Part shown: one piece after another, positions 1 to 64,000 of the stretch
Numbering within the stretch: the first letter of the stretch is position 1
How the letters are laid out: each line of letters begins with the position of its first letter
Assembly: GCF_041886205.1 (NCBI RefSeq)
Contig: NZ_CP169029.1
Length of the DNA: 64,000 nucleotides
Strand: one strand, 5' to 3'
Source of the DNA: Escherichia coli
Lineage (GTDB): Bacteria > Pseudomonadota > Gammaproteobacteria > Enterobacterales > Enterobacteriaceae
Made by a program: the position numbers and the translations under genes
The notes under the pieces: model-generated
Seen by the model: the letters and a program-made list of their open reading frames with translations, nothing else
The model's database searches: none
Told to the model about the DNA's origin: nothing

Positions 1-16
1 TTATCTCGTCATCAAT

Positions 17-223
17 ATGAATTGCCAACGGCTCCGTGATAGTGGTTTCACATATATAAAAACTTATATTTTTAGTACATTAGCCATCTATGTCATCTCT
101 TTCATCACAATGATTGTCGAACATTTTGACTGTTCCGGTAATGGTCCGATGATTTTTTTGATTTTTTATTTTTCCACCTTTGGCATGTTAGTTCTTGCCC
201 CTACTGATTCACCCCGCAAATAA
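17..223 (+). CDS. yigG: Small hydrophobic membrane protein; frame is open upstream to window edge, so may be 5'-truncated
   Basis: ORF track 68 aa, hydrophobic; sits upstream of yigF and next to corA as in known synteny; AT-rich. Symbol assigned by position only. Confidence 0.4.
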
Positions 224-237
224 TTTATGGAGATTTT

Positions 238-618
238 ATGAGTAAGGATTATATGGAAGATGGTTCATTAACTGAAAAGTGGAAGTACCGCTTTTCTTTT
301 TATGATGAACATGGGTTCCCTGGATTTTGGGGTGCAAGCCCAGAATATAAGAAAGCATTTAAAGCATTAAAACCAAGACAAAGGATAACAATTCAAACAA
401 ATATTATTGCATTTTTCTTCTCATGGATCTATTTATTTGTCTTGGGATTATGGAAGAAAGCTATTGTTGTTCTAGTGCTGGCAATATTTTCTTTAATTTT
501 TGGTTACATGATTGGCTATAATGTATTTGGTTTTATCATCGCCGCTTATGTTTCATACAATACCAACAGATGGTTCTATGAAAAAGAAGTAAAAGGTATT
601 AATACCTGGAATTTATGA
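238..618 (+). CDS. yigF: Inner membrane protein YigF (DUF2628-like), 126 aa
   Basis: ORF track 126 aa; two hydrophobic segments; GGAG-like RBS upstream; synteny next to corA. Confidence 0.7.
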   Translation: MSKDYMEDGSLTEKWKYRFSFYDEHGFPGFWGASPEYKKAFKALKPRQRITIQTNIIAFFFSWIYLFVLGLWKKAIVVLVLAIFSLIFGYMIGYNVFGFIIAAYVSYNTNRWFYEKEVKGINTWNL

Positions 619-660
619 ATAACAGGTGGCTTAGCCAGGCTAAGCCACCGCTCTCGTTTT

Positions 661-1611
661 TTACAACCAGTTCTTCCGCTTAAAGTACAGATACGGTGCC
701 AGGCCCGCGAGTATCATAAAGATAATCGCGCCTGGGTAACCAAAGCTCCACTTCAGTTCCGGCATAAACTCAAAGTTCATCCCATAGCTGGAAGCAACCA
801 GCGTTGGCGGCAGGAACACGACGGATACCACCGAGAAGATTTTGATAATGCGGTTCTGCTCGATGTTGATAAAGCCCATCGCCGCCTGCATCAGGAAGTT
901 CACCTTCTGGAACAGAGATTCGTTATGCGGCAGCAGGGATTCGATATCTCGCAGGATTTCACGCGCCTGCTCCAGTTGCCCGCCCGGTAAACGCGCCTTA
1001 CGCACCAGGAAGTTGAGCGCACGCTGGGTATCCATCAGACACAGGCGAACTTTCCAGCCGATATCTTCCAGTTCCGCCAGCGTGGAGAGCGCCTCGTCGT
1101 ACTCATCGCCCTGATGCCCTTCCATAATTACCCGGCTCAACTGCTCCAGATCGCTGTAGATGTTTTCAATTTCATCTGCCAACTGTTCGATTTTGGTTTC
1201 GAACAGATCCAGCAGCAACTCGTAGGCGTTACCGTCTACCATCGACTGGCTACGGGCACGCATACGATACAGACGAAAAGCGGGCAGTTCACGCTCACGC
1301 AGAGTAAACAGACGACCATCACGGATGGTAAATGCCACAGTGGAGTTACCGGCGTGATCTTCCGCATCTTCAAAGAAGAAGAAGGAGTGAATATGCAGGC
1401 CGTCGTCGTCTTCAAAGAAACGTGCCGATGCTTCGATGTCTTCCAGTTCCGGGCGGGTTGCCAGGCTCTGGCCAAGTTCAGATTGTACGCGCAGTCGCTC
1501 GTCGTCGTCCGGTTCGACAAGATCAATCCATACTGCATTTACAAGGGGTTGTGACTCTTCGACTTCCAGCCGGGTCAGTCGGTTATTTTCCAGTTGAAAT
1601 GCGCTCAGCAT
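661..1611 (-). CDS. corA: Magnesium/cobalt transport protein CorA
   Basis: ORF translation has native N-terminus [10 protein letters not shown] (start trimmed 5 codons from ORF-track start) and C-terminal YGMNFE pore motif with two TM segments; 316 aa. Confidence 0.95.
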
Positions 1612-1980
1612 GACCGGGACTCCCAATGCTTAAAATATCGGACAGTTCGGTGGGCACACAGAAACAAATTGGGTTTCAGACCATTAAACAGCCTGACTCA
1701 GCGCGACGGGAAAAATTGAGGTCGCTGACAACCGCTAAGGCTATCAGCAAAAAGGGATAGCCTTAGGAGTTGATCCTGGATGACAGGATAGTGAGCCAGT
1801 ATCTACTGGGTGTGTCCAAGGCGAATGTCCTCTTAGAGTGATCGTGCGCGCATGTTACGCCAGCAAAATTTTGCCGTCAACACGCAACAGAACACCACAG
1901 AACAATAGTTGAACTTCGCGCTTTTTGGTACTCGTCAAGGTCGCTAACAGGATAAAAAAATCCCACATCCAGGACCTATA

Positions 1981-2745
1981 ATGGCGCATCGGCTACTCAT
2001 TGGTAAAGGAATGATCACCTTGAATCTCAAACGGATTTTTCTCACCCTCACCTTACTTCCCTTGTTTGCTGTTGCCGCTGATGATTGCGCACTCTCAGAT
2101 CCGACGCTGACCGTACAGGCGTATACCGTTAATCCTCAAACAGAGCGGGTGAAAATGTACTGGCAAAAAGCCAATGGCGAAGCGTGGGGAACGTTACATG
2201 CTCTGCTGGCGGATATGAATAGTCAGGGTCAGGTGCAGATGGCGATGAACGGCGGCATCTATGATGAAAGCTATGCGCCGCTCGGTTTGTACATCGAAAA
2301 CGGTCAGCAGAAGGTGGCGTTAAATCTCGCTTCAGGTGAAGGGAATTTCTTTATTCGTCCTGGCGGCGTGTTTTATGTCGCGGGAGATAAAGTCGGCATC
2401 GTTCGTCTGGATGCCTTTAAAGCCAGTAAAGAGATTCAGTTTGCGGTGCAGTCAGGGCCAATGTTGATGGAAAACGGTGTAATTAATCCGCGTATTCATC
2501 CCAACGTCGCCTCACGCAAAATTCGTAACGGTGTTGGGATTAATAAACATGGGAACGCCGTGTTTTTGTTGAGCCAGCAGGCAACAAATTTTTATGATTT
2601 TTCCTGTTATGCCAAAGCGAAACTGAACGTTGAGCAGCTGCTTTATCTTGATGGCACGATTTCACATATGTATATGAAAGGCGGGGCAATCCCGTGGCAA
2701 CGCTATCCTTTTGTCACCATGATTTCCGTCGAGCGGAAAGGTTAG
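1981..2745 (+). CDS. yigE: Exported protein YigE (DUF2233), signal peptide present
   Basis: ORF track 254 aa with N-terminal signal-like hydrophobic segment; located between corA and uvrD. Confidence 0.8.
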   Translation: MAHRLLIGKGMITLNLKRIFLTLTLLPLFAVAADDCALSDPTLTVQAYTVNPQTERVKMYWQKANGEAWGTLHALLADMNSQGQVQMAMNGGIYDESYAPLGLYIENGQQKVALNLASGEGNFFIRPGGVFYVAGDKVGIVRLDAFKASKEIQFAVQSGPMLMENGVINPRIHPNVASRKIRNGVGINKHGNAVFLLSQQATNFYDFSCYAKAKLNVEQLLYLDGTISHMYMKGGAIPWQRYPFVTMISVERKG

Positions 2746-2783
2746 AATGATAGTTTTGTGTCAGATACTAAATATGCTGCTGA

Positions 2784-2890
2784 TGCCGGAAGCGGCGTAA
2801 ACGCCTTATCCGGCCTACATGACGTTGCAATTTATTGAATCTGAATGATTTTTTAGGCCAAATAAGGTGCGCAGCACCGCATCCGGCAAC
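2784..2890. repeat. RIP/BIME-type element: two inverted REP (GCCGGATG...) copies flanking an IHF-like core cgttgcaatttattgaat
   Basis: Palindromic REP units readable directly; the same core recurs at 21311-21415. Confidence 0.8.
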
Positions 2891-2891
2891 G

Positions 2892-5054
2892 TTACACCGA
2901 CTCCAGCCGGGCGTAAGCTGCCACCAGCCATTTGATTCCCTGGCCCTGGAATGCCACCTGCAAACGGCTATGTTCGCCGCTGCCTTCCATATTGACGATA
3001 GTGCCTTCACCAAACTTAGCGTGGCGTACGCGCTGGCCGAGCTTGTAGCCGCTGTCGTTCTCGACCATCGGCGTACCCATCCGCTGATGGCTAACCGGGC
3101 GGCTTACCGTGGCGCGCAGGCGCACCTCTTCCACACACTCTTCCGGCAGCTCGCCAATAAAGCGCGACGGGCGATGGTAAACTTCTTTGCCATACAGACG
3201 GCGAGTTTCCGCGTAGGTCAGCGTCAGTTTCTGCATCGCGCGGGTTACACCAACGTAGGCCAGACGGCGTTCTTCTTCCAGACGCCCGCCTTCATCCAGC
3301 GACATCTGGCTTGGGAACATGCCCTCTTCCATACCAACGATAAACACCTGAGGAAACTCCAGACCTTTCGCCGAGTGTAGCGTCATCAACTGCACCGCAT
3401 CCTGCCAGGTATCCGCCTGCCCTTCACCTGCTTCCAGTGCCGCATGGGAGAGGAACGCCTGCAGCGGCATTAAATCTTCGTCTTCTTCGTTGTAGCTGAA
3501 CTGGCGCGTTGCCGTCACCAGTTCCTCTAAGTTTTCGATACGCGTCTGACCTTTTTCGCCCTTCTCCTGCTCGTACATGGTGCGCAGGCCGGAGTCTTTA
3601 ATTACCCGGTCAGTCTGTACATGCAGCGGCATATCGGCAGTTTCTTGCGCTAAGGCGTCGATTAATTCCATAAATCGCTGCAAGGCGCTGGCAGCTCGCC
3701 CGGCGAGCGCTTTTTCCTGCAACAGCTCACGACATGCCTGCCAGAGTGTTAACTGGCGATCGCGCGATGTCTGACGTACCACGTCCAGCGTCCGGTCACC
3801 AATACCCCGCGTTGGCGTATTCACCACACGCTCAAAGGCCGCGTCGTCGTTGCGGTTGGCAATCAGGCGCAGATACGAGAGCGCATCTTTGATTTCCTGG
3901 CGTTCGAAGAATCGCATCCCGCCGTAAATACGGTACGGCATACTGGCCTGCAATAACGCCTCTTCCAGTACACGCGACTGGGCGTTGCTGCGGTAGAGAA
4001 TGGCGCACTCGGCAAGCGCCCCGCCGTTGTCCTGCCAGGTTTTGATGCGGTTAACCACAAAACGCGCTTCATCGAGTTCGTTAAAAGCGCAATAGAGGGA
4101 AATAGGCTCACCGTCCGCGCCATCGGTCCACAGTTTTTTACCCAGACGCCCGTTATTGTTTTCAATCAGGGCGTTAGCGGCGCTCAGAATATTGCTGGTA
4201 GAGCGGTAGTTTTGCTCCAGACGAATAGTTTCGGCACCGGGGAAATCATTAAGGAAACGCTGAATATTCTCCACCTGCGCCCCGCGCCAGCCGTAGATTG
4301 ACTGGTCGTCATCACCGACGATCATCACTTTGCCGGTGTCGCCCGCCAGCAGGCGGATCCACGCGTACTGAATGTTGTTGGTATCCTGGAATTCGTCCAC
4401 CAGGATGTTGGTAAAACGTTCGCGGTAGTGTTGCAGGATATGCGGCTTGTTAAGCCACAGTTCGTGGGCGCGCAGCAGCAGCTCGGCGAAGTCCACCAGG
4501 CCCGCGCGGTCACACGCTTCCTGATACGCCTGATACACCTTCTGCCAGGTCTGCTCCACCGGATTACCGTAGCTTTGAATATGATGCGGACGCAGGCCTT
4601 CATCTTTCTGGCTGTTGATGTACCACATTGCCTGGCGCGGCGGCCACTGCTTCTCGTCGAGGTTCATGGCTTTGATCAGACGCTTAAGCAGGCGTAGCTG
4701 GTCTTCACTGTCGAGGATCTGGAAATCCTGCGGCAGATTGGCGTCCATATGGTGCGCACGCAGCAAACGATGCGCCAGCCCGTGGAAGGTGCCGACCCAC
4801 ATGCCGCCCTGGCTGGTGCCCATCAGTTGCCCGATACGATGACGCATTTCCGCCGCCGCTTTGTTGGTAAACGTCACCGCCATAATCGAGTATGGCGAGC
4901 AGTTTTCCACGCTCATCAGCCAGGCGATACGATGCACCAGTACGCGCGTCTTACCACTGCCCGCGCCCGCCAGCACCAGAAGGTTGCTGCGTGGCGCGGC
5001 CACCGCTTCGCGCTGTTTGTCGTTAAGGCTGTCGAGCAGGTAAGAAACGTCCAT
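2892..5054 (-). CDS. uvrD: DNA helicase II UvrD
   Basis: Translation begins MDVSYLLDSLNDKQREAV with Walker A AGAGSGKT; 720 aa after trimming the ORF-track N-terminal extension. Confidence 0.95.
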   Translation of the reverse strand: MDVSYLLDSLNDKQREAVAAPRSNLLVLAGAGSGKTRVLVHRIAWLMSVENCSPYSIMAVTFTNKAAAEMRHRIGQLMGTSQGGMWVGTFHGLAHRLLRAHHMDANLPQDFQILDSEDQLRLLKRLIKAMNLDEKQWPPRQAMWYINSQKDEGLRPHHIQSYGNPVEQTWQKVYQAYQEACDRAGLVDFAELLLRAHELWLNKPHILQHYRERFTNILVDEFQDTNNIQYAWIRLLAGDTGKVMIVGDDDQSIYGWRGAQVENIQRFLNDFPGAETIRLEQNYRSTSNILSAANALIENNNGRLGKKLWTDGADGEPISLYCAFNELDEARFVVNRIKTWQDNGGALAECAILYRSNAQSRVLEEALLQASMPYRIYGGMRFFERQEIKDALSYLRLIANRNDDAAFERVVNTPTRGIGDRTLDVVRQTSRDRQLTLWQACRELLQEKALAGRAASALQRFMELIDALAQETADMPLHVQTDRVIKDSGLRTMYEQEKGEKGQTRIENLEELVTATRQFSYNEEDEDLMPLQAFLSHAALEAGEGQADTWQDAVQLMTLHSAKGLEFPQVFIVGMEEGMFPSQMSLDEGGRLEEERRLAYVGVTRAMQKLTLTYAETRRLYGKEVYHRPSRFIGELPEECVEEVRLRATVSRPVSHQRMGTPMVENDSGYKLGQRVRHAKFGEGTIVNMEGSGEHSRLQVAFQGQGIKWLVAAYARLESV

Positions 5055-5112
5055 TGGCACCGCCGCGTAAAAATAGGTTGGGCGGAGAAGCGCAACGCCC
5101 TCCGCCAAAAAG

Positions 5113-5128
5113 CTGGGTATATATACAG
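5113..5128 (-). promoter_or_regulatory. LexA (SOS) box CTGTATATATACCCAG upstream of uvrD
   Basis: CTG-N10-CAG palindrome about 60 bp upstream of the uvrD start codon. Confidence 0.8.
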
Positions 5129-5137
5129 ATTTGCTGA

Positions 5138-5854
5138 TTATATCAGCGAGGTCAGAGATGCCAACCGGGAAATTTCCAGATGCGGCAGTAAACGGCTGTC
5201 CCAGGTTTGCATCAGATCGCCATTTTCCGGTCTGATCCAACAAGCCTGCATTCCGCTGCGAATTGCCCCACCCACGTCAGTGGTGAGATCGTCCCCAACA
5301 TGTAAGATCTCGCCGATCGGCACGTTGAGTTTTTCCGCAGCCAGAAAGTACATATCGCTGAACGGTTTTGAGCGCCCGTGCGGGCCAGCGCGCAGCACAA
5401 ACTCAAAATAATCCCCCAAACCAAACAGTTCCGGCTGGGCGTTACCGTTGGTGATCGCCACCAGCGGCCATTTCTTCGCCAGCTGTTTTAAGGTGTCGTG
5501 AGTTTGCTGCGGGACGTCGATTCGGCTGCGCCATTTGGCAAAGTTAATCATTGCTGCGTGTGCGCCTGCACTGGCTTCTTCGGCACTCAGCCCGGCGTCG
5601 AGCATCGCTTGTTCAATCGATCGAAAACGCCAGCGCGTCACATCGTGATAAATCTCGGGTTCCGCTTCCCGTACCGCCTGGCGCAGGCGTTGCAGATCTT
5701 CATTCCGGAAGCTGCGCAGCGCCGGATGATAATTTTGCACAAAGGTAAGCGCCTCTCGCTCGGTGCGCAAAATCACCGGACGGTTATCGTAAAGGGTATC
5801 ATCCAGGTCAAAGGTGAGCGCCGAGATGCGCCCCAAAGGCCGGTAAAAACGCAT
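5138..5854 (-). CDS. yigB: HAD-family phosphatase YigB
   Basis: ORF 238 aa with HAD motif [11 protein letters not shown] near N-terminus. Confidence 0.9.
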
Positions 5855-6750
5855 TATTTCCCCCGTTTGGCGCGTGGATGCGCCGCATCGTACACCGAGG
5901 CAAGGTGTTGAAAATCAAGATGAGTATAGATTTGCGTGGTGGAGAGGTTGGCATGACCCAGCAGCTCCTGCACACCACGAAGATCGCCGCTCGACTCCAG
6001 CATATGCGTGGCGAACGAGTGACGTAATTTATGCGGATGAACGTGATTATTCAGCCCTTGTTTTATGCCCCATTCGGCAAAGCGTTTCTGCACATTACGC
6101 GCGGAGATACGCTTGCCCAGTTTCGACAGAAAAAGCGCGTCGTCTTCGCTACCAAACAGGTCGCGCAAATCAAGCCAGTGCTCAATCCACGCCACAGCGT
6201 TGCGACCAATCGGCAGGCGGCGCTCTTTGCTGCCTTTCCCCATTACCCACACTTCACCAGACTCCAGGTCGAGGTGTTTGATATCCAGCCCCACCAGCTC
6301 GGAAAGACGCAGACCCGCGCCGTACATCACTTCCAGCATTGCACGGTCGCGTACAGCGAGGGGATCGTTGATATCAATATCCAGCAGCCGATTCATATCG
6401 TCGACGTCGATGTTTTTCGGCAGATGACGCGGCGCTTTCGGTGCCGAAACTCCTTTCGCCGGGTTAGCTTTGAGTTCGTTCTGGCTGACCAGCCAGTCAA
6501 AAAAGCTACGTAGCGCAGAAAGCCGTAACGCCAGACTTGCTGCTCCCAGCCCTTTACGGCGACTGCGTACAGCAAAATTGCGTACCATCGCTGCATCGCA
6601 TTGTTGCCAGCTTTGCAGGCCGTTTTCGCTGGCAAAATTGATGATCGCCTCAAGCTGACGCTGGTAGTTAAGTAGGGTTATCGGGCTAAGCTGACGCTCC
6701 ACGCTCAGATAACGTAGGTAGCGTTCTACATCGGTGTGTAAATCGGTCAT
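5854..6750 (-). CDS. xerC: Tyrosine site-specific recombinase XerC
   Basis: 298 aa; C-terminal catalytic HxLRHSFAT...LGH...Y signature of tyrosine recombinases; synteny dapF-yigA-xerC-yigB. Confidence 0.95.
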
Positions 6751-7454
6751 ACGCGTTCAATCCAACGCTCCAGAAGCTCCGGCAACATCAGCGCAATTTC
6801 ATGAAGTAACTGCGTTCCCTGCCCTTGTTGATAGTGACTGGCATCGCGACTGGTAAACAGCACGATACCCAAATCAGCATCGCTTCCCAGCATCGACATC
6901 GCCACCGATCCCACCGCTTTCGCTTCCGGTAGCACCACCAGCAGCTCCGGTCCGTTAAGCGGCCCAAGATAGTGCTGTTCCTGCCCCAGACGCTGAATAC
7001 GCAGCGGTTCGAAAGACTGACGGCTTAATGCCAGATGAGTGTGGTTCGACGGCGCACCTAAGCGCCAGCGATCCGGAAACAGGCGCAGACTCGCACCAGC
7101 CAGGCCGAGATCGCGCGCCCAGCGGTGAAAGCGCATCAGCATATCATCGAGACTGCTGGCGGCGGTGAGACTGCGCTGCAGGTAGAGTAGGCGATAAAAC
7201 AGCCCTTCGTTGGCGATAGCCTGTTCCATCAACAGCGCCATGTTCTCCTCCAGAACATGAATATGATTACGTGCGCGGGCCATGTGCCATTCGACCAACG
7301 AAACGGTGCCGCGTACCGGATGCGGCACACGTATCGCTTCGACTGCGCGCGCATTGCGGATAAAAAACTCAGGATTTTTAATCAGATAATCGACAACCGC
7401 CCGGTCATCAAGCTCCGTGAGTGTTTCCTGCAGTTCTTCCCCTGGTTGCTTCAT
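6747..7454 (-). CDS. yigA: DUF484 protein YigA
   Basis: 235 aa ORF overlapping xerC start by 4 nt; conserved operon position. Confidence 0.85.
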
Positions 7455-8275
7455 AGATGAATAAATCCGTCGTAGACATGTACCGCCGGGCCAGTCATAT
7501 ATAACGGGTGACCCGGACCTTTCCAGGCGATATCAAGACGACCGCCGGGGAGTTCCACGCGTACTTCTTCGGCCAGCAAACCTTGCTGAATCCCTACCGC
7601 CACCGCCGCACATGCGCCGCTGCCGCAGGCCTGGGTTTCTCCTGCCCCACGCTCATAGACGCGTAAACGAATATGCTCGCGCTTAACCACTTGCATAAAA
7701 CCGATATTGGCGCGCTCCGGAAAACGTTCGTGGCTTTCCAGAACAGGACCAAGCGTTTCTACCGCCGCAGTATCGACATCATCGACCTGAATCACGCAAT
7801 GCGGATTTCCCATCGACACCACGCCGCATAAGATTGTCTGCTCGGCAGCGCGCATAATATAGGTCTTTTCCGCTTTGTTAGCGCGAAACGGCACGGCAGA
7901 AGGTTCGAAGTTGGGTTCGCCCATATTTACGCGGACCAGATCGTCATCGGTGACGGTCAGAACCATCCGCCCGTTGGCGGTGCTGACGCGGATATCGCGC
8001 TTATTGGTCAGCCCTTTCAGACGCACGAAACGGGCAAAGCAGCGCGCGCCGTTGCCGCACTGCGCCACTTCACTGCCATCAGCATTGAAAATGCGATAGT
8101 GAAAATCCAGTTCAGGATCATACGGCGGCTCAACCACCAGCAACTGATCAAACCCTACCCCCAGGTGCCGATCCGCCAGGCGACGAATCAGTTCCGGTGA
8201 AAAAAAGACATTCTGCGTTACCGCGTCGACGACCATAAAATCGTTGCCAAGGCCATGCATTTTCGAGAACTGCAT
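7451..8275 (-). CDS. dapF: Diaminopimelate epimerase DapF
   Basis: Translation [17 protein letters not shown] with catalytic Cys motifs (CGNGARC, CGSGACA); 274 aa. Confidence 0.95.
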
Positions 8276-8311
8276 CATTTACTCCAATCACGCGGGTACA
8301 GAAACTGACTT

Positions 8312-8515
8312 TTAGTAATTCACCTGGGATGGACCATCGCCAGTGGCACGGTCGTTTTTATCCGGCACCGTGGATTGCGTTTGTGTCTCTACCGGTTTGG
8401 TCGGCGGCGGTGCATTTTTATCTGCAGGCGGGAAATAGAGCGGACCTTTCAGACCGCAGCCCGTCAGGCTGAAGAGAGTAAGTAATACAGTGAGTGCCTT
8501 AAACACGTTTTTCAT
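8312..8515 (-). CDS. yifL: Small lipoprotein YifL
   Basis: 67 aa with lipobox LTGC after signal peptide; Pro-rich tail. Confidence 0.85.
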   Translation of the reverse strand: MKNVFKALTVLLTLFSLTGCGLKGPLYFPPADKNAPPPTKPVETQTQSTVPDKNDRATGDGPSQVNY

Positions 8516-8703
8516 TATGGATTGCCTGTAAAGTTCATCGCTTTCTGCTTTCTATCATCGCAGGAGAAGGCGTAAAAGCAAGCGTTTAGCGACTCTTTAT
8601 GAAGTCTGAAAAGTGAGGAAATGCTGCGAGTATAACGCTTACTCGTGGGGATTTATGTTTTGCTGGTAGTTTCGTGATCGGCACCTCGCGCCAGGATGGC
8701 TTT

Positions 8704-10182
8704 ATGCACTATCGCAATGTGGTTTGTTTGTTGTCTTGTTCGTTGTTTTTATCGTCGGCATGGGGATGTCGGCTTGATGAGCCGGAACATAATATTTACC
8801 AGAAACAGGGAAAAGGCGTGGTGTACCTGCGCCCTTATAAAGAAACAAATCTTTCTCTACCTGACGTGAATTACAAGAGTTTGCGTCGTTTACCTAATTT
8901 ATTAATAGACGCAACAACACAAGATGAATGGAATAAAGAACCACCTCTGACTGATCTAACAACTGACAACCTCTATGAGGGCGCACAAGCCTGGTATCCC
9001 CATTACTCCTGGCATAGCGATGGTCGCTATATCCTCTACGCGGGTGAAGTAGTGCAAAATCCTCACGACGCACCACCCGTCGATATCGCCTCATTCAAGG
9101 CATGGGGAGATTTTGCCGCAGATAAACACAGTCTCTATTTTGAAGGCAAGCGCACCGATAACAATGGCGGGGGAAATCGCTTAGATATCAAAACACTGCA
9201 TCAGGTGGAATTCCGGCCTCCCTGGGATCCTGACTTACTGGGGCTGATATTACGTGACGCTAATTTCTTGTATATCAATGGGCATCGCCTCGCAGATCCC
9301 GATAGTTTCCGTGTGCTGGCACAAAAGTCATGGGATCAACGAGGAAAGTTTTCTACCGCGTTTAATCCCTGTGTGGCTATGCCATTTGGCCCATGGGATA
9401 CCCTGGCTCGTACACGGACCAAAATCCTGATCAACGGCGAACAGCTTGATGCCGACCCGGACACTTTTTCCGTCGTGCGCTGGATGCCCGGCTCACTCTT
9501 GACCTGGCGTGATAAAAACGGGCTGCAGCGTAAAGTCCTCGACAAGGAAAATCTGGCGTGGGATGAGGATTTAACAAAGCACTGTCTGGATTTTTCTCTG
9601 CTGGAAAAGAAAGTGTTCTGGCGTCGGGGGCCTGACTGTAAACAGGAAGAATTACCGGGACTCGATCCGGAACAGTTTCACCCCATCAGTGATGCTGTCG
9701 CACAGTATCAGGACTCGCTTTATACCATCATCGAAACAGAGTCTGGTGACCGCAAGCTGGAGATCGTGAAACTTGATGATCCTAATCTTATTATCAACAA
9801 ACGTTTCAACGCCGGGAAACGCCACGGCTATTTACTTACGCGTGCCGAAGGGTGGCCAAACCATTCCGGTTTACACGTGTTTGAATCTGATGGACCGCTG
9901 ATCTTACTGGATAACCGCTCTCCGGATGAACGCGAAGCCCATCTTAATGACCATCCCTTTTTGCGCAGATGGTATGCCCGCGATAACCGCTACGTTTACA
10001 GCTTTGATGGCGCGCAGCTCTGGCGATACCGCACCGCGGATCCGAAACAAGTTCGCTTAATCTGGAAGGAACAACATTCGGGATATGGCTATGGCGTAAA
10101 TTACAAAACGGGATATCTGGACGGAAAAATTACCGATGACGGCGAATTTATTCCTGCCCCGCGCAATGAGGCGACAAAATGA
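8704..10182 (+). CDS. Exported DKNYY-like repeat protein (paralog A), function unknown; start could be 8674 (GTG) or 8704 (ATG)
   Basis: ORF track 502 aa; N-terminal signal/lipoprotein-like segment (…LFLSSAWGC); repeated blocks such as VDIASFKAWGDFAADKHSLYF, RLADPDSF, DADPDTFSVV, ARDNRYVYSFDG; collinear similarity to the downstream ORF. Confidence 0.7.
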   Translation: MHYRNVVCLLSCSLFLSSAWGCRLDEPEHNIYQKQGKGVVYLRPYKETNLSLPDVNYKSLRRLPNLLIDATTQDEWNKEPPLTDLTTDNLYEGAQAWYPHYSWHSDGRYILYAGEVVQNPHDAPPVDIASFKAWGDFAADKHSLYFEGKRTDNNGGGNRLDIKTLHQVEFRPPWDPDLLGLILRDANFLYINGHRLADPDSFRVLAQKSWDQRGKFSTAFNPCVAMPFGPWDTLARTRTKILINGEQLDADPDTFSVVRWMPGSLLTWRDKNGLQRKVLDKENLAWDEDLTKHCLDFSLLEKKVFWRRGPDCKQEELPGLDPEQFHPISDAVAQYQDSLYTIIETESGDRKLEIVKLDDPNLIINKRFNAGKRHGYLLTRAEGWPNHSGLHVFESDGPLILLDNRSPDEREAHLNDHPFLRRWYARDNRYVYSFDGAQLWRYRTADPKQVRLIWKEQHSGYGYGVNYKTGYLDGKITDDGEFIPAPRNEATK

Positions 10183-11501
10183 ATGGTCAAATAATCACTG
10201 TTGCACTCATCCTGTTGGGGCACATATTTCTGACGCCTGCTGTACAGGCCATAGGGTTCGACTATTACAATGATCACGGTGTTATGTCTTACGGTAAAGG
10301 TTATGGGGAGGATGAGAAAATCATTGCCCAATTTCCGAAGATGAACAGAGCCGATTTGCGCCTTGTGACAAATATATCCGGGGAGCGGGAGTTGGTGGAA
10401 GGCTATATACCCACCGATGAAATAAGCATAAAAAATGAGGAATACCACTGGGTGACAGACGGCCGCGTTATTCTCTGGCGTGGCAAAATCGTTAGCAATC
10501 CACCGGGAACACCCACTGTCGATATTGCCAGCTTTCAGGCTATGGGCCGCTTCGCGGTCGATAAATATAGCCTCTATTTTGACGGACAGCGCACCGAAAG
10601 TAATAGCGGCGCGTCACGTGTTGATCTGGCGACACTAAAAGCTATCGAAGGTAACTCTACCACGCTGGTGGATAGTAAAAATCTCTATTTGTCCGGTCGA
10701 CGTCAGGGGAGCAGCAGTAATGTTACTGTATTAGAAAAAAGATGGTGGGGTATTAATCCACGTCTTATGAGTGTAAACAGAAATTTGTATTCCAATGATC
10801 TGCTTATCCGCAGTGGGCAGAATATTTATTTAAATGGCGTTCACCTTACGGCGAATGCAGACTCATTTGAGATAATTCGCTGGAGACCTCATTCACTGCT
10901 GGTTTTTCGCGACAATAAGGGTCTGCATCGTTATCCCTTTGGTCAATTATCAGGCAAGGCAATACCCGTAGATGATGACGTCTCTTTTGAAGTAGGGGAA
11001 AGTCGCGTTCGCTGGCGTAAACAGCTCACGTCCGACCGTCAGTGGAGCAAGTGGATAGACCTACCAGGTATTGAACCTGAACAATTCCATCTGATTACTG
11101 GCAATATTGCGCAGTATAAAGATCGTCTGTATGTAACAAAATTATCGACTTTTGGTGAAGACCAGCTTGAAATAATTCTGCTGGATTCGCCAGACCTGGT
11201 CATTGATAACTCATTTAATGGCGGCAAACAACATGTTTACTTTATCCGCCAATTACGGTCAAAGAGCGTGCAAATTATTCCAACTAACGGCCCGCTAATT
11301 AAAAACGATCGCTTCGCTTATGACGATCGCAATGTTTATACATGGACCGATACAGAGGTAAGGATTACGCCCTCCCCCTGCCCGGCGAAAACACACGTCA
11401 GAGAAGAGAATGTGCGTGAACTTCACAACAGAGACATTATTATTCCGTTGACGGATGAATCATGCCAGAACGCAGCAGACGAGCAAACTTTGAAGCCCTG
11501 A
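10179..11501 (+). CDS. Exported DKNYY-like repeat protein (paralog B), function unknown
   Basis: ORF track 440 aa; signal peptide MNGQIITVALILLGHIFLTPAVQA; start ATG overlaps upstream stop (ATGA); blocks VDIASFQAMGRFAVDKYSLYF, TANADSFEIIRW, DDRNVYTWTD paralogous to the upstream ORF; AT-rich. Confidence 0.7.
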   Translation: MNGQIITVALILLGHIFLTPAVQAIGFDYYNDHGVMSYGKGYGEDEKIIAQFPKMNRADLRLVTNISGERELVEGYIPTDEISIKNEEYHWVTDGRVILWRGKIVSNPPGTPTVDIASFQAMGRFAVDKYSLYFDGQRTESNSGASRVDLATLKAIEGNSTTLVDSKNLYLSGRRQGSSSNVTVLEKRWWGINPRLMSVNRNLYSNDLLIRSGQNIYLNGVHLTANADSFEIIRWRPHSLLVFRDNKGLHRYPFGQLSGKAIPVDDDVSFEVGESRVRWRKQLTSDRQWSKWIDLPGIEPEQFHLITGNIAQYKDRLYVTKLSTFGEDQLEIILLDSPDLVIDNSFNGGKQHVYFIRQLRSKSVQIIPTNGPLIKNDRFAYDDRNVYTWTDTEVRITPSPCPAKTHVREENVRELHNRDIIIPLTDESCQNAADEQTLKP

Positions 11502-11548
11502 CCCCATGCCGCTATACTGCCGCCATCACTTAAAAACAGGATACAACA

Positions 11549-11869
11549 ATGAACGACAGTGAATTTCATCGCCTGGCTGATCAACTCTGGCTGACCATTG
11601 AAGAACGCCTGGACGACTGGGATGGCGACAGCGATATCGACTGCGAAATCAACGGCGGTGTACTGACCATTACCTTTGAAAACGGCAGCAAAATCATTAT
11701 CAACCGCCAGGAACCGCTCCACCAGGTATGGCTGGCAACCAAACAGGGCGGCTACCATTTTGACCTGAAAGGCGATGAGTGGATTTGCGATCGCAGCGGC
11801 GAAACCTTCTGGGATTTGCTGGAACAGGCGGCGACGCAGCAGGCGGGTGAAACAGTCAGTTTCCGCTAA
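11549..11869 (+). CDS. cyaY: Frataxin homolog CyaY (iron-sulfur cluster assembly)
   Basis: 106 aa, [19 protein letters not shown]...; convergent with cyaA. Confidence 0.95.
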
Positions 11870-11908
11870 GATTGCATGCCGGATAAGCCTCGCTTTCCGG
11901 CACGCTCA

Positions 11909-14455
11909 TCACGAAAAATACTGCTGTAATAGCGGCGTGTCATGATCCTGATTGGCAGGCGGCATGTTACCGATAGATTTTGTGCGGAACGGAATCACCT
12001 GTTCACGACCATCAACCTTCACAATCTGATAGAACTGCGGCAGGTTGAAGTTGATGAAGCTTGAGCCGTAGGTGAAGCGGTCGTGCGATGACGAGTAGAA
12101 GCGACTGACGTCACGCACCAGCTCCTCTTTGCTGCCTTCGCAGTGGTGATACACCTCAACCCGGTTGCTTTCGTCGAGAATGTAGATATTAAAGCCATTC
12201 TCATCTTGCGTTTCTTCGAAAAAGAACTGGATGATCCCTTCGCTGGCAAAGCCGTCCACCACCGCCGGTAATTTGACGTGATTGGTTTCAACCTGCACTG
12301 ACAGGCCGTGCAGTTTGTTATGCGAAATAGCGCCATAAAACTCGATGGCGTTTTCCAGTTTCTGTACCGATACATTCAGGCGTTCGAAGAACAACCCCCA
12401 GGTTTGACCAGAAACGCGCAGCGCCTTGAAGCGTCCGGTTTCCTGGCGGGTGCTGGAAAGACGCAGTTCAATACACTCAGAAACCAGTTGCTGCACGCGA
12501 GTACGGATTAAGCCGCGCAGATGCTGGCTATAACAGAAGACTTCCACGCTATCTGGCGGTGCGGCGTCCTGATGCATTTTGCCGAGAATAGTTTTCAGGG
12601 CTTCGATCATCGATTGCTCGCCGTTGAAGTGCAGCGTACGCACTTCGTTCCACGAGTTGCGGTACAGCAGGTCAACGCTACCTACCAGGCAATTTTGATT
12701 CTCGCCAAAGCTGAAGACATCCAGCTTACGGAAATCAAAATGCACCACCTGATTGCGGAACGCAGCTGTCGGGTCATATTCCAGGTTAACGATAATCGCC
12801 AGATGGCGGATCTCACACGGGCTGTAGAGCGCCTTCGGTGTCGGTGCAGGTAAGCGCAGCGGGAAATGGTGCGACACGTCGGCGACCATCTCCTGCAACT
12901 TAGGCAAATCGACAATGCCGTTACCTTTAATATACAAGCGGGTGCGCGAGGTCAGCAGGCCGTTAAACCATGCCCACGCCACCAGTTTATTCAGGTAACG
13001 GTTATATTCCAGCGGCTGATGGCTGATGATCGACTCAATATTTGGCGCGCGGTTATACAGATACCAACCTGAACGGTTAGCCCGGCCCGGCGGCACATAA
13101 ATAAAGGTCAGATTCGGTTCCGAGAGATCGGGTGAAATCTGCGGGTTTACCAGAGTTACTTTACCTGGCAATGCTTCAAACGCGGCATACAGCTTACGCG
13201 TCAGCACACCGATATCCTGCGGGCTGGCGGAAACGCTAAGGTTATTGCGACGCGCAAAGCGGATCAGATTGCGGTAGCTCTGCATCATCGCGTCGAGCAA
13301 CTCGTTGTGCGCCTCACGCACCTGATCAATCTTCCAGTTAGCGCGGTTATCGAGCATTGCCAGACGAGCATCGTCCCAACCCCACTCGCTCACTAACTGG
13401 CTCAACACTGCGCGACGCCAGCCTACGCAGGCGCGTTCACGGCTGAGCTTTTCGCACACTTTTAAATAGAAGCAGCGACGTACTAAATCCAGACGGGTGA
13501 AATCTTCAATCGCCGTCAGGTATTCAGTAACACGCTCCAGCATCATGCAGTATGGATCGAGACCAAACGATACAATCTCGCCGTCGTGCAAACGCTGTTT
13601 GATATCTTTCGCCAGCAGACGTGGGTTCGGGTATTCCCAGGAATAGGCTTCCAGCAGCAGTGTTTTCAGCACCGCTTTGTATGGGGAATCGATACTCTTG
13701 TAGAGCTGCCAAAGGCTGGCACCAAAGTACTCTTCAGCAGAAAGCGAGCTTAAGCCACCGAGATCCAGCCATTCATTTGGCGTCAGCACGCCCTGCGCGT
13801 AAAGCGTCATCACATAGTCATCGTAATGCTCTTCTTCGTCGCACGGCACCATATTCCACAGAATACGCTTACCGGCGAGACGCACGGCGGTACGATAAAA
13901 TTCGTCAAGCAGCAGTATATGCTGGGTGGAGCCACAATCTTCGCCCCCCAGGCTGCCGCTTTCATTATGACGGAAGCGATTTTCATCAATCAGGAAGAAG
14001 CTGACTTCCACACCCAGCGAGGCGGCCCAGCTTTCCAGCAGGCTGCATTTACGTTGTAGTAACTGGCGCTCTTCGCTATCGAGCCAGGATTGATGACAGA
14101 CCCAGATATCCAGGTCAGAGGAACAACTTTGCCCTACGGACGAGGTGCTGCCCATGGTGTATACACCAGTAATTGGAAGCTCACCTTTCGGCGGATCCTG
14201 TACTGACATTCCACGATACAGTTCAAGCTCGTTCAGGTAGTGGCGTTGAGTTTCATCAGGCGTGTAAAGGCAAATGCCTTTGGGAACGTTACCATCAAGG
14301 TAACCCGGCATTAGCGGATGGTGATAGTGCAACAATGTCGGCAGTAGACTGTAGACCTGTTGGAATGCAGGCCCCATAGCAGCAAGCGCGCGATCCACAC
14401 GCAATTGATTTATGGCATCCAGTCTCTGTTTCAGAGTCTCAATATAGAGGTACAA
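11909..14455 (-). CDS. cyaA: Adenylate cyclase CyaA (class I), TTG start
   Basis: 848 aa; N-terminus (M)[11 protein letters not shown] encoded from TTG codon at 14453-14455. Confidence 0.95.
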
Positions 14456-14841
14456 GACGTATCGCCTGATTTGCTACCCGTCATGACTGTGATTCCGCCA
14501 ACATCAACGGTAACACGCGGCATTCGGGATATTTCGTATGTCAAAGGTAACCGTTACCACTTTTCGCGCCTGGTTTTTTTAGTTTCACGACGAAAAAATG
14601 GTCTAAAACGTGATCAATTTAACACCTTGCTGATTGACCGTAAAGAAAGATGCGCTACATACAAGTGTAGCACCGTTTATTCTCTGTAAATTCCTTATTA
14701 CGACGGCGTGAAACGCCTGTCAGGATCCACTGCCAGACCTCATTTTACGGTTTGCGCAGGCGTCTACGTTTCACCACAACACTGACATCACTCTGGCAAG
14801 GATGTTAGGATGGACCACGGATGATAATGACGGTAACAAGC

Positions 14842-15783
14842 ATGTTAGACAATGTTTTAAGAATTGCCACACGCCAAAGCCCACTTGCACTCTGGCAGGC
14901 ACACTATGTCAAAGACAAGTTGATGGCGAGCCATCCGGGCCTGGTCGTTGAACTGGTACCGATGGTGACGCGCGGCGATGTGATTCTTGATACGCCGCTG
15001 GCGAAAGTAGGCGGAAAAGGCTTATTTGTAAAAGAGCTGGAAGTCGCGCTCCTCGAAAATCGCGCCGATATCGCCGTACACTCAATGAAAGATGTGCCGG
15101 TTGAATTCCCGCAAGGTCTGGGACTGGTCACTATTTGTGAGCGTGAAGATCCTCGCGATGCCTTTGTGTCCAATAACTATGACAGTCTGGATGCGTTACC
15201 GGCAGGCAGTATCGTCGGGACGTCCAGTTTACGTCGCCAGTGCCAACTGGCTGAACGCCGCCCGGATCTGATTATCCGCTCCCTGCGCGGCAACGTCGGC
15301 ACTCGCCTGAGTAAACTGGATAACGGCGAATACGATGCCATCATTCTTGCCGTAGCCGGACTAAAACGTTTAGGTCTGGAGTCCCGCATTCGCGCCGCGT
15401 TACCGCCCGAGATTTCTCTTCCGGCGGTAGGACAAGGTGCGGTCGGTATTGAATGCCGCCTTGATGATACACGCACTCGCGAGCTGCTTGCCGCGCTGAA
15501 TCACCACGAAACTGCACTGCGCGTTACCGCAGAACGCGCCATGAATACCCGTCTCGAAGGCGGATGTCAGGTGCCAATTGGTAGCTACGCCGAGCTTATT
15601 GATGGCGAAATCTGGCTGCGTGCGCTGGTCGGCGCGCCGGACGGTTCGCAGATTATTCGCGGTGAACGCCGCGGTGCGCCGCAAGATGCCGAACAAATGG
15701 GGATTTCGCTGGCAGAAGAGCTACTGAATAACGGCGCGCGCGAGATCCTCGCTGAAGTCTATAACGGAGACGCCCCGGCATGA
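14842..15783 (+). CDS. hemC: Porphobilinogen deaminase HemC
   Basis: Translation [20 protein letters not shown]...; 313 aa. Confidence 0.95.
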
Positions 15784-16520
15784 GTATCCTGGTCACCCGC
15801 CCGTCTCCCGCTGGAGAAGAGTTAGTGAGCCGTCTGCGCACACTGGGGCAGGTGGCCTGGCATTTTCCGCTGATTGAGTTTTCTCCGGGTCGACAATTAC
15901 CGCAACTTGCTGATCAACTGGCAGCGCTGGAGGAGAGCGATCTGTTGTTTGCCCTCTCGCAACACGCTGTTGCTTTTGCCCAATCACAGCTGCATCAGCA
16001 AGATCGTAAATGGCCCCGACTACCTGATTATTTCGCCATTGGACGCACCACCGCACTGGCACTACATACCGTAAGCGGACAGAAGATTCTCTACCCGCAG
16101 GATCGGGAAATCAGCGAAGTCTTGCTACAATTACCTGAATTACAAAATATTGCGGGCAAACGTGCGCTGATATTACGTGGCAATGGCGGTCGTGAGCTAA
16201 TTGGGGATACCCTGACGGCGCGCGGTGCTGAGGTCACTTTTTGTGAATGTTATCAACGATGCGCAATCCATTACGATGGTGCAGAAGAAGCGATGCGCTG
16301 GCAATCCCGCGAGGTGACGACGGTCGTTGTTACCAGCGGTGAAATGTTGCAGCAACTCTGGTCGCTGATCCCACAATGGTATCGTGAGCACTGGTTACTA
16401 CACTGTCGACTATTGGTCGTCAGTGAGCGTTTGGCGAAACTCGCCCGGGAACTGGGCTGGCAAGACATTAAGGTCGCCGATAACGCTGACAACGATGCGC
16501 TTTTACGGGCATTACAATAA
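15780..16520 (+). CDS. hemD: Uroporphyrinogen-III synthase HemD
   Basis: 246 aa; ATGA overlap with hemC stop; operon hemCDXY. Confidence 0.9.
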
Positions 16521-16541
16521 CTCTCATAACAGGAAGCCATA

Positions 16542-17741
16542 ATGACGGAACAAGAAAAAACCTCCGCCGTGGTTGAAGAGACCAGGGAGGCCGTGGACAC
16601 CACGTCACAACCTGTCGCAACAGAAAAAAAGAGTAAGAACAATACCGCATTGATTCTCAGCGCGGTGGCTATCGCTATTGCTCTGGCGGCGGGCGTCGGT
16701 TTGTATGGCTGGGGTAAACAACAGGCCGTCAATCAGACCGCCACCAGCGATGCCCTGGCTAACCAACTGACGGCATTGCAAAAAGCCCAGGAGAACCAAA
16801 AAGCCGAGCTGGAAGGCATTATCAAGCAACAGGCTACGCAGCTTGAACAGGCGAATCGTCAGCAAGAAACGCTGGCAAAACAGTTGTATGAAGTCCAACA
16901 AAAGGTCGCCACCATTTCCGGCAGCGATGCTAAAACCTGGCTGCTGGCTCAGGCCGATTTTCTGGTGAAACTCGCCGGACGGAAGCTGTGGAGCGATCAG
17001 GACGTCACGACCGCTGCAGCGTTGCTGAAAAGTGCAGACGCCAGCCTGGCGGATATGAATGACCCGAGTCTGATTACCATTCGTCGGGCAATTACCGATG
17101 ATATCGCCAGCCTTTCTGCAGTATCGCAGGTGGATTATGACGGCATCATCCTTAAGCTTAATCAGCTTTCAAATCAGGTAGATAACCTGCGTCTGGCCGA
17201 TAATGACAGCGATGGTTCGCCGATGGATTCCGACGGTGAAGAGCTTTCCAGTTCCATCAGCGAATGGCGTATCAATTTGCAAAAAAGCTGGCAGAACTTT
17301 ATGGACAACTTCATTACGATTCGCCGTCGTGATGACACCGCCGTACCGCTGTTAGCGCCAAATCAGGATATCTATCTGCGCGAAAATATTCGCTCTCGCC
17401 TGCTGGTCGCTGCACAAGCTGTACCGCGTCATCAGGAAGAGACTTATCGCCAGGCGCTGGAGAACGTCTCCACCTGGGTACGTGCTTACTACGATACTGA
17501 TGATGCCACCACCAAAGCATTCCTCGACGAGGTGGACCAGTTAAGCCAGCAAAATATCTCGATGGATCTTCCGGAAACCCTGCAAAGCCAGGCGATGCTG
17601 GAAAAACTGATGCAGACTCGCGTGCGTAACCTGCTGGCACAACCGGCAGCGGAGACAACGGAAGCTAAACCTGCACCTGCACCTGCACCTGCACCTGCAC
17701 CGCAAGCTGATACTCCGGCAGCCGCGCCGCAAGGAGAATAA
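16542..17741 (+). CDS. hemX: HemX membrane protein with C-terminal Pro-Ala repeat
   Basis: 399 aa; N-terminal TM segment; coiled-coil Gln-rich region; C-terminal [13 protein letters not shown]. Confidence 0.9.
17670..17699 (+). repeat. Perfect hexanucleotide tandem repeat (CCTGCA)x5 encoding (Pro-Ala)5 inside hemX
   Basis: Read directly: cct gca repeated five times in frame. Confidence 0.9.
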
Positions 17742-17743
17742 CC

Positions 17744-18940
17744 ATGCTAAAAGTGTTATTGCTCTTTGTGTTGCTGATTGCGGGGATCGTGGTTGGCCCG
17801 ATGATTGCCGGTCATCAGGGTTATGTGCTGATCCAGACCGACAACTACAATATCGAAACCAGCGTCACGGGCCTCGCGATTATTTTGATTCTGGCGATGG
17901 TAGTACTGTTTGCCATTGAGTGGCTACTGCGGCGGATCTTCCGCACTGGCGCGCACACCCGTGGGTGGTTTGTCGGGCGTAAGCGTCGCCGTGCACGTAA
18001 GCAGACCGAACAGGCGCTGCTGAAACTGGCGGAAGGCGATTATCAGCAAGTTGAAAAGCTGATGGCGAAAAATGCCGATCACGCGGAACAACCGGTGGTG
18101 AACTATCTACTGGCTGCCGAAGCCGCGCAACAACGTGGTGATGAAGCACGCGCCAACCAACATCTGGAACGCGCAGCGGAGCTGGCCGGCAATGACACCA
18201 TTCCGGTAGAAATCACCCGTGTACGTCTGCAACTGGCCCGTAATGAAAACCATGCTGCACGCCACGGCGTGGATAAGCTGCTGGAAGTTACGCCACGCCA
18301 TCCGGAAGTATTACGTCTGGCAGAACAGGCGTATATCCGCACAGGTGCATGGAGTTCGCTGCTGGATATTATCCCATCAATGGCGAAAGCCCATGTTGGT
18401 GATGAAGAACATCGTGCAATGCTGGAACAACAGGCATGGATTGGCCTGATGGATCAGGCGCGTGCCGATAACGGTAGCGAAGGTTTGCGTAACTGGTGGA
18501 AAAACCAAAGCCGGAAAACGCGTCATCAGGTAGCGTTGCAGGTGGCAATGGCGGAACATCTTATTGAATGTGACGATCATGATACTGCCCAGCAAATTAT
18601 CATCGACGGCCTGAAACGCCAGTATGACGATCGTCTGCTGCTGCCGATTCCGCGTCTGAAAACCAATAACCCGGAACAGCTGGAAAAAGTGCTGCGCCAA
18701 CAGATCAAAAACGTCGGCGATCGCCCGCTGTTGTGGAGCACACTGGGTCAGTCGCTGATGAAGCACGGCGAATGGCAGGAAGCATCGCTCGCCTTCCGTG
18801 CAGCGCTGAAACAACGTCCGGACGCCTACGATTACGCATGGCTTGCCGACGCGCTGGACAGACTGCACAAGCCGGAAGAAGCCGCAGCGATGCGTCGCGA
18901 CGGTTTGATGTTAACGTTGCAGAATAACCCGCCACAGTAG
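17744..18940 (+). CDS. hemY: HemY, TPR-containing inner membrane protein
   Basis: 398 aa; two N-terminal TM segments; follows hemX with a 2-nt gap. Confidence 0.9.
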   Translation: MLKVLLLFVLLIAGIVVGPMIAGHQGYVLIQTDNYNIETSVTGLAIILILAMVVLFAIEWLLRRIFRTGAHTRGWFVGRKRRRARKQTEQALLKLAEGDYQQVEKLMAKNADHAEQPVVNYLLAAEAAQQRGDEARANQHLERAAELAGNDTIPVEITRVRLQLARNENHAARHGVDKLLEVTPRHPEVLRLAEQAYIRTGAWSSLLDIIPSMAKAHVGDEEHRAMLEQQAWIGLMDQARADNGSEGLRNWWKNQSRKTRHQVALQVAMAEHLIECDDHDTAQQIIIDGLKRQYDDRLLLPIPRLKTNNPEQLEKVLRQQIKNVGDRPLLWSTLGQSLMKHGEWQEASLAFRAALKQRPDAYDYAWLADALDRLHKPEEAAAMRRDGLMLTLQNNPPQ

Positions 18941-18950
18941 TTCCTTCTCA

Positions 18951-18980
18951 CCCGGAGGAAAGCACCTCCGGGACCTTTCT
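18951..18980 (+). terminator. Hairpin cccggagg-N6-cctccggg followed by a T-containing tract; likely hemCDXY terminator
   Basis: Perfect 8-bp stem immediately after hemY stop. Confidence 0.5.
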
Positions 18981-18987
18981 GATGCAT

Positions 18988-19194
18988 AAAAAAACGCCTG
19001 CTCTTATTACGGAGCAGGCGTTAAAACAGGTCTGTATGACAACAAGTGGGTGCTTCACTCAACGTTGTGTCCATGGTGTCTGATGAGGCATAAGCGACAT
19101 CTGTCAGTGGACGATAAGCACCGTAAACGGCTCTGCGTCATTCCGGAGTTTATGAGGCACTAAGGCGAACATAAGAGATAGAATGAGCATCTAC
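18988..19194 (-). ncRNA. glmZ: GlmZ small RNA (SraJ/RyiA), about 207 nt, with intrinsic terminator
   Basis: Minus-strand sequence starts GTAGATGCTCATTCCATCTCTTATG... and ends in hairpin AACGCCTGCTC...GAGCAGGCGTT plus U7; known location between hemY and aslA. Confidence 0.8.
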
Positions 19195-19618
19195 TCGTTT
19201 ATTATGCCACAGAGAATCGGGAAATAACATCCCTTAACACTTGTTATGAGATAATTCTGTACCCCTCTTTGCTTCCTGAGTAATAACTTCCTGAGTGAAT
19301 ATTTACCCTGAGCTTGATTCTACACATACTCATTATGAATGATAAAATTCATTCAATTAATAACACATATATTAATTGCTGTTAAAACTAAAAACAGCAT
19401 CAATAATCAACGCGATATAATAAACCTGCCTTACATATCAACTGCGCCAGAGGTAGGATTGAAAATGCTCTCCTGATTTTTAAATTCATTTTTGGGATAA
19501 ATAAATAATTTATTTTTATCACTATTATTTATGCAATCATCCTGTCAGGGAGAGGGATCTCAATTATCAATGCTTAATTACGTCATCATTTTGATGACAT
19601 GAAACCGGAGCATTTTGC

Positions 19619-21274
19619 ATGGAATTTTCGTTTTCACCCAAACTTCTTGTTGTTGCTGTCGCCGCCGCTCTTCCTCTCATGGCCAGCGCAGCTGATACCC
19701 CGTCAACTGCCACCGCACGCAAAGGCTTTGCCGGATACGATCACCCAAACCAGTATCTGGTTAAACCGGCGACCACTATTGCCGACAACATGATGCCAGT
19801 AATGCAGCATCCGGCGCAGGATAAAGAAACCCAGCAGAAGCTGGCAGAACTTGAGAAAAAAACCGGTAAGAAGCCCAACGTAGTGATCTTTCTTCTGGAT
19901 GACGTGGGCTGGATGGACGTCGGCTTTAACGGCGGCGGCGTGGCAGTGGGTAACCCTACACCAGATATCGACGCCGTTGCCAGCCAGGGGCTGATTTTAA
20001 CTTCGGCGTATTCTCAACCAAGCTCTTCCCCAACCCGCGCCACCATTCTCACCGGACAATACTCCATCCACCACGGCATTCTGATGCCGCCAATGTACGG
20101 GCAACCGGGCGGGCTGCATGGGTTAACCACGCTGCCGCAGTTGCTGCACGATCAGGGCTACGTCACTCAGGCCATCGGGAAATGGCATATGGGAGAAAAC
20201 AAAGAGTCGCAGCCGCAGAACGTTGGCTTTGATGATTTCCGTGGCTTTAACTCGGTGTCTGATATGTACACCGAATGGCGCGACGTTCACGTAAACCCGG
20301 AAGTGGCCCTGAGTCCGGACCGTTCTGAATACATCAAGCAATTACCGTTCAGCAAAGATGACGTTCATGCAGTGCGCGGCGGCGAACAACAGGCCATTGC
20401 CGACATTACGCCGAAATATATGGAAGATCTGGATCAACGCTGGATGGACTATGGCGTTAAGTTCCTCGACAAGATGGCGAAGAGCGATAAGCCTTTCTTC
20501 CTCTATTACGGCACTCGCGGCTGTCACTTCGATAACTACCCGAACGCCAAATATGCGGGTAGCTCTCCGGCGCGCACCTCTTACGGCGACTGCATGGTGG
20601 AGATGAACGATGTGTTCGCTAATCTGTATAAAACACTGGAGAAAAACGGTCAGCTTGATAACACGCTGATCGTCTTTACCTCCGATAACGGACCGGAAGC
20701 CGAAGTACCGCCGCACGGACGCACACCGTTCCGTGGTGCGAAAGGTTCGACCTGGGAAGGCGGCGTTCGCGTACCGACTTTCGTTTACTGGAAAGGGATG
20801 ATCCAACCGCGTAAATCTGACGGTATTGTCGATCTGGCAGATCTCTTCCCTACCGCGCTGGATCTGGCAGGGCATCCTGGAGCGAAAGTGGCGAATTTAG
20901 TGCCGAAAACCACCTTTATCGATGGTGTGGACCAGACATCCTTCTTCCTGGGAACAAATGGTCAGTCTAACCGTAAGGCCGAGCACTACTTCCTCAACGG
21001 TAAACTCGCTGCTGTGCGTATGGATGAGTTCAAGTATCACGTCCTGATTCAGCAACCTTACGCTTATACCCAGAGCGGATATCAGGGTGGATTCACCGGC
21101 ACAGTAATGCAAACGGCGGGATCGTCGGTGTTTAACCTGTACACCGATCCGCAGGAAAGCGACTCTATCGGCGTGCGCCATATTCCGATGGGTGTACCGC
21201 TACAGACCGAAATGCACGCATATATGGAGATCCTGAAAAAATATCCACCACGCGCGCAGATTAAATCTGATTAA
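19619..21274 (+). CDS. aslA: Arylsulfatase AslA (Ser-type sulfatase, S-x-P-x-R motif), periplasmic
   Basis: 551 aa; signal peptide; sulfatase signature [13 protein letters not shown] around nt 20027-20045. Confidence 0.9.
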
Positions 21275-21310
21275 GCCGGCGCTATCGCTACATCGGGCCA
21301 CACTGACCTT

Positions 21311-21415
21311 GCCGGATGCGATGCTGACGCATCTTATCCGGCCTACAGAACGTTGCAATTTATTGAATTTGCAAGGATTGTAGGCCGGATAAGGCGTTCA
21401 CGCCGCATCCGGCAA
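21311..21415. repeat. RIP/BIME-type element (REP - IHF-like core cgttgcaatttattgaat - REP) between convergent aslA and aslB
   Basis: Near-identical to the element at 2784-2890. Confidence 0.8.
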
Positions 21416-21439
21416 TCAACCGCAGGCGGCCGCCGATTT

Positions 21440-22675
21440 CTACTTACTCACCACCAGCAAATGCGCCTGCATAATGTCGCTGGCCGGGCGACCGTGCGCC
21501 AGCAAATCAGCCATTGCTTTAAGATATGGCGGTAGATGGCGGAAATAACGCTGATATCCGGCACACAAATAATTCAGCCCCGGTTTGCCGCTGGCATCGA
21601 GCATGAAGCGGTGTTTCGGGCAGCCTCCCCAACATGCTTTTAACACGTTACAACTGCGACACTGCGCCGGTAACTGCTTAAATTTATCTTCACCAAACAC
21701 CTGCTGTTGCGGGGAATCGATCATTTCTGCAATTGTTTGCTGGTGCATATTCCCCAGCCGATATTGCGGATAAACATAGTGATCGCAGGCGTAAACGTCG
21801 CCGTTGTGCTCAACAATCACCGAGCGCCCACAGGTTGGCTGATGATGGCAAACCGCACCCGGCGCACCGACAAAATTGGCAAACGCCCATTCGATATTCA
21901 TCACGAAAATCTTGCCGACGTCGCGTTTGATCCAGTGGTCGAATATCGCCACCAGAAACTCACCGAACTCCTCGGGGCGCACCGACCATTCCGTTAGCTC
22001 ACCCTGAATATCACCAGGCGCATGTAACTTAAGTCCATCGCGGGCAGCTGTTTCATCAGCCAGGCGCTCGACCACCGGAATAAACTGGATGAATTCGACT
22101 CCCACATCGCACAAAAAATCATATACCTGCAACGGTTGCTGCGCGCTGGTGCGATTAACGCAGACCAGCACGTTATAGTCGACATGATGCTTTTGCAGCA
22201 GCTTCAAGGCACGCATCACCAGTTTATGCGTGGGTCTGCCGCCTTTGGTCACGCGATATTGATTGTGGATCTCAGCCGGACCATCCAGCGATAACCCAAC
22301 AAGAAAATGATTTTCTGCCAGAAATGCACACCATTCATCATCGAGCAGCACGCCGTTAGTCTGGAAGCTGTTACTTATCTTCCTGCCAGCACCATATTTC
22401 GCCTGTAGCGCCACGGCACGGCGGTAAAAATCCAGCCCGAGTAACGTTGGTTCGCCGCCCTGCCAGGTAAAAGCCACTTCGTTTTGGGTTTCGCTGGCGG
22501 CGATATAGTGACGGACATACGCTTCCAGCGTGTCATCGTCCATATGCGTGACTGGCTTTTCGCGGTAAATGGATTGTTTTTCGAGATAAAAACAGTAGTC
22601 ACAGTTCAGATTACAATCGGAACCGCTCGGTTTCGCCATCACATGAAAAGCACGCGTTGGAATCTGTTGCAGCAT
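21440..22675 (-). CDS. aslB: Anaerobic sulfatase-maturating enzyme homolog AslB (radical SAM)
   Basis: Translation MLQQIPTRAFHVMAKPSGSDCNLNCDYCFY (CxxxCxxC radical SAM motif) plus C-terminal Cys clusters; 411 aa. Confidence 0.9.
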   Translation of the reverse strand: MLQQIPTRAFHVMAKPSGSDCNLNCDYCFYLEKQSIYREKPVTHMDDDTLEAYVRHYIAASETQNEVAFTWQGGEPTLLGLDFYRRAVALQAKYGAGRKISNSFQTNGVLLDDEWCAFLAENHFLVGLSLDGPAEIHNQYRVTKGGRPTHKLVMRALKLLQKHHVDYNVLVCVNRTSAQQPLQVYDFLCDVGVEFIQFIPVVERLADETAARDGLKLHAPGDIQGELTEWSVRPEEFGEFLVAIFDHWIKRDVGKIFVMNIEWAFANFVGAPGAVCHHQPTCGRSVIVEHNGDVYACDHYVYPQYRLGNMHQQTIAEMIDSPQQQVFGEDKFKQLPAQCRSCNVLKACWGGCPKHRFMLDASGKPGLNYLCAGYQRYFRHLPPYLKAMADLLAHGRPASDIMQAHLLVVSK

Positions 22676-22789
22676 GGTCGCTCCTTGCCTGAAGTCATCC
22701 TTCAATACGTTAAGGGCGAAATCATACCGTGGGACAATGAGTTATTACGGGCGTTTATTGCGAAGGGAGAGTGACGAAATGCACAGAAA

Positions 22790-22822
22790 ACAAAAAACCC
22801 CGCCGAAGCGGGGTTCAAAATT
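22790..22822 (-). terminator. Intrinsic terminator after proM (hairpin ccccgcttcggcgggg + U-run on minus strand)
   Basis: GC stem with tetraloop followed by T-run when read on minus strand. Confidence 0.7.
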
Positions 22823-22899
22823 GGTCGGCGAGAGAGGATTCGAACCTCCGACCCACTGGTCCCAAACCAGTTGCGCTACCAAGCTGCGCTACTCGCCGA
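22823..22899 (-). tRNA. proM: tRNA-Pro (anticodon UGG)
   Basis: Minus strand reads TCGGCGAGTAGCGCAGCTTGGTAGCGCAACTGGTTTGGGACC...CCA-end; cloverleaf and anticodon loop identified. Confidence 0.9.
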
Positions 22900-22940
22900 A
22901 ATACTGCTTTTTGAATTTTTAGTTCAATTCTTTAAAGTCG

Positions 22941-23027
22941 TGGTGCGAGGGGGGGGACTTGAACCCCCACGTCCGTAAGGACACTAACACCTGAAGCTAG
23001 CGCGTCTACCAATTCCGCCACCTTCGC
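22941..23027 (-). tRNA. leuT: tRNA-Leu (anticodon CAG), long variable arm
   Basis: Minus strand GCGAAGGTGGCGGAATTGGTAGACGCG...CTTCAGGTG...CACCA. Confidence 0.9.
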
Positions 23028-23047
23028 ATTGTCACAACTTCTAATAA

Positions 23048-23124
23048 TGGGGTGGCTAATGGGATTCGAACCCACGACAACTGGAATCACAATCCAGGGC
23101 TCTACCAACTGAGCTATAGCCACC
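23048..23124 (-). tRNA. hisR: tRNA-His (anticodon GUG) with extra 5' G
   Basis: Minus strand GGTGGCTATAGCTCAGTTGGTAGAGC...GATTGTGATTC...CCA. Confidence 0.9.
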
Positions 23125-23181
23125 ACTACAAATCTTGTTACGCGGTATTACTACCACCGCAGCTCAAGCGCCGGGACTAAA

Positions 23182-23258
<77 letters not shown>

Positions 23259-23360
23259 TTAGCGCCGTTGCGGGGGTGGATAATACGGACTTCCCACCCC
23301 TCTGTCTAGTCTCTTTTTAAATAAATTGCGCGTTTGGTTACGGTTTGTGCGTTTTGCTGC

Positions 23361-24746
23361 TTATTCCTCCAGTTTATGTGCTTTACCGTGGCGATTAAGC
23401 CCAAAAACTTTATAAATCGCCGTCACCGCCAGCATAAAGATGATGCCGACAAACAGCGACATACGCGTATCTTCATTAAAGTACATGCCGATCAAAACGC
23501 AAATCAGGAATGCCATTGTTACGTAGTTGGCCCACGGGAACAGGATTGAGCGGAACGGATGGCTGGCAATCGCCGCTTTATGTGCACGCCGAAAACGCAG
23601 CTGGCTTATCAATATCACAAACCATGGCACCATCCCCGGAAGCACGCTGGCACTGTAGACGTAGACAAACACACGCTGCGGATTGGGAATGATGTAGTTC
23701 AGGCATGAGCCAATTAGCAGAATAGCAATAGATACTGCCACACCCGCAACTGGTACGCCGTGACGGGAAACTTTCGCCATCGCCGCCGGTAACTGACGGT
23801 TTTTCGCCAGTGCGTAGAGCATACGTCCGCAACTGTACATGCCGCTGTTACAGCCAGAGAGCGCAGCCGTCAGCACCACAAAGTTGATAATGCCCGCCGC
23901 TGCGGTAATACCGATTTTGGCAAAAGTCAGTACGAACGGGCTGCCGTTGCTGCCAATTTCATTCCACGGGAAGATGGTGACGATAACGAAAATCGCGCCT
24001 ACGTAGAAAATCAGGATCCGCCACAGCACTTTGCCTACGGCACTGCGCAGCGTCACCTGCGGATTCTTCGCTTCACCGGCAGTAATGCCAATCAGCTCCA
24101 CGCCCTGGTAGGACGCCACCACAATACACAGCGCGGTCAGGAACCCTTTCCAGCCACCCGCAAAGAAACCGCCATGCTCTGTGAGATTGCTAAAACCAAT
24201 CGACTGCCCGCCATTGCCAAAGCCAAAGAAAATCACGCCCAGGCCAATGACAATCATCACGATAATCGTGGTGACTTTGATCATCGCGAACCAGAACTCG
24301 ATTTCGCCGTACAACCGCACCGCCGCCAGATTCGCCAACGCCACCAGCGCCACCGCGATCAATGCAGGTATCCACTGCGCCATCTCCGGGAACCAGAACT
24401 GGACATAAACGCCAATGGCGGTGATTTCAGAGATCCCCACCGCCATCCACATAAACCAGTAAGACCAGGCGGTGAGATAGCCAAAGAACGGGCTCATATA
24501 ACGATGCGCATAAACGGCGAACGAACCGGTAACCGGTTCGAGGAACAACATTTCGCCCATTGAACGCATGATGAAAAAGACGAACAGCCCGGCGATGATA
24601 TAGGCCAACAATACGGATGGCCCGGCCCATTTCAGGGTACTGGCGGCCCCCATAAACAGGCCGACGCCAATAGTGCCCCCCAGGGCGATGAGTTCGATAT
24701 GTCGAGCTTCCAGCCCACGCTGTAGCTCTGGTTTGTTATCTGCCAT
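23361..24746 (-). CDS. yifK: APC-family amino acid permease YifK
   Basis: 461 aa, 12 predicted TM segments; N-terminus [24 protein letters not shown] typical of amino acid permeases. Confidence 0.9.
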
Positions 24747-24936
24747 AAATCCTCGTGTTGTGTTTGCATGCTTTCCGGTGTTACCGGTTATCGTTATGGG
24801 TACATCGAGTGTTGCGAATGTTTTCGTAATTCAGGAGAAATGGCAAATAAAGCATTAAAAATTTGAATGCTTTGTGTAATAAAAAGACAGGCAGGCGACG
24901 AAGTGACCACTCCGTCGCTATACAAAGAGAGGAAAA

Positions 24937-25677
24937 TCAGAGATCGCCGGTGTAATGCCAGCGTAAATAACGCAGCAAACGAAGCTGACGCTTAATGCGG
25001 CTCGGCTGCGAAAGCAGGCGGTAGAGCCACTCCAGTCCCAGCGTTTGCCAGATTTTCGGTGCGCGTTTTACGTGACCGGTGAAAACATCGTAAGTCCCGC
25101 CAACGCCCATATACAGCGCATCTGGATGCACCAGACGGCAGTCGCGCATGAAGATCTCCTGCTTTGGCGATCCCATCGCAACGGTGACGATTTGCGCTCC
25201 GCTGGCATGAATGCGTTCAAACAGCGCCTGACGCTGCTCGGGTTTAAAATAACCATCCTGACTGCCAACGATATTCACATTCCATTGGTTGCGCAGTTTA
25301 GCTTCAGTTTGCGCCAGCACTTCAGGTTTACCGCCCACAAGAAATACCGGCGTCCCTTCTTTGCCTGCGCGCGCCATCAGCTCTTCCCAGAGATCGGCAC
25401 CGGCAACGCGGGAAACCTGCGCCTGCGGGTACTTTTTACGTACTGAACGTACAACGCTGATGCCATCCGCATATTTAAATTCGGCAGCGTTAATTAACTC
25501 CCTGACCTCGGCGTTATCTTCAATGGTCAGCATTTTTTCAGCATTAATGGCAACTAGCGTTCCCTGCTTAAGCTGCCCGTCAGCAAACAGATAATCGAGG
25601 GCGTGCTGCATATCACGCCAACCAATCAACTGTAAGCCACGCAGCGTATAGGTCGGTGCCGTGGTGTTGTTATTCAT
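24937..25677 (-). CDS. wecG: ECA biosynthesis: UDP-ManNAcA transferase WecG (RffM)
   Basis: 246 aa; WecB/TagA/CpsF glycosyltransferase family; last gene of ECA cluster. Confidence 0.85.
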
Positions 25678-25679
25678 TG

Positions 25680-27032
25680 TTATCCTTCAACCTGCGTCCG
25701 GAGCGATGATTTTGTACGTTTATGAATGAGTCCGGCGCTTTCAAAAAGCCAGTACAACAGTTTTGCGATCATCAGACATGCGCCGAAGACCACGATAAAA
25801 AAGACTACGCGTGAGACAAACGAATCCAGCCCTTCACGTGCCAGCACGATCATATTGAAGATCGCCCCAAAGCAGAAACTGTGCAATATCGCAGCCTTAT
25901 AGCGATTAGTCTCGCGGTTGCCCAGCTCATACAGCCAGTCGAACCATTTGATGATCAGTCCAACCACAATCGCCCCGAGCGGGATGAACAACGCGCCGCC
26001 CATCACCACCAGTGAGCCTATAAGCGTAGGCGAGATCGCCAGTCCGGAGTGGTTATTCAGCACTTCCCAGGTAAAGTAGTTGGCTGAGTTCAGCACCATA
26101 CTCGGGCGACCCGGCCACAGCCAGGAAGGGATAAAGACATAGAAATCGCGGACAATTGGAGCCAGGCCCTGGAAGTCGATGTTGTCGTAGTTCTGCAACA
26201 GCAACGCCAGATTCTCCCACGGCGAGAAGGTGTCGCGAGTGAGATAGAGAAATGTATAGAACGCTTCATCGCCGCTCACATTCATTCCATAGCGTTTTAG
26301 CGCCAGCCAGAACATGCCAACAATCCCCAGCACGCCCGCCGCCGCCAGCATCCACAACGAAATCCAGCCGCGAATAATGCCAATAAACAGGAAGATAGCG
26401 AATGCGATGATGATATTAGCGCGAGTGCCGCCGACAATCATATAAGTCAGCAAGCCAAAGGCGACCGTGCTGACGAGGAAAAACAGCCACGCTTTGCTGT
26501 CCTGGCGCAGAAAGTAGACCACCAGCATCGCCGGGATGAAAAAGTAAAAGAAGCGTTTTAACGCCACGCCGGAGACTTCACTGGAGAAGATCTGACTGTA
26601 GGAGTTAAGCCGGAACAGCAAAAAGCCGTTGTGCATGAAGAAGATGCCGACGCTTACCAGCGCGATGCCCATCAGGATCACCCACGTGAGATTGGTCTCC
26701 ACGCGGTTCATGGTAAACAGCGGACGGCGCGGTACATCAGCAACGCGTTTGCGTAGGCGGGTTTTGTAGGTGACATAGTAAACCGCGTAGAAACAGCCCG
26801 CAGAAAGCAACGCCTGCAACAAGATTTCTGGCGGCGCGACACCAACATCAAAGCGAAATACCAGCACGCTGGTCAGTGGGAAGCCGAAGAAAAAGGTGAG
26901 CAAAAACAGCAATGAAAAGAAGACATTGAAGTTAAAGCGCACACGGCGAAACTCAAACCAGGTCAGCGTGGCAATAAACAGCGTGCAGAGCAGCCAGACA
27001 ACAAACAGGCCACTGAATTGCAGCAGACTCAT
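25680..27032 (-). CDS. wzyE: ECA polymerase WzyE
   Basis: 450 aa polytopic membrane protein within ECA cluster. Confidence 0.85.
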
Positions 27033-28108
27033 GCGACCTCCCCGGCGGCAATCGCCAACGCCCGCTGCCAGCCTTGTAGATAGTTAGGGCTAAAGAAGGC
27101 AATGGTGTTTTTATCCACCGACGCCAACTGGCGCTGCGCTTCACGCACAATATCCTCGTTGAGATCGTCGGTAGTAAACAGCACTGGCAAATGCTGTTCC
27201 GTCATATCCTGCCAGAACGGATTTTCCCGGTTAAGCACACAAGGAATGCCCGCCTGAATCAGTAAGCACAGCGTACCAATGCCCTGCTGGCGGGCAAAAA
27301 TAAAGTAACCAAGATCGCACTGACGAAGTAGCGCCAGATAGGCGTCAAATTCCAGTTTTTCGCTCAGAACTTGCAGATTTTCTTCGCTGAATAACTCCAG
27401 CCCCACCTGACGAACTTCCTCGATGTACGCTTCGTTATTAGGCGGATATCCCATCGGCACCACCACTTTTACCATATCGCCAAATTGCTGATGAACGGCG
27501 CGCAAGGCAGCAATATGCTCATTGCTGCGGTCGCCGGAGTTCCCCACCAGAATGGTCATTTTCCCTTCACGTTGCCGAGCGTTCGCCATCGTATTGAGAG
27601 AAGGGTCCATCCGCGTCGGGAAGTACAGCAGTTCGCCCCGCACCTTTGGATGCGTTTTGGCAAAAAAGCTCAAATCGCCGCGGGTGGCAAATACACAGCC
27701 GACTCGCTTTTGCGCCAGGCGACGTAGTGGGTAAAAAAGCTTATATCTCAAACCACTGGAAAGTTCGTACAGGTCTGCCCCCCAGATATGCCAGTAAAAC
27801 TGGCTGGGCTTAATGCCACCATTCAGCAGAGCCAGCCACAGTGTGGGATTGAACTGACCGTGGAAGAAAAAACGCTGCTGACGGTTAGCTTTTGCTTTCG
27901 CGATGACCGCTTCCGCCAGCGATTTTTTCCCAGGGAAAAATTGCACAGAAAGCGCCGGACAGCTATCACTTAAGCCGTCGTCCTTGCCAACAACCATAAA
28001 CTCGCGCGCGTCCTCGCTCGCCGCGGCCAGCGAGTCATTGAAAAACCGCAAAACGGTTCGGTTATGGTGAGGGATATCCGATCCCAGTACGTGAATCAGT
28101 ACAGTCAT
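27029..28108 (-). CDS. wecF: TDP-Fuc4NAc:lipid II transferase WecF (RffT)
   Basis: 359 aa; cluster position between wzxE and wzyE; 4-nt overlaps with both neighbours. Confidence 0.85.
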
Positions 28109-29355
28109 GCCCGCCTACGCCAGAGTAAAAACACGCCACAACAAAGAGAAAAATAGACGATATAGGTTGCCATATAGGCCTGCGCCGCGCCCAGTGCACC
28201 ATGCGCAGGGATTAGCCAGTGGGCAAATACCATCAATAAAGTGAACTGGCTGACTTCCGCCAGAATATAAAACCGCAGTGACGCTTTGGCGATCACCAGA
28301 TAACCAAATACATAAGCGCCCACTTTTAACACATCACCCACCAACTGCCAGGCAAAGAGATCGCGCATAGCGGTAAATTTATTCGACAACAGCAGCCAGA
28401 TAGCAAAATCACGCAGCAACCAGACGGTAAAACTCGCTGCCGCTACTGCCGGTAAGACGAATTTCAGCGATTTAACCACTTCCCGGGTGATATCGCGCTT
28501 TTCCGTTAGCCGCGACAACGTGGGCAGCAAATATACGCTGAACGATGCCGTAATAAATTGCAGGTAGGCATCGGAAATACTGCTCACCCCTTGCCAGATC
28601 CCCACCTCATCCCAGCTATACTGCGCCGCCAGCAGTTTACGCATCATGATGTAAGCAACAGGCAAGGTCACCGACGTAATCAACGCCATGAGCGTAAATT
28701 TGCTCAACTGCCCTGCCAGACCGTTATCCCAGCTGGGTTTCAGATAGCTTAACGGGATGACACCACGTTTGATCAACATGATGGCGGCAGGGATTACCAC
28801 CAGCGCGGGAATCAGCGCCAGACCCAGCAACGCCCCTTCATAACCGCCCAAACGGTAACTGACGTAGTACGCGAGAACGCCAATCAAGCTGCCAACAATC
28901 AGAGATAACGCATTACCTGCGGCATCGCGAAAGCCTTTCATCAGCGCCAGTAACAGGTTGCCCCAGGCGATCCCCATTTGCACCAGCGCCACTAAACGCA
29001 CCAGCCCCTGATAGTCGGTATTACCAAACAATCCCTGGCTGATTGGCGCTGCTGCCAGCACAAAAACCAGCGCCATCAGCGTAGAGAAACCAAGTACCAT
29101 CGCTGATGAAGTGCCGACCACGCGGCGCAGCTGTTGCGGATTATTATGGTACTGGGCAACGTATTTGGTTACACCGTTAAAGATGCCAGCCCCGGCAAGC
29201 ACGCCGAGCACGGTAATCAACTGGCGGAAATTTGCCGCCAGCCCAAGCCCCGCCGGACCAAATGACACCGCCAGCAACTTACCGACCAGTAACCCGGCAC
29301 CAATCTTGACCAGTGTACTGGCCGCCGTCCACAAGGACGCTTTCGCCAACGACAT
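28105..29355 (-). CDS. wzxE: ECA lipid III flippase WzxE
   Basis: 416 aa polytopic membrane protein of the Wzx family; position in cluster. Confidence 0.85.
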
Positions 29356-29356
29356 A

Positions 29357-30487
29357 TCAGGAGAAGTAGTTCAACAAAGTCGCAATTACCGTACGCTGAT
29401 TGACGGGCGACAAGTTGTAGAACAGCGGCAGGCGCAGCAGGCGCTCGCTCTCTTTGGTGGTGTAGCGATCTTCACCGTGGAACTCACCAAAGCGTTCCCC
29501 CGCAGGGCAACCGTGCAAAGGAATGTAATGGAACACCGCCATGATTTCCGCTTCTTTCAGAAAGTTAATCAACGCGCTCCGGTCATCAATATCCCGCAGT
29601 TTAATGTAGAACATATGCGCGTTCTGCACGCAGCCATCGGGAATCGACGGCAGCTCGATACGCCCGGCTTTCGCCAGAGGCGCTAACGCATCGTAGTAGT
29701 TTTGCCACAGCGCCAGACGTTGCTGGTTGATACGATCCGCTGCCTCCAGTTGCGCCCACAGGTACGCAGCTTGCAGATCGGACATCAAATAGCTGGAGCC
29801 GATATCTCGCCAGGTATATTTATCGACCTGACCACGGAAGAACTGGCTGCGGTTAGTGCCTTTTTCACGGATGATCTCGGCTCGTTCGATCAACGCTTTA
29901 TCGTTAATCAGCGTCGCGCCGCCTTCACCACCCGCCGTGTAGTTTTTGGTTTCATGGAAGCTAAAGCAGCCAATATGACCAATGGTTCCCAGTGCACGCC
30001 CTTTGTAAGTGGACATCACGCCCTGAGCGGCATCTTCCACCACAAACAGATTATGCTTTTTCGCCAACGCCATAATGGTGTCCATTTCGCAGGCCACGCC
30101 CGCGTAATGCACCGGCACGATAACGCGCGTTTTGTCGGTGATCGCCGCTTCAATCAACGTTTCGTCGATGTTCATGGTGTCCGGGCGAACATCCACAAAA
30201 ACGATTTTTGCGCCACGCAGCACAAAGGCATTGGCGGTGGAGACAAAGGTGTAGCTCGGCATGATCACTTCATCGCCAGGCTGGATATCGAGCAGCAGCG
30301 CCGCCATCTCCAGCGAAGCGGTGCAGGATGGCGTCAGTAACACTTTGGCGCTGCCAAAACGTTGCTCCAGCCACTGCTGGCAGCGACGGGTAAAACCGCC
30401 ATCGCCACACAGTTTGCCGCTACCCATTGCCGACTGCATATAGTCGAGTTCGGTTCCCACCACCGGCGGTGCGTTAAATGGAATCAT
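29357..30487 (-). CDS. wecE: TDP-4-keto-6-deoxy-D-glucose aminotransferase WecE (RffA), PLP-dependent
   Basis: 376 aa DegT/DnrJ/EryC1-family aminotransferase. Confidence 0.9.
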   Translation of the reverse strand: MIPFNAPPVVGTELDYMQSAMGSGKLCGDGGFTRRCQQWLEQRFGSAKVLLTPSCTASLEMAALLLDIQPGDEVIMPSYTFVSTANAFVLRGAKIVFVDVRPDTMNIDETLIEAAITDKTRVIVPVHYAGVACEMDTIMALAKKHNLFVVEDAAQGVMSTYKGRALGTIGHIGCFSFHETKNYTAGGEGGATLINDKALIERAEIIREKGTNRSQFFRGQVDKYTWRDIGSSYLMSDLQAAYLWAQLEAADRINQQRLALWQNYYDALAPLAKAGRIELPSIPDGCVQNAHMFYIKLRDIDDRSALINFLKEAEIMAVFHYIPLHGCPAGERFGEFHGEDRYTTKESERLLRLPLFYNLSPVNQRTVIATLLNYFS

Positions 30488-30491
30488 GTGA

Positions 30492-31166
30492 TCACCTGTA
30501 TAACCAGTACGCGGTGCTTTCTACATTCGCACCACTTTGTATGTATCGTTTAAGCGCGGCGGTGTTGCCCATTTGGGTCGCCACCCGCAAAGTTGTTTTA
30601 CCGCGAGCATACGCCCAGTTTAGCGCCGTTTGCATCAGCTCAGCACCTACACCGCGTCCAGCCAGCAGGCCAATTCGCGCATCTGTCGCATTGAGTTCCC
30701 GTAAAGAGACATAACCGCGAATACCGCCGGACACCGCACGTAAAATCAGACATTGATGATCAAAGGTGCCGCGCACGGCATTTTCAATCCACTGTGCATA
30801 AAAGCGTCTGCTGGCGTCAGGCGCATACCACGGCGCACGAAAACGGCTTTGCGCAAATGCGGCGCTGGCTAACTGACGTAATGCGGGAATATCGGTCTCT
30901 TGTGCCACTACAGCACCACTATCACTGACATTGTTCACGGGTAGTGCCAAATCAACTTCACCTTCTACCAGGGAGAATCCCAGCTGTTGCAGGGCATCCA
31001 GTTCACCCGTATTTGATGCCGCAATTTTGGCCTGCACCCGTGACCACGGCGCTAACACGTCTGGCGTCAGGAGCGGTGCTTCAGACGTAATGCGCACGAT
31101 GGCGCTGTTAACACCAAAGAAGGCGTTTTCCCAGGTTAGTGGCTCAATACTGGCGCGGACGGGCAC
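30492..31166 (-). CDS. wecD: TDP-fucosamine acetyltransferase WecD (RffC), GNAT fold
   Basis: 224 aa; overlaps rffH start; position in cluster. Confidence 0.8.
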
Positions 31167-32025
31167 GAAGTAACTCCAGCAGATATTGGCCGTAGCCAGT
31201 TTTCGCTAATGAACTGGCAGCACGCTTCACACCCTCGTCATCGAGCCAGCCGTTACGCCAGGCGATCTCTTCCAGGCAGGCAATCTTAAAGCCCTGGCGT
31301 TTTTCTACTGTCTGCACAAAGGTACTGGCTTCAATCAGGCTGTCGTGAGTGCCAGTGTCCAGCCAGGCAAATCCGCGCCCGAGCAGTTCAACGGTCAGGT
31401 TGCCCGCCTCGAGGTACATCTGGTTGATGGAGGTAATCTCCAGTTCACCACGCTCCGACGGCTTCACCTGCTTTGCGTACTCCACGACTTTACTGTCGTA
31501 GAAATAAAGCCCGGTCACCGCCCAGTTTGACTTCGGCTGTTTTGGCTTTTCTTCCAGCGAGATAACGCGGAAATTGTCGTCAAACTCCACCACGCCAAAG
31601 CGTTCCGGGTCCATCACCTGATAGCCAAATACCGTCGCCCCTTCCGTGCGCGCCGCAACATGACGCAGCTTCGGACTGAAGCCCTGACCGAAGAAGATGT
31701 TATCGCCCAGCACCAGACAAGAAGGTTCACCGTTGAGGAAGGTTTCACCGATGATAAAGGCCTGCGCCAGACCGTCCGGGCTGGGCTGTTCGGCGTATTC
31801 CAGCTGGATACCGAACTCACTACCATCGCCCAGCAGGCGCTGGAAATAACCTTTATCTTCCGGCGTAGTGATGATGAGAATTTCGCGGATACCGGCCAAC
31901 ATCAGCACCGACAGCGGATAGTAAATCATTGGCTTATCGTAAATCGGCAACAGTTGCTTCGATACGCCGCGCGTAATCGGATGCAATCGGGTGCCGGAAC
32001 CGCCCGCCAGGATAATACCTTTCAT
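31144..32025 (-). CDS. rffH: Glucose-1-phosphate thymidylyltransferase RffH
   Basis: 293 aa; N-terminal [19 protein letters not shown] nucleotidyltransferase motif. Confidence 0.95.
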
Positions 32026-32043
32026 GTTTGCCTCCGCTGAAAA

Positions 32044-33111
32044 TTAGCCTTTCAGACCTAAACGCTCGCCCTGATAGCTGCCGTCCTGCACCTGCTTCCA
32101 CCAGCTTTCATTAGCCAGATACCACTGCACCGTTTTACGCATTCCACTTTCAAAGGTTTCCTGTGGCAGCCAACCAAGTTCACGGGCAATTTTCGAAGCA
32201 TCAATGGCATAACGCAGATCATGCCCCGGACGGTCAGCGACAAAGGTGATCAAGTCACGATAGTGCGCCACGCCGTGCGGCTTGTTCGGAGCCAGTTCTT
32301 CCAGCAGCTCGCAAATGGTTTCCACAACATCGAGATTCTTACGCTCGTTGTGACCACCAATATTATAGGTTTCACCGACTTTCCCGGTGGTCGCCACGCA
32401 ATACAGCGCGCGGGCGTGATCTTCCACATACAGCCAGTCACGGATTTGCTGCCCGTTGCCATATACCGGCAGCGGTTTACCCGCCAGCGCGTTGAGGATC
32501 ATCAGCGGGATCAGTTTTTCCGGAAAGTGGTAAGGACCGTAGTTATTCGAGCAGTTGGTGATCAGCGTCGGCAGACCGTAGGTCCGCAGCCAGGCGCGCA
32601 CCAGATGGTCGCTGCTGGCTTTTGACGCGGAATAAGGGCTGCTCGGCGCATACGGCGTGGTTTCGGTGAAGAAATCATCCGTCGAGTGCAGGTCACCATA
32701 TACTTCGTCGGTGGAGATATGATGAAAACGGAACGCTGATCTTTTATCTTCCGTCAGCGTATTCCAGTAAGCCCGCGCCGCTTCAAGCAATGTATAAGTC
32801 CCGACAATGTTGGTTTCAATAAACGCTGCCGGGCCGTCAATAGAACGGTCAACATGGCTTTCGGCTGCCAGATGCATGACACAGTCTGGCTGATGCTCAG
32901 TGAATACGCGTGCCAGTTCTGCCCGATCGCAGATATCAACTTTCTCAAAGGCAAAGTGCTCGCTTTGCGCGACCGGTGCCAGCGACATCAGGTTTCCGGC
33001 GTAGGTCAGCTTATCGACCACTACCACCGCATCGCTCGTTTCGTTGATGATATAACGCACCAGCGCCGAGCCAATAAACCCGGCACCACCTGTTATCAGA
33101 ATTTTTCTCAT
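32044..33111 (-). CDS. rffG: dTDP-glucose 4,6-dehydratase RffG
   Basis: 355 aa; N-terminal Rossmann [19 protein letters not shown]; SDR-family YxxxK. Confidence 0.95.
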
Positions 33112-34373
33112 CAGCGCCAGACTCCTTTGGCATCGACGACATACTGCTGATGGACATTGTCGCCATTGATAACTTTGAACTGACTATGATCGACCAGCAT
33201 CACCAGCACGTCTGCCGTTGCCAGCGCCTCGTCAAGCTGCGCCAGAGTACAAAGCCCGGTCAGTTTTTTCGGCAACTGGTGGATGTTAGGCTCAACAACC
33301 AGCGTTTCGCCGCTGTGCCACTGGGCGATCAGTTCAGCGATTTCCATCGCCGGGCTTTCGCGCAGGTCATCAATATTCGGTTTAAACGCCAGACCAAAGC
33401 AGGCGATTTTCAGTTCACTGGCGCGTTTATCGGTAGCAGCAAGGCAGTCGGCAACCGCCGCTTTCACCTGATCGATAACCCAGAACGGTTTGTGATCGTT
33501 AACTTCGCGCGCGGTACGGATAAGCCGCGCCTGCTGGGGGTTCTGTGCCACGATAAACCACGGATCAACAGCAATGCAGTGACCGCCCACGCCAGGGCCA
33601 GGCTGAAGAATATTAACGCGAGGGTGACGATTCGCCAGGCGAATCAGTTCCCAGACGTTAATCCCCTGATCGGCACAAATCAGCGACAATTCATTAGCAA
33701 AAGCGATATTCACATCGCGGAAGCTGTTTTCGGTGAGCTTACACATTTCCGCCGTCCGCGAGTTAGTGACGACACACTCACCTTCGAGGAAAATTTTGTA
33801 CAGTTCGCTGGCGCGGGTCGAACAAACCGGCGTCATACCACCAATCACGCGATCGTTTTTAATCAGCTCGACCATAACCTGGCCCGGTAACACGCGTTCC
33901 GGGCAGTAAGCAATGTTGACGTCCGCCTGCTCGCCCACCTGCTGTGGGAAAGTGAGATCCGGACGCATCTCTGCTAACCATTCTGCCATCTTCTCGGTTG
34001 ACCCCACCGGCGAGGTGGATTCAAGGATCACCAGCGCGCCTTTTTTCAGCACTGGCGCAATGGAGCGAGCAGCCGATTCAACGTAGGTCATATCTGGCTC
34101 ATGATCGCCTTTAAACGGCGTGGGTACAGCAATCAGCCAGGCATCCGCTTCAACTGGCGTCGTGCTCGCTCGTAAAAAACCGCCTTCTACGGCAGTTTTT
34201 ACTACGCTCGCCAAATCAGGCTCGACGATATGGATTTCGCCACGATTGATGGTATCAACCGCGTGTTGGTTGATATCGACACCAATCACCTGTTTTTGCC
34301 GTGAGGCAAACGCAGCTGCTGTAGGCAGCCCGATGTAACCCAGTCCGATAACAGAAATGGTCGCAAAACTCAT
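33111..34373 (-). CDS. wecC: UDP-ManNAc dehydrogenase WecC (RffD)
   Basis: 420 aa; N-terminal [15 protein letters not shown]-binding motif of UDP-sugar dehydrogenases. Confidence 0.95.
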
Positions 34374-35500
34374 AGTGATATCCGATTATTTTTTAACGCT
34401 TCCAGAATGCGAGAGCATGCCTGACCATCACCATACGGGTTATGGGCGCGGCTCATAGCTTGATATTCGTTTTCGTCTTTTAAAAGACGCGTCACTTCCT
34501 CGACAATTCGCTGCTTATCCGTGCCTACCAGACGCACCGTACCCGCCGTCACCGCTTCCGGACGCTCAGTGGTATCGCGCATCACCAGCACCGGTTTCCC
34601 CAGCGAAGGCGCTTCTTCCTGAATGCCGCCTGAGTCGGTCAAAATCAGCCAGGCGTGGTTCATCAGCCAGACAAACGGTAAATACTCCTGGGGATCGATC
34701 AGAATGACATTTTTCACATGCCCCAGAATGCGATTGACCGGCTCTCTGACGTTCGGGTTGAGATGCATCGGATAGACAATCTGGATGTCCTGGTGCGTGG
34801 TGGCGATGTCTGCCAGCGCATGGCAGATTTCTTCAAAGCCACGACCGAAGCTCTCACGCCTGTGACCGGTCACCAGAATCATCTTTTTATCGGGGTCGAT
34901 AAACGGGTAATTTGCCGCCAGTTCTGAACGCAGCGTATCGCTGCTCATCACCTGGTCACGCACCCATAACAGTGCATCGATGACAGTATTACCAGTAATG
35001 AAGATTCGGCTATCCGCAACGTTTTCACGCAGCAAGTTTTGCCGGGAAGTTTCGGTTGGAGAGAAGTGATACATCGCCAGATGCCCGGTCAATGTACGGT
35101 TAGCCTCTTCCGGCCACGGCGAATAGAGATCGCCCGTGCGCAGACCAGCCTCAACGTGACCAACAGGAATACGCTGATAAAACGCCGCCAGGCTGGTTGC
35201 CAGCGTCGTCGTCGTATCGCCGTGAACCAGCACGACGTCTGGTTTGAACTCGGCAAGAATAGGTTTTAGCCCTTCCAGAATCCGACAGGTTATCTCTGTC
35301 AGGCCCTGTCCTGGCTGCATTATGTTGAGATCGTAGTCAGGTACAATGGAAAAGAGTTTCAGCACCTGATCGAGCATCTCCCGATGCTGCGCAGTGACGC
35401 AAACTTTAGCCTCAAAAAAAGGATCTTTTGCCAACGCATGCACCAACGGCGCCATCTTGATGGCTTCCGGGCGCGTACCAAATACAGTCAGTACTTTCAC
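34370..35500 (-). CDS. wecB: UDP-GlcNAc 2-epimerase WecB (RffE), GTG start
   Basis: Native N-terminus (M)[19 protein letters not shown] starts at a GTG codon; 376 aa. Confidence 0.9.
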
Positions 35501-35555
35501 ATCGATTCTCTTCGAATAAGCGGCGAGCGCCTTTGCGCTCACCGCAGCAGTGTTG

Positions 35556-36602
35556 CTATTTCGAGCAACGGCGGGTTAATGCGACACCAGCCCCGATCAG
35601 CCCCCCGACAATGCCCCACATAATCATCAGGAAGGCACGACGTGGGCTATCGCGTTTTACCGGTTCTTCCGGCGTACGCAAATAGCGATAGGTCTGAAAA
35701 CGCGGATCCAGGGTTGGACCAACATTCAGGGTGTTTAACATGGCCCGATTCTGATCATAGTCGAGATCAAAGGCCGGACCGACGGCCTGTAAATTTTCCA
35801 GTCGAGCCTGAAGCATTGGACGCCCAAGCAGGAACATTTCTGAATCAGGTAATTCCTCGGCAGGTACATCTGTCGCACTGCGCGAAATATTATGCTGCTC
35901 AGCAATTTTCAGCGCCTGCTCAATGCTGTTCATCCGGCGGTCGTAGATGGCTTTCGCCACCTCTTCCTGACGCTTCACCTGAGCTTTCATCTGGATGGTA
36001 CGCGCCGCCCATGCGCCTTTCAGCTCATCATTCAGATGGCTGGCTGCACGCTGGCTGGCAAAAGCAACATACTGACGTAACAGGTTATTAGCGTCAGGCG
36101 CGGTTTCGGCAATAAGCTTCACGCTGTCATTGACCGCGCGGGTAAAGTCTCCGGGGATAAACTGGATGTTGTTAATCATTTCATCCAGCAACGCCGCATC
36201 GGCTTTGCTGTTGCCCACCATCCGCTGTTTGTAATAGTCGGTTTGCAGCCAGAACTCTCTGCGGGTATCCCACGAGGCCAGTTGCATAACAAACTCTTTA
36301 TAGGCTTCGTCCATGACCGATGGTTGGTCGGCAGAAGCCATGTTTGAACGGACATCCAGGTTACGCAAAAATTGCTGCTGCGAGTAATATCCCCCCAGCA
36401 TATTCACCGTTGGACGATCGGTAATCGCCGTCGAGCTCCACTCCTGACGAGCAAAAAACGTATACGCCAGCGCGATTAACGCAAACGCCAGCCCCATGCC
36501 AATAATCCATAGCTTCCCAGCCCACAAGGTACGAAACAACCCACGAATATCCAGTTCATTTTCAGCGTCTTCGGCCGGTTTCCCAGGCATTGGTTGTGTC
36601 AT
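35556..36602 (-). CDS. wzzE: ECA chain-length regulator WzzE
   Basis: 348 aa; N- and C-terminal TM segments flanking periplasmic coiled-coil domain. Confidence 0.9.
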
Positions 36603-36613
36603 CACATCCTCAT

Positions 36614-37717
36614 TTATTTGGTTAAATTGGGGCTGCCACCACGATTTCTACGCAGTCTGCGTTTTATGCGCTTAATAAAGCGAGCAACTTTCCAGGCACG
36701 CTTAATGCAATATCCATAGAGGAAGAATGCTAGCAAAAAGAGCACCAGCATGACCCACTCCGGGACAAAATGAGAATATTCTGCCAGCACGCCAATGGAA
36801 GCGAGCAGTGCTGCGGCAAGGGTAATCAGCACAAACGCCTGACGGGAAGTAAACCCGGCACGCATGATCAAATGGTGAATATGCTGACGGTCAGGAGAGA
36901 ATGGGCTCATGCCTTTACGCAGGCGACGGTACATAATCGCCACCATATCCATTAGCGGAATGGCGATTATCCACAAAGCGGTAACCGGGCTGATGGGATG
37001 GGTTTTGCCCTGGGTCGTTTCGAGCAGGATCCAGATAACGGTAAAACCAATCAGCGTACTGCCTGCATCACCCATAAAGACTTTGTAGCGGCGACCCAGG
37101 ATACCAAGGTTAAGCATGATGTATGGCAGGATGGCGGCGATCATCGCAAAGCACCAGATTGCGAGGCTGGTTTGCCCGTCGAACCACAAAATCATACCGA
37201 TTGCTGCAAACGAGACGCAGGACAACCCGCCCAGCAAGCCATCAATGCCATCAACCATGTTGAACGCATTAATGGCCGCCCAGACGGCAAATAGCGTCAG
37301 GAAGTAACCAAACGGTCCGAGCACCATCTCCCAGGAGCCAAAGATATAACCCAGGCTACTGAGATAAAGCTTGCCGAACACCATCATAACAATGCCAACA
37401 GCGGCCTGTATGGTGGCACGGATTTTTACGCTGATATCAAAACGGTCATCCAGCGCGCCAATGAAAACAAGCACACCGGCACAAGCGAGATAGAGAGATG
37501 CATGCGGAATATAGTAATCGACAATTCCGAACGTGAAGCAAATCCCTGCGTAAACCGAAATACCCCCAACGAGTGGTATCAACCCCTGGTGACGTTTGCG
37601 GAAGTTTGGTTTATCCACTAAACCGACTTTTTTTGCCACCTTACGGGCAAAAAACAGAAACAGTGTCGTGAATAAAAAAATACTGATGAGATCAGTACTC
37701 ACTGTCAGTAAATTCAC
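36614..37717 (-). CDS. wecA: UDP-GlcNAc:undecaprenyl-phosphate GlcNAc-1-P transferase WecA (Rfe)
   Basis: 367 aa polytopic membrane protein, MraY/WecA family; immediately downstream of rho. Confidence 0.95.
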   Translation of the reverse strand: MNLLTVSTDLISIFLFTTLFLFFARKVAKKVGLVDKPNFRKRHQGLIPLVGGISVYAGICFTFGIVDYYIPHASLYLACAGVLVFIGALDDRFDISVKIRATIQAAVGIVMMVFGKLYLSSLGYIFGSWEMVLGPFGYFLTLFAVWAAINAFNMVDGIDGLLGGLSCVSFAAIGMILWFDGQTSLAIWCFAMIAAILPYIMLNLGILGRRYKVFMGDAGSTLIGFTVIWILLETTQGKTHPISPVTALWIIAIPLMDMVAIMYRRLRKGMSPFSPDRQHIHHLIMRAGFTSRQAFVLITLAAALLASIGVLAEYSHFVPEWVMLVLFLLAFFLYGYCIKRAWKVARFIKRIKRRLRRNRGGSPNLTK

Positions 37718-37956
37718 AATGCATGCTCTCAGAGAAAATTATTAGCAGAAGTATAACCACGAAGACCTTTATTCAGAAGGGAAAGTCCGTTCCAAACCCA
37801 CCAGTCCTGTGCAAAAATTAACCATTTGATATGCAAATTGCATAACATGCCAGCAAATTCCAGGAATTTTCCTAACATCGCCAGCGCGGCATTAAGATTA
37901 CAGATATAAAAGCAAAACGCCACGTAAACACGTGGCGTTTTTGGCATAAGACAAAT

Positions 37957-39216
37957 TTATGAGCGTTTCATCATTTCGAAGAAATCGTCATTGGTCTTGG
38001 TCATTGCCAGTTTATTAATGAGGAATTCCATTGCATCGATTTCGCCCATCGGGTGAATGATTTTGCGCAGGATCCACATTTTCTGCAGTTCTTCCTGAGT
38101 CGTGAGCAGCTCTTCTTTACGGGTACCAGAACGGTTGTAGTCGATAGCCGGGAAGACGCGTTTTTCAGCGATCTTACGAGAGAGGTGCAGTTCCATGTTG
38201 CCTGTACCTTTAAACTCTTCGTAGATAACTTCGTCCATTTTAGAACCGGTATCGATAAGCGCCGTCGCGATAATGGTCAGGCTGCCGCCCTCTTCCACGT
38301 TACGCGCCGCACCAAAGAAGCGTTTCGGACGATGCAGGGCGTTGGCATCCACACCACCGGTCAACACTTTACCTGACGCCGGAACAACGGTGTTGTAAGC
38401 GCGCGCCAGACGAGTGATGGAGTCGAGCAGAATGATAACGTCTTTCTTGTGCTCAACCAGGCGTTTGGCCTTCTCGATCACCATTTCCGCAACCTGAACG
38501 TGGCGAGATGCGGGTTCGTCAAAGGTAGAAGCAACAACTTCACCTTTTACCAGACGCTGCATCTCGGTTACTTCTTCCGGACGTTCGTCGATCAGCAGAA
38601 CCATCAGCACACAATCCGGGTGGTTGTAAGCAATGCTCTGAGCAATGTTCTGCAGCAGCATGGTTTTACCGGCTTTCGGCGGTGCCACAATCAGACCACG
38701 CTGACCACGACCGATAGGTGATGCCAGATCCAGTACGCGAGCAGTTAAATCTTCAGTAGAACCGTTACCACGTTCCATACGCAGACGAGAGTTTGCGTGC
38801 AGCGGGGTTAAGTTCTCAAAGAGGATTTTGTTGCGGGCGTTTTCAGGTTTGTCGAAGTTAACTTCGTTAACTTTCAGCAGCGCAAAATAGCGTTCACCTT
38901 CTTTCGGCGGGCGAATCTTACCAGAGATGGTATCACCAGTGCGGAGGTTGAAACGGCGGATTTGGCTAGGGGAAACGTAGATGTCATCAGGACCGGCGAG
39001 GTAGGAGCTGTCTGCGGAACGGAGGAAACCAAATCCATCCTGCAATATCTCCAGTACGCCATCACCAAAGATATCTTCGCCACTCTTTGCGTGCTGCTTC
39101 AGGATGGCAAAAATAATGTCCTGCTTACGCATACGAGCCAGGTTTTCCAGCCCCATATTTTCGCCGAGAGTGATCAGCTCAGAAACCGGCGTATTCTTTA
39201 ATTCGGTAAGATTCAT
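37957..39216 (-). CDS. rho: Transcription termination factor Rho
   Basis: Translation [40 protein letters not shown]...; Walker A GKT; 419 aa. Confidence 0.97.
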
Positions 39217-39300
39217 AGTGGTGTGAGTTCTTAAACTTGGGGTAAATCTCGAACTTAATGTTGTGAATGGTATGGCAGGATCATCCATGCCTGTTTACGG

Positions 39301-39402
39301 TCATCGACTCATGTCTTTTCGCTGCCTGGTCACAGGAGAGTACGCAGAACTGAAACGACAAGACGGATTGAGTGACGAGCCAGAAATCTGTTCACTTCGC
39401 AT
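39301..39402 (-). CDS. rhoL: rho operon leader peptide RhoL (33 aa)
   Basis: Minus-strand ORF MRSEQISGSSLNPSCRFSSAYSPVTRQRKDMSR upstream of rho. Confidence 0.75.
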   Translation of the reverse strand: MRSEQISGSSLNPSCRFSSAYSPVTRQRKDMSR

Positions 39403-39542
39403 TTAAGATAAAACGGGAAGCGTTGGAAATTACAAGATTCAAACTTAATAAGGTATGTTTAATACGAAGTCAACACTAAGTTAGCATGACTCACGCCGGG
39501 CGTCCAGTTTTTAGCGACGGGGCACCCGAACATGAAATTCCC

Positions 39543-39872
39543 TTACGCCAGGTTAGCGTCGAGGAACTCTTTCAACTGACCTTTAGACAGTGCACCCACT
39601 TTGGTTGCCGCCACTTCACCGTTTTTGAACAGCAGCAGAGTCGGGATACCACGGATGCCATATTTCGGCGCAGTGCCAGGGTTTTGATCGATGTTCAGTT
39701 TTGCAACGGTCAGTTTGCCCTGATATTCGTCAGCGATTTCATCCAGAATCGGGGCGATCATTTTGCACGGACCGCACCACTCTGCCCAGAAATCGACGAG
39801 GATCGCCCCGTCCGCTTTGAGTACATCCGTGTCAAAACTGTCGTCAGTCAGGTGAATAATTTTATCGCTCAT
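39543..39872 (-). CDS. trxA: Thioredoxin 1
   Basis: [37 protein letters not shown] (WCGPC active site); 109 aa. Confidence 0.97.
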
Positions 39873-40002
39873 ATATAACTCCACAGGAATAAGCCTGGCG
39901 TGTTGGTTTCGTTGTTGGTGTAACATTAACCAACTAAAGGTTGACTTTATTTCACCGGATACGCTTTCGTAAAGCAATAGTAAGCTGATATTCTACCACA
40001 CT

Positions 40003-41268
40003 ATGAGCAAAACACATTTAACAGAACAGAAGTTTTCCGACTTCGCCCTGCATCCGAAGGTTGTAGAAGCCCTTGAAAAAAAAGGGTTTCATAACTGTAC
40101 GCCCATTCAGGCACTGGCCCTTCCGCTGACGCTGGCGGGTCGTGACGTAGCCGGGCAGGCGCAAACCGGTACCGGGAAAACGATGGCGTTTCTTACGTCA
40201 ACGTTTCATTATCTTCTCTCTCATCCTGCGATTGCCGATCGCAAGGTGAATCAGCCGCGTGCCTTAATTATGGCACCGACGCGTGAACTTGCCGTGCAGA
40301 TCCATGCCGACGCAGAACCGCTGGCGGAAGCTACTGGCCTGAAGCTGGGTCTGGCTTACGGTGGTGATGGCTACGACAAACAGCTGAAAGTGCTGGAAAG
40401 CGGCGTTGACATTCTGATTGGCACCACGGGGCGTTTAATTGACTACGCCAAGCAGAACCACATTAACCTCGGTGCCATTCAGGTGGTGGTACTGGACGAA
40501 GCCGATCGCATGTACGATCTGGGCTTTATTAAAGATATCCGCTGGCTGTTCCGCCGTATGCCGCCTGCAAACCAGCGCCTCAACATGCTGTTCTCTGCCA
40601 CGCTTTCGTACCGGGTACGTGAACTGGCGTTTGAGCAGATGAACAATGCCGAATATATTGAAGTGGAACCGGAACAGAAAACGGGCCACCGTATTAAAGA
40701 AGAGCTTTTCTACCCTTCTAACGAAGAAAAAATGCGTTTGCTGCAAACGCTGATCGAAGAAGAGTGGCCAGACAGAGCGATTATTTTCGCCAACACCAAA
40801 CACCGTTGTGAAGAGATCTGGGGCCACCTGGCGGCAGATGGTCATCGTGTCGGTTTGTTGACAGGCGATGTCGCGCAGAAAAAACGTCTGCGTATTCTTG
40901 ATGAATTTACCCGTGGCGATCTGGATATTCTGGTTGCCACCGACGTTGCCGCGCGTGGTTTGCATATTCCGGCAGTGACGCACGTCTTTAACTACGATTT
41001 ACCCGATGACTGTGAAGATTACGTTCACCGTATTGGTCGTACAGGTCGCGCAGGCGCAAGCGGTCACTCTATCAGCCTGGCGTGTGAAGAGTATGCATTG
41101 AATTTGCCTGCTATTGAGACCTATATTGGTCACTCAATTCCGGTAAGCAAATACAATCCGGACGCATTGATGACCGATCTGCCAAAACCGCTGCGCCTCA
41201 CGCGCCCACGTACAGGCAATGGTCCGCGTCGTACTGGCGCTCCGCGTAATCGTCGTCGTTCAGGTTAA
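40003..41268 (+). CDS. rhlB: ATP-dependent RNA helicase RhlB (DEAD box)
   Basis: 421 aa; motifs [25 protein letters not shown]; Arg-rich C-tail. Confidence 0.95.
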
Positions 41269-41401
41269 ATAAAATGTCATACTCAAAATCATTCAAACTG
41301 TATCAAGATGGCAAGAGAATGAATCCTGAATCACTTACTGTAGTAAGTGATTCAGGTGAAAGAATGCAGCCAACACAGAGACAGATTGAAGGATGAAGAG
41401 T

Positions 41402-42886
41402 ATGGGTTCCACCTCGTCGCTGTATGCAGCCATTGATCTCGGTTCGAATAGTTTTCATATGCTGGTTGTGCGCGAGGTGGCTGGAAGCATCCAGACGCTG
41501 ACGCGAATAAAACGCAAAGTGCGTCTGGCTGCTGGCCTGAATAGCGAAAATGCCCTGTCTAATGAAGCAATGGAGCGCGGTTGGCAATGTCTGCGCCTGT
41601 TTGCTGAACGTCTGCAAGATATCCCTCCCTCGCAAATTCGCGTTGTCGCTACGGCGACATTACGTCTTGCCGTCAATGCGGGTGATTTTATTGCCAAAGC
41701 GCAGGAAATCCTCGGTTGTCCGGTACAGGTGATCAGCGGTGAAGAGGAAGCACGTCTGATTTATCAGGGCGTTGCTCACACAACTGGCGGTGCCGATCAG
41801 CGCCTGGTGGTGGATATAGGCGGTGCCAGTACTGAACTGGTAACCGGCACGGGTGCACAAACCACCTCGTTGTTCAGCCTGTCGATGGGCTGCGTCACCT
41901 GGCTGGAACGCTATTTTGCCGATCGTAATCTGGGGCAGGAAAATTTTGATGCTGCAGAAAAAGCGGCACGCGAAGTGTTACGTCCGGTTGCCGATGAATT
42001 ACGGTATCACGGCTGGAAAGTGTGCGTTGGTGCTTCCGGCACCGTGCAGGCGTTACAGGAAATCATGATGGCACAGGGGATGGATGAACGCATTACCCTG
42101 GAAAAGTTGCAGCAATTGAAACAGCGAGCCATTCATTGCGGTCGGCTGGAGGAACTGGAGATTGACGGGCTGACGCTGGAACGTGCGTTAGTGTTCCCGA
42201 GTGGTCTGGCGATCCTGATCGCCATTTTTACCGAACTGAATATTCAGTGTATGACCCTGGCGGGCGGTGCGCTGCGTGAAGGCCTGGTCTACGGCATGTT
42301 GCATCTGGCCGTCGAGCAGGATATTCGCAGCCGTACGCTGCGTAATATTCAGCGCCGCTTTATGATCGATATTGATCAGGCGCAGCGCGTAGCCAAAGTT
42401 GCGGCTAACTTCTTCGATCAGGTGGAAAAGGAATGGCATCTTGAAGCAATAAGCCGCGATTTGCTCATCAGCGCCTGTCAGCTTCATGAAATCGGCCTGA
42501 GCGTTGACTTTAAACAAGCGCCGCAACACGCTGCTTATCTGGTGCGTAATCTGGATCTTCCCGGTTTTACCCCCGCACAGAAAAAATTGCTGGCGACGCT
42601 ACTGCTCAACCAGACTAATCCGGTCGATCTCTCATCGCTGCATCAGCAAAATGCCGTACCGCCGCGCGTCGCAGAACAACTCTGCCGTTTACTCCGCCTG
42701 GCCATCATTTTTGCCAGCCGTCGCCGTGACGATCTCGTGCCAGAGATGACATTACAGGCTAACCATGAACTGTTGACCTTGACGCTTCCGCAAGGTTGGC
42801 TAACCCAACATCCGCTGGGTAAAGAGATTATTGCTCAGGAAAGCCAGTGGCAGAGCTATATCCACTGGCCGCTGGAAGTGCATTAA
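41402..42886 (+). CDS. gppA: Guanosine pentaphosphate phosphohydrolase GppA (Ppx/GppA family)
   Basis: [22 protein letters not shown]... ; 494 aa. Confidence 0.95.
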
Positions 42887-42894
42887 TGAGTAAG

Positions 42895-42930
42895 TGCCGG
42901 ATGCGATGCTGACGCATCTTTTCCGGCCTT
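42895..42930. repeat. REP-like palindromic unit between convergent gppA and rep
   Basis: gccggatgcgatgctgacgcatc...ccggcc palindrome. Confidence 0.6.
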
Positions 42931-42932
42931 GA

Positions 42933-44954
42933 TTATTTCCCTCGTTTTGCCGCCATCATCGCTTTCAGATTCGCCAGATGGCTTTGCCCTTTCTGCATCC
43001 GTTCTTCGGCGCTGACCACTTTGCGCTCCTGTTCCCAAATCAGATCATCCTGCGGCAGCTCCAGCAAAAAGCGGCTCGGCTCCGGGCGCACCAGCTCGCC
43101 GTACTGACGGCGTTCTTTACACAGCGTAAAGGTCAATTCCTTCTGGGCGCGGGTAATGCCGACATAGGCCAGCCGCCGCTCCTCATCGATATTATCTTCA
43201 TCGATGCTGCTCTGGTGCGGCAAAAACCCTTCTTCCATACCGACCATGTAGACATAAGGAAACTCCAGCCCTTTTGACGCGTGCAGAGTCATCAGTTGCA
43301 CCTGATCCAGCTCTTCTTCACTCTCACCACGCTCCATCATGTCGCGCAAAGTAAAGCGCGTCACCACCTGGGTGAGCGTCATCGGCTCATCCAGTTCGCT
43401 GCCTTCCAGCATCTCCGTCATCCAGCTAAACAGTTGGTTGACGTTCTTCATGCGCATTTCGGCAGCTTTCGGGCTGGGCGATGTTTCGTACAGCCAGGAT
43501 TCATAATCCATGCCGTGGATCAGATCGCGCACCGCGGCAATCGGCTCCCGCTCCGCCAGACGCTGAATTTCTGCCAACCAGTGAGTGAAGCGGGTCAATG
43601 CTTCATAACCACGTCCGCTAAGCGTCTGACTCAGGCCCATATCAAAGCTGGCGGTAAACATGCTTTTATTGCGCGTCATCGCCCACTCACCCAGCTTTTT
43701 CAGCGTAGCCGGGCCAATCTCTCGCTTCGGCGTGTTAACGATACGCAGAAATGCGCTGTCATCGTCCGGGTTAGTCAGCACGCGCAGATAAGCCAGCAAG
43801 TCCTTGATTTCAGGACGAGAGAAAAACGACGTACCACCAGAAATTTTGTACGGGATGCGGTTTTGCATCAGGAATTTTTCAAACACCCGCGACTGATGGT
43901 TACCGCGATAAAGAATGGCGTAATCTTTGTACTGCGTTTTATTGACGAAGTGATGGGCGATCAGCTCGCCAGTAACGCGCTCGGCTTCATGTTCCTCGTT
44001 ATTCGCGCTTAAAACTTTTAGCTCTGTGCCGTAACCCAGTTCGGAGAACAGACGCTTTTCAAAGACGTGCGGATTATTGGCGATCAGGATGTTCGCCGCT
44101 TTCAAAATACGTCCGGAAGAGCGGTAGTTCTGCTCAAGCTTAATCACCTTCAGCGCCGGAAAATCCTGACTCAGCAGCACCAGGTTTTGTGGACGTGCAC
44201 CGCGCCAGGAGTAGATCGACTGGTCGTCATCGCCCACCACGGTAAAGCGCGCGCGGCTGCCCACCAGCAGTTTCACCAGTTCATACTGGCTGGTGTTGGT
44301 GTCCTGATACTCATCCACCAGCAGGTAGCGAATTTTGTTCTGCCAGCGCTCGCGGACTTCTTCATTGCGTTGCAGCAGCAACGTCGGCAATAAAATCAGA
44401 TCATCGAAGTCGAGAACGTTACAGGCTTTCAGGTGTGCATCATACAGCCCATAACAATGGGCAAAAATACGGTCCCGCTCGCCAATCGCACTGGCTGCCG
44501 CCTGGGACGGTGTTTTGAGATCGTTCTTCCAGTTAGAGATGGTCGAAATCAACTGTTGCAGGAGAACTTTGTCATCTTCAATCAGCCCTTCGGTCAACTC
44601 TTTGAGCAACGCCAGCTGATCGGTATCGTCAAACAGCGAAAAGTTCGCCTTCATCCCAAGCGCCGCATACTCGCGTTTGATGATATCCAACCCCAGCGTG
44701 TGAAAAGTGGAGATCATCAGCCCGCGCGCCTCTTTGCGACCCAGCGTCTGCCCGACACGCTCTTTCATCTCGCGCGCCGCCTTATTGGTAAAGGTCACCG
44801 CCGCGATATGTCGCGCCTGATAACCGCAACCGCGGATCAGATGGGCGATTTTATTGGTGATCACACGAGTTTTACCGGAACCCGCGCCCGCCAGCACCAG
44901 GCAGGGGCCGGTAACGAATTCGACAGCTTGTTGTTGGCCGGGGTTTAGACGCAT
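42933..44954 (-). CDS. rep: ATP-dependent DNA helicase Rep
   Basis: [31 protein letters not shown]...; UvrD/Rep superfamily 1 helicase; 673 aa. Confidence 0.95.
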
Positions 44955-45171
44955 AGGTGTATTGCTCAATCTTCGAACGGGGGGAGGATTGTAGCAGAAT
45001 CGCATTTGAATGTGACCGCGTGTAAGCCGCTAACCGGTTGGCTGCGGATGTTTAAATCAGAGAGAGAAGACCGAAATCGGAGTTCATCGTGAATCCATTA
45101 GACTTAGAAAATATCGGGTCGTAACGTTGTGTTATTACTTTTTCAGAGTTTACTAAGGAGAGGTTTACTCG

Positions 45172-55663: not shown

Positions 55664-57184
55664 ATGTCACTGTCAATTGTTCATACCCGCGCAGCCCTGG
55701 GAGTAAATGCGCCCCCGATCACTGTTGAGGTACATATCAGTAAAGGTCTACCCGGCTTAACGATGGTGGGCTTACCAGAAACAACTGTAAAAGAAGCTCG
55801 CGATCGCGTGCGCAGCGCCATTATCAATAGCGGATATGAATATCCGGCGAAAAAAATCACCATCAACCTTGCTCCAGCCGATCTGCCAAAAGAAGGGGGA
55901 CGATATGATTTACCTATCGCCATTGCGTTGCTGGCGGCCTCAGAACAGCTTACAGCCAATAAGTTAGATGAATATGAATTAGTCGGAGAACTGGCTCTTA
56001 CAGGCGCTCTGCGTGGCGTTCCCGGTGCAATCTCCAGTGCAACTGAAGCTCTTAAGTCGGGCAGAAAAATTATCGTCGCGAAAGATAACGAAGATGAAGT
56101 GGGGCTAATTAACGGTGAAGGATGCCTGATAGCCGATCATCTGCAGGCTGTCTGTGCGTTTCTGGAAGGTAAGAACACTCTCGAACGCCCGAAACCAACT
56201 GATGCAGTATCCCGGGCGCTACAACATGATCTCAGTGATGTTGTCGGTCAGGAGCAAGGAAAACGAGGACTGGAAATTACCGCCGCTGGTGGGCACAACC
56301 TTTTACTGATTGGACCGCCGGGAACAGGTAAAACAATGCTCGCCAGCCGTATTAATGGCCTTTTGCCAGATTTAAGCAATGAAGAGGCACTGGAGAGCGC
56401 TGCGATATTAAGTCTGGTAAATGCTGAATCAGTACAAAAACAATGGCGGCAGCGCCCGTTCCGCTCACCGCATCACAGTGCGTCGTTAACTGCGATGGTG
56501 GGCGGTGGTGCAATTCCAGGGCCAGGTGAAATTTCGTTGGCGCATAACGGCGTGCTTTTTCTTGATGAGCTACCTGAATTTGAACGGCGTACACTGGATG
56601 CCTTGCGAGAGCCGATTGAATCCGGGCAGATCCATCTTTCACGCACACGAGCAAAAATAACCTATCCAGCCCGTTTCCAGCTTGTCGCGGCGATGAATCC
56701 CAGCCCTACCGGACATTATCAGGGAAACCATAACCGCTGCACGCCAGAACAGACATTACGTTATCTCAACCGGCTCTCGGGGCCCTTTCTCGACCGCTTC
56801 GATCTCTCACTGGAGATCCCATTACCACCCCCCGGCATTTTGAGTAAAACGGTAGTGCCGGGAGAAAGCAGCGCCACCGTTAAACAACGCGTAATGGCCG
56901 CCAGAGAGCGCCAATTTAAGCGGCAGAATAAACTGAATGCCTGGCTGGATAGTCCGGAAATACGCCAATTCTGCAAACTTGAGAGCGAAGATGCGATGTG
57001 GTTGGAAGGAACACTGATCCATCTGGGGTTATCGATTCGTGCCTGGCAGCGGTTATTGAAAGTTGCACGAACCATTGCTGATATTGATCAGTCTGACATT
57101 ATCACACGTCAGCATTTGCAGGAGGCAGTTAGCTATCGTGCGATTGACCGTTTGCTCATCCATCTGCAAAAACTACTGACATAA
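55664..57184 (+). CDS. yifB: Mg-chelatase-like AAA+ ATPase YifB (ComM family)
   Basis: MSLSIVHTRAALGVNAPPITVEVHISKGLPGL; Walker A GPPGTGKT; 506 aa. Confidence 0.9.
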   Translation: MSLSIVHTRAALGVNAPPITVEVHISKGLPGLTMVGLPETTVKEARDRVRSAIINSGYEYPAKKITINLAPADLPKEGGRYDLPIAIALLAASEQLTANKLDEYELVGELALTGALRGVPGAISSATEALKSGRKIIVAKDNEDEVGLINGEGCLIADHLQAVCAFLEGKNTLERPKPTDAVSRALQHDLSDVVGQEQGKRGLEITAAGGHNLLLIGPPGTGKTMLASRINGLLPDLSNEEALESAAILSLVNAESVQKQWRQRPFRSPHHSASLTAMVGGGAIPGPGEISLAHNGVLFLDELPEFERRTLDALREPIESGQIHLSRTRAKITYPARFQLVAAMNPSPTGHYQGNHNRCTPEQTLRYLNRLSGPFLDRFDLSLEIPLPPPGILSKTVVPGESSATVKQRVMAARERQFKRQNKLNAWLDSPEIRQFCKLESEDAMWLEGTLIHLGLSIRAWQRLLKVARTIADIDQSDIITRQHLQEAVSYRAIDRLLIHLQKLLT

Positions 57185-57185
57185 A

Positions 57186-57208
57186 AAAAGGGCATTTCGC
57201 CCTTTTTA
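57186..57208. terminator. Bidirectional intrinsic terminator (aaaaagggc-atttc-gcccttttt) between convergent yifB and maoP
   Basis: Perfect hairpin flanked by A-run and T-run. Confidence 0.8.
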
Positions 57209-57547
57209 TTAATCATCAGAATCGGTGTAGTCTTCAGCACCTTCAACCTGCGGTTTACCGCCGGAAAGGGTGTGAAAACGTTTTGGACGCTTAATACGCG
57301 TCATATACTTGGACCACACGCGTTCTGCTTCTGTCACTGGCTCACGTTCGCCACGGCATACTGCTACGAAGAGTTTCTCTTCCTCGGTAACCGGCTCGCG
57401 TTTGCCAAGATCCAACTCATTGAAGGCATAACCATGACGCTCAAGCAGTTGTGCCTCTTTGATGGTGAAATCACCATGACGAGAGAATCCACGTGGATAA
57501 TGTTTATTGTCGAAATATCGATTAGTCGTCGTAAAGCTTTCCGCCAT
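57209..57547 (-). CDS. maoP: MaoP (YifE), DUF413 protein
   Basis: 112 aa; [42 protein letters not shown]. Confidence 0.85.
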
Positions 57548-57665
57548 CCTGCACGCTCCTAATTCTTTGACCGAGCTAGTTATGGCGCGGAGTATTAGTT
57601 ACGCTTGACAGAGTGTAAAACAAAACATTTAAATCATAACGACAAATAATTTTGCGGAGAGCACT

Positions 57666-58505
57666 GTGGATACGGAATTGTTAAAAACTTTCCTGGAAGT
57701 TAGCCGAACGCGTCACTTTGGTCGAGCGGCTGAATCGCTCTATCTGACCCAGTCAGCCGTGAGCTTTCGAATCAGACAACTGGAAAATCAACTGGGTGTG
57801 AATCTTTTCACCCGCCACAGAAACAATATCCGTTTAACCGCTGCTGGTGAAAAACTACTGCCTTATGCAGAAACGCTCATGAGCACCTGGCAGGCCGCCC
57901 GCAAGGAGGTGGCGCATACCTCACGACATAACGAGTTTTCTATCGGTGCCAGCGCCTCATTGTGGGAATGTATGCTTAATCAGTGGCTGGGACGTTTGTA
58001 TCAAAATCAGGATGCCCATACAGGCTTACAGTTCGAAGCGCGAATTGCCCAACGGCAGTCTCTGGTAAAACAGCTGCATGAACGCCAGCTTGATCTTCTT
58101 ATTACCACTGAAGCGCCCAAAATGGACGAATTTAGTAGTCAGTTGCTGGGATATTTCACTTTAGCGCTTTATACCAGTGCCCCTTCCAAACTAAAGGGAG
58201 ATCTTAACTATCTGCGACTGGAGTGGGGGCCAGATTTTCAACAGCATGAGGCAGGTTTGATCTGTGCTGACGAAGTTCCCATTCTGACAACCAGTTCTGC
58301 TGAACTGGCACAGCAACAGATTGCGATGCTTAATGGTTGCACCTGGCTACCCGTCAGCTGGGCGCGTAAAAAAGGCGGCCTGCATACTGTTGTTGATAGC
58401 ACAACACTTTCACGACCGCTTTATGCCATATGGCTGCAAAATAGCGATAAAAATGCGTTGATTCGCGATCTATTGAAAATTAACGTGCTGGATGAAGTGT
58501 ATTAA
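57666..58505 (+). CDS. hdfR: LysR-type transcriptional regulator HdfR
   Basis: 279 aa; N-terminal LysR HTH; divergent from maoP. Confidence 0.85.
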
Positions 58506-58565
58506 TCTGAATGGCTGGCAAGGATGCCGGTAGAAGGATTTACTTCGGAGAGGATTATTTCAGAT

Positions 58566-58592
58566 AAAAAAAATCCTTAGCTTTCGCTAAGG
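58566..58592 (-). terminator. rrn operon distal terminator (hairpin ccttagc-gaaa-gctaagg + U-run on minus strand)
   Basis: Hairpin followed by 8 T on transcribed strand just after tRNA-Trp. Confidence 0.8.
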
Positions 58593-58600
58593 ATGATTTC

Positions 58601-58676
58601 TGGCAGGGGCGGAGAGACTCGAACTCCCAACACCCGGTTTTGGAGACCGGTGCTCTACCAATTGAACTACGCCCCT
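58601..58676 (-). tRNA. trpT: tRNA-Trp (anticodon CCA)
   Basis: Minus strand AGGGGCGTAGTTCAATTGGTAGAGCACCGGTCTCCAAAACCGGG...CCA. Confidence 0.9.
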
Positions 58677-58684
58677 AATTAGGG

Positions 58685-58761
58685 TGGCGGAACGGACGGG
58701 ACTCGAACCCGCGACCCCCTGCGTGACAGGCAGGTATTCTAACCGACTGAACTACCGCTCC
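58685..58761 (-). tRNA. aspT: tRNA-Asp (anticodon GUC)
   Basis: Minus strand GGAGCGGTAGTTCAGTCGGTTAGAATACCTGCCTGTCACGCAGG...CCA. Confidence 0.9.
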
Positions 58762-58813
58762 ACCGAATTCTTTTACAACCACCGGTTTTATGACCGGCTT
58801 ACTGCTTAATTTG

Positions 58814-58933
58814 ATGCCTGGCAGTTCCCTACTCTCGCATGGGGAGACCCCACACTACCATCGGCGCTACGGCGTTTCACTTCTGAGTTCGGCATGGGGT
58901 CAGGTGGGACCACCGCGCTACGGCCGCCAGGCA
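58814..58933 (-). rRNA. rrfC: 5S ribosomal RNA
   Basis: Minus strand begins TGCCTGGCGGC...GTGGTCCCACCTGACCCCATGCCGAACTCAGAAGTGAAACGCCGTAGCGCCGATGG and ends ...AACTGCCAGGCAT. Confidence 0.95.
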
Positions 58934-59025
58934 AATTCTTTTTTATCAGACCGCTTCTGCGTTCTGATTTAATCTGTATCAGGCTGAAAATCTTCTCTCA
59001 TCCGCCAAAACACCTTCGGCGTTGT

Positions 59026-61928
<2,903 letters not shown>

Positions 61929-62121
61929 TCACAACCCGAAGATGTTTCTTACGATTCATCATCGTGTTGCGAAAATTTGAGAGACTCACGAACAACTTTC
62001 GTTGTTCAGTGTTTCAATTTTCAGCTTGATCCAGATTTTTAAAGAGCAAATATCTCAAACATCACCCGAAGATGAGTTTTGAGATATTAAGGCAGGTGAC
62101 TTTCACTCACAAACCAGCAAG

Positions 62122-62197
62122 TGGCGTCCCCTAGGGGATTCGAACCCCTGTTACCGCCGTGAAAGGGCGGTGTCCTGGGCCTCTAGACGAAGGGGAC
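62122..62197 (-). tRNA. gltU: tRNA-Glu (anticodon UUC) in 16S-23S spacer
   Basis: Minus strand GTCCCCTTCGTCTAGAGGCCCAGGACACCGCCCTTTCACGGCGG...GACGCCA. Confidence 0.9.
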
Positions 62198-62282
62198 GTA
62201 TCAGTCTGCTTCGCAAGACGCCTTGCTTTTCACTTTCTATCAGACAATCTGTGTGAGCACTGCAAAGAACGCTTCTTTAAGG

Positions 62283-63824
<1,542 letters not shown>

Positions 63825-63955
63825 AAAAGTTTGATGCTCAAAGAATTAAACTCCGTAATGAATTACGTGTTCACTCTTGAGACTTGGTATTCATTTTTCG
63901 TCTTGCGACGTTAAGAATCCGTATCTTCGAGTGCCCACACAGATTGTCTGATAAA

Positions 63956-63968
63956 TTGTTAAAGAGCA
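63956..63968 (-). promoter_or_regulatory. rrn leader boxA antitermination element (TGCTCTTTAACAA on minus strand)
   Basis: Exact boxA consensus in the leader upstream of 16S; a second boxA-like TGCTCTTTAAAAATCTGG lies in the spacer at 62031-62048. Confidence 0.8.
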
Positions 63969-64000
63969 GTGCCGCTTCGCTTTTTCTCAGCGGCGCGGGG

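Follow-up and report, generated by a model that had tools for sequence, protein, structure and literature searches.

The 64,000-nucleotide stretch of Escherichia coli DNA analysed here (contig NZ_CP169029.1 of assembly GCF_041886205.1), which we refer to as the window, carries the genes hemC-hemD-hemX-hemY on the plus strand, followed by the small RNA gene glmZ (minus), aslA (plus), aslB (minus) and the tRNA genes proM-leuT-hisR-argX. The hemCDXY cluster ends at 18940 and glmZ, convergent to it, ends at 18988. On its other side, glmZ is divergent from aslA, as had been predicted from the sequence, and K-12 has an identical gene order and likewise 424 bp from the start of glmZ to the ATG of aslA. 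The features of the locus are collected in Table 1.

Table 1. Features in and around the glmZ-aslA intergenic region, in window positions, with the basis of each assignment.
Feature	Position	Strand	Basis and remarks
hemY	17744..18940	+	Convergent on glmZ; open reading frame list and annotation
Hairpin CCCGGAGG-aaagca-CCTCCGGG	18951-18972		Between hemY and the glmZ terminator; read from the sequence
glmZ, primary GlmZ sRNA, 207 nt	18988..19194	-	+1 is 19194, last U is 18988; Rfam, K-12 identity
Rho-independent terminator of glmZ	18988..19022	-	Stem 19022..18993, U-run 18992..18988; terminator scan and Rfam structure
Single-stranded linker with glmS base-pairing site, RNA nt 149-170	19025..19046	-	RNAduplex; literature
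Central stem-loop SL2, RNA nt 73-146	19049..19122	-	Rfam consensus structure
Sole difference from K-12 GlmZ, RNA position 15, C>U	19180..19180	-	Alignment; minority allele
glmZ core sigma-70 promoter, -40..-1	19195..19234	-	Read from the sequence; K-12 identity
Extended -10 TGgCATAAT, -15..-7	TG 19209..19208, CATAAT 19206..19201	-	
-35 ATGTTA, -36..-31	19230..19225	-	18-bp spacer to the -10
Distal AT-rich spacer, presumed aslA promoter/leader, H-NS candidate	19235..19618	.	~30% GC; SELEX marks
Candidate aslA sigma-70 promoter TTGAAA-16-TAAATT	19459..19486	+	Promoter scan, alignment
7-bp palindrome/hairpin GTCATCA-ttt-TGATGAC in the aslA leader	19582..19598	+	21-37 nt upstream of the ATG
aslA Shine-Dalgarno sequence GGAG	19607-19610	+	
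aslA, arylsulfatase, 551 aa	19619..21274	+	Open reading frame; Pfam Sulfatase, 242.3 bits; RefSeq annotation of a near-identical strain

The 801 bases around glmZ have matches in 5,425 of 5,426 complete E. coli genomes, mostly at ~97.5% identity. The LHM10-1 genome is 100% identical over these 801 bases and 99.94% identical over 50 kb, with a 6-nt length difference in hemX. The RefSeq automatic annotation lacks glmZ in LHM10-1 and in the other non-K-12 E. coli genomes examined, and the K-12 annotation covers 172 of the 207 nt of the gene; given these gaps in automatic annotation, a covariance-model pass is needed to see glmZ.

Such a search of the window (cmscan, Rfam 15) returned a match to the GlmZ_SraJ family, RF00083, on the minus strand at 18988..19194, with 215.9 bits (E = 1.7e-55, against a gathering threshold of 60 bits for the family) and untruncated coverage of model positions 1-214 of 214, so that the score places the RNA in the family over the full model. 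These are exactly the coordinates given in the original prediction, for which the Rfam search had been set beforehand as the refuting test. The sequence is identical to K-12 GlmZ at 206 of 207 positions, and its length agrees with the 207 nt reported for the primary transcript (PMC4152352). The architecture consists of the 5' stem-loop SL1, the central SL2, a single-stranded linker and a Rho-independent terminator, which forms the third stem-loop and yields a primary transcript of ~207 nt. SL2, a structure common to GlmY and GlmZ and reported to be bound by RapZ (PMC4152352), has the K-12 sequence with no differences, and the same is true for the linker. The terminator hairpin and U-run that had been proposed for the 3' end were recovered independently by a terminator scan, as an 11-bp, 7-GC stem followed by TTTTTTT, and this is the sole terminator-like site within 18900-19700; in the same interval, a permissive Rfam search gave no credible RNA besides GlmZ. 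All testable defining features of GlmZ are thus present, namely the score, the architecture, the terminator, the glmS-complementary linker (see below) and the hemCDXY synteny (the latter described for glmZ in PMC3045617), and the gene is an already known one that had been correctly identified.

The predicted 5' end of the RNA was correctly located, but the letters quoted for it, GTAGATGCTCATTCC, are those of the K-12 allele, whereas the window reads GTAGATGCTCATTCT, the 5' stretch ending in CATTCT instead of CATTCC. In counts from centred 41-mers, which megablast could match only exactly, the U15 allele occurs in 136 of the 5,426 complete E. coli genomes, among them E. coli C and B/BL21, and C15 in 5,282, making U15 a minority allele present in 2.5% of the genomes. 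The predicted minimum-free-energy structure is kept, with the C15-G51 pair turned into a U-G wobble (+1.9 kcal/mol).

Upstream of the gene, a single constitutive sigma-70 promoter that occupies ~40 bp would drive transcription from 19194. The sequence just before the start (...GGATGTTATTTCCCGATTCTCTGTGGCATAATAAACGA|G) combines the extended -10 element TGgCATAAT with the weak -35 element ATGTTA, the features of the Escherichia-type, sigma-70-only promoters (group III of Gopel et al.), and is identical to K-12 from -60 to +5. Across seven Escherichia lineages (the window, K-12, AF14, E. albertii and three divergent genomes) the flanks of GlmZ are 74-87% identical, and within the promoter the blocks GGATGTTATTTCC and TGGCATAATAA are invariant while the intervening bases vary. 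In K-12, Gopel et al. 2011 described a single constitutive sigma-70 promoter for glmZ, the activity of which is abolished by mutation of the -35 or the -10 element, with the region from -40 to +32 being sufficient and that upstream of -40 dispensable (PMC3045617). In strain PSS-16 an IS1 lies ~50 bp upstream of +1, with the core promoter intact. Since promoter activity would be constitutive, GlmZ activity would therefore be set by decay of the RNA and not by its synthesis.

A generic sigma-70 scan did not report the real glmZ promoter, because its -35 element matches at only 3 of 6 positions. A different site, TTGAGA-16/17-GATGAT (19563..19536 in the scan), carries the computational label 'glmZ promoter' in Shimada et al. 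2014 (PMC3946193), and we rejected it because it is located ~340 bp upstream of the mapped start.

The intergenic spacer of 424 bp (19195-19618) has 32.3% GC, compared with a mean of 52.3% for the window, and only 0.13% of all 424-nt segments are as low in GC; between 19300 and 19600 the value falls to 29.2%, and the tract taaataaataatttatttttatcactattatttatg is found at 19498-19533. The strong AT-richness of the spacer and the A/T tract quoted as an example of it were thus both borne out. The spacer had also been described as a control region shared by glmZ and aslA, and here the divergent geometry holds and the shared control does not, as the glmZ promoter takes ~40 bp of the 424. In the Genomic SELEX of Shimada et al. 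2014, the K-12 aslA-glmZ spacer displays in vitro an RpoD-holoenzyme peak and an 'HNS' mark (PMC3946193). Given this mark and the base composition, the distal ~385 bp therefore most likely belong to aslA, as its promoter and leader, and have no role in glmZ transcription. A transcription start for aslA was not found in the accessible literature, including the accessible part of Kim et al. 2012, which has an entry for glmZ and none for aslA, so that the assignment to aslA control is an inference.

Binding of H-NS to the spacer, which the original prediction had put forward, is plausible on the basis of the AT-richness and of one in-vitro SELEX-chip table. The spacer has the AT content of H-NS targets but not the nucleation motif, since no high-affinity 10-mer (TCGATAAATT-like) occurs in 19195-19618 at up to 2 mismatches, and the literature gave no in-vivo H-NS data for aslA. 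Judging from that single in-vitro data set and from base composition, coating by H-NS would keep aslA silent under laboratory conditions, and such silencing could affect only the aslA end of the spacer, because the glmZ promoter is constitutively active in vivo. Other regulatory links reported for this region do not bear on the glmZ-aslA spacer: the RpoE effect on aslA in K1 is indirect; the reported hns effect concerns aslB and not aslA, and is likewise indirect, from aslB's own promoter; and the sigma-54 link in RegulonDB is that of aslB, with a promoter on the other side of the operon pair.

Relative to K-12 the spacer has 13 substitutions at equal length, and across Escherichia species its distal part is 74-81% identical, compared with 98-99% for GlmZ. 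Sharp conservation is concentrated in the blocks 19396-19412, 19440-19475 and 19555-19618, and is high throughout the 60 bp that precede the aslA ATG. The predicted hairpin in the aslA leader displays one compensatory double change in E. albertii and G-U-compatible changes in E69; in AF14, which has an aslA pseudogene, it is disrupted. The candidate aslA promoter TTGAAA-16-TAAATT, which ends 133 bp from the ATG, joins an element that, with its flanking block, is invariant in Escherichia (TTGAAA, 19459-19464) to a -10 element specific to a rare haplotype, present in at least 14 of 5,426 genomes, where K-12 has CCAATT. The aslA promoter computed for K-12 by Shimada et al. 2014, TTAACA-18-TGTAAT (PMC3946193), is altered in the same haplotype, with its -10 element reading TGTACC in the window (19258-19263) and in 8 of 5,426 genomes in all. 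The six sites reported by the sigma-70 scan all fall within AT-rich DNA and do not count as signs of function.

These observations could be taken to mean that the distal spacer holds an element of its own, such as an unannotated sRNA or small protein, or an aslA promoter particular to the rare haplotype. In favour of this idea, the three blocks are conserved well above the spacer average, the leader palindrome is semi-conserved with its one compensatory change, open reading frames of 40-45 aa are found at 19339-19476 (plus) and 19400-19522 (minus), and a lineage of at least 8-14 of the 5,426 genomes combines the change of CCAATT to TAAATT, 16 bp past the invariant TTGAAA, with that of TGTAAT to TGTACC. 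However, the spacer has no Rfam match even at E <= 1, the small open reading frames sit in its poorly conserved middle, which has an indel, the six sigma-70-like sites compared with 2.5 expected are what AT-rich DNA yields, and no transcript or transcription start evidence for such an element was found in the accessible literature. We therefore regard an independent element as unlikely. The more specific proposal that the rare haplotype rewires aslA, by destroying the -10 predicted for K-12 and creating a better one near the invariant TTGAAA, is similarly unlikely. If it holds, this lineage would differ in its expression of an arylsulfatase that is normally silent and associated with virulence, and the position of the true aslA promoter or operator would be that of the invariant block GGTAGGATTGAAAAYGCTCTCCTGAT. 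Our preferred reading is still that the distal spacer serves as promoter and leader DNA of aslA, probably bound by H-NS.

For glmZ, the spacer had been considered a plausible sigma-54/IHF site, which would make it an enhancer-type region where GlrR (QseF) sites and IHF bending drive a sigma-54 promoter. Such an arrangement is known for glmY, and in Yersinia or Salmonella for glmZ as well, and the spacer has three IHF-like matches to WATCAANNNNTTR (at 19405, 19500 and 19565, with 1 mismatch each). Nevertheless, a promoter and sigma-54 motif scan found no -24/-12 element upstream of glmZ: there is no match to TGGCAC-N5-TTGCW at this position with up to 3 mismatches, and the best in-register match is wrong at 6 of the 11 specified positions and lacks the GG. 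Two sigma-54-like sites elsewhere in the spacer, at 19532-19547 (minus, 2 mismatches, TGAC for TGGC) and at 19258-19273 (plus, 3 mismatches), were discarded as also being devoid of the near-invariant GG, and across the window 290 sigma-54-like matches were found where 331 are expected by chance. No GlrR site (TGTCN10GACA, up to 1 mismatch) exists in 19195-19618. The IHF-like matches are at chance level window-wide (52 compared with 47.3 +/- 6.9), and those in the spacer are meaningless without a sigma-54 promoter. The experimental data for K-12, which has an identical promoter, point the same way: GlrR does not bind the glmZ region from -424 to +32 in EMSA, deletion of rpoN or glrR has no effect on glmZ, and the -40..+32 fragment is enough for activity (PMC3045617). 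Furthermore, both sigma-54 ChIP-seq (PMC4591121) and RpoN Genomic SELEX (PMC8743547) list glmY, and neither lists glmZ, aslA or hemY.

In order to place this promoter among its relatives, we compared at least 120 GlmZ loci from one-genome-per-species contigs, 119 of which were scorable with the window and K-12 added, counting a sigma-54 element as present when it had up to 2 mismatches, retained both GG and GC, and ended 11 nt before +1. Among the loci listed, the element is found at the expected position in 100 of the 119 scored, and in 95 of these 100 it is accompanied by two or more GlrR sites, usually around -150, -214 and -246, nearly all such loci carrying two or three. The 19 loci without the element all carry TGn-[C/A/G]ATAAT, and comprise the window, K-12, E. 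albertii and three divergent Escherichia genomes, plus 13 others from Kluyvera (3), Superficieibacter (2), Citrobacter (3), Pluralibacter (2), Phytobacter, Pseudocitrobacter and one MAG. When aligned from +1, TGTGGCATAAT of the window corresponds to CGTGCAATAAT of the relatives, with the extended -10 kept, the GC of the -12 element altered and the -24 box gone. This comparison reproduces the three-class promoter picture of Gopel et al. 2011, and the promoter sequences suggest that Kluyvera, Superficieibacter, some Citrobacter, Pluralibacter, Phytobacter and Pseudocitrobacter have likewise lost sigma-54 control of glmZ.

Because the sigma-54 and GlrR motif scans, the scoring of the window in the 119-locus comparison and the ChIP-seq and SELEX lists are all negative at glmZ, sigma-54/IHF control is unsupported for this organism, even though its relatives as a rule have it, and we judge an enhancer-driven glmZ promoter at this locus to be highly improbable. 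[quoted passage not shown]

The linker of GlmZ, between SL2 and the terminator, has complementarity to glmS, the feature that discriminates GlmZ from GlmY. With the leader of glmS taken not from the window but from LHM10-1, the closest complete genome (L125, with the glmS ATG at 17676), RNAduplex pairs the linker (nt 146-172) over 15 bp, nt 149-170 with glmS -41..-21, at -19.2 kcal/mol, and 28 of 2000 shuffled glmS leaders pair as well with it. Folding of full-length GlmZ against the whole glmUS intercistronic region gave an end-to-end duplex that was worse than those of shuffles, and was discarded in favour of the linker-only test. The site found agrees with the 15-nt pairing site described between SL2 and the terminator, with the target at glmS -41..-19 (PMC4152352, PMC6602413), and with the target given in the accessible part of Kim et al. 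2012, glmS -39..-21. The RNase E/RapZ product is reported to be ~151 nt long, with the cut at about nt 151-153 (PMC4152352, PMC6602413), which corresponds to ~19044-19042 of the window. That the RNA could be the paralogue GlmY, a RapZ decoy, and not the base-pairing GlmZ is exceedingly improbable: the two belong to one Rfam clan, CL00011, both have the SL1/SL2 architecture, and lower-scoring overlapping clan matches were suppressed in the cmscan output, but GlmZ_SraJ scores highest in the clan, at 215.9 bits, the linker holds the 15-bp glmS-complementary site that GlmY lacks, the gene adjoins hemCDXY and not glrK-purL, and it is nearly identical to K-12 glmZ.

By analogy with K-12, from whose experiments the roles of Hfq, RapZ, RNase E and GlmY and the constitutive nature of the promoter are carried over, full-length GlmZ would pair, together with Hfq, with the glmS 5' untranslated region, opening the hairpin over the ribosome-binding site and so raising GlmS synthesis when glucosamine-6-phosphate is low. 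When glucosamine-6-phosphate is plentiful, RapZ bound to SL2 would recruit RNase E, which would cut in the pairing site, at ~nt 151, and inactivate GlmZ; the decoy sRNA GlmY would oppose this inactivation. GlmZ is a textbook regulatory RNA that ties glucosamine-6-phosphate levels to the production of GlmS, the enzyme with which the synthesis of cell-envelope precursors begins; GlmZ also contributes to intrinsic resistance against GlmS inhibitors. In view of all these results, we are highly confident that this locus holds E. coli glmZ with its constitutive sigma-70 promoter; the AT-rich remainder of the spacer most likely belongs to aslA.

The closest known system is K-12 GlmZ itself (SraJ/RyiA, RF00083), which has the same start, terminator, glmS site, promoter, neighbours and spacer length, and from which the window differs by C15U in the RNA and by the 13 substitutions in the spacer. 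[quoted passage not shown] The extended -10 of group II, TGn-NATAAT, aligns base for base with that of the window. In contrast, groups I and II have TGGCAC-N5-TTGCA ending 11 nt before +1, plus 2-3 copies of TGTCN10GACA at about -150 to -250, and the window has neither. The upstream neighbour, aslA, is also different from that of group I/II loci, in agreement with the reported variability of the upstream region.

GlmY (RF00128) belongs to the same clan, has similar SL1 and SL2 and is bound by RapZ like GlmZ; unlike glmZ of the window, it has no glmS-complementary linker and is located upstream of glrK (qseE). The two genes also differ in their control, as E. coli glmY keeps a sigma-54 promoter and gives a strong peak in sigma-54 ChIP, with no such peak listed for glmZ. 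As for the spacer, its divergent flanking genes and ~30% GC make it similar to H-NS-bound divergent spacers, and aslA <HNS> glmZ is listed by name among the 'type-A spacers' with an HNS mark in the in-vitro SELEX of Shimada et al. 2014 (PMC3946193).

At nucleotide 15 of GlmZ (window position 19180) the window carries U, a minority allele found in 136 of the 5,426 complete E. coli genomes compared, whose carriers include E. coli C and B/BL21. With this allele a U-G wobble takes the place of a C-G pair, and the predicted fold is the same. The glmZ gene occupies 18988-19194 of the window. In the non-K-12 genomes examined, including NZ_CP037903.1, the glmZ feature is missing from the NCBI automatic annotation, and in the K-12 record NC_000913.3 the gene is annotated as 172 nt, versus a primary transcript of 207 nt.

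In the glmZ-aslA spacer, a rare haplotype (8/5,426 genomes) changes TGTAAT to TGTACC at 19258-19263, abolishing the -10 element of the aslA promoter predicted in K-12. At 19481-19486 this haplotype, whose change here is present in at least 14 of the 5,426 genomes, creates a candidate TAAATT -10 element located 3' of an invariant TTGAAA block. The perfect direct repeat of the spacer sits where its conservation is lowest. For the palindrome or putative hairpin in the aslA leader, a compensatory double change is observed in E. albertii, and the changes in strain E69 are compatible with G-U pairing; in E. coli AF14 it is broken, and aslA there is a frameshifted pseudogene. Apart from the spacer itself, just one region of the window is as AT-rich: 149-675 (minimum 30.2% GC over 301 nt), which overlaps a DUF2628-domain gene adjoining corA.

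In E. coli PSS-16 the 5' half of aslA was deleted alongside an IS1A insertion, and the core promoter of glmZ (-40 to +1) is intact despite this element, an arrangement consistent with glmZ not needing the distal spacer.

On the other side of the gene, the hemY/glmZ interval contains an insert of ~640 bp in some E. coli and in one divergent Escherichia lineage. It encodes a 118-aa protein, with 80% amino acid identity between the AF14 and E1V33 lineages, for which no match was found in Pfam. The glmZ terminator is the exact point where the insert-bearing loci regain homology to the window, and the stop codon of the 118-aa ORF falls on the A-run of this terminator. Given these two coincidences, the terminator hairpin may be bidirectional, ending transcription from both sides.

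Features in the window and in comparison loci (window numbering unless a locus is named)
Feature	Coordinates	Strand	Remarks
Palindrome/hairpin GTCATCA-ttt-TGATGAC	19582-19598		aslA leader
Perfect 10-nt direct repeat CTTCCTGAGT	19272-19281 and 19287-19296		spaced 15 nt apart
hemY-glmZ insert	L003 (E. coli AF14 locus) 5366-6005; L123 (Escherichia sp. E1V33 locus) 9433-9783		junction at window 18985
IS1A element	L004 (E. coli PSS-16 locus) 5346-6111		break at window ~19244, ~50 bp upstream of glmZ start
Rev39_5p_UTR	55093-55382	-	Rfam, above threshold, 157 bits; coincides with ilvL/ilvX leader, ilv operon
TrxA 5' UTR thermometer	39843-39942	-	Rfam, above threshold
StyR-44	61936-62044	-	Rfam, above threshold; rRNA operon spacer
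Two adjacent, overlapping hypothetical genes	8704-10182 (492 aa), 10179-11501 (440 aa)	+	between lptM and cyaY
Frameshifted PemK/MazF-family toxin gene	45171-45619	+	between rep and ppiC; annotation of near-identical strain

The two hypothetical proteins have weak matches to Pfam DKNYY (21.9 bits for the 492-aa and 26.8 bits for the 440-aa protein), and a PADLOC search gave no defence-system match for their genes. The pair looks like an accessory insertion, since lptM directly adjoins cyaY in the K-12 map. In hemX, six additional bases (ACCTGC) are present at 17669-17674 relative to the closest complete genome, and across the strains compared the annotated protein is as short as 393 aa and as long as 405 aa, a spread in length that suggests a repeat region of variable length.

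Among the GlmZ matches listed from other species (L005-L124), the glmZ promoter of 'Escherichia sp. ESNIH1' (L039) is nearly identical to that of Pseudescherichia vulneris (L021), and this strain is probably misnamed. Escherichia glmZ is without the upstream sigma-54 promoter and GlrR sites among these listed matches, as are Kluyvera, Superficieibacter, three Citrobacter, Pluralibacter, Phytobacter, and Pseudocitrobacter. That the absence spans both Escherichia and these other genera suggests that the sigma-54 promoter and GlrR sites of glmZ were lost several times independently.

What the first reader, a model, noticed from the sequence alone, without database searches (positions are those of the whole stretch)
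19619..22675. Ser-type sulfatase (AslA) with convergent radical-SAM maturase homolog (AslB)
AslA carries the sulfatase signature as S-S-P-T-R (Ser rather than Cys at the modified position, about 20027-20041). Serine-type sulfatases require a radical-SAM anaerobic maturase; AslB has the CxxxCxxC motif (CNLNCDYC) and further Cys clusters. The pair is convergently arranged with a RIP element between them rather than forming an operon.
Basis: partly seen in the sequence, partly recalled or inferred. Interest (0 to 1): 0.3.

Follow-up and report, generated by a model that had tools for sequence, protein, structure and literature searches.

The report
E. coli aslA–aslB sulfatase and maturase

Summary
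Window 19619-21274 (+) is E. coli aslA (551 aa) and 21440-22675 (-) is aslB (411 aa). The boundaries match RefSeq annotation exactly.

- **AslA.** It is an S1 sulfatase. Ser136 aligns with the catalytic Cys of PsFucS1 and human ARSA. The same column is Cys in 84 and Ser in 34 of 120 homologues.
- **AslB.** It passes the NCBIfam anaerobic sulfatase maturase equivalog (521 bits, cut-off 349). It keeps CX3CX2C, all eight auxiliary-cluster cysteines and the catalytic Asp of Clostridium anSME.
- **Spacer.** The 165-nt spacer holds two inverted REPs around an IHF-like core, which is the RIP architecture.
- **Synteny.** The tail-to-tail pairing recurs in 4 of 5 Ser-type relatives from other taxa.

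All of this is already known, so interest is low.

One side result: about 32% of complete E. coli genomes carry an aslA deletion. All 8 sampled share one junction, inside the RIP. In every sampled case aslB is still intact, so AslB probably has clients other than AslA.

That AslB converts Ser136 of AslA remains inferred. I found no direct test of it.

The parts
19619..21274 (+). aslA CDS, 551 aa, S1 (formylglycine-dependent) sulfatase precursor
   Evidence: ORF. RefSeq 'arylsulfatase AslA' at identical coordinates. Pfam PF00884 E = 9e-72. Best solved relative is 7AJ0 PsFucS1, E = 5.5e-101.
19619..19690 (+). Predicted Sec-type signal peptide ([24 protein letters not shown] | AD). There is no twin-arginine.
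   Evidence: Read directly from the translation. The cleavage site is inferred, not computed with a predictor.
20024..20056 (+). Sulfatase signature S136[10 protein letters not shown]. The Ser136 codon TCT (20024-20026) is the predicted formylglycine position.
   Evidence: Coordinates. Alignment to the 7AJ0 motif Cys and to ARSA position 69. Column is C 84 / S 34 in 120 homologues.
21309..21415 (.). RIP/BIME-1-type repeat: left REP 21309-21347, core 21348-21378 with the IHF-like ATTCAATAAATTG (21356-21368, - strand), right REP 21379-21415
   Evidence: Inverted repeats. A second copy with the same architecture lies at window 2785-2880. Non-coding parts of the query hit a median of 38 places per E. 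coli genome, against 1 for each CDS. RNA fold is -83 and -86 kcal/mol, z about -6.8, on either strand.
21440..22675 (-). aslB CDS, 411 aa, radical-SAM/SPASM anaerobic sulfatase-maturating enzyme
   Evidence: RefSeq 'anaerobic sulfatase maturase' at identical coordinates. TIGR03942 521 bits against cut-off 349. 4K36 anSMEcpe E = 4e-65.
22592..22615 (-). CX3CX2C (C21-N-L-N-C25-D-Y-C28), ligands of the radical-SAM [4Fe-4S] cluster
21563..21850 (-). SPASM region with the eight auxiliary-cluster Cys (276, 282, 297, 339, 342, 348, 352, 371) and Asp298
   Evidence: Residue-by-residue alignment to anSMEcpe. Positions. All are conserved in five neighbouring rSAM proteins of AslA homologues.

Best explanation
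This is the Escherichia coli aslA-aslB locus.

aslA encodes a Sec-exported, periplasmic S1 sulfatase whose catalytic residue is encoded as Ser136, so it is a 'Ser-type' sulfatase. aslB encodes a cytoplasmic radical-SAM/SPASM enzyme with three [4Fe-4S] clusters.

The most likely mechanism follows that of characterised anSMEs. AslB binds the unfolded S-S-P-T-R-x-x-x-L-T-G segment of the AslA precursor before export. It cleaves SAM to a 5'-deoxyadenosyl radical, abstracts a C-beta hydrogen of Ser136 and oxidises it to C-alpha-formylglycine, passing the electron out through the two auxiliary clusters. The mature AslA then hydrolyses sulfate esters in the periplasm, using the hydrated aldehyde and a divalent metal.

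The two genes are separate, convergent transcription units. Their 3' ends meet at a RIP (REP-IHF-REP) repeat, which can form a hairpin of about 105 nt in either transcript. It probably acts as a shared 3' end barrier or stabiliser.

Shown here: gene identity, motifs, residue correspondences, repeat architecture and conserved synteny. Inferred: that AslB acts on AslA, where that happens, the substrate of AslA, and any role of the RIP.
For: - 100% DNA identity to annotated E. coli genomes with the same CDS boundaries.
- Pfam Sulfatase 242 bits.
- Ser136 sits at the Cys position of 7AJ0 and ARSA and of 84 Cys-type homologues.
- The DD, GKWH, SDNGPE and KG(S/T)T(W/Y)EGG active-site blocks align with ARSA.
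- AslB is above the TIGR03942 equivalog cut-off.
- All 3 + 8 cluster Cys, Asp298 (= anSMEcpe Asp277) and the GGEPTL block are conserved.
- An AslB orthologue (61-72% identity, all Cys kept) lies convergently 43-70 nt downstream of 4 of 5 sampled Ser-type AslA homologues, each in a different neighbourhood: Uliginosibacterium, a deltaproteobacterium, Enterobacter and Citrobacter.
- aslA dN/dS is 0.03 and aslB 0.07-0.12.
- PMC11215262 reports that AslB overexpression raises the activity of recombinant human sulfatases up to 4.6-fold. PMC7771511 describes the anSME mechanism.
Against: - I found no direct demonstration that AslB converts Ser136 of AslA. The reported AslB effect is on Cys-type human enzymes.
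- MG1655 RefSeq still calls both products 'putative'.
- About 32% of complete E. coli genomes have lost aslA yet keep an intact aslB, so AslB is not tied to AslA alone.
- One Ser-type homologue has no maturase within 4 kb, and Cys-type homologues can also sit next to rSAM genes. The context sample is small and not statistically decisive.
- Sulfatase maturation in E. coli is described as incompletely understood, with a third unidentified system suspected (PMC8379841).
- No NCBIfam equivalog reaches its cut-off for AslA, so the substrate is unknown.
Confidence: 0.85

Rival explanations
1. AslB is a general-purpose maturase, or has a non-AslA client, rather than being AslA's dedicated partner. 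The adjacency would then be historical.
For: - aslB covers at least 80% of the query in 5424 of 5425 genomes with a match. aslA does so in only 3693.
- In 8 of 8 sampled aslA-deleted genomes aslB is a full ORF, not flagged as a pseudogene.
- Its syn:nonsyn polymorphic codons are 39:14 in deletion carriers and 84:24 in intact genomes.
- Other candidate clients are nearly universal: ydeN (Ser-type, SGPSR) in 5332 and yidJ (Cys-type, CTPAR) in 5114 of 5426 genomes.
- anSMEs recognise mostly the peptide backbone, and one enzyme can serve many sulfatases (PMC7771511).
Against: - The convergent sulfatase-rSAM pair travels as a unit into unrelated neighbourhoods in four other taxa.
- ydeN has its own adjacent maturase gene, ydeM, with a full Cys set.
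- This rival is compatible with AslB also maturing AslA, so it extends the main explanation rather than replacing it.
Confidence: 0.45
2. The locus is cryptic or decaying in E. coli. The genes would be silent or non-functional under natural conditions and be lost by deletion and IS insertion.
For: - The aslA deletion is present in about 1732 of 5425 genomes.
- IS1 lies inside aslA in some strains (H10-H12).
- IS1397 lies in the spacer in L021.
- K-12 annotation reads 'putative'.
- From my own recollection, not verified here: laboratory E. coli shows no arylsulfatase activity and needs Klebsiella atsB to mature Klebsiella AtsA.
Against: - There is strong purifying selection where the genes are present: aslA dN/dS 0.03, aslB about 0.1.
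- All catalytic and cluster residues are intact.
- The aslA deletion is a single allele with one junction, not many independent decay events.
- aslA presence associates with invasive isolates in comparative studies (PMC11879602; PMC11565901).
Confidence: 0.15
3. AslA works without formylglycine. Ser136 would act directly as nucleophile, as in alkaline-phosphatase-type hydrolases, or the enzyme would be a phosphoester or phosphonate hydrolase. AslB would then be irrelevant to it.
For: - Weak sub-threshold hits to the Phosphodiest and PehA families.
- A Ser-type metagenomic sulfatase was active when made in E. coli without an obvious maturase (PMC8379841).
Against: - The full (C/S)xPxRxxxLTG maturation motif is conserved, and the position alternates only between Cys and Ser in homologues. 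That is the pattern of FGly enzymes.
- The same paper offers intrinsic E. coli maturation as its explanation.
- The phosphodiesterase hits are far below their cut-offs.
Confidence: 0.05

Closest known systems
Klebsiella pneumoniae AtsA / AtsB (Ser-type arylsulfatase and its iron-sulfur maturase)
   Same: Both have a periplasmic Ser-type S1 sulfatase with an SxPxR motif and a cytoplasmic radical-SAM/SPASM maturase encoded next to it. The expected chemistry, Ser to formylglycine, is the same (background: PMC3920027; PMC7771511).
   Different: By my own knowledge and the title cited, atsB and atsA form one operon. Here the genes are convergent and separated by a RIP. AslA belongs to a different sulfatase subfamily, since its nearest solved relative is an S1_13 enzyme. 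No activity has been shown for AslA.
Clostridium perfringens anSMEcpe (PDB 4K36-4K39)
   Same: E = 4e-65 over the whole length. It has the same CX3CX2C, the same eight auxiliary Cys, Asp277 (= Asp298 in AslB) and the GGEPTL SAM-binding block.
   Different: anSMEcpe's natural client is a Cys-type sulfatase. AslB's adjacent client is Ser-type. AslB is about 40 residues longer and has an insertion around aa 205-225.
PsFucS1, Pseudoalteromonas fucoidan sulfatase, SulfAtlas S1_13 (PDB 7AJ0)
   Same: It is the best solved relative of AslA (E = 5.5e-101, aligned over aa 52-544). It has the same fold blocks and is Ca2+-dependent.
   Different: PsFucS1 is Cys-type with an atypical C-T-S-S-R motif. AslA is S-S-P-T-R. 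Placing AslA in subfamily S1_13 is inferred from this hit, not checked in SulfAtlas.
E. coli YdeN / YdeM
   Same: This is a second Ser-type sulfatase (SGPSR) with an adjacent anSME-like gene carrying a full Cys set, in the same species.
   Different: ydeN and ydeM are co-directional neighbours, whereas aslA and aslB are convergent. ydeN is present in 98% of genomes, while aslA is present in 68%.
RIP / RIB / BIME-1 repeats of E. coli
   Same: The element has two inverted REP palindromic units around a conserved core with an IHF-like site. It lies between the 3' ends of convergent genes, and it is a multi-copy family. The RIB paper title, cited in PMC4550694, places these elements at 3' ends of transcription units.
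   Different: Nothing unusual was seen. IHF binding was not tested, and the spacer length varies between strains from 90 to 167 nt.

Membership tests
S1 formylglycine-dependent sulfatase (Pfam PF00884) | Sulfatase domain match above the curated cut-off | tested here: met
   242.3 bits against cut-off 25, aa 86-418.
S1 formylglycine-dependent sulfatase (Pfam PF00884) | (C/S)-x-P-x-R signature followed by x-x-x-L-T-G at the position of the catalytic residue | tested here: met
   S136[10 protein letters not shown]. It aligns to the 7AJ0 and ARSA motifs and to 120 homologues.
S1 formylglycine-dependent sulfatase (Pfam PF00884) | Metal-binding and catalytic blocks (DD, GKWH, DNG, K-G-T-x-EGG) | tested here: met
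   [22 protein letters not shown] and [12 protein letters not shown] align with the corresponding ARSA blocks.
S1 formylglycine-dependent sulfatase (Pfam PF00884) | Residue actually converted to formylglycine, and sulfate-ester hydrolysis | not testable with these tools
   This needs mass spectrometry and enzyme assay.
Ser-type subclass of S1 sulfatases | Serine, not cysteine, encoded at the formylglycine position | tested here: met
   Codon TCT at 20024-20026. K-12 has the same motif. The enterobacterial clade is Ser, while more distant homologues are mostly Cys.
Anaerobic sulfatase-maturating enzyme (NCBIfam TIGR03942, radical SAM/SPASM) | Equivalog HMM above the curated cut-off | tested here: met
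   521.3 bits against 349.45. PRK13745 scores 474.4 against 484, just below its cut-off.
Anaerobic sulfatase-maturating enzyme (NCBIfam TIGR03942, radical SAM/SPASM) | CX3CX2C radical-SAM cluster motif | tested here: met
   C21, C25, C28.
Anaerobic sulfatase-maturating enzyme (NCBIfam TIGR03942, radical SAM/SPASM) | Eight Cys ligating two auxiliary [4Fe-4S] clusters (anSMEcpe 255/261/276/330 and 317/320/326/348) | tested here: met
   AslB 276/282/297/352 and 339/342/348/371, by alignment.
Anaerobic sulfatase-maturating enzyme (NCBIfam TIGR03942, radical SAM/SPASM) | Converts Ser or Cys of a sulfatase to formylglycine | not testable with these tools
   The only support is a literature report of AslB raising the activity of Cys-type human sulfatases (cited in PMC11215262). 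The primary paper is not held.
RIP / BIME-1 repeat | Two REP palindromic units in inverted orientation | tested here: met
   Arms 21309-21320/21404-21415 and 21333-21347/21379-21393 are 100% complementary.
RIP / BIME-1 repeat | Conserved core with an IHF consensus site between the REPs | tested here: inconclusive
   ATTCAATAAATTG has one mismatch to WATCAANNNNTTR, and the identical 13-mer occupies the same place in the second copy at 2828-2840. The consensus alone is not enriched in the window (52 found, 47 expected). Binding was not tested.
RIP / BIME-1 repeat | Member of a dispersed multi-copy family | tested here: met
   There is a second copy in the window. The query with the spacer hits a median of 38 places per genome, against 1 for either CDS alone.

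The most novel reading that the evidence does not exclude
AslB has a selectively maintained function that does not depend on AslA. A single, recombining deletion allele has removed aslA (window about 19758-21342, with its junction inside the RIP) from roughly a third of E. coli. aslB beside it stays intact and shows no excess of amino-acid changes. AslB may therefore mature YdeN or YidJ, or an unrecognised peptide substrate. If so, the aslA presence/absence scored as a 'virulence factor' in genomic surveys reflects one REP-associated deletion rather than gene acquisition.
Probability: 0.4. Interest if true: 0.3.

Novelty: already known. Interest (0 to 1): 0.1.

Why it matters
It matters little as a discovery. 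aslA and aslB are named, annotated genes, and the Ser-type sulfatase / anSME logic is textbook.

Two points retain some value:
1. The biochemical link between AslB and Ser136 of AslA, and the substrate of AslA, have apparently never been shown. Meanwhile aslA is widely scored as an invasion-associated gene.
2. The presence/absence polymorphism of aslA is a single deletion allele that leaves aslB behind. This affects how 'aslA-positive' calls in virulence-gene surveys should be read.

Tried and rejected
- **NCBIfam for AslA.** No equivalog reached its cut-off. The best was PRK13759 arylsulfatase at 107 bits against 481, so no substrate could be assigned.
- **Promoter and terminator scan of 18900-22900.** Counts were no higher than in shuffles. 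No canonical intrinsic terminator lies between the genes. Only the REP hairpins and a short GGCGGCCGCC palindrome are there.
- **IHF consensus scan.** It was not enriched window-wide, so the IHF site rests on family resemblance only.
- **Papers I could not read.** Hoffman 2000, Benjdia 2007 (FEBS Lett) and Almeciga-Diaz 2017 are not held. Statements about them come from citing papers or from my memory and are marked as such.
- **Ser/Cys versus neighbouring maturase.** An adjacent rSAM gene was found for 4 of 5 Ser-type and 2 of 6 Cys-type homologues. FGE was found only next to Cys-type (2 of 6). The sample is too small to be significant.
- **Relaxed selection on aslB in aslA-deleted genomes.** No signal was seen, but only 8 genomes were used, and recombination prevents dating divergence relative to the deletion.
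- **The longer TTG start at 22705.** I rejected it in favour of ATG 22675. That start has an AAGGAG 6 nt upstream, homology to anSMEcpe begins at aa 12 of the short form, and RefSeq agrees.
- **The SSPAR match at aa 315.** I rejected it as the catalytic motif on the basis of the alignments.
Full report
**1. What is there**

The region holds two long convergent ORFs: 19619-21274 (+, 551 aa) and 21440-22675 (-, 411 aa from the ATG). The mechanical ORF list extends the second to a TTG at 22705.

A megablast against 5,426 complete E. coli genomes gives 100% identity over 19400-22900 to several strains. There the same coordinates are annotated 'aslA: arylsulfatase AslA' and 'aslB: anaerobic sulfatase maturase'. 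In MG1655 they are b3801 and b3800, 'putative sulfatase AslA' and 'putative anaerobic sulfatase maturation enzyme AslB'.

The neighbours are the canonical ones: hemX and hemY, then the sRNA GlmZ (18988-19194, -), upstream of aslA; on the other side, beyond aslB, the tRNA cluster Pro(tgg)-Leu(cag)-His(gtg)-Arg(ccg) at 22822-23258 (-), then thrP/yifK. So the window is an E. coli chromosome. It is about 97% identical to K-12 at this locus.

**2. The sulfatase and its modified residue**

AslA matches Pfam Sulfatase at 242 bits (cut-off 25) over aa 86-418.

The closest solved structure is 7AJ0 (E = 5.5e-101). This is the Ca2+-dependent S1_13 fucoidan sulfatase PsFucS1. Its 'QPTCTSSRA' aligns with AslA 'QPSSSPTRA', which places Ser136 on the motif Cys. 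Human arylsulfatase A entries (C69S and C69A mutants) align position 69 with the same Ser136. The DD, GKWH, DNGPE and KGxTxEGG blocks also align.

In a MAFFT alignment of the 120 best database homologues, column 136 is Cys in 84, Ser in 34 and a gap in 3 truncated proteins. Every Cys-type sequence reads C-S-P-(T/S)-R at exactly this place. The Ser state dominates the closest relatives, at 73% identity or more (Escherichia, Salmonella, Citrobacter, Kluyvera, Enterobacter and some others). Cys dominates below that.

A second SxPxR match, SSPAR at aa 315, is a decoy.

The N-terminus ([26 protein letters not shown]) looks like a Sec signal peptide without a twin-arginine. This implies export of an unfolded chain, so modification would occur in the cytoplasm. 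That step is inference.

**3. The maturase**

AslB matches Radical_SAM (E = 1.6e-18) and SPASM (E = 1.3e-11). It scores 521 bits on the NCBIfam equivalog TIGR03942 'anaerobic sulfatase maturase', whose cut-off is 349.

It aligns end to end with Clostridium perfringens anSMEcpe (4K36, E = 4e-65). Counting through that alignment gives these correspondences:

| AslB residues | anSMEcpe equivalent | Role |
|---|---|---|
| C21, C25, C28 | CX3CX2C | radical-SAM cluster |
| C276, C282, C297, C352 | C255, C261, C276, C330 | Aux I |
| C339, C342, C348, C371 | C317, C320, C326, C348 | Aux II |
| D298 | D277 | catalytic Asp |

The ligand lists come from PMC5715301 and PMC5682303.

**4. The spacer**

The 165-nt spacer has two REP units in inverted orientation (21309-21347 and 21379-21415). 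They flank a 31-nt core containing ATTCAATAAATTG, which has one mismatch to the IHF consensus.

A second element with the same REP-core-REP layout and the same 13-mer lies at window 2785-2880. It too sits between the 3' ends of convergent ORFs.

The query that includes the spacer hits a median of 38 places per genome, whereas either CDS alone hits one. Transcribed in either direction, the spacer folds into a hairpin of about 105 nt (-83 and -86 kcal/mol, z about -6.8). No canonical intrinsic terminator is present.

'RIP element' is therefore a fair description. IHF binding and any terminator or stabiliser role are not shown.

**5. Are the two genes a functional pair?**

Evidence from synteny is as follows.
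- Four of five sampled Ser-type homologues have a radical-SAM/SPASM gene convergently 43-70 nt downstream. They come from Uliginosibacterium, a deltaproteobacterium, Enterobacter sp. and Citrobacter sp., each in a different neighbourhood.
- These neighbours are AslB orthologues at 61-72% identity, with every cluster Cys and the Asp conserved.
- The fifth Ser-type homologue has no maturase within 4 kb.
- Of six Cys-type homologues, three have no maturase nearby. One has an FGE gene downstream, one has both an rSAM gene and FGE upstream, and one has an rSAM gene upstream.

This fits established knowledge: FGE acts only on Cys, and anSMEs act on both Ser and Cys (PMC3920027; PMC7771511). The sample is too small for statistics.

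Both genes are under purifying selection. Between the window and K-12, aslA dN/dS is 0.03 and aslB is 0.07-0.12.

Direct biochemical evidence is thin. A citing paper reports that AslB overexpression raises the activity of recombinant human Cys-type sulfatases up to 4.6-fold (PMC11215262). Another describes aslB and ydeM as 'putative anSME proteins' and says a third maturation system is suspected (PMC8379841). I found nothing showing formylglycine at Ser136 of AslA.

**6. A population-level wrinkle (not part of the finding)**

aslB covers at least 80% of the query in 5424 of 5425 genomes, but aslA does so in only 3693. In the other roughly 1732 (32%), the sampled matches cover only the first 139 nt of aslA.

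All eight sampled genomes of that class have the same junction. aslA nt 1 to about 138 is fused to the left REP of the RIP (...CCAGTATC|CACAGAACGCTGCAATTTATTGAA...). This is a deletion of window positions about 19758 to 21342. The remnant is annotated as a pseudogene, and aslB is a full 1236-nt ORF.

The aslB alleles next to the deletion differ by up to 43 nt. On a neighbour-joining tree they interleave with alleles from aslA-intact genomes, so one deletion allele has been moved around by recombination. Their synonymous-only versus amino-acid-changing polymorphic codons are 39:14, against 84:24 in intact genomes, which gives no sign of decay at low power.

Other possible AslB clients are nearly universal. 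ydeN (Ser-type, SGPSR, with its own neighbour ydeM) is in 5332 genomes, and yidJ (Cys-type, CTPAR) is in 5114 of 5426.

This suggests that AslB is not solely AslA's partner. It also means that aslA 'presence' in virulence-gene surveys (PMC11879602, PMC11565901) reflects loss by one deletion rather than acquisition.

**7. Verdict**

Novelty is 'already known' and interest is low. The open points are experimental: whether AslB really converts Ser136, what AslA hydrolyses, and why aslB persists without aslA.

Noticed in passing
window about 19758-21342 (absent in L002, L003, L013-L018): About 32% of complete E. coli genomes (about 1732 of 5425) lack all but the first 139 nt or so of aslA. All 8 sampled share one identical junction, inside the left REP of the RIP. 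They keep an intact aslB. The aslB alleles beside the deletion are diverse, which implies that the deletion allele spread by recombination.
   Followed up: partly
L021 3462-4810 (strain PS_131_S11); H10-H12: An IS1397 (IS3-family) copy is inserted in the aslA-aslB spacer of one strain. By my recollection, this IS targets REP/BIME units. IS1 interrupts aslA in some wastewater isolates.
   Followed up: no
window 21416-21439, compared with L002 4700-4745: Between the RIP and the aslB stop codon, many strains have a hairpin plus T-run (GCGGCCAcaaaaTGGCCGC TTTTTT) that looks like an intrinsic terminator for aslA. The window and K-12 carry a 9-nt shorter version (GGCGGCCGCC GATTTC) that lacks the loop and the T-run. 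The spacer length ranges from 90 to 167 nt among strains.
   Followed up: no
window 2785-2880: A second RIP-type element (REP - core with the same ATTCAATAAATTG - REP) lies between the 3' ends of convergent ORFs 1981-2745 (+) and 2892-5243 (-).
   Followed up: partly
window 18988-19194 (-): The GlmZ sRNA (Rfam RF00083, 216 bits) lies in the hemY-aslA intergenic region, with a terminator-like hairpin at 19022-18993. About 420 nt of AT-rich sequence separates it from the aslA start.
   Followed up: no
window 22822-23258 (-): A four-gene tRNA cluster, Arg(ccg)-His(gtg)-Leu(cag)-Pro(tgg) (argX-hisR-leuT-proM), ends with a strong terminator-like hairpin at 22816-22795. That is about 120 nt upstream of the aslB start on the same strand, so aslB may need its own promoter in that short gap.
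   Followed up: no
window 20561-20575 (AslA aa 315-319): A second SxPxR-like string (SSPAR) occurs inside AslA. It does not align with the catalytic motif of any relative and is a chance match that could mislead motif-only scans.
   Followed up: yes

Follow-up and report, generated by a model that had tools for sequence, protein, structure and literature searches.

The 12,781-nt stretch at 24937–37717 on the minus strand of the window (the whole 64,000-nt stretch of Escherichia coli DNA that we analysed) is an intact wec (rfe-rff) operon, and we are highly confident that it yields one twelve-gene message in which the conserved gene overlaps most likely serve termination-reinitiation. An intact twelve-gene operon for the enterobacterial common antigen (ECA) with overlapping genes is textbook biology and already known. 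An earlier note had listed the genes from wecA to wecG as complete and in this order on the minus strand, and this was confirmed by the ORF list, by two annotated genomes and by family models, with all twelve products passing the curated cut-offs of ECA-specific NCBIfam models and most of the matches running over the full length. We also agree with its description of the cluster as conserved core biology.

From family membership and knowledge of the pathway, the products of the operon would together build ECA, a polymer of GlcNAc-ManNAcA-Fuc4NAc repeats. WecA (rfe, 36614–37717, 367 aa with a GTG start; TIGR02380, 575 bits against a cut-off of 326) makes Und-PP-GlcNAc. UDP-ManNAcA is supplied by the UDP-GlcNAc 2-epimerase WecB (34370–35500, 376 aa, GTG start; TIGR00236, 621 bits) and the UDP-ManNAc dehydrogenase WecC (33111–34373, 420 aa; NF008286, 860 bits), and is added by the ManNAcA transferase WecG to make lipid II (rffM, 24937–25677, 246 aa; NF002980, 445 bits). 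The third sugar comes as dTDP-Fuc4NAc from the glucose-1-phosphate thymidylyltransferase RffH (31144–32025, 293 aa; TIGR01207, 534 bits), the dTDP-glucose 4,6-dehydratase RffG (32044–33111, 355 aa; NF007582, 831 bits), the dTDP-4-keto-6-deoxyglucose transaminase WecE (rffA, 29357–30487, 376 aa; TIGR02379, 737 bits) and the dTDP-fucosamine acetyltransferase WecD (rffC, 30492–31166, 224 aa, GTG start; NF008212, 355 bits over residues 1–224), and is added by the Fuc4NAc transferase WecF, which makes lipid III (rffT, 27029–28108, 359 aa; NF002752, 843 bits). The trisaccharide lipid is flipped by the lipid III flippase WzxE (28105–29355, 416 aa; NF011679, 808 bits) and polymerised by the ECA polymerase WzyE (25680–27032, 450 aa; NF002820, 869 bits), with the chain length set by the polysaccharide co-polymerase WzzE (35556–36602, 348 aa, ATG start; NF008645, 694 bits). 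It should be noted that we took the wzzE start as the ATG at 36602 rather than the GTG at 36605, and the wecB start as the GTG at 35500 rather than the GTG at 35542, following reference annotation over the mechanical ORF list; the crystallised WecD protein (2FS5 / 2FT0) aligns from residue 2 of the wecD reading frame.

The closest known system is the wec operon of E. coli K-12 MG1655 (b3784–b3794 plus b4481), which has the same twelve genes, gene order and total length, as well as the same chromosomal position with rho upstream and thrP and argX-hisR-leuT-proM downstream. An ungapped alignment of the stretch with MG1655 3967916–3980696 gave 98.8% identity, with 151 substitutions (1.2%) and no indels. 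This is the comparison with a reference wec/rff cluster that the earlier note had proposed as a check, and it found no gene missing and every frame intact, as all twelve genes are as long as in K-12, begin and end with the same codons and have no internal stops or frameshifts. Divergence is uneven along the operon, with five differences in the first ~2.5 kb (wecA, wzzE, in which every nucleotide is the same as in K-12, and the 5' end of wecB) and 1.45% in the remainder, and this is ordinary allelic mosaicism. The G+C content of the cluster (0.51–0.55) is chromosome-like.

The substitutions result in 31 amino acid differences from K-12, most of them in WecF (11) and WecD (6), and such a concentration might be expected if the cluster only looked complete and one or more point mutations had inactivated at least one gene, leaving a strain without ECA. 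We consider this highly improbable, as no frame is shifted or interrupted by a stop and the product matches lie above the curated cut-offs, while between genera, too, WecF and WecD evolve faster than the other products. The stretch is 100% identical to that of a complete genome (E. coli wlxctx60), it shares at least 99% identity with 1442 E. coli records in all, and a match was found in 5425 of 5426 complete E. coli genomes.

Upstream, the unit is bounded by the intrinsic terminator of rho, called by our terminator scan (37914–37941, minus strand; a 12-bp stem followed by GCTTTTATAT), just before which the rho coding sequence ends in the annotation of the 100%-identical strain. The adjoining region (37718–37913, minus strand) is that of the wecA promoter and 5' leader; published work puts this promoter, together with binding sites for PdeL and NsrR, between rho and wecA (PMC8669472, PMC12212991) and describes it as driving the twelve-gene operon (PMC8669472); a simple scan of the coding strand of this spacer returned no consensus-like sigma-70 site. 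Within wecA itself, a gSELEX study has recorded a site bound by RpoN. At the other end, thrP (yifK) and a four-tRNA cluster (22825–23258, four tRNA hits) follow the operon, and folding of the wecG–thrP spacer identified a candidate 3' structure just after the wecG stop codon (24881–24918, minus strand) in which a 10-bp hairpin (24895–24918) is followed 9 nt further on by a T5 run (24881–24885). This hairpin was not called by the strict terminator scan, and is possibly a non-canonical 3' end for the operon. Within the cluster, an Rfam scan of 22000–41000 at gathering thresholds found no RNA family, the hits being the four tRNAs and the trxA thermometer outside it, and literature searches produced no specific report of a terminator inside wec. 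Long plus-strand ORFs lie antisense to wecC (33150–33890, 246 aa), wecE and wzxE, and these we rejected as shadow ORFs because they are not conserved, their open length varying between 34 and 421 codons from one species to another.

The genes of the operon are closely packed. Counted between the stop codon of each gene and the start codon of its downstream neighbour, overlaps being negative, the junction distances are +11 for wecA–wzzE, +55 for wzzE–wecB, -4 for wecB–wecC (34370–34373, ATGA), -1 for wecC–rffG (33111, TGATG), +18 for rffG–rffH, -23 for rffH–wecD (31144–31166, where the first 23 nt of wecD lie inside the end of rffH), +4 for wecD–wecE, +1 for wecE–wzxE, -4 for wzxE–wecF (28105–28108), -4 for wecF–wzyE (27029–27032) and +2 for wzyE–wecG. 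The five overlaps (three of 4 nt, one of 1 nt and one of 23 nt) are exactly where the earlier note had put them, and around eight or nine of the eleven junctions show an overlap or a 1–4 nt gap (five overlaps and three to four short gaps). Seven of the eleven fall between -8 and +6 nt (binomial P = 0.005 against the 24% reported for this range among unidirectional gene pairs of E. coli, PMC10666635) and one further pair overlaps by 23 nt, though this is only a modest enrichment over a typical operon because the 24% baseline includes non-operon pairs. The junction sequences differ from those of K-12 only by two substitutions, which lie just ahead of two of them.

We surveyed these junctions in 55 loci including the window and K-12, about 50 of which are from other Enterobacterales species. 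Starts were assigned to whichever start codon lay closest to the E. coli N-terminus in the alignment, a heuristic that favours the geometry seen in E. coli. On this basis, the 4-nt overlaps were retained in 84–91% of loci (wecB–wecC in 46/55, wzxE–wecF in 48/53 and wecF–wzyE in 46/53) and the +1 spacing of wecE–wzxE in 45/55. The wecC–rffG junction was either -4 (26/33) or -1 (7/33) in all 33 loci, and the -23 overlap of rffH–wecD was found in each of the 28 loci carrying rffH, with the wecD start codon at the same position. The longer spacers vary freely across the loci. Conservation also extends to the GTG starts of wecA (same position in 52/55 loci, window and K-12 included) and wecB (54/55, likewise), both of which are accompanied by weak ribosome-binding sites.

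The Shine-Dalgarno (SD) signals differ markedly between the closely spaced genes. For wecC, wzxE and wecF the SD duplex energies are those of the coding-sequence background, both in the window and across species, and nearly all species lack an SD sequence at these three genes (for wzxE, the energy is +0.4 kcal/mol in the window with a median of -1.9 across 52 species). In contrast, good SD sequences precede rffG (-8.2 kcal/mol), rffH (-9.5 kcal/mol) and wzyE (-11.7 kcal/mol, with a strong GGAGG before the start). The conservation of the junctions and the missing SD sequences support, short of proof, a plausible role for termination-reinitiation coupling in wec, in which ribosomes finishing one cistron would restart on the next. 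Reinitiation would matter most at wecB–wecC, wecE–wzxE and wzxE–wecF because the downstream genes have no usable SD sequence, whereas rffG and wzyE might also be initiated independently from the strong SD that each has within the preceding gene. The reading of the overlaps in the earlier note as a sign of tight translational coupling is plausible on these grounds, but efficient termination-reinitiation has been demonstrated for distances of -8 to +6 (PMC10666635), and the 23-nt overlap lies beyond these.

The overlaps might instead be a neutral by-product of start and stop codon drift within tightly packed operons, with no role in expression, each cistron being initiated independently. The presence of overlaps alone proves little here, as -4 and -1 greatly outnumber any other distance between genes in 1,695 species, and the SD sequences of rffG, wzyE and rffH, together with the de novo initiation seen in a native E. 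coli -4 pair, bioBF, are what this explanation would predict. However, drift does not readily account for a geometry held in 84–100% of loci as far as Photorhabdus, Yersinia and Edwardsiella when the non-overlapping spacers of this operon vary between -4 and >180 nt, and efficient independent initiation is unlikely for wecC, wzxE and wecF given their missing SD sequences. We therefore regard neutral drift as the lesser possibility, though one with a real chance of being correct, and favour termination-reinitiation. [quoted passage not shown] Those pairs were studied with reporter constructs, and the SD was important in four of the five tested pairs, unlike the three wec downstream genes which have none. 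Our literature searches found no experiments on wec translation or translational coupling. A rationale for coupling based on stoichiometry is weak because most wec products are enzymes, and they are not known to be obligate heteromers.

The logic of the operon is shared with the O-antigen (rfb) clusters, which also combine nucleotide-sugar genes and glycosyltransferases with a Wzx flippase, Wzy polymerase and Wzz co-polymerase; rmlA and rmlB of these clusters are paralogues of rffH and rffG, and both systems depend on the initiating enzyme WecA (PMC12212991). Unlike the hypervariable O-antigen clusters, both the sequence and the position of wec are conserved throughout the order; wec also differs in its chromosome-like G+C content and in the regulators reported for it, PdeL and NsrR, which act at the wecA promoter.

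The 55-nt wzzE–wecB spacer contains a stem-loop (35520–35545, minus strand) with an 11-bp G+C-rich stem and a 4-nt loop, and an 81-nt stretch containing it folds at -33.6 kcal/mol (z = -3.8). A hairpin of differing sequence is found at the same position in most Enterobacteriaceae, with compensatory changes in seven of eight consensus pairs. A REP/BIME-type dispersed repeat was ruled out, as there is a single copy per E. coli genome. The stability, G+C-richness and structural conservation of the stem would suit an intrinsic terminator dividing the operon into two transcription units, wecA–wzzE and wecB–wecG, and a U run does follow the stem in a few species, such as Enterobacter sp. R1 and E. 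albertii. Most species have no such run, however, and in the window the stem is followed by CUUAUUCGAAG and in E. coli and Citrobacter by CUUAUUCG or CCAAUCCG, none of which is a U tract; the terminator scan did not call the stem, which is not a canonical intrinsic terminator, and a simple sigma-70 scan found no consensus-like promoter ahead of wecB. [quoted passage not shown] A division into two units is thus improbable, and we retain the single twelve-gene message.

Just downstream of the stem-loop come a weak ribosome-binding site that hardly varies, AAGAGAAUCGNUGUG, and the wecB GTG start. It is conceivable, though we think it doubtful, that the stem-loop, weak ribosome-binding site and GTG start form an undescribed post-transcriptional control point, which could shield the upstream mRNA from 3' exonucleases or insulate the wecB initiation region. 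Such a control point might set the ratio of WecA and WzzE to the downstream enzymes, or might tune WecB separately because WecB also feeds the NGR glycan, which phage N4 uses as a receptor.

This copy is a normal allele, its locus is among the best-known polysaccharide operons, and it has little discovery value; its practical value is as a quality check, as it indicates that the region is correctly assembled with no pseudogenes and with gene boundaries as expected. The junction distances should help in the construction of non-polar wec deletions or in re-coding the operon, where most cistrons are no more than 4 nt apart, and it is relevant to the design of such deletions or re-coding that three of the downstream genes, wecC, wzxE and wecF, appear to rely on translation of the gene upstream.

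The twelve consecutive minus-strand ORFs at window positions 24937–37717 of a mechanical ORF list are annotated as wecA, wzzE, wecB, wecC, rffG, rffH, wecD/rffC, wecE/rffA, wzxE, wecF/rffT, wzyE and wecG/rffM, in that order, in both E. coli K-12 MG1655 (K-12) and E. coli strain wlxctx60 (where rffH carries the name rfbA), in agreement with the complete 12-gene minus-strand cluster claimed in the earlier note. When this 12,781-nt stretch was used as a megablast query against all complete E. coli genomes (n = 5426), it was matched in 5425 genomes, with at least 80% query coverage in 5424, and the top match was wlxctx60 with 100% identity (one genome had no match and one more a partial match only). 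The weaker matches include nine on plasmids and eight records at only 60–80% identity, and may represent rmlA/rmlB paralogues. In wlxctx60 and K-12, rho lies upstream of the stretch and thrP and four tRNA genes lie downstream of it, and the matches, gene order and flanks together identify the window as E. coli chromosome; the wec locus is already known.

An ungapped alignment to K-12 positions 3967916–3980696 was of equal length with 151 substitutions (98.8% identity), and no frameshifts or missing genes, which the earlier note had said would refute it, were found in comparison with K-12: all 12 genes have the same length, start codon and stop codon, with zero internal stops, and each of the 12 products scores higher than the curated cut-off set for its NCBIfam model. 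Compared with the mechanical list, the reference annotation places the wzzE start at the ATG at 36602 and the wecB start at the GTG at 35500. The first ~2.7 kb (window ~35200–37717) shows five differences from K-12, with wzzE identical, whereas 24937–35200 has diverged by 1.45% (Poisson P ~1e-11 for the contrast), and this sharp change in sequence divergence points to a recombination breakpoint near the wecB 5' end.

Junctions read from the sequence had exactly the positions and lengths of the five overlaps claimed earlier, all on the minus strand: ATGA at wecB/wecC (34370–34373), wzxE/wecF (28105–28108) and wecF/wzyE (27029–27032), TGATG at wecC/rffG (base 33111 is common to both), and 23 nt at rffH/wecD (31144–31166). 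Another four junctions are separated by 4, 1, 2 and 11 nt, and only wzzE–wecB (55 nt) and rffG–rffH (18 nt) are looser. Seven of the eleven junctions fall within -8 to +6 nt (stop-to-start distance, negative for overlaps) compared with 707/2,987 (24%) of E. coli unidirectional gene pairs (PMC10666635; binomial P = 0.005), but as this baseline takes in non-operon pairs, the wec operon is tight, yet not extraordinary.

For a cross-species comparison, 80 loci were fetched around WecE relatives (one genome per species) and the 55 with at least nine wec genes kept, a count which takes in the window and K-12. Using the start codon closest to the aligned E. coli N-terminus, a heuristic biased towards E. 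coli geometry, we found distances of -4 at wecB–wecC (46/55 loci), wzxE–wecF (48/53) and wecF–wzyE (46/53), +1 at wecE–wzxE (45/55), -4 (26/33) or -1 (7/33) at wecC–rffG, and -23 at rffH–wecD in all 28 loci, while the wzzE–wecB, rffG–rffH and wzyE–wecG spacers varied widely. The wecD start within the 23-nt overlap is constant in position: Escherichia, Citrobacter and close relatives use GTG there, and Serratia, Yersinia, Photorhabdus and others use ATG. The dual-coding stretch shows almost no variation; crystallised WecD (2FS5/2FT0) aligned from residue 2 of the window wecD frame. The 12-gene form is not universal in Enterobacterales, as many species have a shorter cluster without rffG and rffH, so that wecC abuts wecD, or without rffH only (among the fetched loci, ten genes in L008, L010–L012, L014–L019, L023, L024, L029, L036, L040, L043–L045, L048, L049, L052 and L057, and eleven in L021, L038, L041, L042 and L056). 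Loci L059–L083 contain WecE relatives with 66–70% identity and lack the remaining wec cluster (Lachnospiraceae, Erysipelotrichaceae, Sulfurovum, Pseudoalteromonas and others); they presumably serve as sugar aminotransferases in polysaccharide loci of other kinds.

The wec cluster has been described as a 12-gene operon (PMC8669472), and insertions, including in wzzE, are reported to be polar on all ECA forms (PMC6083912). Our terminator scan found a canonical terminator after rho (37914–37941, minus strand), and the wecA promoter plus PdeL and NsrR sites have been placed in the 196-nt gap upstream of wecA (PMC8669472, PMC12212991). After wecG, a 10-bp hairpin (24895–24918, minus strand) with a T5 run nine bases further on is a possible non-canonical operon end. 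Long plus-strand ORFs antisense to wecC (33150–33890), wecE (29702–30340) and wzxE (29111–29686) were ruled out as genes, as the number of codons they run without a stop differs from species to species (34 to 421), and are shadow ORFs of codon-biased genes. Elsewhere in the window, ilvG, which is frameshifted in K-12, is an uninterrupted 548-aa ORF (53427–55073, minus strand), two overlapping partial ORFs of 86 and 91 aa (~45171–45619, plus strand) lie where near-identical wlxctx60 is annotated with a frameshifted PemK/MazF-family toxin pseudogene, and a TrxA 5' UTR thermometer (Rfam RF02773, 78.8 bits) lies upstream of trxA (39843–39942, minus strand).

Shine-Dalgarno (SD) strength, computed as duplex energy with the anti-Shine-Dalgarno sequence (kcal/mol), was at background level for wecA (-2.7), wecB (-2.9), wecC (-3.3), wecE (-3.8) and wzxE (+0.4), and strong for rffG (-8.2), rffH (-9.5) and wzyE (-11.7). 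Across ~50 species, an SD is almost never found at wecC, wzxE or wecF and almost always at rffG and wzyE. Strict coupling has been shown for four of five native E. coli -4 pairs (PMC6728339), and coupling decays steeply with stop–start distance (PMC10666635). On this SD pattern and the precedent of native -4 pairs, termination–reinitiation is most likely at wecB–wecC, wecE–wzxE and wzxE–wecF, and at wecC–rffG and wecF–wzyE coupling may act jointly with independent initiation. The overlaps listed in the earlier note are confirmed and its reading of them as a sign of tight translational coupling is supported, with the coupling itself something we infer; our literature search found no wec translation experiments. 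GTG starts are kept at wecA (37715–37717) in 52/55 loci and at wecB (35498–35500) in 54/55, including the window and K-12, and with background-level SD pairing in the upstream 20 nt of both minus-strand starts, this suggests that weak initiation of WecA and WecB is deliberate.

The 55-nt wzzE–wecB spacer contains a stem-loop with an 11-bp G+C-rich stem (35520–35545, minus strand), and the 81-nt stretch holding it folds with -33.6 kcal/mol (z = -3.8). Most Enterobacteriaceae have a hairpin of different sequence at the same position; in several genera further removed there are two. In an alignment of 22 species, compensatory changes occur at seven of eight consensus pairs and 87.5% of cells pair, compared with 75% in shuffles (0/500 reach the observed value) and 40–69% in slid controls. 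It occurs once per genome and is therefore not a REP element, and we have not filed it as a terminator because it is without a U tract in E. coli. Directly downstream, AAGAGAAUCGNUGUG, which includes the wecB GTG start, is nearly invariant. The stem-loop might stabilise the mRNA or insulate the region where wecB translation begins; it leaves the verdict on the wec locus unchanged, and together with the nearly invariant start motif and the conserved GTG starts of wecA and wecB it could be an undescribed, if modest, post-transcriptional set-point.
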